Below, one piece after another: positions 1-38,638 of a stretch of 38,638 nt of DNA. Where the stretch lies: assembly GCA_030037265.1 (NCBI GenBank), contig JASHRQ010000013.1, forward strand, positions 1 to 38,638, written 5' to 3'. Numbering within the stretch: the first letter of the stretch is position 1; every line of letters begins with the position of its first letter. Origin of the DNA: Thermoplasmata archaeon. GTDB lineage: Archaea; Thermoplasmatota; Thermoplasmata; Lutacidiplasmatales; UBA184. The notes under the pieces were generated by a model, which searched no databases, was not told where the DNA came from, and saw only the letters and a list, made by a program, of their open reading frames with translations. The translations under genes were made by a program, and so were the position numbers.

Positions 1-1467
1 GCCGGCGAGCTCCCGCCGCTGCCGGGCGCGGACCGCGGGCCGGTCGTGCTCCGCCTCGCGCCGTTCCCGTCGGGCGCCCTCCACATCGGCCACGCGCGGA
101 TGATCTTCCTCAACGACGCGTATCGCCGCCGGTACGACGGCCGCCTCCTGCTCGTGATCGACGACACCGTCGGCTCCGAGGACAAGCGCGTCGAGACCGA
201 GTTCTTCGACCTGATCCGGCAGGACCTCGACCGCTGCGGCGTCGTGCCGGACGAGGTGCTGTACAAGTCCGACCGGCTCGAGCACCACTACGCGTGGGCG
301 GAGCGCGTCATCGCCCGCGAGGGAGCGTACGTCTGCGTCTGCCCCGCCGACCTCCTGCGCGAGAACCGCCGGGCCGGCCTCGCCTGCGCCGAGCGGACGC
401 AGTCCGTCGGGGAGACCCGGACCGAGTGGCAGCGCATGCTGGCCGGGGAGTACGCCGCCGGCGCCGCGGTGCTCCGGCTCCGGACCTCGCTCGCCGACCC
501 GGACCCGGCGTTCCGCGACCGCGTGCTCTGCCGGATCAGCGACCTCGACCACCCGCGGGTCGGCCACCGGTACCGCGTCTGGCCGATGCTCGAGTTCTCC
601 TGGGCCGTGGACGACGTGGAGCTCGGCATCTCGCACGTCCTTCGGGGGAAGGACCTCGTGATCGAGGACCGGATGGAGGAGTTCCTCTGGCAGCTGCTCG
701 GGGTCGCCGGGCCGCCGTTCCTCCACTGGGGGATCCTGCGCGTGCGCGAGGCGAAGGTGGCGAAGAGCAAGGCGTACGTCGAGGTGAAGAGCGGGGTGTA
801 CGACGGCTGGGCCGACCCGCGCACCTGGAGCCTCCGGTCGCTCGACCGGCGCGGGATCTCGCTCGAGGCGCTCCGCGCGTTCACGCTGTCGTTCGGCCTG
901 TCGCTCTCCGACATCGAGGTGCCGGCGGAGACCCTGTACGCCGAGAACCGGGCGATCGTCGACGCGACCACTCCCCGCCGGCTGTTCGTGCCGGACCCGC
1001 GTCGGGTGCGCGTGCGGGACTACCCGGAGGGGCTCGCCCGCGTGACGCTCGCGAACCACCCCGAGCGCGCGGCGCTCGGCTCCCGGGAGGTCGTCGCGGG
1101 TCCGGAGTTCTGGCTCCCAGGCGCGGAGCTCGTCCGGCACGCCGGCGAGGAGATCCGCCTCAAGGACCTCCTCAACCTCCGGCTCCCGCCGTCGCTCGAG
1201 GGGGACTCGGACGGCGTCCTCGAGGCGCAGTTCGCCGGACGGGAGAACCGCCGGCTCCCCCGGATCCAGTGGGTCGGGGCCGGCGCCGCGGTACCGGTCG
1301 ACCTGCTCGAGGTGGACGGGACGCACCGCACCGGGCTCGGCGAGGGCGCGCTCGCCGCGGCCGTCCCGGGGGAGCGGCTCCAGCTCGAGCGGGTGGGATT
1401 CGTCCGCGTGGAGTCCGACTGGCCCGCCGGGACGACTCCGGTCCGGGTCTGTTACGGCCACCCGTAG
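1..1467 (+). CDS. gltX: Glutamyl-tRNA synthetase, archaeal/eukaryotic type (5'-partial; the frame is open back to base 1)
   Basis: Frame 1 is open from the window edge (AGELPPLPGADRGPVVLRLAPFPSGALHIGHARM). It has the class I HIGH motif, a KMSKS-like VAKSK, and GWADPRTWSLRSLDRRGIS, which is typical of archaeal GluRS. Stop codon at 1465-1467. Confidence 0.85.
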   Translation, partial: AGELPPLPGADRGPVVLRLAPFPSGALHIGHARMIFLNDAYRRRYDGRLLLVIDDTVGSEDKRVETEFFDLIRQDLDRCGVVPDEVLYKSDRLEHHYAWAERVIAREGAYVCVCPADLLRENRRAGLACAERTQSVGETRTEWQRMLAGEYAAGAAVLRLRTSLADPDPAFRDRVLCRISDLDHPRVGHRYRVWPMLEFSWAVDDVELGISHVLRGKDLVIEDRMEEFLWQLLGVAGPPFLHWGILRVREAKVAKSKAYVEVKSGVYDGWADPRTWSLRSLDRRGISLEALRAFTLSFGLSLSDIEVPAETLYAENRAIVDATTPRRLFVPDPRRVRVRDYPEGLARVTLANHPERAALGSREVVAGPEFWLPGAELVRHAGEEIRLKDLLNLRLPPSLEGDSDGVLEAQFAGRENRRLPRIQWVGAGAAVPVDLLEVDGTHRTGLGEGALAAAVPGERLQLERVGFVRVESDWPAGTTPVRVCYGHP

Positions 1468-1527
1468 CGCCCCGCCGCGGGGCGAGGGCTTCATAGCCCC
1501 GCGCCGCGCTGGGTGCGAGGGATTGCG

Positions 1528-1911
1528 ATGCGGTTCCTGCACACCTCGATCACCGCCAAGAACATGGACGACAGCATCCGGTTCTACTCGGAGGTGCTGG
1601 GGCTGACGCTCGAGCGCCGGCATCCGATACCGGAGAACCACGCCGAGATCGCGTTCCTGCACGACCCCGAGTCCGGCGGCCGCGTGGAGCTGACCCACTG
1701 GGAGGGGAAGACCGACTTCGACGCCGGGGAGCAGCTCGACCACCTGGCGTTCGAGGTGAAGGACCTGGACGCGTTCCTCGCGAAGGCGCGGGCGCACGGG
1801 GTCCGAGTGGCGAAGGAGCCGTTCCAGCTCCAGGGCGGGTCGAGCCGCCTCGCCTTCGTCTACGACCCCAACGACGTCTGGATCGAGCTCATCGAGAGCT
1901 CGAAGAAGTAA
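1528..1911 (+). CDS. VOC family protein / glyoxalase I-like (lactoylglutathione lyase family)
   Basis: MRFLHTSITAKNMDDSIRFYSEVLGL...HLAFEV...VYDPNDVWIELIE matches the glyoxalase/bleomycin-resistance fold signature. I prefer ATG 1528 over GTG 1513 because of the A/T box CTTCATAGC at 1489-1497. Confidence 0.8.
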   Translation: MRFLHTSITAKNMDDSIRFYSEVLGLTLERRHPIPENHAEIAFLHDPESGGRVELTHWEGKTDFDAGEQLDHLAFEVKDLDAFLAKARAHGVRVAKEPFQLQGGSSRLAFVYDPNDVWIELIESSKK

Positions 1912-1928
1912 GGGGGCCCGTCCCGGGC

Positions 1929-3218
1929 GTGTCGGGAGCTCCGGCGACCGCCCTCGCGTCCGCCGCGTCCCCCCGCGAGTCGCCCCGGCTGCTCCGCGCG
2001 GTGCTCGGCGCGACGTTCTTCATCCGGTTCGGGTTCGGCCTCACGGTCTCGATCTTCGCCTGGTACCTCGAGGGCCGGTTCGTCAACTTCAGCGCGACCG
2101 ACGTCGGCACCGTCGGGCTCGTGACGGCGCTCGCGCCGCTCGGCGAGTTCGCGACGGTCCTGTTCGCGGGGATGGCGGCGGACCGGTACGGGCGGTTCCC
2201 GGTCCTGCTCGCCGGCACCGGCGGGTCCGCGGTCCTGCTCGCGGCGATCTCGTTCACCCGGGCCGAGCTCGCGCTCGCGGGGACGAACCTCCTGTTCGGC
2301 GTCACGAGCGGGGCGATCCTGGCGTCGAGCCTCGCCGTGATCGGCGACCAGGCCGCCCGCCGGGAGCGGGGGTACGAGATGGGCCGCTTCGACGCGGTGA
2401 ACCTGCTGGGGTACGTCCTCGGGTTCGCGTTCGGCCTCGGGTCGCACGGGATCCTGTCGAACGCCCAGCTCCCGTGGCTGTTCCGCGCCGGGGCCGTGCT
2501 CCTGGCCGCGGGGTTCCTGTTCGCCGTCGGGTCGGCCCGGGGCCACCGCGAGCTCCAGGGCGCGGCCTCGTTTAGGCTCTGGGGGATCCGGCAGGCGGTG
2601 CTGCGCCGGGACGTCCTGTTGCTCACGATGCCATGGCTCGTGATCTACATGCTGCTCGGCACCGCGTTCGTCTTCCTCGGGACGGCCGCGACGAGCGTCG
2701 GGCTGCCCGGCTGGGAGGTGGCGGCGCTCATCGGGGCCGGCGGCTGCGTCCTCCTCCTGTCGCAGCCGTACTACGGACGGCTCTCCGACCGGTTCGGCCG
2801 GGTGCGGCTCCTGCTCGTGGGCACGGCCGGGTTCGTGGGGCTGCTCGTCTGCGGGGGGCTCGTGCCGTGGTACGGGGCGACGCCGGTCCTGCTCGCCGGC
2901 ATCGGCGTGAGCGCGGTCGCCGCGCTCGGCTACGGACCGGCGTCGCTCGCCTCGCTCGCGGACGCGAGCCGGGCGATGAGCCGGGGGACGACGATGGCCG
3001 TCTACTCGCTCGCCGTGAGCCTCGGGATGGTGCTGGGGCTCGCGCTCTCCACGGGGCTGTACAGCGCGCTCGGCTACGCGGGACTGGACCTGTTCTTCGG
3101 CCTGGTCGCCGTCGGGCTCGCCGCGTTCACGCTGGTCCGGTGGCGGGACCTTCGCCGGGGGGCCGCCGCGGGAGAGGCCGACCCGGAACCCGCCGGCCCT
3201 ACGACTCCGGCTCGATGA
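1929..3218 (+). CDS. MFS transporter
   Basis: Polytopic hydrophobic protein with an MFS loop motif (AADRYGRFPV). High G/C at third codon positions. Confidence 0.75.
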   Translation: MSGAPATALASAASPRESPRLLRAVLGATFFIRFGFGLTVSIFAWYLEGRFVNFSATDVGTVGLVTALAPLGEFATVLFAGMAADRYGRFPVLLAGTGGSAVLLAAISFTRAELALAGTNLLFGVTSGAILASSLAVIGDQAARRERGYEMGRFDAVNLLGYVLGFAFGLGSHGILSNAQLPWLFRAGAVLLAAGFLFAVGSARGHRELQGAASFRLWGIRQAVLRRDVLLLTMPWLVIYMLLGTAFVFLGTAATSVGLPGWEVAALIGAGGCVLLLSQPYYGRLSDRFGRVRLLLVGTAGFVGLLVCGGLVPWYGATPVLLAGIGVSAVAALGYGPASLASLADASRAMSRGTTMAVYSLAVSLGMVLGLALSTGLYSALGYAGLDLFFGLVAVGLAAFTLVRWRDLRRGAAAGEADPEPAGPTTPAR

Positions 3219-4083
3219 GCAGGTGCCGGATCTGGGGGAACGCGCCCCGGAGCGAGGCCGCGAGCTGGTCGATCGCGGTCTCGATCTCGTCGGTGGTGAG
3301 CCCGTCGAGGAAGTTGACGCGGATCGCGAGCAGGTAGTCCTCCGGACCGAGGACCATCGATTGGAGTCCCCGGACCCGGCGCACGTGCGGGTCGCGCTCG
3401 ACGAGCGCGAGCACCGCGCGCGCCTGGGCGGGGGAGATCGCCTTCCCGACCAGGAGGTCCCGGCTCTCCGCCGCGAGCACGAGCCCCGTCAAGACCATGA
3501 GCAGCCCGACGAGGAGCGCCGTGGCGCCGTCGACCCGAAACGCCCCGGTCCGGTAGACGACCAGCAGCCCCACGAACGCCACGACGCTCCCGACCCCGGA
3601 GATGAGGTCCTGGAGGAAGACCGTCTTCAGGCCCTGCTGCGTCGACCCGAGCAGGTCCGCCACCGTCGTCCGGTCCGCCCGAAGCTCCCGGAGCACGACC
3701 TCGATCCCGACGAGGCTCGCCGCGAGCGTCGCGGCCACGACGAGGAGCCCCTCCACGAGGTTGCCGACCGGGTGCGGGGTCACGAGCTGCTCGAACCCGG
3801 CGATGATCACGAACACGCCCGCGAAGGTGAACGCGACGAGCCCCGCGGAGAACGACCAGAAGAACCGCTCCTTTCCGTAGCCGAACGGGTGCTCGTGGTC
3901 CGGCGGCCGCTGCGCGGCGAGGAACCCCCAGAGCACCATCCCCCCGGCGAACAGGTCGCTGAGGCTGTACACCGCCTCCGAGAGGACCGTCCGGCTGCCG
4001 CCGACGAGCGCCACGGCGAGGTTGAGGACGAACAGCAGCACGTCGAGCGTCAGCGTGGCGGTGAAGACCAGCAGCGGCCGCAT
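3199..4083 (-). CDS. Cation diffusion facilitator (CDF) family metal efflux transporter
   Basis: LSEAVYSLSDLFAGG...HEHPFGYGKERFFWSF plus a C-terminal cytoplasmic domain, typical of CzcD/FieF-type CDF proteins. Its 3' end overlaps the convergent MFS gene by 20 nt. Confidence 0.85.
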   Translation of the reverse strand: MRPLLVFTATLTLDVLLFVLNLAVALVGGSRTVLSEAVYSLSDLFAGGMVLWGFLAAQRPPDHEHPFGYGKERFFWSFSAGLVAFTFAGVFVIIAGFEQLVTPHPVGNLVEGLLVVAATLAASLVGIEVVLRELRADRTTVADLLGSTQQGLKTVFLQDLISGVGSVVAFVGLLVVYRTGAFRVDGATALLVGLLMVLTGLVLAAESRDLLVGKAISPAQARAVLALVERDPHVRRVRGLQSMVLGPEDYLLAIRVNFLDGLTTDEIETAIDQLAASLRGAFPQIRHLLIEPES

Positions 4084-4150
4084 CCGTTCCGGCGGGTACC
4101 GACTCCCTGTCCCGACCCCTGGTGGAGCCGCCCGGGCAAGGACCGGGCAC

Positions 4151-4159
4151 CCTTAAGAC
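4151..4159 (+). promoter_or_regulatory. TATA-like box (CCTTAAGAC) upstream of bcp
   Basis: The only A/T-rich element in the GC-rich intergenic DNA, about 35 nt upstream of ATG 4192. Confidence 0.35.
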
Positions 4160-4191
4160 CCTCCGAGCCGGTCCTCCGCGGGGCGTATCGC

Positions 4192-4689
4192 ATGGCGGCA
4201 GTGAAGGCGGGCGTCGTGGCACCGGATTTCGAGCTCTCGTCCCACCAGGGGGGCACCGTACGGCTGTCGAACTACCGGGGGAAGTCGGACGTGGTGCTGT
4301 ACTTCTACCCGCGCGACAACACGAGCGTCTGCACCGCGGAGGCCTGCTCGTTCCGCGACCACCTGGGCGACTTCTCGTCCAAGGGGGCCCAGGTGCTCGG
4401 CGTCTCGGTCGACTCGGTCGACTCCCACAAGGCGTTCGCGCAGGGCAACCGGCTCAACTTCCCGCTCCTCGCCGACCCGGACGGCAAGGTCGCCGCGCTG
4501 TACGGCATCCTCGGTACCTTCCCGGACGGCAAGCCCGCGGCGCAGCGGGTCACGTTCCTCATCGACAAGAAGGGGGTCGTGCGCGAGGTGCAGCAGCTGT
4601 GGGACCTCAAGACCCCGATCAAGGACGTGCTCGAGTCGCATACCCAGACCGTCCGCGACCACGTGCCGGACCTCGCGGGCCGGGTGTAG
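4192..4689 (+). CDS. bcp: Peroxiredoxin, Bcp/PrxQ type (thiol peroxidase)
   Basis: APDFELSSHQGGTVRLSNYRGKSDVVLYFYPRDNTSVCTAEACSFRD...LGVSVDSVDSHKAFA. Has the T-x-x-C...C peroxidatic/resolving Cys context. The start is an internal ATG within the longer track ORF 3223..4689. Confidence 0.85.
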   Translation: MAAVKAGVVAPDFELSSHQGGTVRLSNYRGKSDVVLYFYPRDNTSVCTAEACSFRDHLGDFSSKGAQVLGVSVDSVDSHKAFAQGNRLNFPLLADPDGKVAALYGILGTFPDGKPAAQRVTFLIDKKGVVREVQQLWDLKTPIKDVLESHTQTVRDHVPDLAGRV

Positions 4690-4712
4690 GGCCGGACCCC
4701 GCTCGGACGAAC

Positions 4713-4721
4713 CGTTAAATC
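4713..4721 (+). promoter_or_regulatory. TATA-like box (CGTTAAATC) upstream of the aldolase gene
   Basis: A/T-rich hexamer 32-38 nt upstream of ATG 4752. Confidence 0.35.
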
Positions 4722-4751
4722 GGCCGCCCCGGTGGGCCGACCGGGGGAACG

Positions 4752-5717
4752 ATGGCCAAGGCGTCCAGCGCCCCGGCCGCCGCGCGCGCCGGCGGGGAAC
4801 GGACCGGCACTCTGCCGCGCCGCCCGTCGCTGGACTCGATGGGCCTCGGGGCCGGGAAGCGGGCCCGGCTGAAGCGGCTCCTGTACGACTACGGCCCCGG
4901 CGGGGGGACGATGCTCGTCCTCCCGATCGACCAGGGGCTCGAGCACGGCCCGGTCGACTTCTTCGCGAACCCGGAGTCGCTGGACCCGGACTACCAGTTC
5001 CGGCTCGCCCGGGACGGGAACTTCTCGGCGATCGCGCTCCATGTCGGCCTCGCGGAGAAGTACTACCACCGGTACGCCGGCGAGGTCCCGCTCATCCTGA
5101 AGCTCAACGGCAAGACCGGCGTGCCCCCCGACGCGGAGGCGTTCAGCGCGCTCACGGGACACGTCGAGGACGCGGTCCGGCTCGGCGCGGACGCCGTCGG
5201 GTACACCCTGTACGTCGGCTCGCCGTCCCAGGACCGGGACTTCGCCCAGTTCTCCCGGGTCCGGCTCGAGGCCGAGCGGTTCGGGCTCCCCGTGATCGTC
5301 TGGGCGTATCCGCGCGGCGAGGCCGTCGCGAAGAAGGGCGGCCGGGACAGCCTCTGGGCCGTCGACTACGCGGCGCGGGCGGCGCTCGAGCTCGGGGCGG
5401 ACGTCGTGAAGGTGAACTACCCGGTCGCGTCGGAGAAGGACCGGGACTCCCCGGCCCCCTACAACTCGCTCGCGCTCTCGGCGGACGCGGCGTTCCGCAA
5501 GGTCGTGGAGAGCGCGGGGCGCGCGCTCGTGCTCGTCTCCGGCGGCGAGCGGGTCGGGGACGACGCGCTGCTCGCCAAGGTCCGCTCGTCCATGGCGGCG
5601 GGCGCGACGGGCATCATCTTCGGCCGGAACCTCTGGCAGCGGCCGTTCGACGCGGCGCTCGAGCTCACGCGGAAGATCCATGCGCTCTTCGCGGAGTACG
5701 CCCAGCCGCTCCGCTGA
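4752..5717 (+). CDS. Class I fructose-bisphosphate aldolase, DhnA/FbaB (DeoC/LacD-like) family
   Basis: LVLPIDQGLEHGP, LILKLNG and ADVVKVNYP (Schiff-base Lys context) resemble FbaB/archaeal class IA aldolases. An ADH-synthase-like paralogue cannot be excluded. Confidence 0.75.
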   Translation: MAKASSAPAAARAGGERTGTLPRRPSLDSMGLGAGKRARLKRLLYDYGPGGGTMLVLPIDQGLEHGPVDFFANPESLDPDYQFRLARDGNFSAIALHVGLAEKYYHRYAGEVPLILKLNGKTGVPPDAEAFSALTGHVEDAVRLGADAVGYTLYVGSPSQDRDFAQFSRVRLEAERFGLPVIVWAYPRGEAVAKKGGRDSLWAVDYAARAALELGADVVKVNYPVASEKDRDSPAPYNSLALSADAAFRKVVESAGRALVLVSGGERVGDDALLAKVRSSMAAGATGIIFGRNLWQRPFDAALELTRKIHALFAEYAQPLR

Positions 5718-6243
5718 GGCCGGGCCCCCGCTCTTCGTCCTGGTGGTCGGCGAGGACCATCCGAGGGCGTGCACCGGCCGCCGGCTCCTGCGGGCCGGCC
5801 TCGCGAGCCCGTTCCGCCGGGGGCCGGGACGAGCCCCCGGACCGATCCTCCTCGACCCCCGCGCGACGGAGCCGCTCACGCCGGCCGACGCCGATCGGGT
5901 CCGACGGACCGGGCTGCTCGCCGTCGACTGCTCGTGGAACCGGCTCGACGAGCGGGGAGGGTTCGACCCGGCCCTGACCGCCCTCCGGGGACTCCCCCGA
6001 CGCCGGTTGCCGTGGCTGTTCGCCGCGAACCCGCAGCATTACGGGCGGCTGGCGGAACTCAACACGGCCGAGGCGCTCGCGGCCGCCCTCGAGGTCGTGG
6101 GGGAGGGTTCCCGCGCCGACCGGCTCCTCGGGACCTTCGCCGGGGGCGACGGGTTCCGGCCGCTCAACGCCGCGCTCCTCGCCGCCTATCGGGAGGCGAC
6201 CGGGCCGGACGGGCTGCGCGCGGCGGAGCGGGAGTTCTTCTAG
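5680..6243 (+). CDS. tsr3: 16S/18S rRNA aminocarboxypropyltransferase Tsr3 (DUF367)
   Basis: GEDHPRACTGRRLLRAG...LLAVDCSWNRL...LPWLFAANPQHYGRLAELNTAEALAAAL matches the Tsr3 family found in archaea and eukaryotes. The start is uncertain: ATG 5680 overlaps the aldolase 3' end by 38 nt, and the only later in-frame candidates are CTG 5740 and GTG 5743. Confidence 0.75.
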   Translation: MRSSRSTPSRSAEAGPPLFVLVVGEDHPRACTGRRLLRAGLASPFRRGPGRAPGPILLDPRATEPLTPADADRVRRTGLLAVDCSWNRLDERGGFDPALTALRGLPRRRLPWLFAANPQHYGRLAELNTAEALAAALEVVGEGSRADRLLGTFAGGDGFRPLNAALLAAYREATGPDGLRAAEREFF

Positions 6244-7148
6244 CTCCGGAGCGCGGCGGCGACGGTCCGTTCGGTCGCGAGGTGCACCACCGTGAGGTCG
6301 TCGGTCGACCGCACCGGGCGGTCCAGCGGGAGCCTCGCCGCGATCACGCCGCCGAAGCGCGCGTACACGCGGGTCGTGTGGAGGGTGAGGCACCGACGAC
6401 CGAAGATCGGCCGGCCGGTCAGGTCCGGGTCGTGTCCGCGGAGGAACACCGCGAGGTGGGCGGAGCCGAGGAAGCGGGCGAGCTCGGCCTCGTCGAATGC
6501 GGGCGACACTCCCCGGTCCATCGCCGCCCGCGTCGGGTCCCTCCAGAGCAGGTCGCCCAGCAGCTCCGGGTCCCGCGTGTCGAACCGGGACTCCCACGGG
6601 GTAGACCCCCGGCGGGGAAAGCCGCCATGGGCGAGGAACACCCCGGAGCCGGTGTACGCCGCGAGCGGTCCCCGCTCGAGCAGACCGAGCAGCCGGTCGT
6701 ACCGACCGGGGTTCGGCCCCCACCCGTCGGACAGCTCCTCCGGGAGCGAGTGGGGCTCGACCGGCAGCCACCGGACGCCCTCGTGGTTCCCGAGCACGAG
6801 GACGACCCGGTCGGGGAAGCGCGCCCGGAGGGAGAGCAGGTAGAGCGCGTTCACTACCGAGCCGCGGGGACAGTCCGCCGGGGACCGGTCGACGTAGTCC
6901 CCGAGGCCGACGAAGGCCCGTTCCCGAGGACGCTCGAGGAACCAGCGCGCCGCCTCCACCGTCGAGCGCCAGTCCCCATGCGTATCCCCGACGACGATGG
7001 CGTCGGTGGCCCCCGGTGGGGCGACGCGGGACAGCGTCGGGGCCGTGGGCACCCGCGCCTCGAGTTCGCCCAAGAACTCATCGAGCTCGGGGGCGGATGC
7101 GCCGGCCAGCGTGGCCGGGTCGACCGATTCCGCGGTGAGACGACCCAT
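6240..7148 (-). CDS. Ser/Thr protein phosphatase, PPP family metallophosphoesterase
   Basis: The GDTHGD, GDYVDR and GNHE motifs occur in the canonical order. Confidence 0.8.
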   Translation of the reverse strand: MGRLTAESVDPATLAGASAPELDEFLGELEARVPTAPTLSRVAPPGATDAIVVGDTHGDWRSTVEAARWFLERPRERAFVGLGDYVDRSPADCPRGSVVNALYLLSLRARFPDRVVLVLGNHEGVRWLPVEPHSLPEELSDGWGPNPGRYDRLLGLLERGPLAAYTGSGVFLAHGGFPRRGSTPWESRFDTRDPELLGDLLWRDPTRAAMDRGVSPAFDEAELARFLGSAHLAVFLRGHDPDLTGRPIFGRRCLTLHTTRVYARFGGVIAARLPLDRPVRSTDDLTVVHLATERTVAAALRS

Positions 7149-7195
7149 GGAGGACCTGCTGGCTCACGGCGGGCAGCCGGGTGCGGGGGGCCGGA

Positions 7196-7227
7196 GTTCC
7201 CGAGGACCGCCGTCGGGGCGGACCTCC
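7196..7227 (-). other. Putative 32-nt intron in the T-loop of tRNA-Leu (about position 59/60)
   Basis: TTCAAA is followed by GGAGGTCCGCC-CCGAC-GGCGGTCCTC-GGGAAC and then T-CCGGC. The insert forms a 10-bp hairpin with one mismatch. The exact splice junction cannot be fixed by eye. Confidence 0.55.
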
Positions 7228-7274
7228 TTTGAACCGGCGCATGCCCTAGGCAACAGGGTTCTAAGCCCTGCCTC

Positions 7275-7302
7275 GGTGGTCCCTCCCGGAAGGCCGGCAG
7301 GA
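7275..7302 (-). other. Putative ~27-nt intron in the D-loop of tRNA-Leu
   Basis: TCCTGCCGG-CCTT-CCGGGAGGGACCAC lies between the D-loop ...GGCCAA and the 3' D-stem GAG. It forms a GC-rich hairpin. Confidence 0.5.
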
Positions 7303-7349
7303 TTGGCCGAGCTGGAGCACCCCCGCGGTCGGACGGCAGGGAGCCCCCC

Positions 7350-7358
7350 GTCATAAGC
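7350..7358 (-). promoter_or_regulatory. TATA-like box (GCTTATGAC on the minus strand) for tRNA-Leu
   Basis: Centred about 28 nt upstream of the tRNA 5' end at 7326. Confidence 0.45.
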
Positions 7359-7362
7359 AGAG

Positions 7363-7469
7363 TAGCCCCGGCAGGAGTTCCGGCCCGGGGACCGTCCCGG
7401 TCCCCGGACGTTCGAACCTGCGTCGCGAGATCCAGAGTCTCGCATGATTGGCCACTACACTACGGGGCT
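7363..7469 (-). tRNA. tRNA-Gln(CUG), 107 nt, with a putative 34-nt intron in the T-loop; CCA not encoded
   Basis: Read on the minus strand: AGCCCCG/CGGGGCT acceptor (the A1:U72 pair typical of archaeal tRNA-Gln) plus A73; D-arm GTGT-AGTGGCCAA-TCAT; anticodon arm CGAGA-CTCTGGA-TCTCG; T stem GCAGG/CCTGC with TTCGAA..(insert)..T. Confidence 0.8.
7376..7410 (-). other. Putative 34-nt intron in the T-loop of tRNA-Gln (about position 59/60)
   Basis: TTCGAA is followed by CGT-CCGGGGACC-GGGAC-GGTCCCCGG-GCCGGAAC and then T-CCTGC. The core is a 9-bp perfect hairpin. Confidence 0.6.
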
Positions 7470-7495
7470 ACGCGGCGTCGAGGGGCGGAGCCGCC

Positions 7496-7502
7496 TCATA
7501 AC
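7496..7502 (-). promoter_or_regulatory. TATA-like box (GTTATGA on the minus strand) for tRNA-Gln
   Basis: About 30 nt upstream of the tRNA 5' end at 7469. It has the same TTATGA core as the tRNA-Leu box. Confidence 0.45.
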
Positions 7503-7708
7503 GGTTGCCGCGGCGCAAGACCGGAGGGTCTCGGCGCGCCCCGCTCACAGGCCGTGCCGCCGGACGGGAGACCGCGTCGCCGAGGTCCCGGCCCGCCGGG
7601 AATCGCGCGCGAAGTGAGAAATACTCTCGGGCGGTCGGCCGCCCCCATCGGGGGCCGGACCCCTCCGAGGAGCGTCGGGGTCTCCGAGAGGGCGGGGGGC
7701 CGGGTTCG

Positions 7709-9427
7709 ATGGCAGCGGTCCGTCCTCCGACCTACGTGGTCCGGGCCGGCCTCTCGATGGGCGTGGTGGTGGTCGCTGCCATCGTGCTGGGCTCTCACAC
7801 GTTCGGCTTCGCGGGCTACTTGCCGCGCGCGACGCTCTACCTGTCCTACTCCTTCGTCCGGATGGTCCTCGCGTACTTCGCGTCCCTGGGCTTCGCCATC
7901 GTCTACGGCTACTTCGCGGCCACGAACCGGGGCGCCGAACGGGTCATGATCCCGGTCCTCGACATCCTCCAGTCGGTCCCGATCCTGGCGTTCTTCCCGG
8001 TCGCGGTCATCGTGCTCGTCCAGTTGCTGGGCCCCCAGCTCCTCGGACCCAACCTCGCGTGCATCTTCCTCATTTTCACCTCGATGGCCTGGAACATGGT
8101 CTTCGGGGTCTACGAATCGGTGAAGTCGCTCCCCACCGACCTCCGCGAGGCGGCCGACACCTTCGGGCTCTCGGGACTCCAGCGGTTCCGGCTGCTCCTG
8201 TTCCCCGCGATGGTCAACCGGCTCGTGTACAACTCGGTCCTCTCGTGGACCGGCGGCTGGTTCTTCCTCGTGGCCGCGGAGTACATCGCCTCGTCCGGCA
8301 TCAAGATCAACCTCCCCGGCATCGGGAGCTATCTCCTCACCGCCGCGAACAATGGGAACAGCTCGGCGCTTCTCGCCGGGCTGCTGGTCCTGGTCGTCCT
8401 CATCGTGCTCCTCGACCTGTTGCTCTGGCGCCCGCTCAGTCGGTGGGCCGAGAAGTACCGCTACGACACGGCCCCGAGCGGCGAGGACGCTGCCCCGGAG
8501 GGCTTCGTCGTCACGAACCGCGCGACCGCCCCGTTGCGCCGGGCGGTCACCGTGCTGGCCCGCGGCGCGCGCGCCGGGTTCCTCACCGCGTCGACGCCGT
8601 TCGTGACGTTGGGCCGGTACGCGCGTCGTCGCGTGGCCTCGCACCCGGGCTTCAAACTCCAGCACGCGGCCCGGTACGTCGGCCTCGGGGTCCTGCTGAT
8701 CCTCATCTGGTTGCTGCTGATCTATCTCGGGGTGTCGATCTACGGGGTGGTCGTCCATCCGCTGAGCGCCCTCGACCGGGCGCAGATCGCCACCCTCCCG
8801 GTCGCGTTGGCCTCCTCGCTCGGGCGGATTCTCGCCGCGTTCGGAATCTCGTTCGCGATCTCGTTCCCGCTCGCGCTCTGGCTGACCCGACGCCCGCGCG
8901 CCGGGCGGATCGGCCTCCCGCTGGTGGAGATCGTCGCGTCACTCCCCGCGACGGCGATCTTCCCCTTGATCGTCTTCGCGTTGCTCCGCTACTTCGGCGA
9001 CCAGCTCGCCTCGATCCTGATGCTCACGACCGGGATGATCTGGTACCTCTTCTTCAACGTCCTCTCCGGGATGCGCGCGGTGCCGCCGGACCTCGAGGAG
9101 GCGTCGAAGTCGTTCGGCGTCCGGGGACGACCCTACTACCGCCGGGTCCTCTTGCCGGCGATCTTCCCCGCGCTCATCACCGGCTCGATCACCGCCTTCG
9201 GCGGGGGTTGGAACACCGTGATCGTCGCGGAGTACCTCGCCGGGCCGACGAAGCCGATCTTCCAGGTTTCCGGCATCGGCCAGCTCCTCGAGGTCGGCTA
9301 TACCGAGGGGAGCTACGGCGTGTTCGTCGCCGCGCTGTTCACGCTCATCATCACGGTGATCGTCCTCAATGAGCTCGTCTGGAAGCCCCTGTACCGGCGG
9401 GCGGTCGAGAAATACCGGTACGACTGA
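7709..9427 (+). CDS. ABC transporter permease, duplicated (two fused NitT/TauT-like permease domains; COG4986-like)
   Basis: Two homologous polytopic halves, each with the binding-protein-dependent transport EAA-type loop region (...LREAADTFGLSGLQRFRLLLFPA... and ...LEEASKSFGVRGRPYYRRVLLPA...). I chose ATG 7709 because the upstream part of the track ORF is Arg/Pro-rich. Confidence 0.8.
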   Translation: MAAVRPPTYVVRAGLSMGVVVVAAIVLGSHTFGFAGYLPRATLYLSYSFVRMVLAYFASLGFAIVYGYFAATNRGAERVMIPVLDILQSVPILAFFPVAVIVLVQLLGPQLLGPNLACIFLIFTSMAWNMVFGVYESVKSLPTDLREAADTFGLSGLQRFRLLLFPAMVNRLVYNSVLSWTGGWFFLVAAEYIASSGIKINLPGIGSYLLTAANNGNSSALLAGLLVLVVLIVLLDLLLWRPLSRWAEKYRYDTAPSGEDAAPEGFVVTNRATAPLRRAVTVLARGARAGFLTASTPFVTLGRYARRRVASHPGFKLQHAARYVGLGVLLILIWLLLIYLGVSIYGVVVHPLSALDRAQIATLPVALASSLGRILAAFGISFAISFPLALWLTRRPRAGRIGLPLVEIVASLPATAIFPLIVFALLRYFGDQLASILMLTTGMIWYLFFNVLSGMRAVPPDLEEASKSFGVRGRPYYRRVLLPAIFPALITGSITAFGGGWNTVIVAEYLAGPTKPIFQVSGIGQLLEVGYTEGSYGVFVAALFTLIITVIVLNELVWKPLYRRAVEKYRYD

Positions 9428-9453
9428 CGGGGAAGGGTCGGGAAGCGGTCTCC

Positions 9454-10305
9454 GTGGCGCTCATCGAGGTCGACGGCGTCGAGAAGAGCTTCCCCTCGCA
9501 CCACGGTACGATCGCGATCATCAAGGGCGCCTCGTTCGACATCGCGCACGGGTCGCTGGTCGCGATCGTGGGGCCGTCCGGCGCGGGGAAGTCCACGCTG
9601 CTCCGCATGATCCAGGGGCTCGACCGCCCGACCGCCGGAGAGATCCGGTTCCGGGGCCAGCCCGTCGTTTCCCCGAACCTCGAGATGGCGATGGTGTTCC
9701 AGAGCTTCGCGCTCATGCCGTGGCTCACGATCAAGGAAAACGTCGCGTTCGGCCTCGTCGCCCGAGGGTGGGCCCCGGCGCGGATCGAGAAGGCCGTCGA
9801 GCGGTACATCTCGGTCACCGGGCTCGTCGGGTTCGAGGAGGCGTACCCCCGAGAGCTGTCCGGCGGCATGCGCCAGCGCGTGGGGCTCGCCCGGGCGCTC
9901 GCCGTCGAGCCCGCGGTGCTCCTGATGGACGAGCCGTTCTCCTCGCTGGACGTGCTGACCGCGGAGGGGCTTCGCGAGGAGGTCCTCCAGCTCTGGCAGG
10001 ACCCTCAGCTCCCGCCCGAGGCGGTGGTGCTGGTCACCCACAACATCGAGGAGGCGCTCGTGATGGCCGACTCGATCGTCGTCCTGTCCCACCGCCCGAG
10101 CCGGGTGCTCGAGGTCGTCCCGGTGGGGCTCCCCCGCCCGAGGGACCGGAAGTCGAGCGCGTTCTACGAGCTCACCGACCACCTGTACTCGCTCATCACC
10201 GAGGGAGCCCCTCCCGGGCCGACCCCCGCGGGTCCGTCGGAGAGGGGAGCCTCGCTGCCGGGGGTGGGCCCCGCGGCAGGAGGTGGCGCGAACGTCAGCC
10301 ACTGA
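9454..10305 (+). CDS. ABC transporter ATP-binding protein (nitrate/sulfonate/taurine-type)
   Basis: Walker A GPSGAGKST, signature LSGGMRQRV, Walker B LLMDEPFSSLD, H-loop VTHN. Confidence 0.9.
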   Translation: MALIEVDGVEKSFPSHHGTIAIIKGASFDIAHGSLVAIVGPSGAGKSTLLRMIQGLDRPTAGEIRFRGQPVVSPNLEMAMVFQSFALMPWLTIKENVAFGLVARGWAPARIEKAVERYISVTGLVGFEEAYPRELSGGMRQRVGLARALAVEPAVLLMDEPFSSLDVLTAEGLREEVLQLWQDPQLPPEAVVLVTHNIEEALVMADSIVVLSHRPSRVLEVVPVGLPRPRDRKSSAFYELTDHLYSLITEGAPPGPTPAGPSERGASLPGVGPAAGGGANVSH

Positions 10306-10376
10306 CCGGGCTCCGCGATAGGCTTTTAGCGAATCGACCTGCTCCGGGAACCACACCCGAGGAGAACGCGAGGGCC

Positions 10377-11048
10377 GTGCCCACCACGTATCCCAAGTGC
10401 TCGCCCAGCGAGATGATGGGCCTCCTGGTGCTCCTGAAGGAGTACAAGGGGACGGAGGAGATCGCTCGGCTCGGCGACGACCTCGACCTCGAGATCGACG
10501 AGATCCTGCCGTCGCTCGACTACGCGGAGGCGCTGGGCCTCGTCAGGGTGGGCGACGGGCGGATGACGTTCACCGAGACCGGGCGGCTGCTCCTGGACGC
10601 CTCGATCCGGGACCGGAAGACGATCCTCCGGGACCAGCTCCGGCGGACGACGCTGTTCAAGACGCTCCTCCGGGCGCTGGAGGGGGCTCCGGAGCAGCGG
10701 CTGTCGGAGGAGGACGTGCAGCGGCTGCTCGCGTTCACCACCGCGCCGAGCGACCTGCTGGTGCAGAACATCATCAACTGGGGACGGTACGCGGGCCTGT
10801 TCCGGTACGACTCGGACGAGCACGTGCTGCTCCCGATCCGTTCCCGCGTCTCCGGCCGCACCCCGCCCTCCTCTCCGCCCGGCCCGTCGGCGTCGTCCGC
10901 GTTCTCCCCGGCCTCCGGCGTCGCCCGGGGCACGCCGGGAGAGGACGCCCCGAGAGAACAGGCGGCCCCATTGGGGCACCCTCCCGAGCTGCTCCGGCCC
11001 ATCGACCGGCGTCGGGCCGGCGGCGGTCCGTCGGCCCATGCCCTTTAG
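10377..11048 (+). CDS. AAA-associated domain protein accompanying the anion ABC system (COG4754-like), with a Pro/Ser-rich C-terminal tail
   Basis: MMGLLVLLKEYKGTEEIARLGDDLDLEIDEILPSLDYAEALGLV...INWGRYAGLFRYD resembles the C-terminal AAA-associated domain found with these ABC ATPases. Start is GTG 10377 or ATG 10413. Confidence 0.6.
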   Translation: MPTTYPKCSPSEMMGLLVLLKEYKGTEEIARLGDDLDLEIDEILPSLDYAEALGLVRVGDGRMTFTETGRLLLDASIRDRKTILRDQLRRTTLFKTLLRALEGAPEQRLSEEDVQRLLAFTTAPSDLLVQNIINWGRYAGLFRYDSDEHVLLPIRSRVSGRTPPSSPPGPSASSAFSPASGVARGTPGEDAPREQAAPLGHPPELLRPIDRRRAGGGPSAHAL

Positions 11049-11063
11049 GCGTTAAGACCAAAC

Positions 11064-11071
11064 CCTTTAGC
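11064..11071 (+). promoter_or_regulatory. TATA-like box (CCTTTAGC) for tRNA-Ala
   Basis: About 29 nt upstream of the tRNA 5' end at 11096. Confidence 0.4.
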
Positions 11072-11095
11072 TCGGGCGACCGTGGGCCGCCCCGC

Positions 11096-11167
11096 GGGCA
11101 CGTAGATCAGCGGAAGATCGCTGCTTTCGCAAAGCAGAGGTCGGGGGTTCAAATCCCCCCGTGTCCA
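11096..11167 (+). tRNA. tRNA-Ala(CGC), no intron, CCA not encoded
   Basis: GGGCACG-TA-GATC-AGCGGAA-GATC-G-CTGCT-TTCGCAA-AGCAG-AGGTC-GGGGG-TTCAAAT-CCCCC-CGTGTCC-A. The G3:U70 alanine identity pair is present. Confidence 0.9.
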
Positions 11168-11372
11168 CCTCCTTCCCTTCGGTTCGAGGCCCGGGGGAAT
11201 CGCCGGGGGCGTCGGGCCGTTGCCGGACCCGGGGAGGGGGTCGAACCCGCCGACGCGGTCGCCGGAAACTGACCCCGGTCGACCGGGGGGACCGAAACGG
11301 TCGACGGACCTGAGGGACGGTCAATCTCCGTTCACGGGCGCCCCAAATAGAGCGCCCGGCCCCTCGGCCGCG

Positions 11373-13190
11373 ATGACCGCCGACGTCTACCACGCGGACC
11401 AGGTCCGCATCACGCCGAAGAGCTACAGCCTAGAACCCGTAAAGCTGCCGCCCGGGGCCGCGCTGACCGGGCGCCTGTTCGATGGGCCGCCCGCCCTCGT
11501 CAAGGCGGAAGCCGCGGCCGCGACGTACCGGATGAAGGTCGAAAAGAACGTCCGGGTGGCGCTGCGCGACGGGGTCCACCTCGCCGTCGACGTCTACCTG
11601 CCGGACGCGCCGGGGGAGAAGTTCCCCTGCCTGCTCGCCTGGGGGATGTGGGGGAAGGACAACCAGGAGACGGTCCTCTGGCTGAAGCAGTACCCGCAGC
11701 CGTACTACGACAGCCCCTGGTGGGACGGCGGCCTCGAGGGGGGCGACATCGAGTACTTCGTCTCCCGGGGATACGTCTACGTGATCCCGGACCCCCGCGG
11801 CGAGGGAGAGTCGGAAGGGGACCCCCCGCGCAGCCTGGTCGACCTCCACCGGCCGGACGACATCTACGACGTCATCGAGTGGGCCGCCCGGCAGCCGTGG
11901 TCGACCGGCAAGGTCGGCATGGTCGGGCCGAGCTCCTACTCGTTCTCGCAGTTCATCGTCGCTCCCAACGCCCCGCCGCACCTCGCCGCGCTCTTCCCGA
12001 TCGGCTCGTTCTACCCGCCGGCCGACCCGTTCACCGGGATGATCGACGCGGCGCTCTACGGGATCTTCCACGGCGGCCACATCCACGACTCGACGCATCC
12101 GGTCCGCCAGTGGGGCCGGCCGCTCTCGTTCGACGCGCTCCCGAAGGAGGAGCTCGCCCGCCGGATGAAGGAGATGCTCGAGCACCCGGACATCCGCTAC
12201 CACGCGAAGTTCCGGTCGTCGCTCGTCTACCCTCGCGAGCCGGTGATGGTCGATTACCTGCTGTCCGCGTTCCATCCGGAACCGATCCCGGACGGGCTCG
12301 ACCGGGTCACGGTGCCGTTCTACGTCGGCGTGCCGGCGCCCGGGGGCGGCGGGGGCCGGATCTACTGGGTCGGCTACGAGGCGTACAACAAGCTCCGCTC
12401 GAAGGCGAAGAAGTTCCTCGACTTCATCCCCGGGGAGTTCGCGCGGCCGGTCGTCGAGTTCCAGTACGAGACGCTCCGGTGGCACGACCACTTCCTGAAG
12501 GGCGTCGACAACGGGATCACCGACGAGCCGCCGGTGAAGCTGTTCGTGGGCGGCGTCAACAAGTGGAAGTTCGAGACCGAGTGGCCTCCGGCCGCGACCC
12601 GGTACACCCGCCTCTACCTGCACCCGGGAAAGCAGCTGTACCCGCTCCCCGAGAGCCACGCGCGGCCCGACACGCTCCACCAGCCGATGCTCCTCAAGGA
12701 CCCGACCGTCTACGCGCTCGCGTACACCTCGCCGCGCTACGAGCGGGCGACCCAGATCATCGGTCCGGCGGCGCTCCATCTCGAGGCGACGATCGACCAG
12801 GACGACGTGAACTGGCTCGCCCAGGTGGTCGACGTCGCGCCGGACGGGACGCAGCAGCTGATGACCGAGGGCTGGCTGCGGGCCGGCTTCCGGGCGCTCG
12901 ACGAGCGCGCGTCGAAGCCGGAGGCCCCCGTGCACCTCCGGCAGGCGCCCGTCCCCGTGCCCGTCGGCGAGCGCGTGCGCTACGCGATCAACCTCATGCC
13001 GACCTCCTGGATCGTGCCCGCCGGCCACGCGGTCCGCCTCTTGCTCCGGACGCAGGACGACCTGTTCGGCCGGCTCGCCGTCGCGGGGGTCTACTTCCTC
13101 CCGCGGATGGTCGACGTGAGCGCCGACGTCCACTTCGGACCCGACAGCTACCTCGTGCTCGCGACGCAGCCCGAGGCGCCGGCCCTCTGA
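11373..13190 (+). CDS. CocE/NonD family hydrolase (X-Pro dipeptidyl-peptidase S15-like alpha/beta hydrolase)
   Basis: VRVALRDGVHLAVDVYLPD...YVYVIPDPRGEGESEG...WSTGKVGMVGPSSYSFSQ plus a C-terminal beta-sandwich region. ATG 11373 is preceded by CAAATAGAG at 11344-11352. Confidence 0.8.
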   Translation: MTADVYHADQVRITPKSYSLEPVKLPPGAALTGRLFDGPPALVKAEAAAATYRMKVEKNVRVALRDGVHLAVDVYLPDAPGEKFPCLLAWGMWGKDNQETVLWLKQYPQPYYDSPWWDGGLEGGDIEYFVSRGYVYVIPDPRGEGESEGDPPRSLVDLHRPDDIYDVIEWAARQPWSTGKVGMVGPSSYSFSQFIVAPNAPPHLAALFPIGSFYPPADPFTGMIDAALYGIFHGGHIHDSTHPVRQWGRPLSFDALPKEELARRMKEMLEHPDIRYHAKFRSSLVYPREPVMVDYLLSAFHPEPIPDGLDRVTVPFYVGVPAPGGGGGRIYWVGYEAYNKLRSKAKKFLDFIPGEFARPVVEFQYETLRWHDHFLKGVDNGITDEPPVKLFVGGVNKWKFETEWPPAATRYTRLYLHPGKQLYPLPESHARPDTLHQPMLLKDPTVYALAYTSPRYERATQIIGPAALHLEATIDQDDVNWLAQVVDVAPDGTQQLMTEGWLRAGFRALDERASKPEAPVHLRQAPVPVPVGERVRYAINLMPTSWIVPAGHAVRLLLRTQDDLFGRLAVAGVYFLPRMVDVSADVHFGPDSYLVLATQPEAPAL

Positions 13191-13214
13191 GCCGGTCCAC
13201 CGGGGGAAGGGACG

Positions 13215-14411
13215 ATGACGACACGGGGCACGCCGGGTGCGCCGCCGGTCTACCGCTGGGTGATCCTCGCCGCGGTCACGCTCGCCTTCATGGGGAGCTA
13301 CGGGTTCGCGTTCGCCGTCATCGGCCCGCTCGTCCCGGAACTGTCGTCGGCGTTCGGGATCGGCCTCACCGAGGCCGGCCTCATCTCGACGCTCATGTTC
13401 GCCGGCGCGGCCGTGATGTCGATCCCCGCGGGGCTGCTGGTCGACCGGTGGGGCGTACGGCGCACCGTCGCGCTCGCCCAGGGCGTGCTCGTGGTCGGAT
13501 GGGTCGGCGCGTACTTCTCGCCGTCCTTCCCCGCGGTGCTGGCCGCCCGGGCGGTCGTCGGCCTCGGTGGGATCACGATGGGGGTCGTCGGAGCGGCGGC
13601 GCTCGTCCAGTGGTTCCAGCCGCGCGCGCTCGGCCTCCCGATGGGGGTCTGGGCCGCCGGCCTGCCGATCGGCATCGCGTGGGGCACTCCCCTCGCGGGG
13701 GCGATCATCGCGAGCGCCGGCTGGCGGGCCGCGTTCCTCGCCGGCTCGGTCATCGCCGTCCTCTGCCTCGTCCTCGTCCTCGCGACCGTGCGGCCCGGTC
13801 CGATTCGCCCGCCCCCGGCACCCGCCGGCGCCGGCGTCTCTCCCCGGCGCGTCTTCACGAGCCCGGAGGTCTGGAAATTCAACCTCGCGCTGTTCTTCGC
13901 GTTCGTGCCGTTCATGGCGGTCACCACGTACTGGGTGACCTGGCTCTCGGCGGTGAAGTCGATCTCCTCGCTCAGCACCGCGAGCAACATCACGGGCCTC
14001 ATCGGGATCGCCGGGATCGTCGGCGCGGTCGCGGCCGGCGCGATCGCGATGAAGATCAAGCGCTCGAAGCCGGTCTTCGTCGCGGCCTGCGCGGTGTTCG
14101 CGCTCGGGCTGCTCGCCTTCCTCGGGGTCACCGGGATCCTGGGGATCGTCGTCGTGAGCCTGGTGGTCGGCCTCGCGAGCTACATGCTCGCGACGATGAT
14201 GTTCGACATCCCTCCGCTCCTGGTCGAGCCCCAGTTCACGGGCACCGCGCTCGGCATCGCGGTGACCTTCTTCAACATCGCCGGGATCGTCGGCCCGATC
14301 GTCCTCGGGGCGGCGTTCTCGTCGACCGGGGCGCTGCTCTGGCCCTGCACGATCATGGTCGTGTCGCTGGTCGTCGCGGCCCTCCTAGCGCAATCGATGC
14401 GGATTCGGTAG
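13215..14411 (+). CDS. MFS transporter
   Basis: About 12 hydrophobic segments and the loop motif LLVDRWGVRRT. Confidence 0.75.
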   Translation: MTTRGTPGAPPVYRWVILAAVTLAFMGSYGFAFAVIGPLVPELSSAFGIGLTEAGLISTLMFAGAAVMSIPAGLLVDRWGVRRTVALAQGVLVVGWVGAYFSPSFPAVLAARAVVGLGGITMGVVGAAALVQWFQPRALGLPMGVWAAGLPIGIAWGTPLAGAIIASAGWRAAFLAGSVIAVLCLVLVLATVRPGPIRPPPAPAGAGVSPRRVFTSPEVWKFNLALFFAFVPFMAVTTYWVTWLSAVKSISSLSTASNITGLIGIAGIVGAVAAGAIAMKIKRSKPVFVAACAVFALGLLAFLGVTGILGIVVVSLVVGLASYMLATMMFDIPPLLVEPQFTGTALGIAVTFFNIAGIVGPIVLGAAFSSTGALLWPCTIMVVSLVVAALLAQSMRIR

Positions 14412-14965
14412 GTTGGGCCGTTCAGCGGAGGTCGGGAGGCGCGGACCACCCGACGGGCGTCGGAGGGACCCCTACGCCCCGGTACCGCCTCACGGGTGAC
14501 GCCGTTGGCTCGCACGCTGGCCAGCGGCCGCCTTGTCCTCCATCCCGCACGGTTCCGAACCGCATCGACGGCGGAGTTGGTTGCCGAAGTCGCCCCCGCG
14601 TCGACCCGCTGGTCGGTAGGGTACCGGGCGCGGTGGACTGCCCGGTAGAGTACAAGTAAGAGAACGGCGCCTGCCGCGGGTTCCATGTCCGGGACCACCG
14701 GGAGGCACGCTCGAGCCGGTCGCGGACCGGACAGCGGTGCGGGAACCCCCGGCGCGCGTCCGGAGGACACCCGTCACCTCCCGACGGTCCACGTGGTCCG
14801 GGCAGGGATGGCCTGCTCTCTCCGACGGCCCAACAATGGGCCGGGCCTCGGCGCGTCGCACGCGACGGGCGCGGAACCGGGGGGGGCAGCCGGTCCAACG
14901 GCCGGGCGGAGCGAGCATCCCGGGCGGTGGGGAGTCTGCCGCCCACCGAGGGGTGGGCGAGACGG

Positions 14966-15535
14966 ATGGCGACTCAGTTCCGCGTCGCACGGGAAGCGTC
15001 GGTTCGCCCAACTCACGAGGAGTACCTGCTTCGCTTCGGTGAGGCGCGATCCCGTTTCGAGGCGTCGGGGGGCAACAAGCCGTACGCGGCCTTCTGGACG
15101 TTGACGTACACCCCCGACGCCAAGCATCCCAGCGCCGGGGTTCGGTACTGCGTGCAGAGGAAGATGGCGAAATGGGTCCGAGGGCGCCGGGTGCTCCTCT
15201 ACCCCGGAGAGAACGCCCGGGTCTTCGTCATCCGTAGCTTCCGCGAGGCGGCGGAGCTCCGCCGGCGGCACGCCGGGAAGCTCGAGGCGGGGATGGACGC
15301 GTACGCCCGGGAGCGAGGAGGGCCGCCGCTCGGGCACCGAACGGCGGACGTGGACTGGCTCGCGGTCTCCGAGCGGTACGACGGGGTCCGCATCACGGCC
15401 ACGGGCGGGCGGGTCACGCGGTACCCGGAGGCCACGGACCTGCGCTTCTACGGCTGGGACTACGAGTCGACGGCATGGTTCCGCGATGGACTCGAACGGG
15501 TCGAGGTGCTTCCCTCGAGGAGCAACCTGGGATGA
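14966..15535 (+). CDS. Hypothetical protein (no recognisable domain)
   Basis: Balanced amino-acid composition (F/Y/W/K present), unlike the surrounding shadow ORFs. Its stop overlaps the next ATG (ATGA at 15532-15535). More A/T-ending codons than the core genes. GTG 14927 is an alternative start. Confidence 0.5.
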   Translation: MATQFRVAREASVRPTHEEYLLRFGEARSRFEASGGNKPYAAFWTLTYTPDAKHPSAGVRYCVQRKMAKWVRGRRVLLYPGENARVFVIRSFREAAELRRRHAGKLEAGMDAYARERGGPPLGHRTADVDWLAVSERYDGVRITATGGRVTRYPEATDLRFYGWDYESTAWFRDGLERVEVLPSRSNLG

Positions 15536-15965
15536 GCGACCCGGACCGCACCGAGGTGTACCCGCGCGTCTGGGTCGGGGGCACCACCTCGCAGCAGGGT
15601 CCCCGGGCGTGGTGATCGACCTGCGTCGAGCCTCCCTCGACGTCGCGGACGAGGGGGAGTCTGGTCCGGACCAACGCGTCGTACGGATCCCCGTGTTCGA
15701 CCCAGACGACGGTCCGTGGCGCGCCGACCCGGGGCTGCTCGACGACGCGCTCCGCACCATCTCGCACCACATCGACGCGGGAGAGATCGTCCTCGTCCGG
15801 TGCGCGTCCGGGGTCGAGCGGTCCCCAGCGGTCGTCGTGGCTTGGAGGGTCCGCCGGCTCGGCCTCTCTCCCGCCGAGGCGTACGCCCGGGTGCGGACCA
15901 ATCGGCCCCAAGTCGTGGAGGAGCTCGACATCATCCCGTTCACGTACGAGGAAAGGACCCGATGA
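15532..15965 (+). pseudogene. Cys-based protein phosphatase (dual-specificity/PTP-like, CX5R), apparently frameshifted
   Basis: The N-terminus MSDPDRTEVYPRVWVGGTTSQQ is in frame 1 and stops at 15613-15615. The rest (..GVVIDLRR...VLVRCASGVERSPAVV...) continues in the frame of track ORF 15486..15965. The switch lies near the run GGTCCCCGGGCG at about 15598-15609. Confidence 0.55.
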
Positions 15966-16270
15966 CCCGGCGGAGCCGCGCCGTTCACCGTTAGGCGCCG
16001 CGTTCGTTGCCGACGCGGACCGACGCCGTGCGGCGCATACGACGCTCGTCGGACCGGTGGCGGGACGAGCTATTGGACCCGACGGGGTGCGTCGGGATCC
16101 CTGTCGGGGCCGAGGACTGCGGGCGACTCACCGGAAGCATCGGTAGCAGACGACGCTGAAGCGTCCGTGACTCAACTTCCGGACGCCGGGCCGGGTCGAT
16201 CAGCGTTCTCCTTGGACGGTCGCGGGGCACGAAGTGCCGAGCCCTCGAGCTCTCGTCGCCGAGCACCCGG

Positions 16271-17290
16271 TTACCCGGGTCCCCGCGGGCTGGGCCCCGG
16301 GCGGCTCAATTCCTCCCTGGGCGACGCGGAACGGCCGGCCTGCCGCAACCGCCAGAGGAGGCCCGGATGTCTTGCCAGAGCCCTCCGGCGGGATGGCATC
16401 ACCTCTCCGGCGAGGTCGGCGAAGGCGCTACAGTCCCCCGCCAGGAGCCGTGACCGAAGCTCCTGCTCTTCATCCGTTGCGGCCGTGAACGGGGGATGGA
16501 CCCCGTCCAGAGCGTGCGTCGCGGCCGCTCGAATCTCGTTCAACGTCGGCACCGACTCGCCGGCCCGCAGCAGGTCCTCGAGTTCGGCCGGGCGATACTC
16601 GACGGCGAGCCGCGTGGGGTAACTCAGACGGTACCACTCGTGGTCAGAGAGGAACGAATACGCAAGATAGGAGGCTCGTGCCCGAGGTTTCAGGTGCCAG
16701 CGCTCCCGAAGCATCCCGTGCATATCGAACAGGTCTCGAGCCGCGGCACGATACGCCACGGCCGTAAGCTTCTGGCCGAGAAGCTCCGCGTCGGCGACAA
16801 CCGGGTAGTGCAGGTCGTCCGCGTGGAACAACGCGGGGCCCTCTCGCGTGTGGGCCGGGAGCAGGGTCGTCCGGTTCAGCAGGTCCAGATCGAGGTGGAT
16901 CTGGTCCGGACTCCCCAACTGGTTCCGATAGGCGAGTCGGAGGGTGCAGGCGGCCGGACTCGGGTTTCGGCGGACTCGATAGCCGAGCCGTCGGGCGACG
17001 TCCTCGACCGCGTCCACCAGGTGGGGCGGCGGAGCCGGCGGGCGTGGTGCACCCGGTTCGCCGGTCGCCATCAGGTCGATGTCGACACTCAGGCGCGGGA
17101 TGCGGGTCGGGCGGAAGACGTTGAGCGCCGTTCCACCCTTCAGCGTGAATTGACCCGCCGTCTCCCTTCTCGCTTCGAGTTGCCGGAGGAGGTCCAGAAG
17201 CCGCGCAACCATCTCGGCCCCGACCAGGGAGAACCCCTCACTCCGCGCCTCCGCGAGGTCGTATCCGGCGGGCCCGACCACGTCAGACAC
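16271..17290 (-). CDS. abiEii: Nucleotidyltransferase AbiEii/AbiGii-family toxin (type IV toxin-antitoxin / abortive infection)
   Basis: FTLKGGTALNVF...RLSVDIDL is the DUF1814/AbiEii nucleotidyltransferase signature. It overlaps the upstream AbiEi gene by 8 nt. Confidence 0.8.
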   Translation of the reverse strand: MSDVVGPAGYDLAEARSEGFSLVGAEMVARLLDLLRQLEARRETAGQFTLKGGTALNVFRPTRIPRLSVDIDLMATGEPGAPRPPAPPPHLVDAVEDVARRLGYRVRRNPSPAACTLRLAYRNQLGSPDQIHLDLDLLNRTTLLPAHTREGPALFHADDLHYPVVADAELLGQKLTAVAYRAAARDLFDMHGMLRERWHLKPRARASYLAYSFLSDHEWYRLSYPTRLAVEYRPAELEDLLRAGESVPTLNEIRAAATHALDGVHPPFTAATDEEQELRSRLLAGDCSAFADLAGEVMPSRRRALARHPGLLWRLRQAGRSASPREELSRPGPSPRGPG

Positions 17291-18080
17291 CCCCGGGATA
17301 GACTATTCCGAAACGGCGGTCGAGATGGTTCCCTGACTCGCGCGGACGGGTCCCGAGGTAGGAAGGACCGGGCTTGGACACCGATCGCTCGATCGCGTCG
17401 AGGACCGGTCGGAATCGCGCATGCTTAGGGTCCCGGGCGACGCACCTTCCGAGGAGGTGCCCCACTCGGACCCGGATCCCCTGGCGAGGCGTCGCCACGA
17501 CGAGGTTCCGCAGGGCCCCCGGTTCGCACCGGGGGAGCAGGACCGCGAACGCCTCCAAATCCGCCGCGTAGTCTTGACGCCGGCTCGGGAGAGCGGCAAG
17601 GTCGAGGAGGGTCTGCTCCGTTGTCCGGACCGGAAGCGAGACCCGACCCCGACGCACCCAGGAGGTGGTCTCGCTCCATCGTTCGGGCGCGGCTCGATGG
17701 ATGTGAATGATCAAGTCTCCGAGGGTTCGACGCCGAGACCGCGCCCCGGGGGCACTAACGTGGACCGTCCTTCGGAGGGCATCCTGCCCCCCGAACAGGG
17801 CCAGAGCGCTGAGATGGCTAAACGCGTACTGACCGTGGAGGGCTTTCTGGACGGCCAAGAACGGGTCCGGCCGAAAGCCGCTGGGCTCGACGTCGAGAGG
17901 CACTACCGCGTACTCCCCCCTCGCGACCCGGGTAAGCAGTCCCCTCTTTCGGAGGTCAAATGCGGCCTTTCTCGCGTTCTTCGGGGGCAGCCGAAGGATT
18001 CTCCCGACGTCGGCCGTTGTCAGTACCCCTTCTCGAGCGAGCCGAAGAAGGTCCGCGCGGCGTATCCTCCTGCGCTCCAT
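17283..18080 (-). CDS. abiEi: AbiEi-family antitoxin / transcriptional regulator (N-terminal wHTH)
   Basis: MERRRIRRADLLRLAREGVLTTADVGRILRLPPKNARKAAFDLRKRGLLTRVARGEYAV... is a typical AbiEi N-terminal domain. The gene order and overlap with abiEii are canonical. I prefer ATG 18080 over TTG 18092. Confidence 0.75.
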   Translation of the reverse strand: MERRRIRRADLLRLAREGVLTTADVGRILRLPPKNARKAAFDLRKRGLLTRVARGEYAVVPLDVEPSGFRPDPFLAVQKALHGQYAFSHLSALALFGGQDALRRTVHVSAPGARSRRRTLGDLIIHIHRAAPERWSETTSWVRRGRVSLPVRTTEQTLLDLAALPSRRQDYAADLEAFAVLLPRCEPGALRNLVVATPRQGIRVRVGHLLGRCVARDPKHARFRPVLDAIERSVSKPGPSYLGTRPRESGNHLDRRFGIVYPGGV

Positions 18081-18085
18081 GTAAA

Positions 18086-18100
18086 TTACCAATTAGGTAA
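18086..18100. promoter_or_regulatory. Inverted repeat TTACC-AATTA-GGTAA between the TATA box and the abiEi start (candidate operator)
   Basis: Perfect 5-bp arms, 6-20 nt upstream of ATG 18080, where the transcription start should fall. Confidence 0.4.
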
Positions 18101-18109
18101 CTTATGTGG

Positions 18110-18121
18110 ATTATTATAAAG
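18110..18121 (-). promoter_or_regulatory. Strong TATA box (CTTTATAATAAT on the minus strand) for abiEi-abiEii
   Basis: The most AT-rich stretch in the window, centred about 35 nt upstream of ATG 18080. Confidence 0.5.
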
Positions 18122-18313
18122 TAATCCCCCTCGGCCGCGCCGAGGACCGGGGTCCCCCGGCGTGTCGGCCGAGTCGAGCGCATCGACCCAAATTGGAGAA
18201 GGGCTCCTCCCCGGCACCCACCGGCGGAGGGAAGTCGTCGGAGGGGGAGAGTGGCCGCGCCCCGTCGCAAGGCATCGAGAGGGTCCCCGGCCGTGACCCT
18301 TCGTGGCGTCGGC

Positions 18314-19201
18314 TTAACCCGGTCCAACCTGGGCGAGGAAGGCCCGGACGGTCGCGAGGTACCGGTCCTGCTCTTTGTAGACGCAGTCGTGCCCGCTCCG
18401 CTCGAAGACCACCAATCGGGATCGCGGAATGCCCCGATGGATCGTGCGCGCGCACTTCGGCGTCACCAGGTCGCGTCGGCCGACGGTGACCAGCGTGGGG
18501 ACCCGAATGCGGTCGAGTCGGTTCCGGACATCCCATCCCGCCATGGTGCCCGTGGCCCTTGGGGTGAGGAGGTCCGGTCCCTGCAGCGCCATCGCGACGG
18601 CCGGGTTGAGGTGCTGCCCGGCCAGCACGAGGTCGATCGGCAGTACTTTCAGGCCCGAGAGGTGGCGTCGGTGGAACTCGGAGACGGCCCGGACGTAGCC
18701 GGGATCGCCGAGCTCGCCGCTGCGTTCGCACCGGAAGATGGTCTCCCGCTCGGGCTCGGGCAACCGGTCGACCAGACGACGCACCTCGTCCTCCATCTCC
18801 GCCTGGCTGGCGTACCCGCTCCCGACGATGAGGCTTCGGTACCCTCGCGGATGGCGGAGGACGGTCTCGAGCGCGAGCGCGCCCCCGAAGCTGTATCCGA
18901 GGAGATGGCACCGGCCCAGGTGCAGCGCGACGCGGACCGCGTCGGCCTCGTCCGCGAGCGACTCGATGGTCAACCTTCGATAGTCGCGGGGACGCTCCGA
19001 CCGGCCGCATCCGAGCTGATCGTAGCACACGACGCGGAGCCCCGACGGCGCGAGTGCCGTGAATGGGCGCATCAGTTCGTGGGTCGCCCCGGGTCCGCCG
19101 TGGAGGCACAGCAGCGCTCCCGCGGGGCCGTCCCCGACCGACTCGTAGTACAGTCGGTGGCCGGCGGCGCGCACGAAACCCCGCCCCCACGGCAATCCCA
19201 T
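18314..19201 (-). CDS. pip: Proline iminopeptidase family alpha/beta hydrolase (tricorn-interacting factor F1-like)
   Basis: LCLHGGPGATHE (HGGPG motif) and LLGYSFGG (GxSxGG nucleophile elbow). I used the internal ATG 19201 of track ORF 18314..19954. A TATA-like GCTTATCC (minus strand) lies at 19227-19234. Confidence 0.8.
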   Translation of the reverse strand: MGLPWGRGFVRAAGHRLYYESVGDGPAGALLCLHGGPGATHELMRPFTALAPSGLRVVCYDQLGCGRSERPRDYRRLTIESLADEADAVRVALHLGRCHLLGYSFGGALALETVLRHPRGYRSLIVGSGYASQAEMEDEVRRLVDRLPEPERETIFRCERSGELGDPGYVRAVSEFHRRHLSGLKVLPIDLVLAGQHLNPAVAMALQGPDLLTPRATGTMAGWDVRNRLDRIRVPTLVTVGRRDLVTPKCARTIHRGIPRSRLVVFERSGHDCVYKEQDRYLATVRAFLAQVGPG

Positions 19202-19263
19202 CGACTGCCTCGAACAGGCGCCCCGAGGATAAGCGGGTCGGCCGGGGCCCGCACGGGGAACGG

Positions 19264-19743
19264 CTACGGTCCGATGCTGGGCCCCGAGACGGAGCTCCCC
19301 TCCGCAGGTCCCTCCGGGGATGCGCCGGAGGAGCTCGGGGGTCTTGCCGGTGAGGCCAACGGGCGAAACGGCGGCAGGTACGTGGACGGGTCCGGATAGT
19401 ACTTCACGACGAACAGGATCGCCAGGACGCCGGCGGCCATTCCGACCACCGTCCCCACTTCGAAGCCGCCCCCGCCGGGCCAGCTCAGGAGCGACACGAC
19501 GATCATCGCCGCGCCGACGAAGAAATGCGTCCGCGGCCAGATGGCAAGGACGGCGCCCAGCGCGACGAGCGTGAAGCCCGCGGCCGCCTCCCCTTCGCCG
19601 TACAACACGGAGAAGTTCCCCAGTCCGGGCTCGACCAGGTTCAGGAGATGCCCGTCGCTCAGCAGTACGCCCGCATCGAGCAGGATGAGCCCGCTCGCGA
19701 TGCCCGCCAGCACGATCGCCAGTACCGGACGGTTGGTCTGCAT
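19264..19743 (-). CDS. Small integral membrane protein (about 4 TM) with a Pro/Ser-rich C-terminal tail
   Basis: MQTNRPVLAIVLAGIASGLILL...FFVGAAMIVVSLLSW...GMAAGVLAILFVV. This is the hydrophobic 3' portion of track ORF 19264..21120. No family recognised. Confidence 0.55.
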   Translation of the reverse strand: MQTNRPVLAIVLAGIASGLILLDAGVLLSDGHLLNLVEPGLGNFSVLYGEGEAAAGFTLVALGAVLAIWPRTHFFVGAAMIVVSLLSWPGGGGFEVGTVVGMAAGVLAILFVVKYYPDPSTYLPPFRPLASPARPPSSSGASPEGPAEGSSVSGPSIGP

Positions 19744-20012
19744 GGACGGATCCGGGGTCGACGCCGAGATGGAGCACGACGCAGCTACATGAGGGTGGCC
19801 CGGGACGCCCGGCACCTCCGTTTCCCACCGTCCGAGGGGTGGACCGCATCGTACCGCTCGGCACGAGAACCCCCGAGAGCCCGCGGGGCAACGGACCCGG
19901 CGCGAATGCGACCCGGGCCTTCGCGGTCCGTCCCGCCGGCGGGCCGAGGGCCATGGCGCTCGGCGGTCCGGCGGCCGTCCTCCTCTATCGGGCCGATCGG
20001 AGGTCCGGGGGG

Positions 20013-21563
20013 TCACGCATCGGTCCGGGTCCCCCACTCCGCGATACCGGCGGCGGCGAACAGCCGGTCGAGGGCGTCGTGGTACGCGGCGGGGGCCGCG
20101 GTGAGCGCGCCCTGGGCCGCTTCCCGTAGGAACGTGCCGAACTTCTGCTCGCTCTCCGAGAACTGCCACTGGTGGTTGGCCGCCTTGCCGAGCGCGAGCA
20201 GCAGGGCGTACGCGAGGCCCCGCGCGTTCCCCTCGTGCGGGAGGAACTCGAACAGCGCCCGCTCCGCCGCCGCCTCCCCCTGGGTCCGGAACGCGCGGGC
20301 CACGCGGTCGACGTAGACGGCCTCGGGCGACAGCGCGCGGTACCGGGGCAGGGACTCGATCACGTCCCGGTCCTCCCGGACCCGCTGCACTCGCTTCAGG
20401 ATCTCCGCGACCCGGCCCGGCGGGGCGCCGCGCAGCTCGTCGAGGATCCGCTGCGACTCGCCGGGGTCCTTCACGATCGACCGGACGATCGTCTCGGCGT
20501 GGGCGGGCCAGAGCTGCTCGAGCGCCTGGCCCGCGGTCGGGCGGTCGACCGAGAAGTAGCCGGTCGTCCCCCGGAGGACGCGGTCGAGCGCGCGCCGCTC
20601 CACGGGGGACGGGCCGAGCGCGTCCAGGAACGCGTCCAGCGTTCCGCCGAAGCAGACGCCGTTCGCGACGAAGGTGGGGCGGGACGTCCGCTCGAGCCGG
20701 GGACGCAGCTCGGCGAGATAGTCCCGGAGGAGGTCCGCGTCGCCCAGCCGGCCCTGCTCGTACGTCCGGCGGGCACCTCCCGGGAGGTCGGGCAGGTGCG
20801 CGTGGACGCAGTCGGCGCCGGCGCGACAGTCGACGTTGAGGGACGCGGAGACCGGGAAGGCCGAGGACGGGTCCGGGACGGCCACGTCCTCCACGAGCGA
20901 GGAGAGGAGGTGCCGGTCGGTCTTCGCGCAGCGGTCGCAGACCCGGAAGACCGTGCCCGCGCCCGGCCAGCCCACCTCGAGGTACGGACGGCGCTCGCCC
21001 CCGGCCAGGTCCGAGCAGAGGAACCGACGGGTCCCCGCCTCCTCCGTGAACCGGTACGGCAGGCTCGCGAGCTTCGCCGCCCGGAACCCCGCCGGCGGCT
21101 CGGGCGAGGACCCGGTGCACCAGAGGCGGTCGGTCCCCGCGAAGAAATGGAACCCGCGACGGGTCCAGTCGAGATACCCGAGCATCAGCCGCGCGGGGTC
21201 GTCGGAGTGCTGCACCGCCACCTCCGTCTCGGGCCGGGTCCGGGCGAGCACCGCGAACGGGATCGCTCCCCCCGGGAGCGGGAAGGTGGCGACCACGGGG
21301 GGTTCGGGGGCGAGGAAGTAGTGCAGCAGCCCGGCGTACGACCGGGCGAGCGGCTCTCCGTGCCGGGCGAGCCGCTCGAGCCGCGAGGCATCCTCACGCT
21401 CCTCCCGGACCGCCTCGAGCTCGTCGCGGAGCCGGTCGAAGCGGTCGGACGGACAGCCCGACGCGAGCTTCGGCAGGAGCGGGTCGACCGAGTCGCGGAG
21501 CGCCTTCGCCCGGGCGACGAGCTCCTCCTTCCGGACGGCGGAGATTCGGTGGGGTCGGGGCAT
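20013..21563 (-). CDS. Hypothetical protein, 516 aa, with a Cys cluster (VCDRCAKTD...NVDCRAGADCVHAH)
   Basis: Long ORF with balanced composition and strong G/C at third codon positions. Has its own TATA-like box about 31 nt upstream. I do not recognise any family. Confidence 0.6.
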   Translation of the reverse strand: MPRPHRISAVRKEELVARAKALRDSVDPLLPKLASGCPSDRFDRLRDELEAVREEREDASRLERLARHGEPLARSYAGLLHYFLAPEPPVVATFPLPGGAIPFAVLARTRPETEVAVQHSDDPARLMLGYLDWTRRGFHFFAGTDRLWCTGSSPEPPAGFRAAKLASLPYRFTEEAGTRRFLCSDLAGGERRPYLEVGWPGAGTVFRVCDRCAKTDRHLLSSLVEDVAVPDPSSAFPVSASLNVDCRAGADCVHAHLPDLPGGARRTYEQGRLGDADLLRDYLAELRPRLERTSRPTFVANGVCFGGTLDAFLDALGPSPVERRALDRVLRGTTGYFSVDRPTAGQALEQLWPAHAETIVRSIVKDPGESQRILDELRGAPPGRVAEILKRVQRVREDRDVIESLPRYRALSPEAVYVDRVARAFRTQGEAAAERALFEFLPHEGNARGLAYALLLALGKAANHQWQFSESEQKFGTFLREAAQGALTAAPAAYHDALDRLFAAAGIAEWGTRTDA

Positions 21564-21590
21564 GCCGGGTCGTCGAGACGGTCTCTCGCG

Positions 21591-21597
21591 TTATGAG
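21591..21597 (-). promoter_or_regulatory. TATA-like box (TCATAA on the minus strand / TTATGA on the plus strand) upstream of the 516-aa ORF
   Basis: About 31 nt upstream of ATG 21563. Same core as the two tRNA promoters. Confidence 0.3.
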
Positions 21598-21672
21598 GGT
21601 TGACCCCCCCGGCCCCAGGGCCGGGACCCGGGGAGCGGTGCCGGCCGGGGGCGCCGTCGGGGGGCGTCTCCG

Positions 21673-24600
21673 TCAGGACGCTCCCGGCGGAGGAGGCGGA
21701 GGCGGCACGGGCGACGACGACGGCGGGGCGGGGCCCGGCGAGTACTCGGTGAGCGGCCCGGGGGGCGAGCCCGTCGGCGGGGACTTCTTCCGGCGCGTCG
21801 CGAGCACGACGCCGAGGCCGACCAGCACGACGACCGCGACGGCGATCGCCGCCCACTCCGCCGCGCTGAGCCCGCCCGGGAGCGAGGTGGACTTCGAGAA
21901 CGGGACCGTCACCGAGACCGGCGCCCCGTTCACCTCGACCGAGCCGGAGGCGTGGTCCGCGGCGTAGCCGGCGCTGCCGGTCACCCGGTACGAATACGTG
22001 CCGTTCGCGAGCTCGAAGACGATCGGTGGACCGGCCGAGTGCAGGGTCGTCGCGCCGACCCGCACCGACCAGTTCGCCCCCGCCGGTAGGCCCGACTCGG
22101 TGAACGTGACGGCGTAGGTCGTCGTGGCCGGGATCGCGAAGGCGATCGGGAGGCTCTGGTTCCGGTCCGCGTAGACGGACCCCGAGGGCGAGGAGGCCGC
22201 GTAGCCGTCCACCGACGGGATCGAGTAGGCGTACGTGCCGACGAGCGTCACGAACGAGATCGTGCCCGAGCCGCCGAACGTCGTGTTCGTCTTCGCGGTT
22301 CCGTTGAACGTCACGCTCCAGACGGTGTCGCTCGGGAGCCCCGACTCGACGAAGGTCGTCGTGAACGGCACGGCGACGAAGGAGATCGTGACCGTCTGGT
22401 TGGCGCCGGTGAAGTCGACGGCCCCGCTCGGCGGGGTCGGGGTGTAGCCGACGGGCGGGTCCACGACGAACCCGAGCGACGCCGACGGGAGGCTCCAGCT
22501 CGGAATGTAGACGAGCTCCGCCGGGGTCGAGTAGGGGACCGTGGTGAGGGTGAAGCCCCACGTCGTGCCGGCGGGCAGGCCGACCTCGCGGAACTCGAGC
22601 CAGTTCGCGAGGAACGCCGAGTACGGGTGGTCGTCCGCGATGCCCGACGCGATCGCGTAGCTCCCCGTGCCGGACCAATCGGACCAGTAGTTGCCGATGG
22701 CCCCCTCGTCGAAGACGACGTCCGGAGCGCCGGAGACCGCCGCCTGCAGATGGGCGGGGTTCGTGGTGCCGTTGGTGCTCGCCCCGTTGTTCGCGACGAA
22801 GTTGTTCGCGATGACGGTCGCGTCCTCGCCGCCGGTGACCGAGACACCGTAGCCGGCGGAGCTCTCGACGGTGTTCGCGGTCAGCACGACGGCGTCGGTG
22901 TCGGTGAGGTTCGCGCCGAGCGCGTTGCCGAAGAGGAACACCCCGTCGATCGTCGCCGACTCGGTCCGCGTGAGCTGGAGCCCGACCCCGCCGTTCCACT
23001 CGCTGAAGTTCGAGACCGAGAGCACGTCCGTGTCGTTGTCCCACAGCCCGAAGTTGTAGGTGAGGGCCGTGCCGTTCCGCACGGTCGCGTCGACGTCCTC
23101 CAGCGTCGCGACCGCCGTCGTCGGGAACGGACCGGAGCCGCCGGCCGTGGTGAAGTAGTTGCCCGACAGCGCGGTCTCGCTGGCGTTGAAGCCCGAGACG
23201 CTCACGAGCTCGTCCCCCGCGAGCGCCGCGCCCGTCGAGCCGGAGCTCGCCCGCACGTCGGAGACCGTCACCTCGTCGAGGTCCTCGACGAGGACTCCCA
23301 CGGAGAGACCGGAGGCCGTCGAGTTCGTCACGACGGCGTCGTCGCCGTCGAGCCCTACATACCCGATCGAATTGCCGGTCGCGGAGACGTTCGCCACCGT
23401 GGTGTCGTCGGAGTCGAGCACCACGAGCGCGGCGAGCGTTCCGTCGGACGCGCTGACGTCGATCGCGTGGACCCCGTCCCCCTCGGACACCTCGACCTCG
23501 TCGCTCGCGCTCACCGACACGCCGCTCAGGGTGACCGAGTCGCTCAGCGCCACGAGGCCCCCCGCGCTGGCGGAGGCGGCGGAGAGGTCGTCGATCACGA
23601 GGCCATCGAGCTCCTCGAGGTCGACCGCCTCGGAACCCGTGGTCACCGAGTCCCCCGCGATCGTGACGGCGGTGGCGCTCCCGCCGTACACCCCGATCGC
23701 GTCGTCGGAGGCGCTCACGGAGCCGATGGACAGGTCGCTTCCGCCGTCGACGTAGACCGCGACGGACGAGTACCCCTCCGAGTCCAGGCCCGCGGCCGCG
23801 GCGGTGTGGACCGAGCTCCCGACATCGTCGAGCAGGACGGCGCCGAAGGCCCCGGTTCCGGCCGTGACCTGCGAGAAGGCGCTGTCCGTGGAGTTCTCGG
23901 CGATCGCCCCCAGGGAGTCCTGGCCCGTGACGAGCCCGTCGACCGTCGACCCGGTCGTCGCCCAGAACTCCACGGCCGGGATCGGGATCGTCTCGGTCGG
24001 CCCGTACAGGAGGGCGGAGTTCCCGATGACCGACGTGTTGTCGACGGAGAAGAGCCCCGTGCCGAAGTTGAAGAAGTATCCCTGGGTCCAGTACGGGATC
24101 GTGACCGTGTCGACGCGGTCGGTCACGTAGGTGAACGTGGAGGCCGACTGCGTGAACTCATTCAGGTGGACCGAGGCGGAGAGCCCGAACTCGGCGAACA
24201 GCAGGAACGTCGGATACCCGAAGTCGTTCACGTGGCGGAAGGACGGGTCGAGCGCCGCCTGGGCGTCGTCGATCGTGACGGTCGTCGTCCCGGTGTCGTA
24301 GCTCACGCCCGTGGTGCCGGAGGTGCCGAACGCCTCCGCCTGTGCCGCCGAATTGAGGTAGACCGGCGAGGAGAACTCCGCGGCGTCGCCCACGGCCGGG
24401 GGCGTCACGGTGCCGCTGGCCATGATCGCCGCGGTGTACTCGGTGGTGTAGCCGTCGGCCAGGACTTCCGCGACGTACCCGTCGCCGGCGGCGGGGGGCG
24501 GGAGGACCATCGTGGCGGTGCCGGTGGAGTCGCCCGGTGCGTACGAGAAGTTGAGCCGCGAGGCGTTCACGCCGTATTCCGCCGAGAAGGTCGTCTCGTT

Positions 24601-25929
24601 CGTGACGAAGACGAAGCCGTAGTCCGCGGGCGCGACGACCGAGACCGTGATCGACCCCGGGAGGGCGGCCGGCCCGAACGTCGAGTTCGTGGTGTTCCAC
24701 AGCCCGTACATCATCGACGGCCCCTGGCTCAGGTACTCGGTGCCGCCCCCGCCCTCGTAGGTGGCGGCGACGCCCAGCGAGGTCTCCCCCGTGTCGACGC
24801 CGTAGTCGTAGGCGGAGCTCACGTTCTCGTACGCGGAGTTCGCCGAGCTCCACCACTTGAGGCTCGCGGTCCCGTCGAGGCTGACGATGTTCGCGTTCGA
24901 GCCGTCGCCGTTGCCGCCCAGGTCCAGTTCGGCGTCGTTAAACAGGTACCCGGTCGGATTGTAGTGGAATCCGTTCACCTGGAACTGCGGCCGGTGGGCG
25001 AGGGAGGTGACTCCGTTGAACGTCACGAAGTCGTACGAGCCGCTCGAGGCGCAGGAGGAGTCGGAAAGGCTGTAGTTGAAGTAGACTCCGGGCACGTCGG
25101 CGGTGCCGTTCCATACGATCGTGAGGTTGTTGTACAGGTCGAGGTCGAACGGGTAGCTCACGGTGCACGCGGGACCATACTTGTAGTACAGCGGCGAGTC
25201 GAGGGTCCCTGTGTAGTTCTGGAGGGTCCCCGCCTTGAGGTACACCGCGCTGCTCGAGAAGTTCCAGATGTTGTTCTCGAACTGGAGCTCGGTCCCGTCG
25301 AAGTGGACCACGCTCTGGATCCAGAACTCCCCGGTGGTCGACCCCGGGTAGGAGATGTTCGTGGCGACCGTATTCAGCTGGAAGGTCATGTTGTTCGGCC
25401 CGGACTCCCAGTCGGCGTAGCCCGGGTTGTACGCCTCGAAGGACGAGAAGCTCAGCTCCGCGGCGATGCTCGTCGTGTTGAACTCGTACGGACCGTTCGA
25501 GCCGAGACCGAGGTCGGAGATGCCGGTCGGGTACGGGTTGGTGAGGTAACTGGGCTCCAGCGGAGCGCTGGCGGGACGCGTCGCGGGCGCGTCCCGCGGC
25601 AGGAACACACTGGAGGCGTTGAGCTGCTTCTCGGCGATCAGTGCCTGGGCCGCCGTGATCCCTGCGGGTTGGGTCGTCGAGCCAGCGACCGCGGCAGACG
25701 AGACGCGGTCGACCGACGAGAGACCGAACGAGCTGGCGTTCGCGAAGAGGGAACTGCCCGAGGCCGTCGAGGAGGACGAGGCCCCGGGAGCGAGGTCTGT
25801 CGGCCCGTGCGCGGCCGAGGGTGCCCCGGGGATCGCACCGGCGGCGAGCCCCGCGAGACCGAGCGACGAGACCACGAGCACCCACGCGAGCGCGACCGGG
25901 ATCGCCCAAGTCCCCCGGCGACCGAGCAT
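21673..25929 (-). CDS. Giant secreted/membrane-anchored glycoprotein: thermopsin (peptidase A5)-like domain + right-handed beta-helix region + 3 tandem C-terminal modules + TM anchor + poly-Pro tail
   Basis: Signal-peptide-like N-terminus (MLGRRGTWAIPVALAWVLVVSSLGLAGLAAG). NPYPTGISDLGLG, MTFQLNTV, FWIQSVVHF, FENNIWNFSS and NDAELDLGGNGDG parallel the motifs I recall from Sulfolobus thermopsin. Very many N-x-S/T sequons. C-terminal hydrophobic helix followed by RRKK and PPPPPPPP. I prefer ATG 25929 over ATG 25956, which sits inside the TATA box. Confidence 0.8.
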   Translation of the reverse strand: MLGRRGTWAIPVALAWVLVVSSLGLAGLAAGAIPGAPSAAHGPTDLAPGASSSSTASGSSLFANASSFGLSSVDRVSSAAVAGSTTQPAGITAAQALIAEKQLNASSVFLPRDAPATRPASAPLEPSYLTNPYPTGISDLGLGSNGPYEFNTTSIAAELSFSSFEAYNPGYADWESGPNNMTFQLNTVATNISYPGSTTGEFWIQSVVHFDGTELQFENNIWNFSSSAVYLKAGTLQNYTGTLDSPLYYKYGPACTVSYPFDLDLYNNLTIVWNGTADVPGVYFNYSLSDSSCASSGSYDFVTFNGVTSLAHRPQFQVNGFHYNPTGYLFNDAELDLGGNGDGSNANIVSLDGTASLKWWSSANSAYENVSSAYDYGVDTGETSLGVAATYEGGGGTEYLSQGPSMMYGLWNTTNSTFGPAALPGSITVSVVAPADYGFVFVTNETTFSAEYGVNASRLNFSYAPGDSTGTATMVLPPPAAGDGYVAEVLADGYTTEYTAAIMASGTVTPPAVGDAAEFSSPVYLNSAAQAEAFGTSGTTGVSYDTGTTTVTIDDAQAALDPSFRHVNDFGYPTFLLFAEFGLSASVHLNEFTQSASTFTYVTDRVDTVTIPYWTQGYFFNFGTGLFSVDNTSVIGNSALLYGPTETIPIPAVEFWATTGSTVDGLVTGQDSLGAIAENSTDSAFSQVTAGTGAFGAVLLDDVGSSVHTAAAAGLDSEGYSSVAVYVDGGSDLSIGSVSASDDAIGVYGGSATAVTIAGDSVTTGSEAVDLEELDGLVIDDLSAASASAGGLVALSDSVTLSGVSVSASDEVEVSEGDGVHAIDVSASDGTLAALVVLDSDDTTVANVSATGNSIGYVGLDGDDAVVTNSTASGLSVGVLVEDLDEVTVSDVRASSGSTGAALAGDELVSVSGFNASETALSGNYFTTAGGSGPFPTTAVATLEDVDATVRNGTALTYNFGLWDNDTDVLSVSNFSEWNGGVGLQLTRTESATIDGVFLFGNALGANLTDTDAVVLTANTVESSAGYGVSVTGGEDATVIANNFVANNGASTNGTTNPAHLQAAVSGAPDVVFDEGAIGNYWSDWSGTGSYAIASGIADDHPYSAFLANWLEFREVGLPAGTTWGFTLTTVPYSTPAELVYIPSWSLPSASLGFVVDPPVGYTPTPPSGAVDFTGANQTVTISFVAVPFTTTFVESGLPSDTVWSVTFNGTAKTNTTFGGSGTISFVTLVGTYAYSIPSVDGYAASSPSGSVYADRNQSLPIAFAIPATTTYAVTFTESGLPAGANWSVRVGATTLHSAGPPIVFELANGTYSYRVTGSAGYAADHASGSVEVNGAPVSVTVPFSKSTSLPGGLSAAEWAAIAVAVVVLVGLGVVLATRRKKSPPTGSPPGPLTEYSPGPAPPSSSPVPPPPPPPGAS
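21898..22599 (-). repeat. Three tandem ~75-aa protein modules (x-E-x-GLP-x-x-x-x-W ... G-Y ... SG-x-V ... PF) inside the giant glycoprotein
   Basis: LEFREVGLPAGTTWGF.., FTTTFVESGLPSDTVWSV.. and YAVTFTESGLPAGANWSV.. share spacing and motifs. The repeat is at protein level and the DNA copies have diverged. Confidence 0.6.
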
Positions 25930-25947
25930 GCGGAAACGACCGCCCGG

Positions 25948-25960
25948 CCTATACATAAAC
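25948..25960 (-). promoter_or_regulatory. TATA box (GTTTATGTATAGG on the minus strand) for the giant glycoprotein gene
   Basis: Centred about 25 nt upstream of ATG 25929, implying a leaderless mRNA. Confidence 0.45.
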
Positions 25961-26011
25961 AGGACGAACGTCCGCCCAGCGACGCGGTTCCCGTGCCCGA
26001 CCGTCGGGTGG

Positions 26012-26221
26012 TCAGGCCCGGTTCGGCCGTTCCGGGCCGTGCCGTCGGGCGGCAGCGGTCGCGAGGTCGAGGTTGAGCGCGGCGTTCGCCGCCGCGAGGA
26101 CGGTTCCGGCGACGGCGAGGCCCCACACGAGCGATGGGATCGGGACCTGCCAGGAGACGTATCCCGCCCCGATCATCGGGGGGAGCCAGAGTACGCCCAC
26201 CGCCGCCCGTCGCCGGTCCAT
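26012..26221 (-). CDS. Possible small (69 aa) two-TM membrane protein
   Basis: MDRRRAAVGVLWLPPMIGAGYVSWQVPIPSLVWGLAVAGTVLAAANAAL... Third codon positions are almost all G/C. The A/T box at 26252-26265 lies about 33 nt upstream. No homology recognised. Confidence 0.4.
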   Translation of the reverse strand: MDRRRAAVGVLWLPPMIGAGYVSWQVPIPSLVWGLAVAGTVLAAANAALNLDLATAAARRHGPERPNRA

Positions 26222-26254
26222 GGAATTCCGCCGGCCGGCGGCACTCCGCGTCCC

Positions 26255-26265
26255 ATAAAGGTATA
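26255..26265 (+). promoter_or_regulatory. TATA-like box (ATAAAGGTATA) upstream of the MMPL gene; possibly bidirectional
   Basis: About 31 nt upstream of GTG 26291. Its reverse complement is equally well placed for the small minus-strand ORF starting at 26221. Confidence 0.4.
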
Positions 26266-26290
26266 GGCGGAGGTCGTTCGAACGCCGTCG

Positions 26291-29200
26291 GTGACGGACC
26301 GAAGGAGCGCCTCGGTTCCCCGAACCCCGTCGTCCGAGGCGGCCGGAGGAGCGGCCACCCGGGTCGACCCACCGCCGCGGCCCAGCCGACGCGGACCGAC
26401 CGGCACCCGGCTGTTCCGCTCCCTCGGGGTCGGCATCGTCCGGCATCCGTGGTACCCCATCCTGTTCTGGGTCCTCTTGCTCATCCTCGCCGTCCCGGCG
26501 ATCACCCACGTCGGGTCGGTCACGACGAACTCCGCCACGACGCTGCCGAACTCGGCGCCCAGCGTTCGCGCGCAGAACGAGATCGACCGGCTCTACCCGA
26601 GCCAGTCCGGCGGCTCGAGCACCTACGTCATGCTCACGACGCCCAACGTCACCGGTGCCGTGGGCCAGCGGGCCACGCTCGCGGTCGCCGGCGCCCTGGC
26701 CGCCGACGGGAGCCTCCAGTACGTGTCGGGCGTGGACTCGTACTACTCGGCGTACCAGCAGTACCTCGCCGGGCAGGCCGAGCTGGGGCTGGGCTTCCTC
26801 TCCTCCGCGGTATACGGACCGGACGCGCTGCTGACCGGGGTCAACGACTCCGCGGCGCTGGTCTGGAGCCCGGCATCCGTCTACTTCCGCGCCTGGTCCG
26901 CCCTCGTGGACAGCGGGAACTACAGCGCGCCGGGGGCGAACTATCCCGCGTACGAGAACGCGGTGGACGAGCTCGCCGGCGCGCCGCCGAGCGCGCGGCT
27001 GGTCCTCGACGCGTTCTACTTCGGCAACGCCTCGGACGACGTGACCGGGTTCAACGCCACGGTACCCGCCGCGTGCGGGGGAAACTCGAGCGCCGCCACG
27101 TTGCCCTGCGCCATCGCGGTCGAGCGGGCGACCTTCCCCACCGTCGTGCCGGCCCTCGGGCTCTCCCCGGAGAACTCGACCCTGCCGCTCTACGTGCTGG
27201 GGGCGCTGGACCTCACGAACTTCACCAGCTGGCCGTCGGTGCGGGGGGCCGCCGCGGACCTGGTCGCGGCGGAGTCCGGTCTCGGGGGCGCCTGGCTCGA
27301 CACGGTCTGGGCGCAGTTCCCCGCGCTCTCCGCCTCGTCGGCCGAGCTCGGGAATTGGAGCGGCGGGGTCGCCAACGGGACCCCCGCCGACTATCCGCTA
27401 CCGGTCCCCGCCTCGATCTCGACGGCGTTCCTGAACCCGGGGCTCACCTCGACGCTGATCCTCGTCAGCTTCTCCGTCTCGGACGACTTCACGGAGGCGA
27501 ACGGGTCGGACCCGGTCTACTCGGACCTGCTCGCGATCAACGCGCTCGTGCCGAAGACCCTGGACGCGGCCGCCCCGGGCGCCGGCATCCGGTTCGTCCA
27601 GACCGGACCGGCGTACCTCGACCAGAACGAGAACTCCCTCCTGGACCGGGACATCGCGTTCATCCTCCCGGTGACGGTGGGGATCCTCATCCTGATCACG
27701 ATGCTCTACTTCCGCGCCCCGATGGCCCCGATCCTCACGTTCGGGGCGATCGGGATCGCGCTCGGACTGGGCCTCGGCGCGGTGTACCTGATCGGGAAGT
27801 ACGTCACGGCGTTCGACGTCACCAGCCTCACGCTCGTCGACACGTTCGTCCTGGGCGTCGGGACCGATTATTCGGTGTTCCTGGTCGCCCGGTACCGGGA
27901 GGAGCTGGTCCGGGGGGCCACCCCCGACGAGGCCGTGGTGACCACGGTGACCTGGGCCGGCGAGAGCATCGCGACGAGCGGCGCGACCGTGATCGTCGCG
28001 ACGCTCGCGATGGCGTTCTCCGGCATCGCGCTCCTGAGCCAGTGGGGCATCGCGCTGTCCGTCTCGGTCCTGCTGACGCTGCTCCTCGCGCTCACCGTGA
28101 CGCCCGCGCTGCTCCGCCTGTTCGGGCCGCGCCTGTTCTGGCCCTACACGAAGGACCGGTTCCGTCGGACGGCGGAGAAGCAGTCCCGGGCGATCCGGGA
28201 CGGTCGGACCTACTTCCACCGCGCCGGCCGGATGGCCACGCGGCGGTCAAAGACCGTCATCGGACTGATCCTGCTCGTGTCGGTCCCCCTCGTCCTCGTG
28301 GCGATCGCGGTCCCGCTCTCCTACAACTTCTACGCCCAGCTGCCGTCCAGCCAGCCGGCCGCGTCCGGTCTCCGGGCGCTCGAGAGCGAGTTCGGGCCGG
28401 GCTACGTGTTCCCGACGGTGATCCTGGTGACCTTCGAGTCGCCGCTCCTCGTCGGGAACGCGACGAACGCCACCGAGTTCACCGAGGCGAGCGCGGTCCA
28501 GGGGCTCATGGAGTCGACGGCGGGGGTCGCGCGCGTCGACTCGCTGCTCGGGGAGAGCGGCGCGCCGCTCGCCACCTGGCTCAACTACTCCGCGCTGCCG
28601 CCGGCCCAGCGCATCAACCTCGAACCGGCGGTCGCGAGCTTCGTCGGCTCGGACGGGCGGACGGTCTGGTACACCGTGACGCCGTCGTCGGACGGCCTGT
28701 CGAACGCCGCCGTCGACAGCCTGAACCGCATCGAGGGGTCGGTGAACGCTTACGCGGCCGCCCACCCGGCCGTGACGAGCGTCGCCTACGGCGGCGCGGC
28801 GTCGACGATCAAGGACCTGGCCACGCAGACCTCCGAGGCGACGGAGCGGATGATCCTGGCCGCGACGATCGGGCTGTTCCTCGTCCTGTTCCTCGTGCTC
28901 GGCTCGGTCGTGATCCCCCCGATCGCGCTCGCCACGATCGGCCTGTCGATCAGCTGGGCGTACGCGCTGTCGTACCTGCTCATCGGAAAGCTCCAGGGCG
29001 CGCCGATCTTCTTCTTCGTCCCGACGATCCTGTTCGTGCTGATCCTGGGCCTGGGCATGGACTACAACGTGTTTTTGCTCACGCGCGTGCGGGAGGAGCG
29101 TCTCAAGCACGGCTCGACGCGCGAGTCCGTCGTGCACGCGGTCACCTACACGGGCGGCGTCATCACCGCCGCCGCGGTGATCCTGGCGAGCGCCTTCCTC

Positions 29201-29368
29201 GTGCTCGGCACGAGCAGCTTCACCCTGCTCGAGGCAATCGGCCTCGCCGTCGGCCTCGCGGTCCTCCTGGACGCGCTCATCGTCCGCACCTACCTCGTGC
29301 CCGCCGCGATCTCCCTCGCCGGCGAACGGGTCTGGTGGGGCTGGAAGCGGCTCCAGCGGCAGCGGTAG
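26291..29368 (+). CDS. MMPL/RND-superfamily membrane transporter (COG2409-type putative exporter)
   Basis: Two-fold architecture: a TM segment plus a large extracytoplasmic domain plus a 5-TM bundle, twice. GVGTDYSVFLVARYREE and GLGMDYNVFLLTRVREE are the paired MMPL/SSD motifs. Confidence 0.85.
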   Translation: MTDRRSASVPRTPSSEAAGGAATRVDPPPRPSRRGPTGTRLFRSLGVGIVRHPWYPILFWVLLLILAVPAITHVGSVTTNSATTLPNSAPSVRAQNEIDRLYPSQSGGSSTYVMLTTPNVTGAVGQRATLAVAGALAADGSLQYVSGVDSYYSAYQQYLAGQAELGLGFLSSAVYGPDALLTGVNDSAALVWSPASVYFRAWSALVDSGNYSAPGANYPAYENAVDELAGAPPSARLVLDAFYFGNASDDVTGFNATVPAACGGNSSAATLPCAIAVERATFPTVVPALGLSPENSTLPLYVLGALDLTNFTSWPSVRGAAADLVAAESGLGGAWLDTVWAQFPALSASSAELGNWSGGVANGTPADYPLPVPASISTAFLNPGLTSTLILVSFSVSDDFTEANGSDPVYSDLLAINALVPKTLDAAAPGAGIRFVQTGPAYLDQNENSLLDRDIAFILPVTVGILILITMLYFRAPMAPILTFGAIGIALGLGLGAVYLIGKYVTAFDVTSLTLVDTFVLGVGTDYSVFLVARYREELVRGATPDEAVVTTVTWAGESIATSGATVIVATLAMAFSGIALLSQWGIALSVSVLLTLLLALTVTPALLRLFGPRLFWPYTKDRFRRTAEKQSRAIRDGRTYFHRAGRMATRRSKTVIGLILLVSVPLVLVAIAVPLSYNFYAQLPSSQPAASGLRALESEFGPGYVFPTVILVTFESPLLVGNATNATEFTEASAVQGLMESTAGVARVDSLLGESGAPLATWLNYSALPPAQRINLEPAVASFVGSDGRTVWYTVTPSSDGLSNAAVDSLNRIEGSVNAYAAAHPAVTSVAYGGAASTIKDLATQTSEATERMILAATIGLFLVLFLVLGSVVIPPIALATIGLSISWAYALSYLLIGKLQGAPIFFFVPTILFVLILGLGMDYNVFLLTRVREERLKHGSTRESVVHAVTYTGGVITAAAVILASAFLVLGTSSFTLLEAIGLAVGLAVLLDALIVRTYLVPAAISLAGERVWWGWKRLQRQR

Positions 29369-29545
29369 GCTCCCCGCCCGACGGGTTGCCGCAGTAACCC
29401 CTGTTTCCACTGGAAAAATCCCCCGGCTGTCTGCCCGTCGTCGGTCACGATTCTCTGTCGGAGGAAGGCGCCAGACCCCCGTCCTTCCTCTGCACGATGC
29501 GCCTTTATGTACGACATCCGTCTGACAAATGGAGGGTGGCGGCGA

Positions 29546-29707
29546 ATGACGGACGAAAAGGACGGACCGATCCCGCTGGCGGCGCTGGGGGTACTGGGGA
29601 AGACGGAGTACGAGGCCGACCTTCCGCTCGCCTACATCCCGCGCGTCCCGAGCGGACCGTCGTTCCGCGACGTGATCGAGCGGGCCGTGGGGTGGTCCCG
29701 CCGATGA
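29546..29707 (+). CDS. Small hypothetical protein (53 aa)
   Basis: ATG preceded by the SD-like GGAGGGTG (29531-29538) and a TATA-like CTTTATGTA (29503-29511). Codons nearly all end in G/C. Its stop overlaps the next ATG (ATGA). Confidence 0.4.
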   Translation: MTDEKDGPIPLAALGVLGKTEYEADLPLAYIPRVPSGPSFRDVIERAVGWSRR

Positions 29708-29910
29708 ACGCCCTCGGCCCCGCCCTGACGGTACCGACCGTGCCGGAGCCCGAGCGGAAGCTGCTCGGCGCCGGCACGCCCCGCGGCTACGGCCACCGGC
29801 CCCGGCTGACGCCGGAGGCGGCCGCGGCGTTCGCGACCTTCGTCGACGCGGCCCGGACCCGGGCCAGCCTCGAGGGCCGGACGCTCGTCTACACGGTCCG
29901 ATGGGCGTAG
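29704..29910 (+). CDS. Small hypothetical protein (68 aa), translationally coupled to the preceding ORF
   Basis: ATGA overlap at 29704-29707. Strong G/C at third codon positions. No family recognised. Confidence 0.4.
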   Translation: MNALGPALTVPTVPEPERKLLGAGTPRGYGHRPRLTPEAAAAFATFVDAARTRASLEGRTLVYTVRWA

Positions 29911-29917
29911 GGCGCCT

Positions 29918-30487
29918 TCACCGCGCCCCGCCGTCCGCGTCCGTCCCTGACGGGCCGTCGTCCTTCTCCTCGGGTTCGGGCTCCACGGTCGCCGCCGGTC
30001 TCTGCTGAAGCGCCGCGGGCCATGCCGCGTCCAGCGCCTCCTTCGACAGCTCGTCGGCCTGGGTGTTCTGCTCGCGCGGGACCCAGCGGAACTCGACGCG
30101 CTCGAACTCCCGGCCCAGGGTCCGCAGCCGCTCGTGGTAGTCGTGCAGGTGGGGCGCGCGCACCCGGTACTCCCCGAGCATCTGGCGGATCACGAGCTGG
30201 CTGTCGCCCGCGAGCCGGACCGGGCCGGAATACCGGGCGCCGCGTAGCCATTCGAGGGAACGGATCGCCGCGACGTACTCGGCGACGTTGTTCGTGGCGC
30301 GCGCGGACCACGGCGGGGCCGCGAGCCCGCACTCCTCGTGCCGGAGCCCCGCGCCCTCGAGCGTGAATCCATAGGTCGCGACCCCCCCGCCCCGCGGGGG
30401 CCGGCAGGCGCCGTCGAAGTGGACGTGCACGGACGCGGCCGAGAGGACGGCCCGGCCGCGCGGGAGCGAGGCGTCGACGCCGGGCAC
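29918..30487 (-). CDS. rnhA: Ribonuclease HI (type 1 RNase H, archaeal RNase HI-like)
   Basis: VHVHFDGAC...NNVAEYVAAIRSLEWL...LAGDSQLVIRQMLGEY...WVPREQNTQADELSK carries the D-E-D-D catalytic context of RNase H1-like proteins. GTG start. Confidence 0.8.
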   Translation of the reverse strand: MPGVDASLPRGRAVLSAASVHVHFDGACRPPRGGGVATYGFTLEGAGLRHEECGLAAPPWSARATNNVAEYVAAIRSLEWLRGARYSGPVRLAGDSQLVIRQMLGEYRVRAPHLHDYHERLRTLGREFERVEFRWVPREQNTQADELSKEALDAAWPAALQQRPAATVEPEPEEKDDGPSGTDADGGAR

Positions 30488-30491
30488 CCCG

Positions 30492-31007
30492 TCACCTCGC
30501 CCGGGCGGCGTTCGAGCGGACGTTCATCGGCGTGGAGAGCCGCGGGCAGGTGCACGAGGCCTCGTCGAGGATGCAGGGGCCGCATCGGACCGCGCCGGCG
30601 AGCAGGAAGAGCGGCTTGAGACAGGACCGGCAGAGCCGGCGCCGGCCGCACCGGGGGCATTCGGCCACGTTCCACGGGATCGCCGTGTAGCACTGCCGGC
30701 AGTTCACCGGCTCCCGGGGGCCCGGCAGATACCGGGCTTCTCGGGGGGGTAGGCGCGTCGCCTCGGCCTCCACCCGCCGGGTGGCGTCGACGACCGGGTT
30801 CCCGAGGAAGCCTCCGACGGTCGTCACCGACGGGTCGGCGGCGGTCGCGCCCCGGATCATCACGACGAGGCCGACGAGGACGATCACTGCGGCCAGATAC
30901 ACCTCGATGCCGACGGAGAAGGTCGAGCTCACCAGGAACGGGATCGAGAGCAGCAGGATCCCCACCAGGGCGAGGATGAGCCCCGCGAGCGCGAGCGTGC
31001 GATTCAT
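30492..31007 (-). CDS. Membrane-anchored Cys-rich (zinc-ribbon-like) protein
   Basis: Two N-terminal TM helices, then CRQC...CPRC...CRSC...CGPC...CTC. It ends 4 nt before the RNase HI start, so the two genes probably form an operon. Confidence 0.6.
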   Translation of the reverse strand: MNRTLALAGLILALVGILLLSIPFLVSSTFSVGIEVYLAAVIVLVGLVVMIRGATAADPSVTTVGGFLGNPVVDATRRVEAEATRLPPREARYLPGPREPVNCRQCYTAIPWNVAECPRCGRRRLCRSCLKPLFLLAGAVRCGPCILDEASCTCPRLSTPMNVRSNAARAR

Positions 31008-31189
31008 CAGGACAACCCGGCCGGATCGGACGTTCCCGAACTATGGCGTGAGGGGAGGTATTAACCCGGGCCCGAGCCGGGGGCCGGCCCGGCCGGCCGA
31101 CCCCGCGAGGAGGGGGGTCCCCGTTCGCCCGGGTCGGGCGCGACGACAGGTTTATCTTGGGCCGCGCCGGAGTTCGACGGAGGGTCCCC

Positions 31190-31603
31190 GTGACCACGAC
31201 CACCTACGGCCAGCCCGCGGCGACCGTCGAGCCGAGCCGACCGCTCGGCGCCGCGATCCTCGCGGTGCTCATCGGCATCGTCGGGTTCCTCTACGCCGTC
31301 GCAGGCGCGCTCGTGGCGGCGCTCGGCGGGCTGGGGTACTTCGACATCCACAACTTCCTGCCGATCTCGGTCTCGTACTCGACGCTCGTGATCGGGATCG
31401 TGATCCTGATCATCGGACTCATCATCCTGGGCGTCGCCGTGGGCCTCTGGGACCAGCGGCTGTGGGCGCTCGTGCTCGCGATCATCTTCTTCGGGGCGAT
31501 CTTCGTGACGGACGTGATCGCCGGGAATCTCCTGTCGCTCGGGGCGATCATCTCGCTGCTGCTCGTCATCTACCTCATCGCGGTCCACCGTCACTTCACC
31601 TGA
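31190..31603 (+). CDS. Integral membrane protein (about 4 TM), unknown function
   Basis: GAAILAVLIGIVGFLYAVAG..., VIGIVILIIGLIILGVAVGLW..., ALVLAIIFFGAIFV.. GTG 31190 is preceded by the SD-like GGAGGGT and the TATA-like GGTTTATCTT (31149-31158). Confidence 0.6.
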   Translation: MTTTTYGQPAATVEPSRPLGAAILAVLIGIVGFLYAVAGALVAALGGLGYFDIHNFLPISVSYSTLVIGIVILIIGLIILGVAVGLWDQRLWALVLAIIFFGAIFVTDVIAGNLLSLGAIISLLLVIYLIAVHRHFT

Positions 31604-31721
31604 GACGGCGTCGGCCCCGCCCGGTCGGCCGGCGCCCGCCGGTCCGGTCACCTAGGGTCACGTGATTACGCGCAGTGCGCTGGGGCCATCTATACCCCCG
31701 TGGGTGGTGCTCCCGGCGCGA

Positions 31722-32726
31722 ATGACCGATCCCATCGTGGCCGAGCAGCTGACGAAGACGTACTCGAACGGCACGAAGGCGGTCCAGGGGATCTCGTTCA
31801 GCGTGCGGTCGGGGGAGGCGTTCGGCTTCCTCGGACCGAACGGCGCCGGCAAGACGACGACCGTGTCGATGCTGTCGGCGGGCCTCGCGCCGACCAGCGG
31901 GCGGGGGATGGTCGGGGGCCTCGACATCGCCCGGGACGCCTCGAAGATCAAGCGGCGCATCGGCATCGTGTTCCAGGAGTCGACGGCGGACGGGGACCTC
32001 ACCGGGCGGGAGAACCTCGAGGTGAGCGCCGCGCTGTACGGCCTGCCCCGGCGGGAGGCCCGACGCCGGACCGAGGAGCTCCTCCAGCGGATGGAGCTCG
32101 CCGAGGCGGCCGACCGGCTCGTGAAGACCTACTCCGGCGGCATGCGGCGGCGCCTCGAGCTGGGTGTCGGGATCGTCCACTCGCCGCCGATCCTGTTCCT
32201 GGACGAGCCGACGCTCGGCCTCGACCCGCAGGGGCGCGCGGGGTTCTGGCGGTACATCCGCGGGCTGAGGAGCGAGCACGGGCTCACCGTCTTCCTCACG
32301 ACGCACTACCTGGACGAAGCCGACCAGCTGTGCGACCGGATCGCGATCGTCGACCACGGCCAGATCGTCGCGACCGGCACGCCGGCCGAGCTCAAGGACA
32401 AGGTCGGCGGCGACGTCGTCACGATCCGCCCGGTCCCCGGGGCGGCGGACCCGAGCGCCGTGCTGCGCGCCCTCCCGGGCGCGCTGTCGGTCCAGCCCCA
32501 GGACGGTACGGTGCGACTCAAGTGCGAGAGCGGCGAGCGGATGGTGCCGCTCGCCGTCGAGGCGTGCGCGCGGGCCGGGGTCGGCGTCGCCGGCGTCTCC
32601 GTCCAGCGGCCGAGCCTGGACGAGGTGTTCCTCCAGTTCACCGGCCGCGAGTACCGCGAGGAGGAGGGGCCCACGGCGACCGACCGGGCCGTCCGGATCC
32701 AGCGCCTCCAGGAACGGAGGCGCTGA
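31722..32726 (+). CDS. ABC transporter ATP-binding protein (ABC-2/DrrA-like exporter subunit)
   Basis: Walker A GPNGAGKTT, signature YSGGMRRRLE, Walker B ILFLDEPTLGLD. A TATA-like ATCTATACC (31688-31696) lies 30 nt upstream of ATG 31722. Confidence 0.9.
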   Translation: MTDPIVAEQLTKTYSNGTKAVQGISFSVRSGEAFGFLGPNGAGKTTTVSMLSAGLAPTSGRGMVGGLDIARDASKIKRRIGIVFQESTADGDLTGRENLEVSAALYGLPRREARRRTEELLQRMELAEAADRLVKTYSGGMRRRLELGVGIVHSPPILFLDEPTLGLDPQGRAGFWRYIRGLRSEHGLTVFLTTHYLDEADQLCDRIAIVDHGQIVATGTPAELKDKVGGDVVTIRPVPGAADPSAVLRALPGALSVQPQDGTVRLKCESGERMVPLAVEACARAGVGVAGVSVQRPSLDEVFLQFTGREYREEEGPTATDRAVRIQRLQERRR

Positions 32727-33577
32727 TGCTGCGCGAGCTGGCCGCCCTCACCCGGCGGGAGCTGCTGCGCATCGCCCGGAACCCCGCGGCGATCTTCACC
32801 GGCTTGCTCATCCCGATCCTGTACCTTCTCCTGTTCGGCCAGGGGTTCAACCTGAGCTCCCTGAGCGGGCTCAGCGGCGGGGCCGGCGGCGCGGAGGCCT
32901 CGCTGGCGCTCCGGGAGGCGCTCCTCGGAGCGCCCAGCTACTTCTCGTACTTCGCCGTCGGCATGGTCGGCTTCGTCGCCGTGACGGCCACGCTGTTCAC
33001 CGGCGCGAACGTGATCTTCGACAAGCTGTTCGGGATCTTCAAGCGGATCGCCGGCTCGCCCGCCCCGTCCTCGGCGGTGTTCGGGTCGCGCCTCCTCGCG
33101 GGCGCCGCGCAGCCGATCCTGCTGGCGCTGTTCGTGCTCGGGATGGCCGTCGGGCTCGCGCACATCCGCGGGCTGAACGGGCTGATCGTGACGGCGCACG
33201 TGACGGTGCTGGGGGCGCTCGAGATCCTGCTCGCGATCGCGCTCCTGTCGTTCATGTTCACCTCGCTGTTCCTGTCGATGGGATTCATCCTCGAGCAGCC
33301 GCAGACGTACTTCGCCGCCGTGAACGCGCTGAACCTCCCGGTGCTGTTCACCTCCGACGCGCTCTACCCGTGGGGCACGATGCCGCTCTGGCTCCGGAAC
33401 ATCGCGACCTTCAACCCGGTCACGCTGGCGGTCAACACGATGCGCGAGAACCTGTTCCCGCGCTCCGCGTACCCGTTCCCGCCCGAGGTGTACCTCGCGG
33501 GGCTCGCCGCCTGGACGGCGTTCATGTTCGGCGTCGCGATCCTCCTCGTCCGCCGCACGCTCGGCCCGCGCGAGTGA
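32726..33577 (+). CDS. ABC-2 type transporter permease
   Basis: MLRELAALTRRELLRIARNPAAIFTGLLIPILYLLLFG... and six hydrophobic segments. TGATG overlap with the ATPase gene. Confidence 0.8.
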   Translation: MLRELAALTRRELLRIARNPAAIFTGLLIPILYLLLFGQGFNLSSLSGLSGGAGGAEASLALREALLGAPSYFSYFAVGMVGFVAVTATLFTGANVIFDKLFGIFKRIAGSPAPSSAVFGSRLLAGAAQPILLALFVLGMAVGLAHIRGLNGLIVTAHVTVLGALEILLAIALLSFMFTSLFLSMGFILEQPQTYFAAVNALNLPVLFTSDALYPWGTMPLWLRNIATFNPVTLAVNTMRENLFPRSAYPFPPEVYLAGLAAWTAFMFGVAILLVRRTLGPRE

Positions 33578-33603
33578 GCCGGGGGCCCGGCGACGGAGGA
33601 CCC

Positions 33604-34284
33604 GTGATTCGGCCCGCGCGCGGTCCGCCCACGGTGCGGACGGACGAGCCGAGCGCCCGGGCGGTCGCGCGCCGCCTTGCCCGCGCGGACCCGGTGCTGG
33701 CCCGCGTCATCCGGTCCACGGGCGTCGTCCCGCTGCCGCGGAACGCGGGCGGGTTCCGCCACCTCGCCGAGGCGATCCTGTACCAGCAGATCTCCGGCGC
33801 CGCCGGCGACGCGATCGTACGCCGCCTCGAGGCGGTCGACGGGACAGGCCGGTTCCCCACCGCGGACTGGTTCTGCACCGCGGACCGCGCGACGCTGCGC
33901 CGGGCCGGGGTCTCCCCCCAGAAGGTGGGCTACCTCCAGGACCTCGCCCGTCGCGTCGTCGACGGCCGGCTCGACCTCCGCCGGCTCCGGGGCGCGTCGG
34001 ACGCCGCCGTGTCGGAGGCGCTCACCGCCGTCCACGGCATCGGGGGGTGGACCGCGCAGATGTACCTCCTCTTCTCGCTCCATCGTCCCGACGTCCTACC
34101 GTCCGGCGACCTGGGCGTGCGGAAGGCGGTCCAGCGGGCGTGGGGGTTCCGGACGCTGCCGGCCCCGCGCACCATCGACCGGCTCGGGCGGCGGTGGGCA
34201 CCGTACCGCTCCTACGCGACGCACTACCTCTGGCGGAGCCTTGCGAATCGCCCACCGCTCGCCGCGGAGCCTTCCCGGCGATGA
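33604..34284 (+). CDS. alkA: DNA-3-methyladenine glycosylase II, HhH-GPD superfamily (AlkA-like)
   Basis: ILYQQISGAAGDAI...LTAVHGIGGWTAQMYLLF...PSGDLGVRKA (HhH-GPD motif plus catalytic Asp context). GTG start preceded by GGAGGA. Confidence 0.8.
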   Translation: MIRPARGPPTVRTDEPSARAVARRLARADPVLARVIRSTGVVPLPRNAGGFRHLAEAILYQQISGAAGDAIVRRLEAVDGTGRFPTADWFCTADRATLRRAGVSPQKVGYLQDLARRVVDGRLDLRRLRGASDAAVSEALTAVHGIGGWTAQMYLLFSLHRPDVLPSGDLGVRKAVQRAWGFRTLPAPRTIDRLGRRWAPYRSYATHYLWRSLANRPPLAAEPSRR

Positions 34285-34324
34285 CGCGGACCCCCGCCAC
34301 GGGCCGGCCGCCGCCGGACCCGGG

Positions 34325-34342
34325 CACCGCTTAATAGCGGTG
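34325..34342. promoter_or_regulatory. Hairpin / inverted repeat CACCGCT-TAAT-AGCGGTG containing the only A/T patch between alkA and the MoxR module
   Basis: Perfect 7-bp arms, 41 nt after the alkA stop and 42 nt before GTG 34384. It could be a terminator, or a TATA box embedded in an operator. Confidence 0.35.
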
Positions 34343-34383
34343 GACCCCTGCGCCGCTGCCCCTCGGGGGATCCGGCGGTCGCC

Positions 34384-34854
34384 GTGTCGTCGCCCGCGTA
34401 CCCGGCATCGGACCCGCCCGGACCGGCGACGCCCGCGCCGGAGGCCGAGGTCGTCCGTGAGGTGGAGCGCCTCGCGTCGACCGGCCACCGCCGCGAGGCG
34501 ATCGTCGTGGCGTTCGAGACCGCGTACCGCGACTTCGAGCTCACGTTCGGCCTCGAGGTGCCGCCCGACTGGACGTACGCCGACGTCTTCGCCCATGCGG
34601 TCCGGACCGACATGGGATACGCCCCCGTGCTCCTCGCGAGGCTGTACGCGCTCTACGCGCCGGCACGGTACGGCCGGCCCGAGGACGACGTCGACGGCGA
34701 CCCGGTGCCGCTCCTGCGCGCGTTCTACGCGGAGCCCCCCCTCCAGCCCCGCGGGTCTGCCACGGCGACGGTGCTGCCGTACGCGGACCGGAACCGGGGG
34801 CGACCGGTGCTGGTCCCGAGCCAGCGGCCCCCGCGGGCGGGGGCCGCGCCGTGA
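34384..34854 (+). CDS. DUF4129-like protein (MoxR-module accessory)
   Basis: ...AFETAYRDFELTFGLEVPPDWTYADVFAHAV....LARLYALYAPARYGRPED follows the DUF4129 pattern as I recall it (T-x-x-E/D ... Y-x-x-A-R-Y-G). Gene context fits. Start uncertain. Confidence 0.5.
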   Translation: MSSPAYPASDPPGPATPAPEAEVVREVERLASTGHRREAIVVAFETAYRDFELTFGLEVPPDWTYADVFAHAVRTDMGYAPVLLARLYALYAPARYGRPEDDVDGDPVPLLRAFYAEPPLQPRGSATATVLPYADRNRGRPVLVPSQRPPRAGAAP

Positions 34855-35387
34855 GCGCGGTCGCCGCGCTCCTCTCGGCGCTCCTCAACCCGGCGCTCGG
34901 CCTCCCGCTCCTCGTGCTCGCCGTCGCGGTCGGCGTCTGGGTCGCCCGACAGCCGTGGCCGCTCCCTCCGCGGCTGGGGCCGTACAGCCTGCTCCGCCCG
35001 TGGCTGTTCGACTCGGTCCGCATCGCCCGGGACGCCGCCGCGAAGGACGAGATCGCGCCCCTCGTGCACACGACCTATCATCGCCTGTCCTCCGAGTTCC
35101 GGTCCCAGTACGGCCGGGAGCTCTCGACGCTGTTCGGCCTCCACCGGTGGCGCGGGGCGGACGGGGTGTCGGACCTCGCGCAGCTTCGGTTCGCGGTCCG
35201 CCGGCTCGAGGCCGCGTACCGGTACGCCCGCTCGGCCGAAGCCCCGGTGGAGAAGGACTGGTACTGGCGCTGGCGGTCCCCCACCTGGAATCGGCTCGCC
35301 CGCGAGCGGTACTCGTCGGCGCTCGACGCCCTCGACCCCATCTGGCCGACGTTCGGGCCCATGGGTCCGGAGGAGAGGGTCGCATGA
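34851..35387 (+). CDS. Hypothetical protein with an N-terminal TM helix
   Basis: GTGA overlap with the upstream gene and ATGA overlap with moxR. W/R/Y-rich soluble part. No family recognised. Confidence 0.5.
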   Translation: MSAVAALLSALLNPALGLPLLVLAVAVGVWVARQPWPLPPRLGPYSLLRPWLFDSVRIARDAAAKDEIAPLVHTTYHRLSSEFRSQYGRELSTLFGLHRWRGADGVSDLAQLRFAVRRLEAAYRYARSAEAPVEKDWYWRWRSPTWNRLARERYSSALDALDPIWPTFGPMGPEERVA

Positions 35388-36451
35388 CGGGGCCGGAGGC
35401 GGCCCCGGGCGCGGCCCCGACGACGGTCGGGACGCCCGCGACCGGCGGCGGGCCGGACGGCGCCAGCCCCGAACGGATCCTGGAGCGGCTCCGGTCGGCG
35501 ATCGGGTCGGTGGTCATCGGCTACGACGAGACGATCCGGCTCCTCGGGATCGCGCTCGCCACGGAGGGACACGTGCTCCTCGAGGGGGTGCCGGGGCTCG
35601 CGAAGACGTTCCTCGTCCGGTCGTTCGCGCGCACCCTCGACCTGTCGTTCCGCCGGATCCAGTTCACCCCGGACATGCTGCCGTCCGACGTGCTGGGCAC
35701 GGTGGTGCTGAACCCCAAGGAGCAGCAGTTCGAGTTCCGGCCGGGTCCGGTGTTCTCCCAGGTGGTGCTCGCCGACGAGATCAACCGGGCCCCGCCGAAG
35801 GTGCAGTCGGCCTTCCTCGAGGCGATGCAGGAGCGGCAGGTGACGATGGACGGCCGCACCTACCCGCTCCCCCGCCCGTTCCTGGTCATCGCCACCGAGA
35901 ACCCGATCGAGCAGGAGGGGACGTACCCGCTCCCGGAGGCGGAGCTCGACCGGTTCCTGTTCCGCGAGATCCTCGCCTACCCGACCGCCGAGGCGGAGCG
36001 GACGATCCTCCGGTCGCGCGTCGGCGCGGAGCCGGAGGCCCCGGTGGGGATCGTCTCGCCGGACGAGGCGACGGCGCTCCGGCGGCTGCAGGCCGAGCAG
36101 TACGTCTGCGAGGACCTGGTCGAGTACATCGCGGCGGTCGTCCGCGGGAGCCGGGCGCACCCGGAGGTCGCAATCGGCGCCTCCCCCCGCGCCGGCATCC
36201 ACCTCCTCCACGCGGCGCAGGCCGCGGCGCTGTTCGCCGGCCGGCACTACGTGGCGCCGGAGGACGTGCGGGACCTGGTGTTCCCGCTCCTGAACCACCG
36301 GCTCCTGCTCCGGCCCGGCGCCCTCGCCCGGGAATCGTCGCGCTCGGGCGACGGGGGCTCGCTCGCGCGGATGCGACGGGTGGTCGCGGAGACGGTGGCC
36401 CGGGTCGAGGTGCCCCGCTCGGCGCGGGCCGAGACGTGGGGTCGCCCCTGA
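35384..36451 (+). CDS. moxR: MoxR-family AAA+ ATPase
   Basis: Walker A GVPGLAKT, Walker B VVLADEINRAPPKVQSAFLEAMQE, and ATENPIEQEGTYPLPEAELDRF. Confidence 0.9.
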   Translation: MTGPEAAPGAAPTTVGTPATGGGPDGASPERILERLRSAIGSVVIGYDETIRLLGIALATEGHVLLEGVPGLAKTFLVRSFARTLDLSFRRIQFTPDMLPSDVLGTVVLNPKEQQFEFRPGPVFSQVVLADEINRAPPKVQSAFLEAMQERQVTMDGRTYPLPRPFLVIATENPIEQEGTYPLPEAELDRFLFREILAYPTAEAERTILRSRVGAEPEAPVGIVSPDEATALRRLQAEQYVCEDLVEYIAAVVRGSRAHPEVAIGASPRAGIHLLHAAQAAALFAGRHYVAPEDVRDLVFPLLNHRLLLRPGALARESSRSGDGGSLARMRRVVAETVARVEVPRSARAETWGRP

Positions 36452-37782
36452 TGCGCTCCTGGCCGGTGCTGACCCCGCGCGGGTGGGGTGCGGTCGGCGG
36501 GGGGCTGGGCGCCCTCGCGGTCGCGCTGGCCGCGTTCAACCTGCTGCTCCTCGTCGTCGGCACGGCGCTCTCGCTGTTCGTGCTCGCCGAGCTCGTGCTG
36601 TTCGGCCTCTCCACCCGGGGATTCGCCCCCGCGCGGTTCGTCGCGCAGCGGTTCGAGAACTCCGCCGAGGTGACCGTCGGCGCCGTCGGCTCGATGGGGC
36701 TCCGCCTCGAGTACCACGGACCGCACGGCTTCTACGCCGAGATCTTCGACAGCCACCCGGAGGACGTCGAGGTCCTGCGGGGGTCGCCGCGGCTCGTCAC
36801 CTGGTGCACGCCGGGCGAGGAGCTCCGGCTCGTCTACGCCTACCGCGCCCGGCGGCGGGGCCGGTTCACGCTCGGCCCCACGGTCGTCACCGCCCACGAC
36901 GCCTTCGGCTTCGCCTTCCGGGTCGCCTCCGTCGAGAATCCCTGGCCGCTCGACGCGGCGATCGAGGTGCCGACGATCCCGTCCGGACCGGCGTCGTTCG
37001 CGACCGAGCGGCCGGTGGCCGGCCCGAGCGTGGTCGCGCGCCGCGGGATGGGGGTGGACTTCCGGTCGCTCCGGGAGTACCAGCCGGAGGACGACATCCG
37101 CACCGTCGCGTGGAAGCGGTCGGCGCGGGGGAAGCTGTACGTGCGGGAGTTCGAGGAGGAGCTCCCGCGGGAGACCGTCGCGGTCCTCGACGTCGGCCGC
37201 CGGATGGGGGCCGGTCCGGTCGCCGCCTCGGCGCTCGACCGGGCGGTCGAGGCCGCGGCGATCGCCCTCCGGTACGCCGCGGTCCGCGCGGAGCACGCGG
37301 GCCTCCTCCTGTTCTCCGACCGCCCGGTGCTGTACGTCCCTCCGGGCCTCGGCTCGGACACGTTCGACGCGATCCGGCGGGGGCTCACCTTCGCCGCGCC
37401 GGCCTCGGTGCCGTTCGATGCCCGGGCCGCGTTCGAGTTCCTCACCCAGCGCCTGACCCGCCCGGCGCACCTGCTCGTGTTCGCGGCCCCGGCGCAGTGG
37501 AGCGGCGCGGACGACGAAGCGTTCCGAGCGCTCGGCCGGGCCGGCCACCCGGCGTACGTCTTCTCGCCCGACCTGCCGGAGATGTATCCGGCCCCCGCGG
37601 GGGAGCTCGCGACCCGCGGGGCGGCGGTCGTGGTCGCCCCGGAGCGGGGGCGGCTCGAGGCGACCTGGAACGCGATCGCGGAGACCGGCCGGCCGGTGTT
37701 CGTCTACGACCGCGCGGGCGCGCGGGAGCTCATGACCGACCTGTACTCGCGGGCGCGCGCGTACCGGGGCGTGCCGTCATGA
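36451..37782 (+). CDS. DUF58 domain protein (vWA-like partner of MoxR)
   Basis: DFRSLREYQPEDDIRTVAWKRSARGKLYVREFEEE is the DUF58 hallmark. Two N-terminal TM helices. TGATG overlap with moxR. Confidence 0.85.
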   Translation: MRSWPVLTPRGWGAVGGGLGALAVALAAFNLLLLVVGTALSLFVLAELVLFGLSTRGFAPARFVAQRFENSAEVTVGAVGSMGLRLEYHGPHGFYAEIFDSHPEDVEVLRGSPRLVTWCTPGEELRLVYAYRARRRGRFTLGPTVVTAHDAFGFAFRVASVENPWPLDAAIEVPTIPSGPASFATERPVAGPSVVARRGMGVDFRSLREYQPEDDIRTVAWKRSARGKLYVREFEEELPRETVAVLDVGRRMGAGPVAASALDRAVEAAAIALRYAAVRAEHAGLLLFSDRPVLYVPPGLGSDTFDAIRRGLTFAAPASVPFDARAAFEFLTQRLTRPAHLLVFAAPAQWSGADDEAFRALGRAGHPAYVFSPDLPEMYPAPAGELATRGAAVVVAPERGRLEATWNAIAETGRPVFVYDRAGARELMTDLYSRARAYRGVPS

Positions 37783-38638
37783 GGGAACCGATCCTCGCGG
37801 CGCTGTTCGCCTTCCCGGTGGCGATCTACGTCGGGGTCGTCACGCTCGCCTCGGTCGCCGGGGGGAATCCGGTCTTCCTGGGCACGTTCGCCCTCACGTT
37901 CGCCCTGTCCGTCGCGACGGTCGTCCAGCGCGGACGCGTCCGCTCGACGGCCACGACGGCGCTGATCGCCGTCGGGCTCGCCTCGGCGGGGGCGCTCGTG
38001 CTGGGCGTGGGCGGGGTCGACCTGTACGCGGGCCTCCTCGTGGCGGTGCCCGGGCTGCTCGTCGCCTACGCCGTCCAGCCGGACCTGCCGGTCGGTTGGC
38101 GGATCTTCGCGCTCGCGCTCGCGCTCGGCACGGGGCTCGCGCTGCTCGCCACCCGCGCCGCGCTCCTCGCCGCGGACCTGCCCGCGACCGGCCCGAACTT
38201 CCTGGGGACGTTCGGCACGGTCGTCTACGCCCAGGCGTCCGGCCTGTACGCGCTCCTCCAGGGGACCGCGGCGTCGCTGCCGCTCCGCGACCTGTACGAC
38301 CCCGCGTTCATCCTCCTGGGCGCGGTCGCCGCCGTCGGGGTGTTCGTGCCGGTCCTCCGCCCCACCACGGCGTGGGACGAGCCGCTCCCGACGGACCTCG
38401 AGCGCGCCCGGTGGAGCCCCGACGCGGGGGAGGAGGGCGCCGCGGAGCTCGGCCCGTCGCTCGCGTCGGCGCTCGAGCACCGGTCGATCCCGGAGTCCCC
38501 GGCGGGGGGGCTGCCGCCCGGGGTGGTCGCGCTCGCCGTGGCCACCGTGGCGGCCGGGCTGGTGGTCGCGCTCGAGTTCGAGCTCCCCCAGTGGACGCTG
38601 ATCGCGGTCGCGGCCGGCGTGATGGCGGCGCTCCTCGC
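37779..38638 (+). CDS. Polytopic membrane protein, 3'-partial (runs off the window); possibly the transglutaminase-like membrane partner of MoxR/DUF58 modules
   Basis: ATGA overlap with the DUF58 stop. My manual translation is open to the window end (MREPILAALFAFPVAIYVGVVTLASV...). It is absent from the ORF track because no stop codon falls inside the window. Confidence 0.6.
   Translation, partial: MREPILAALFAFPVAIYVGVVTLASVAGGNPVFLGTFALTFALSVATVVQRGRVRSTATTALIAVGLASAGALVLGVGGVDLYAGLLVAVPGLLVAYAVQPDLPVGWRIFALALALGTGLALLATRAALLAADLPATGPNFLGTFGTVVYAQASGLYALLQGTAASLPLRDLYDPAFILLGAVAAVGVFVPVLRPTTAWDEPLPTDLERARWSPDAGEEGAAELGPSLASALEHRSIPESPAGGLPPGVVALAVATVAAGLVVALEFELPQWTLIAVAAGVMAALL

Follow-up and report, generated by a model that had tools for sequence, protein, structure and literature searches.

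A tRNA-Leu(UAG) gene with introns in both the D-loop and the T-loop, conserved across the Thermoplasmata order Lutacidiplasmatales

The tRNA-Leu(UAG) gene on the minus strand of the window (the whole 38,638-nt stretch of DNA analyzed here) is confirmed to carry two archaeal-type introns at non-canonical positions, one in the D-loop and one in the T-loop, and none at position 37/38. The anatomy of the gene, its junctions, the conservation with covariation of its bulge-helix-bulge (BHB) motifs as well as its order-wide distribution are all established. In archaea, tRNA splicing consists of EndA cleavage at the bulges followed by RtcB ligation. Very probably, the gene specifies a functional tRNA-Leu(UAG), probably single-copy and likely co-transcribed with a neighboring tRNA-Gln, and its two BHB introns would be removed by this standard archaeal pathway. 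Two findings go beyond the original prediction made from this DNA: the Leu introns are order-wide and not peculiar to one genome, and the adjacent tRNA-Gln(CUG) also holds a T-loop intron.

Anatomy and annotation of the interrupted tRNA genes

Read from 7326 to 7182, the minus strand gives GCGGGGG-TG-CTCC-AGCTCGGCCAA-(intron tcctgccggccttccgggagggaccac)-C-GAG-G-CAGGG-CTTAGAA-CCCTG-TTGCCTAGGGCATGC-GCCGG-TTCAAA-(intron ggaggtccgccccgacggcggtcctcgggaac)-T-CCGGC-CCCCCGC-A, which is divided into the following features:

7182..7326, minus strand: tRNA-Leu(UAG) gene, 145 nt before splicing and 86 nt after; ARAGORN identifies the spliced product as Leu(tag), and there are 72 homologues (window plus 71 related loci) and 118 in metagenomes
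7303..7326, minus strand: Leu exon 1, G1 to A21, GCGGGGGTGCTCCAGCTCGGCCAA; junction set by alleles without the D-loop intron (L058, L123, L190)
7276..7302, minus strand: Leu D-loop intron, 27 nt, position 21/22, tcctgccggccttccgggagggaccac; supported by BHB pairing and intron-less alleles
7228..7275, minus strand: Leu exon 2, from C22 to A59, holding the second (3') strand of the D stem, the UAG anticodon arm, the long variable arm and the 5' half of the T arm
7196..7227, minus strand: Leu T-loop intron, 32 nt, position 59/60, ggaggtccgccccgacggcggtcctcgggaac; best-scoring BHB candidate of the Leu gene
7182..7195, minus strand: Leu exon 3, U60 to A73, TCCGGCCCCCCGCA; invariant across all homologues

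The original prediction of a class II tRNA-Leu(UAG) at 7326..7182 was borne out in its structural detail: the acceptor stem GCGGGGG/CCCCCGC with A73, the anticodon arm CAGGG-CTTAGAA-CCCTG, the T stem GCCGG/CCGGC and the long variable arm are all present, the inserts described after ..GGCCAA and after TTCAAA are exactly 27 and 32 nt long, and folding confirmed that each forms its own GC-rich hairpin. The non-canonical position of both introns, with none at 37/38, holds as well, and the anticipated spliced product of about 86 nt is indeed recognized as a tRNA by ARAGORN. Likewise, the BHB motifs foreseen at both Leu junctions do form and are conserved among homologues, and the gene proved as easy for standard annotation to miss as had been supposed, as demonstrated with ARAGORN and Rfam, including an ARAGORN intron search of 7150-7500.

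The spliced Leu 86-mer was identified as tRNA-Leu(tag) across a wide range of trial boundaries. With the final boundaries, ARAGORN draws a normal class II cloverleaf whose D stem has 3 bp and whose D-loop of 11 nt includes GG; the variable arm is long, the T-loop reads TTCAAAT and A73 is present. The spliced sequence contains the conserved nucleotides U8, A14, G18G19, A21, U33, T54-C56, A58, C61 and A73. Removal of the inserts restores a canonical cloverleaf in ARAGORN for both Leu (86-mer) and Gln (73-mer). Expected exon-exon junctions (marked by a slash) are GGCCAA/CGAGG and GGTTCAAA/TCCGG for Leu, and GGTTCGAA/TCCTGCC for Gln.

Other architectures were considered and ruled out: a split or permuted tRNA gene, since the three Leu exons are contiguous and colinear inside 145 nt, and a group I or group II self-splicing intron, since the inserts measure 27-34 nt and Rfam intron matches are absent from 7100-7550 at E<=10.

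The anticodon loop (7261-7267) carries A37 (CTTAGAA) in the window and a few close relatives, and G37 (CTTAGGA), the usual m1G37 context of a CUN-reading tRNA-Leu, in most of the order. One related Leu gene (L023:5665-5812, minus strand) has the anticodon loop CCTAGGA, with C at position 33 in place of the universal U, for which a real variant or an assembly error could account.

The adjoining tRNA-Gln(CUG) gene and its surroundings comprise the following features:

7363..7469, minus strand: tRNA-Gln(CUG) gene, 107 nt before splicing and 73 nt after; ARAGORN identifies the spliced form as tRNA-Gln(ctg)
7377..7410, minus strand: tRNA-Gln T-loop intron, 34 nt, position 59/60; the central helix H has 4/4 pairs in 73/73 homologues
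7327..7362, minus strand: Gln-Leu spacer, 36 nt in the window and 27 nt in most relatives
7496..7508, minus strand: BRE/TATA-like element GCAACCGTTATGA, lying roughly at -39 to -27 relative to the start of Gln; GCAACGTTTATCAAC-like in relatives

Among its 73 homologues the Gln intron is always 34 nt long, with exons 98.9% and introns 61% identical, and all 112 metagenome Gln copies agree with a 34-nt T-loop intron (185 copies overall). The GCAACGTTTATCAAC-like element, a putative promoter, is conserved upstream of Gln only; most relatives are without any promoter-like element before Leu, the window spacer having TTATGA about 30 nt upstream of Leu, and the start-to-start distance from Gln to Leu is 134 nt in 53 of 73 loci. 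Because a promoter-like element precedes Gln only and the spacer is 27 nt in most loci, Gln and Leu probably form one transcription unit, which would be read from a single BRE/TATA promoter.

Neither annotation tool called Leu in the whole window: ARAGORN reported only tRNA-Gln at 7397-7470 and tRNA-Ala at 11096-11169, and Rfam at its gathering thresholds reported Ala alone. At E<=10, Rfam still gave no Leu match and gave Gln as a 19.1-bit sub-threshold tRNA match at 7402-7467. Both Gln calls are wrong, because in each the 3' half of the tRNA is built from intron bases. Within 7150-7500, ARAGORN run with intron options (-i, -i0,60) and with lowered thresholds never recovered the true Leu gene, and at -ps80 it produced a truncated Leu(tag) together with spurious Gly and Ser calls. 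A combined BHB-splice and ARAGORN scan for additional disrupted tRNAs found only Gln window-wide, besides spurious Ala and Ser, and nothing beyond the Gln/Leu/Ala trio in 80 related loci. The third tRNA of the region, tRNA-Ala(CGC) at 11096-11167, is uninterrupted in the window (68 bits in Rfam) and in 67 related loci. Two of the three tRNA genes in the region, then, escape or mislead ARAGORN and Rfam. MAG quality grading uses tRNA counts, and codon-reading inventories of the Lutacidiplasmatales, an abundant soil order, may suffer where no intron-aware archaeal tRNA search is applied.

Host lineage and distribution of the introns

For comparison, 80 relatives of the ABC permease flanking the tRNA genes (7505-9427) were taken from a one-genome-per-species collection, at 49-66% identity. 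All except one, deposited as 'bacterium' (L042), come from 'Thermoplasmata archaeon' MAGs of soil, peat and hot springs (79 of 80), and the GC content of the 80 loci is 63-72.5%. They include UBA184, SubAcS15-31 (the best match), SubAcS13-64 and AcS11-62; the last three are listed under Ca. Lutacidiplasmatales (Table 1, PMC9287336), to which UBA184 is assigned in the text of the same paper, where the order is described as formerly TMEG, with ~69% GC and ~2.1 Mb (PMC9287336). A taxonomy lookup places the order Lutacidiplasmatales in Thermoplasmatota. As the relatives include Lutacidiplasmatales MAGs, the window belongs to that order or its immediate neighborhood. The very high GC content remarked on in the original prediction is real (67-76% in the window, with 72% given for the organism). 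The gene does not serve as a marker of a Thermoproteales-type lineage: the host is one of the Thermoplasmata (Lutacidiplasmatales/TMEG) and not a Thermoproteales-like crenarchaeon, its relatives being Thermoplasmata and not members of Thermoproteales or TACK.

The gene content of the window includes an archaeal-type GluRS, a thermopsin-NosD protein, transporters and hydrolases. The thermopsin-NosD protein (1427 aa, 21673-25956, minus strand) combines a thermopsin peptidase domain with NosD/beta-helix repeats and is probably a secreted acid protease, which would fit a Thermoplasmata organism of acid soil.

A Leu gene with inserts at the same two sites lies directly upstream of the permease in 71 of the 80 related loci; among those where it is missing are short or truncated contigs that extend little beyond the permease on its upstream side. 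A metagenome scan with the pattern CGGCCAA-N{0,30}-CGAGGCAGGGCTTAG matched at least 120 contigs. Among the 120 matches listed, 118 contigs hold a complete Leu gene, with the T-loop intron present in all 118, the D-loop intron present in 116 and absent from two. With a gap of 0-30 nt allowed, just two of the 120 matches listed are uninterrupted, so that an intron-less paralogue with the same exons is not evident.

In the 72 Leu genes consisting of the window gene and these 71, the exons are on average 98.2% identical, the D-loop inserts 56% and the T-loop inserts 62%, with 70 distinct D-loop and 72 distinct T-loop sequences; the exons are near-invariant and evidently under purifying selection. 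Insert positions in Leu never shift across homologues. The D-loop insert is 27 nt long in 58 genes and 24, 30, 35 or 26 nt in the rest. In the T-loop, 51 genes have an insert of 35 nt and 19 have one of 32 nt. Across the related and metagenome loci (L001-L080, L099-L218), intron lengths were also seen to step by three, with 24/27/30 nt in the D-loop and 32/35/38 nt in the T-loop.

The D-loop insert is absent from one of the related Leu genes (L058:5391-5511, minus strand), which reads GGCCAA-C-GAGG, and this fixes the D-loop junctions of the window unambiguously between A21 and C22, at 7302..7276. Two metagenome genes representing one variant (L123 and L190) are also without the D-loop intron and read GGCCAA-CGAGG; judged by its T-loop intron, the variant is unrelated to L058. 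On these alleles, the D-loop intron is to be counted as lost precisely at least twice, the rest of the Leu gene being unchanged. T-loop introns are retained throughout, with no loss in ~190 Leu and 185 Gln genes. With ~190 sequences of each gene, this is a well-sampled case of fast intron turnover under a fixed BHB constraint, and the dataset also displays precise intron loss (in the D-loop only) and three-step length changes.

The same data bear on whether the locus is a decaying pseudogene or an assembly artefact, a reading that has in its favor the failure of ARAGORN and Rfam to call Leu and nothing else. It is extremely improbable given that the same architecture recurs in ~190 independently assembled contigs from many studies with near-invariant exons, and that the window contig has been recovered in an NCBI assembly and, independently, in two Logan assemblies; the comparative data are taken as already refuting it. 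An MFS transporter of the window is residue-identical on JASIBX010000093.1 (GCA_030044915.1) and in two independent Logan assemblies.

BHB motifs and the proposed splicing route

To locate BHB motifs, all candidate splice-site pairs were scored for the helix h, a 4-bp central helix H, 3-nt bulges and the helix h', with cleavage placed after the second bulge nucleotide. All three introns (Leu D-loop, Leu T-loop and Gln) can form a 3-4-3 hBHBh' with cleavage sites in the canonical register. For the Leu T-loop intron, h is the T stem (5 bp), H consists of U54-A, U55.G, C56-G and A57.G with GGGA as the intron strand, the bulges are A58 A59/g and a c/U60, and h' is the intron hairpin, which makes this intron the exact T-arm analogue of the 37/38 intron of the anticodon arm. 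In 72/72 homologues h has 5 bp and H has 3/4 standard pairs. The fourth position of H, which adjoins the 5' bulge (within 7228-7231 and 7198-7201 of the window), is A.G in 69 of the 72 genes, A.A in three and never A-U, which suggests that the purine-purine pair at A57 may be under selection, since a single substitution would give A-U. The 59/60 register is favored over 58/59 because A59 is invariant and the last intron base is variable.

For the Leu D-loop intron, h pairs C16 U17 C17a with G23 A24 G25, H pairs G18 G19 C20 C20a with the intron tail, the bulges are A20b A21/n and n n/C22 (AA/u and ac/C in the window), and h' is again the intron hairpin. The tail reads GGCC, GGCU or GGUC in 68 of 71 genes, and GACC in the window, giving one C.A mismatch (3/4 pairs); H reaches 4/4 pairs in 68/71 genes and h has 3 bp in 66/71. 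In this conformer the 3' strand of the D stem is borrowed by the second CUC within the D-loop. In the Gln gene, the scan gave H with 4/4 pairs, h of 5 bp and h' of 12 bp, and the minimum-free-energy fold of the 107-mer is a perfect hBHBh' (z = -3.4).

BHB cells are paired in 95.3% of cases for the Leu D-loop intron, against at most 58% in slid controls, in 91.6% for the Leu BHB in alignment A2 (55 sequences), against at most 59% slid, and in 95.7% for Gln (69 distinct homologues), against at most 58% slid. Leu cells with changes on both sides number 77, compared with 22.4 +/- 4.0 in shuffles, and none of 500 shuffles attains any of the observed measures. Both-side (compensatory) changes are seen in 4/5 and 4/4 pairs of the two Leu h' helices and in 4/4 pairs of the Gln h' helix. 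Finally, the junctions of the intron-less alleles (L058, L123/L190) coincide with the canonical BHB cleavage register. A second D-region candidate that scored highly in the scan, 7311..7280 (32 nt), was rejected as it deletes G18G19 and conflicts with the intron-less alleles.

The D-loop region can adopt another fold. In the window, its minimum-free-energy structure favors CUCGG/CCGAG over the BHB, and RNAalifold on the Leu alignment returned an alternative that retains the D stem and joins G15-C17a to the intron tail. This D-stem-keeping alternative agrees with the alignment just as well as the BHB does (98.6% paired), and the exon side, being invariant, gives covariation no means of deciding between the two folds. 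The BHB conformer is taken as the substrate because the junctions, set independently by the intron-less alleles, fall exactly 2 nt 3' of H on each strand, a placement left unexplained by the alternative. The two D-region folds may constitute a conformational switch in the Leu precursor. Within 7276-7317 (minus strand), the tail of the D-loop intron, GGGGCC or in the window GGGACC, can pair either with G18G19C20C20a or with G15C16U17C17a, and a U16/A47 double change in one related gene (L024) fits the D-stem-keeping fold.

Taking the BHB conformers as the substrate, the following route is proposed. The 3' tail of the D-loop intron would pair with G18-G19-C20-C20a and that of the T-loop intron with U54-U55-C56-A57, forming in each case the 4-bp central helix of a 3-4-3 BHB with splice sites between the second and third bulge nucleotides. 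EndA would cut at the four bulges, and RtcB would ligate the three exons into the 86-nt class II tRNA. Since the central helices tie up G18 G19 as well as U54 U55 C56, and the D-loop BHB opens the D stem, no L-shape can be attained until both introns are out; the predicted order of processing is thus removal of both introns before formation of the elbow and L-shape.

The same pairing speaks to the suggestion that the inserts are kept in the mature tRNA as expansion hairpins. Their tightly conserved lengths (34 nt in Gln, 27 and 32/35 nt in Leu) and maintained hairpins would agree with such a role, but pairing with G18G19 and U54-C56 would abolish the elbow, the flanks form BHBs with 3-nt bulges in exact register, and the D-loop insert has been precisely lost twice from an otherwise unchanged gene, which together make retention very unlikely.

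The splicing endonuclease and known systems

Homologues of EndA were collected with M. jannaschii EndA, which matches PDB 1A79 across all 171 residues of the chain, as the query, proceeding through P0101 to 1744 Thermoplasmatota homologues, and then with P0109. The best 120 of the 1744 are ~350-aa two-unit (alpha'2-type) proteins, those that are named being from Thermoplasmata, Methanomassiliicoccales or Thermoplasmatota. High-GC soil EndAs (P0229, P0231, P0151) lie on contigs of 68-71% GC, and P0231, when aligned with EndA of M. jannaschii and of A. fulgidus and with the fused enzyme of M. kandleri, has nothing inserted near the catalytic His or at its C-terminus. EndA was not found in the window, nor by tblastn in the 80 related and 120 metagenome loci; none of the ten EndA-bearing contigs that were looked up is from a genome shown to carry the interrupted tRNAs, and no disrupted tRNA adjoins EndA on the EndA contigs examined.

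The EndA of the order is likely a loop-less alpha'2 enzyme, and because the three motifs are strict or nearly so, a narrow-specificity EndA would suffice mechanistically. We therefore put forward, tentatively and at somewhat short of even odds, that the order has fixed D-loop 21/22 and T-loop 59/60 introns in tRNAs it cannot do without, although its sole EndA is a loop-less alpha'2 enzyme of narrow specificity. If so, intron position would be uncoupled from motif relaxation, contradicting the usual co-evolution picture in which non-canonical positions need a broad-specificity endonuclease, and splicing would be an obligatory gate ahead of tRNA elbow formation, with G18G19 and U54-C56 locked in the precursor.

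A different account, which we regard as rather unlikely, accepts the introns as real and gives the order a broad-specificity EndA, either (alpha-beta)2, epsilon2 or alpha'2 with a specific loop, with the D-loop intron cut from a relaxed HBh'-like conformer that keeps the D stem, in the manner of the M. kandleri tRNA-Glu intron at 20b/21. It is favored by the D-stem-keeping conformer, which is supported as well as the BHB, by the Leu T-loop helix, whose non-standard A57 pair throughout leaves the motif not fully strict, by the published connection between non-canonical positions and EndAs that bear a specific loop (PMC5829648, PMC3239211), and by the lack, in the best-120 lists, of an alpha'2 cluster attributable to >80 Lutacidiplasmatales species. 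However, each of the three introns can form a 3-4-3 hBHBh' in canonical register, the Thermoplasmatota EndA homologues in the best 120 per search are all two-unit proteins of ~350 aa, and in the high-GC soil example the surroundings of the catalytic His show no insertion when compared with EndA of M. jannaschii or A. fulgidus.

BHB introns at non-canonical positions are already known as a kind. To our knowledge, tRNA introns of this kind are considered uncommon in lineages other than TACK, DPANN, Methanopyrus and Hadesarchaea, and are tied to special EndA variants. Work attributed to Sugahara et al. 2008 and Fujishima et al. 2010 is said to have described multi-intron tRNA genes in Thermoproteales (Pyrobaculum, Thermofilum, Caldivirga), with up to three short BHB introns. 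The EndA of Thermoproteales is an (alpha-beta)2 enzyme with the specific loop of crenarchaea, and a good many of the motifs there are of relaxed form (HBh', hBH). The system described here shares with them introns in the D-arm, T-arm and other non-canonical sites, fast intron turnover and invisibility to standard tRNA finders. In contrast to those Thermoproteota, the present hosts make up a Thermoplasmata order, throughout which the positions are fixed, and the 3-4-3 motifs are canonical or nearly so.

Closer in position is ARMAN-2, in which tRNA-Cys and tRNA-Pro have an intron at 59/60 (PMC3239211). It resembles the present case in having a T-loop intron at exactly that site, a strict hBHBh' motif in Pro and a lineage outside TACK, but its EndA is a three-unit epsilon2 enzyme with a specific loop, its Cys intron is a 13-nt relaxed hBH, and no combination of D-loop and T-loop introns is reported there. 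In Methanopyrus kandleri, pre-tRNA-Glu(UUC) carries a D-loop intron at 20b/21 and a canonical intron (PMC5829648), which provides a euryarchaeal multi-intron tRNA with an intron in the 3' D-loop only one nucleotide from the position found here. Its motif, unlike the present one, is a relaxed HBh' that neither alpha'2 nor the species' own EndA, a loop-less (alpha-beta)2 enzyme, cuts well, and it is a single gene in one species, whereas the D-loop intron described here can form a full hBHBh' and is conserved in >180 sequences. Alpha4 and alpha'2 EndAs require the hBHBh' in its strict 3-4-3 form, and the occurrence of non-canonical positions follows that of EndAs bearing a specific loop (PMC3239211, PMC5829648).

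The description of the Lutacidiplasmatales used tRNAscan-SE -A and leaves introns unmentioned (PMC9287336), and in the full-text literature we found no report of non-canonical tRNA introns in Thermoplasmata, Thermoplasmatota or Lutacidiplasmatales. What appears to be new is the host lineage for such introns and the order-wide fixation of three of them in two adjacent, probably co-transcribed tRNAs; the involvement of a narrow-specificity EndA may be a further novelty. Stable across >80 species-level genomes of a Thermoplasmatota order, the three introns would offer a clean natural test of the EndA/intron co-evolution model once the EndA of the order is in hand.

Some further observations were made on the EndA contigs. 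High-GC Thermoplasmatota EndA genes occur in two conserved neighborhoods, one (L081, L082, L096-L098) with the order purS-purL-purQ-...-EndA, and the other (L087-L094) with a Pilin_N/FG-GAP giant protein, PDDEXK_19-HTH, EndA, ..., and a TFIIB-Gar1-like protein. A contig of the first group (L096:1688-1900; Logan SRR22216420, 67% GC, with the alpha'2 EndA P0162) encodes a tRNA-Gln(UUG) with a 35-nt intron at the canonical position 37/38, followed by an uninterrupted tRNA-Glu(UUC).

Follow-up and report, generated by a model that had tools for sequence, protein, structure and literature searches.

Reviews place the tRNA introns of Euryarchaeota only at the canonical position next to the anticodon, and in the literature we found no report of introns at other positions in Thermoplasmata or Lutacidiplasmatales. 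A tRNA-Gln(CUG) gene in a Thermoplasmata genome that carries 34 extra nucleotides inside its T-loop raises the question whether it is a functional gene with an intron at an unusual site, and which kind of splicing endonuclease could remove the insertion. We analyzed this gene within the window, by which we mean the whole stretch of 38,638 nucleotides in which it lies (72% G+C, and nearly complete in one peat metagenome run). A protein encoded next to it maps to contig JASIBX010000093.1 of GCA_030044915.1, a genome assembled from peat and of Lutacidiplasmatales type. Our main reading, to which we assign a probability of about 0.88, is that it represents the functional gene of the main glutamine-decoding tRNA in Lutacidiplasmatales-type Thermoplasmata, split at position 59/60 by a 34-nt archaeal bulge-helix-bulge (BHB) intron.

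The gene and its cloverleaf

The gene lies on the minus strand, where 7469..7363 reads as AGCCCCG-UA-GUGU-AGUGGCCAA-UCAU-G-CGAGA-CUCUGGA-UCUCG-CGAC-GCAGG-UUCGAA-[34 nt]-U-CCUGC-CGGGGCU-A. Its parts are:

7363..7469, minus strand: complete tRNA-Gln(CUG) gene (pre-tRNA 107 nt, mature tRNA 73 nt, CCA not encoded)
7411..7469, minus strand: 5' exon, tRNA positions 1-59 (5' strand of the acceptor stem, D-arm, anticodon arm, 5' strand of the T-stem, T-loop U54-A59)
7435..7433, minus strand: anticodon CUG, within the loop CUCUGGA
7377..7410, minus strand: 34-nt intron CGTCCGGGGACCGGGACGGTCCCCGGGCCGGAAC, pre-tRNA positions 60-93 (from the sequence, the minimum free energy fold and the comparison of 10 genomes)
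7363..7376, minus strand: 3' exon, tRNA positions 60-73 (U60, T-stem CCUGC, acceptor CGGGGCU, discriminator A73)

The acceptor stem, AGCCCCG/CGGGGCU, has 7 bp, and its first pair, A1:U72 (the A at 7469 with the U at 7364), is typical of archaeal tRNA-Gln, where it serves recognition by GatDE. In the D-arm, G10:U25, U11:A24 and G12:C23 are paired while U13:U22 is unpaired. An earlier note on this DNA had described a tRNA-Gln(CUG) with a 34-nt insertion in the T-loop, and all the details that it gave (A1:U72, GUGU-AGUGGCCAA-UCAU, CUCUGGA, UUCGAA, U-CCUGC and the same 34 nt) are found in the minus-strand sequence.

Removal of the intron (7410..7377) leaves a 73-nt tRNA-Gln(CUG) whose cloverleaf, as drawn by ARAGORN, is without flaw; its T-stem has 5 bp and its T-loop reads UUCGAAU. 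The spliced 73-mer also has all the nucleotides that are universal in tRNAs (U8, A14, G18G19, U33, U54U55C56 and A58) and the pair G53:C61. Against a profile built from 95 intron-less archaeal tRNA-Gln(CUG) genes, taken from the matches listed in a search whose pattern fixed A1, the spliced form scores 69.4 bits over positions 1-73, and the unspliced form 56.5 bits with a match covering positions 1-59 only. Detection after intron removal had been named beforehand as a test of the gene's identity, and both the cloverleaf and the full-length profile match answer it positively. The closest intron-less gene among the matches listed is identical to the spliced 73-mer at 67/73 positions. Taken over the fold, the cloverleaf, the profile match and the recurrence of the same interrupted gene in at least nine other genomes, the similarity to tRNA exceeds chance by far. 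In seven open reading frames (ORFs) of the window, CAG outnumbers CAA by 45:5 and makes up 90% of the sampled glutamine codons, which identifies the CUG isoacceptor as the main glutamine decoder.

The splicing motif in the T-loop

The unconstrained minimum free energy (MFE) fold of the 107-nt precursor retains the acceptor stem, the anticodon stem and the T-stem, and forms a BHB motif with both flanking helices (hBHBh') around the exon-intron junctions. Its elements, all read from this fold, are:

7371..7421, minus strand: hBHBh' splicing motif
7421..7417 with 7375..7371, minus strand: helix h, the 5-bp T-stem
7412..7410, minus strand: 5' bulge AAC (A58, A59, C60)
7416..7413 with 7382..7379, minus strand: central 4-bp helix (U54-A91, U55-G90, C56-G89, G57-C88)
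7378..7376, minus strand: 3' bulge ACU (A92, C93, U94), beside the T-stem
7409..7398 with 7394..7383, minus strand: helix h', the 12-bp hairpin of the intron (pre-tRNA positions 61-72 with 76-87)

The fold has an energy of -56 kcal/mol (z = -3.4), and no shuffled sequence reached equal stability. Relaxed motifs are recognized by a missing or abnormal bulge or by an absent flanking helix; here two 3-nt bulges, a 4-bp central helix and both flanking helices are found, so that the junction is, as modeled, a strict 3-4-3 hBHBh' motif. For canonical introns, which are spliced at 37/38, the central helix contains the first two bases of the anticodon (PMC4090602). This geometry implies a cut after the second bulge nucleotide, and applying it here gives predicted cuts after 7411 and after 7377, that is, between A59 and C60 and between C93 and U94, with the intron at 59/60. 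These cuts are consistent with both variable bulge positions among the genomes compared below (60 and 93) lying inside the intron. The exon joint expected after excision reads ...GGUUCGAA/UCCUGCCGGGGCUA (...GGUUCGAA/UCCUGCC...). The earlier note had proposed a T-loop position of about 59/60 as a non-canonical intron site, and 59/60 is indeed among the documented sites (PMC4090602). We also considered whether the intron could act as a guide RNA, and rejected this: as read from its sequence it has no C/D box motifs, and so does not resemble a box C/D guide like that of tRNA-Trp.

The strictness of the motif bears on the enzyme. The α4 and α'2 endonucleases accept strict 3-4-3 motifs, which α4 and α2 enzymes in fact require, and only relaxed motifs need the broad-specificity types (PMC3239211), so no broad-specificity endonuclease is required for this junction. 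According to this published enzymology, the junction as folded should be cleavable by any type of archaeal splicing endonuclease, and our explanation of the gene is independent of the type that the host encodes. The further claim of the earlier note, that splicing at this site calls for an enzyme able to handle relaxed BHB motifs, therefore finds no support in the strict motif of the unconstrained fold.

Conservation of the gene and its locus

A degenerate pattern of the 5' half, with A1 fixed, was searched against archaeal species-representative genomes and returned at least 120 tRNA-Gln(CUG) genes. Among the matches listed they divide as follows:

95 genes: uninterrupted
8 genes: interrupted near the anticodon only, including the Thermoplasmata/Methanomassiliicoccales metagenome-assembled genomes (MAGs) L010, L061, L079 and L087
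4 genes: T-loop insert after UUCGAA in DPANN-type or unclassified MAGs (L004, L018, L092, L117)
9 genes: 34-nt T-loop insert of the window type in Thermoplasmata/Thermoplasmatota MAGs with 65-70% G+C (L015, L019, L067, L089, L093, L102, L104, L110, L112)
4 genes: cut off by the end of the contig (L017, L040, L081, L120)

Comparison with related genomes had been proposed as a check in the earlier note, and the insertion proves to be conserved, at the same position, in at least nine relatives. One of these, L019, is AcS13-54, an isolate placed under Ca. Lutacidiplasmatales in Table 1 of Sheridan et al. 2022, a paper in which introns are unmentioned (PMC9287336).

The window and the nine relatives with the 34-nt insert align without gaps. 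Across these 10 genomes the exons differ at only 2 of 73 columns (9 and 19), with 57/59 positions invariant in the 5' exon and all of them in the 3' exon. The intron has 34 nt and the same site in 10/10 genomes; its ends are conserved (CG.C... and ...CCGRAAM) and its interior is about 70% identical (0.70) and forms different hairpins. The BHB is the unconstrained MFE structure in 8/10 orthologues, and with the cloverleaf and the BHB imposed together the energies of all 10 differ from the MFE by -1.3 to +8 kcal/mol. Over the 10 genomes, pairing is complete (100% of cells) in the central helix and reaches 90% in the first three pairs of h', and among the bulge columns only 60 and 93 vary. Within the paired columns, U55:G90 becomes U:A in three genomes, and the intron pair 62:86 occurs as C:G, U:A or U:G. 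These are the only changes, one pair having both partners replaced and the other a single partner, and neither rises above shuffled controls. Covariation is thin because the exons hardly vary, and the case rests on conservation of the architecture rather than on covariation statistics. From these comparisons a strict BHB intron appears to be fixed at the T-loop position across the Lutacidiplasmatales-type order.

The length of the intron is constant at 34 nt in the ten genomes despite the divergence of its interior, and three additional contigs from environmental samples have indels relative to the window that balance one another. A tentative reading of this constancy is that the intron, once excised and perhaps closed into a circle, is under some constraint.

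Introns at other sites occur in the same tRNA. The Thermoplasmata/Methanomassiliicoccales genomes L010, L061, L079 and L087, two of them high in G+C, have 37/38 introns of 20-25 nt in tRNA-Gln(CUG) and lack the T-loop intron, and a 37/38 intron is absent from all ten genes with the T-loop intron. The two kinds occur in separate genomes, which suggests mutually exclusive intron positions for one tRNA in sister lineages. In the four DPANN-type or unclassified MAGs, inserts of 10-30 nt directly follow UUCGAA, and two of these genes also have an intron in the anticodon loop; 59/60 looks like a recurrent insertion site for tRNA-Gln(CUG) in unrelated lineages.

Two further features of the locus recur with the gene:

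7496..7501, minus strand: TATA-like box TTATGA, preceded by CAAC, 27-32 nt upstream of tRNA position 1
7182..7326, minus strand: tRNA-Leu(UAG), 36 nt downstream of tRNA-Gln, with inserts in the D-loop (28 nt) and in the T-loop (32 nt)

The TATA-like box is the only A/T-rich patch upstream, and a (C)AAC(G)TTTATCA-like motif is found in all nine relatives, at 25-32 nt upstream across the ten genomes; it is likely the archaeal promoter of tRNA-Gln. The tandem of tRNA-Gln and tRNA-Leu(UAG) is present in 10/10 genomes with a spacing of 27-36 nt, and the spacer has no conserved TATA-like box, from which we infer that the two genes are probably co-transcribed. The neighboring genes for a metallophosphatase, a Ribo_biogen_C protein, DeoC and a transporter also recur in the relatives, at 45-79% amino-acid identity. 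An orthologous locus with neighbors this divergent indicates that the intron is older than a deep divergence in the order and has since been retained. Elsewhere in the window, a 1427-aa ORF (21673-25956, minus strand) combines a thermopsin domain with NosD/beta-helix repeats located after it; from its sequence it looks like a large secreted acid protease, which would fit an acidophilic Thermoplasmata host.

The D-loop insert of tRNA-Leu has 28 nt in 9/10 genomes and its T-loop insert 32 or 35 nt; the latter likewise follows UUCRAA, at the same position as in tRNA-Gln, with a similar end (...GGAAC/U). Read from the sequence, the fourth pair of its central helix would be an A57:G mismatch, and this motif may be less strict than that of tRNA-Gln. 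CTA, for its part, is a rare codon in the window (2/372 leucine codons in seven ORFs). The mean identity between the T-loop inserts of tRNA-Gln and tRNA-Leu is 0.64 within the same genome and 0.65 between different genomes, as against 0.70 for orthologous inserts. The near equality of the first two values gives no sign that one intron was recently copied from the other, and the likeness of the inserts is what shared T-loop sequence, the BHB requirement and base composition would impose.

On this basis the following pathway can be proposed. Judging by the conserved motif, transcription would start from the TATA-like box about 30 nt upstream and would probably include tRNA-Leu(UAG). In the precursor, T-loop nucleotides U54-G57 are predicted, from folding and conservation, to pair with CGGA near the 3' end of the intron, so that the strict 3-4-3 hBHBh' motif would form between the T-stem and a GC-rich hairpin. 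The endonuclease EndA would then cleave both 3-nt bulges behind their second nucleotide (A59/C60 and C93/U94, as expected from the BHB rule), and an RtcB-type ligase would presumably join the exons to restore the T-loop UUCGAAU. T-loop modification and docking with the D-loop would be expected only after splicing.

Alternative readings, the endonuclease and known systems

Annotation programs do not recover the gene in this form. ARAGORN, run on the raw window, reports by default an uninterrupted 74-nt tRNA-Gln at 7397..7470, and one could take this as the real gene, with no intron. Its acceptor and T arms are mismatched, however, and the Rfam tRNA model gives it a partial match of 19 bits against a gathering score of 29. 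The prediction is a miscall that takes the CCGGGG of the intron for an acceptor strand. The intron string CCGGGGACC on which it relies is not conserved among the relatives, in contrast to the genuine 3' exon, which is the same in all of them. The comparative data refute this version, and we give it practically no credence. Run on the window with its gathering and E-value thresholds, Rfam finds only a tRNA-Ala, and tRNA-Gln is absent from its output. Automated annotation of such MAGs may give wrong coordinates for tRNA-Gln, and since default finders miscall or miss the gene, the main tRNA-Gln can seem to be absent or defective in genomes of this order, which is abundant in acid soil and peat. 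Genomes of the Lutacidiplasmatales type therefore need intron-aware annotation.

A second alternative takes the insert as a scar, the remnant of a mobile element or of an integration event, in a decaying pseudogene, with the work done by another, uninterrupted tRNA-Gln gene. In its favor one can cite the RNA data, although they say little either way: in Logan contigs from 12 runs (metatranscriptomic, RNA-labelled or unlabelled) the gene occurs only in unspliced forms with genomic flanks, and no exon joints are present, in libraries that capture mature tRNA poorly and may contain DNA or precursors. Nevertheless, the exons are almost invariant although identity between the proteins on either side is no higher than 45-79%, the insert always has 34 nt at the same site with the BHB kept, the promoter box is conserved, and CAG is the dominant glutamine codon. 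The uninterrupted form that this reading calls for was unseen in a scan of 241 million metagenome records: the 28-mer of the spliced junction was found in 45 contigs, none of which has the 5' half of the window's tRNA-Gln. These contigs are mostly low-GC archaeal tRNA-Gln(UUG) genes, with some tRNA-Gln(CUG), tRNA-Met-, Glu- and Phe-type genes; two metagenome contigs with 63-67% G+C (L148 and L150) carry a tRNA-Met type with a CAT anticodon and the identical 28-nt 3' half of T-arm and acceptor stem. In the peat DNA runs X1-X3, the summed contig depth over 7409-7472, in the 5' exon, is 200-300 compared with about 13 for the window flanks, which indicates that the sample holds numerous relatives, strains or species, whose introns differ. 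The contigs there break at the exon-intron boundary, and no intron-less contig was found in these runs; over four DNA runs the contigs contain no spliced joint. We consider a pseudogene very improbable, and regard this as almost certainly a real, conserved and functional intron-containing tRNA gene, as judged by sequence comparison.

The remaining alternative accepts the intron and holds that its BHB is only relaxed, so that the lineage must have a broad-specificity endonuclease, either (αβ)2 or ε2 with the specific loop. A published generalization links off-position introns to broad-specificity EndA (PMC4090602, PMC5829648), and the A:G mismatch read for the fourth pair at the T-loop junction of the adjoining tRNA-Leu points in the same direction. 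Against it, the tRNA-Gln motif is a strict 3-4-3 whose two flanking helices each have 3 bp or more, in the MFE fold and in the ten orthologues. Homologues of EndA were searched with the M. jannaschii enzyme (identical to PDB 1A79 over all 171 residues) and then with a five-sequence alignment of the α'2 type. The Thermoplasmata-labelled homologues retrieved, none of which is tied to an intron-bearing genome, are all of about 350 aa, with two repeats in the order N-C-N-C, and thus of the α'2 type. Eight homologues, all two-repeat proteins of about 350 aa, come from genomes with 57-64% G+C, from JBHIDH or from genomes of uncertain placement, and none was linked to the intron-bearing clade; JBHIDH corresponds to L087, where tRNA-Gln carries the 37/38 intron. 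EndA is absent from the window and the nine related loci, the search being confined to these loci. Overall, we think it very unlikely that the motif is a relaxed one that demands such an enzyme.

Under our main reading, a strict BHB in the T-loop, the intron is of a known kind (a 59/60 BHB intron, as in ARMAN-2) in a placement unusual for its archaeal branch, and its mechanism is not new. The interest of the gene rests on its lineage, Thermoplasmata, which traditionally belong to Euryarchaeota, and not on mechanism. A strict BHB at the T-loop shows that intron position and motif strictness are separable, and the tRNA-Gln precursor offers a simple substrate for asking whether narrow-specificity endonucleases are indifferent to position. 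More tentatively, at somewhat less than even odds, the tRNA-Gln intron may be part of an order-wide pattern in which several essential tRNAs of Lutacidiplasmatales (here Gln and the doubly interrupted Leu) contain off-position introns that must be spliced out, with relatives that encode a plain α'2 enzyme without the specific loop. If true, this would break the textbook rule that ties off-position and multiple introns to broad-specificity EndA only, and would provide a natural system for finding out whether intron position, apart from BHB strictness, matters to α'2 enzymes.

The nearest known system is Candidatus Micrarchaeum acidiphilum ARMAN-2, which has a strict hBHBh' at 59/60 in pre-tRNA-Pro(GGG) and a relaxed 13-nt intron at 59/60 in pre-tRNA-Cys(GCA) (Fujishima et al. 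2011, PMC3239211). The two share the T-loop position, a strict 3-4-3 motif (in tRNA-Pro) built from T-loop nucleotides and the intron, and a splicing pathway that relies on protein enzymes. They differ in lineage (DPANN versus Thermoplasmata), in the tRNAs concerned (Pro and Cys versus Gln) and in the intron, which here is longer, at 34 nt, and of fixed length across the order. The EndA of ARMAN-2 is an ε2 enzyme with the specific loop. The lineages with off-position introns reviewed in PMC4090602 resemble it in having introns outside 37/38, including 59/60, and tandem or multi-intron tRNA genes (compare tRNA-Leu) that default finders miss; in contrast to the strict motif in a traditional euryarchaeote found here, their EndA is of the (αβ)2 type and bears the specific loop of Crenarchaeota, and the motifs of many of their introns are relaxed. 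The 37/38 introns of tRNA-Gln(CUG) in other Thermoplasmata match in tRNA, class and BHB type, but lie in the anticodon loop rather than in the T-loop.
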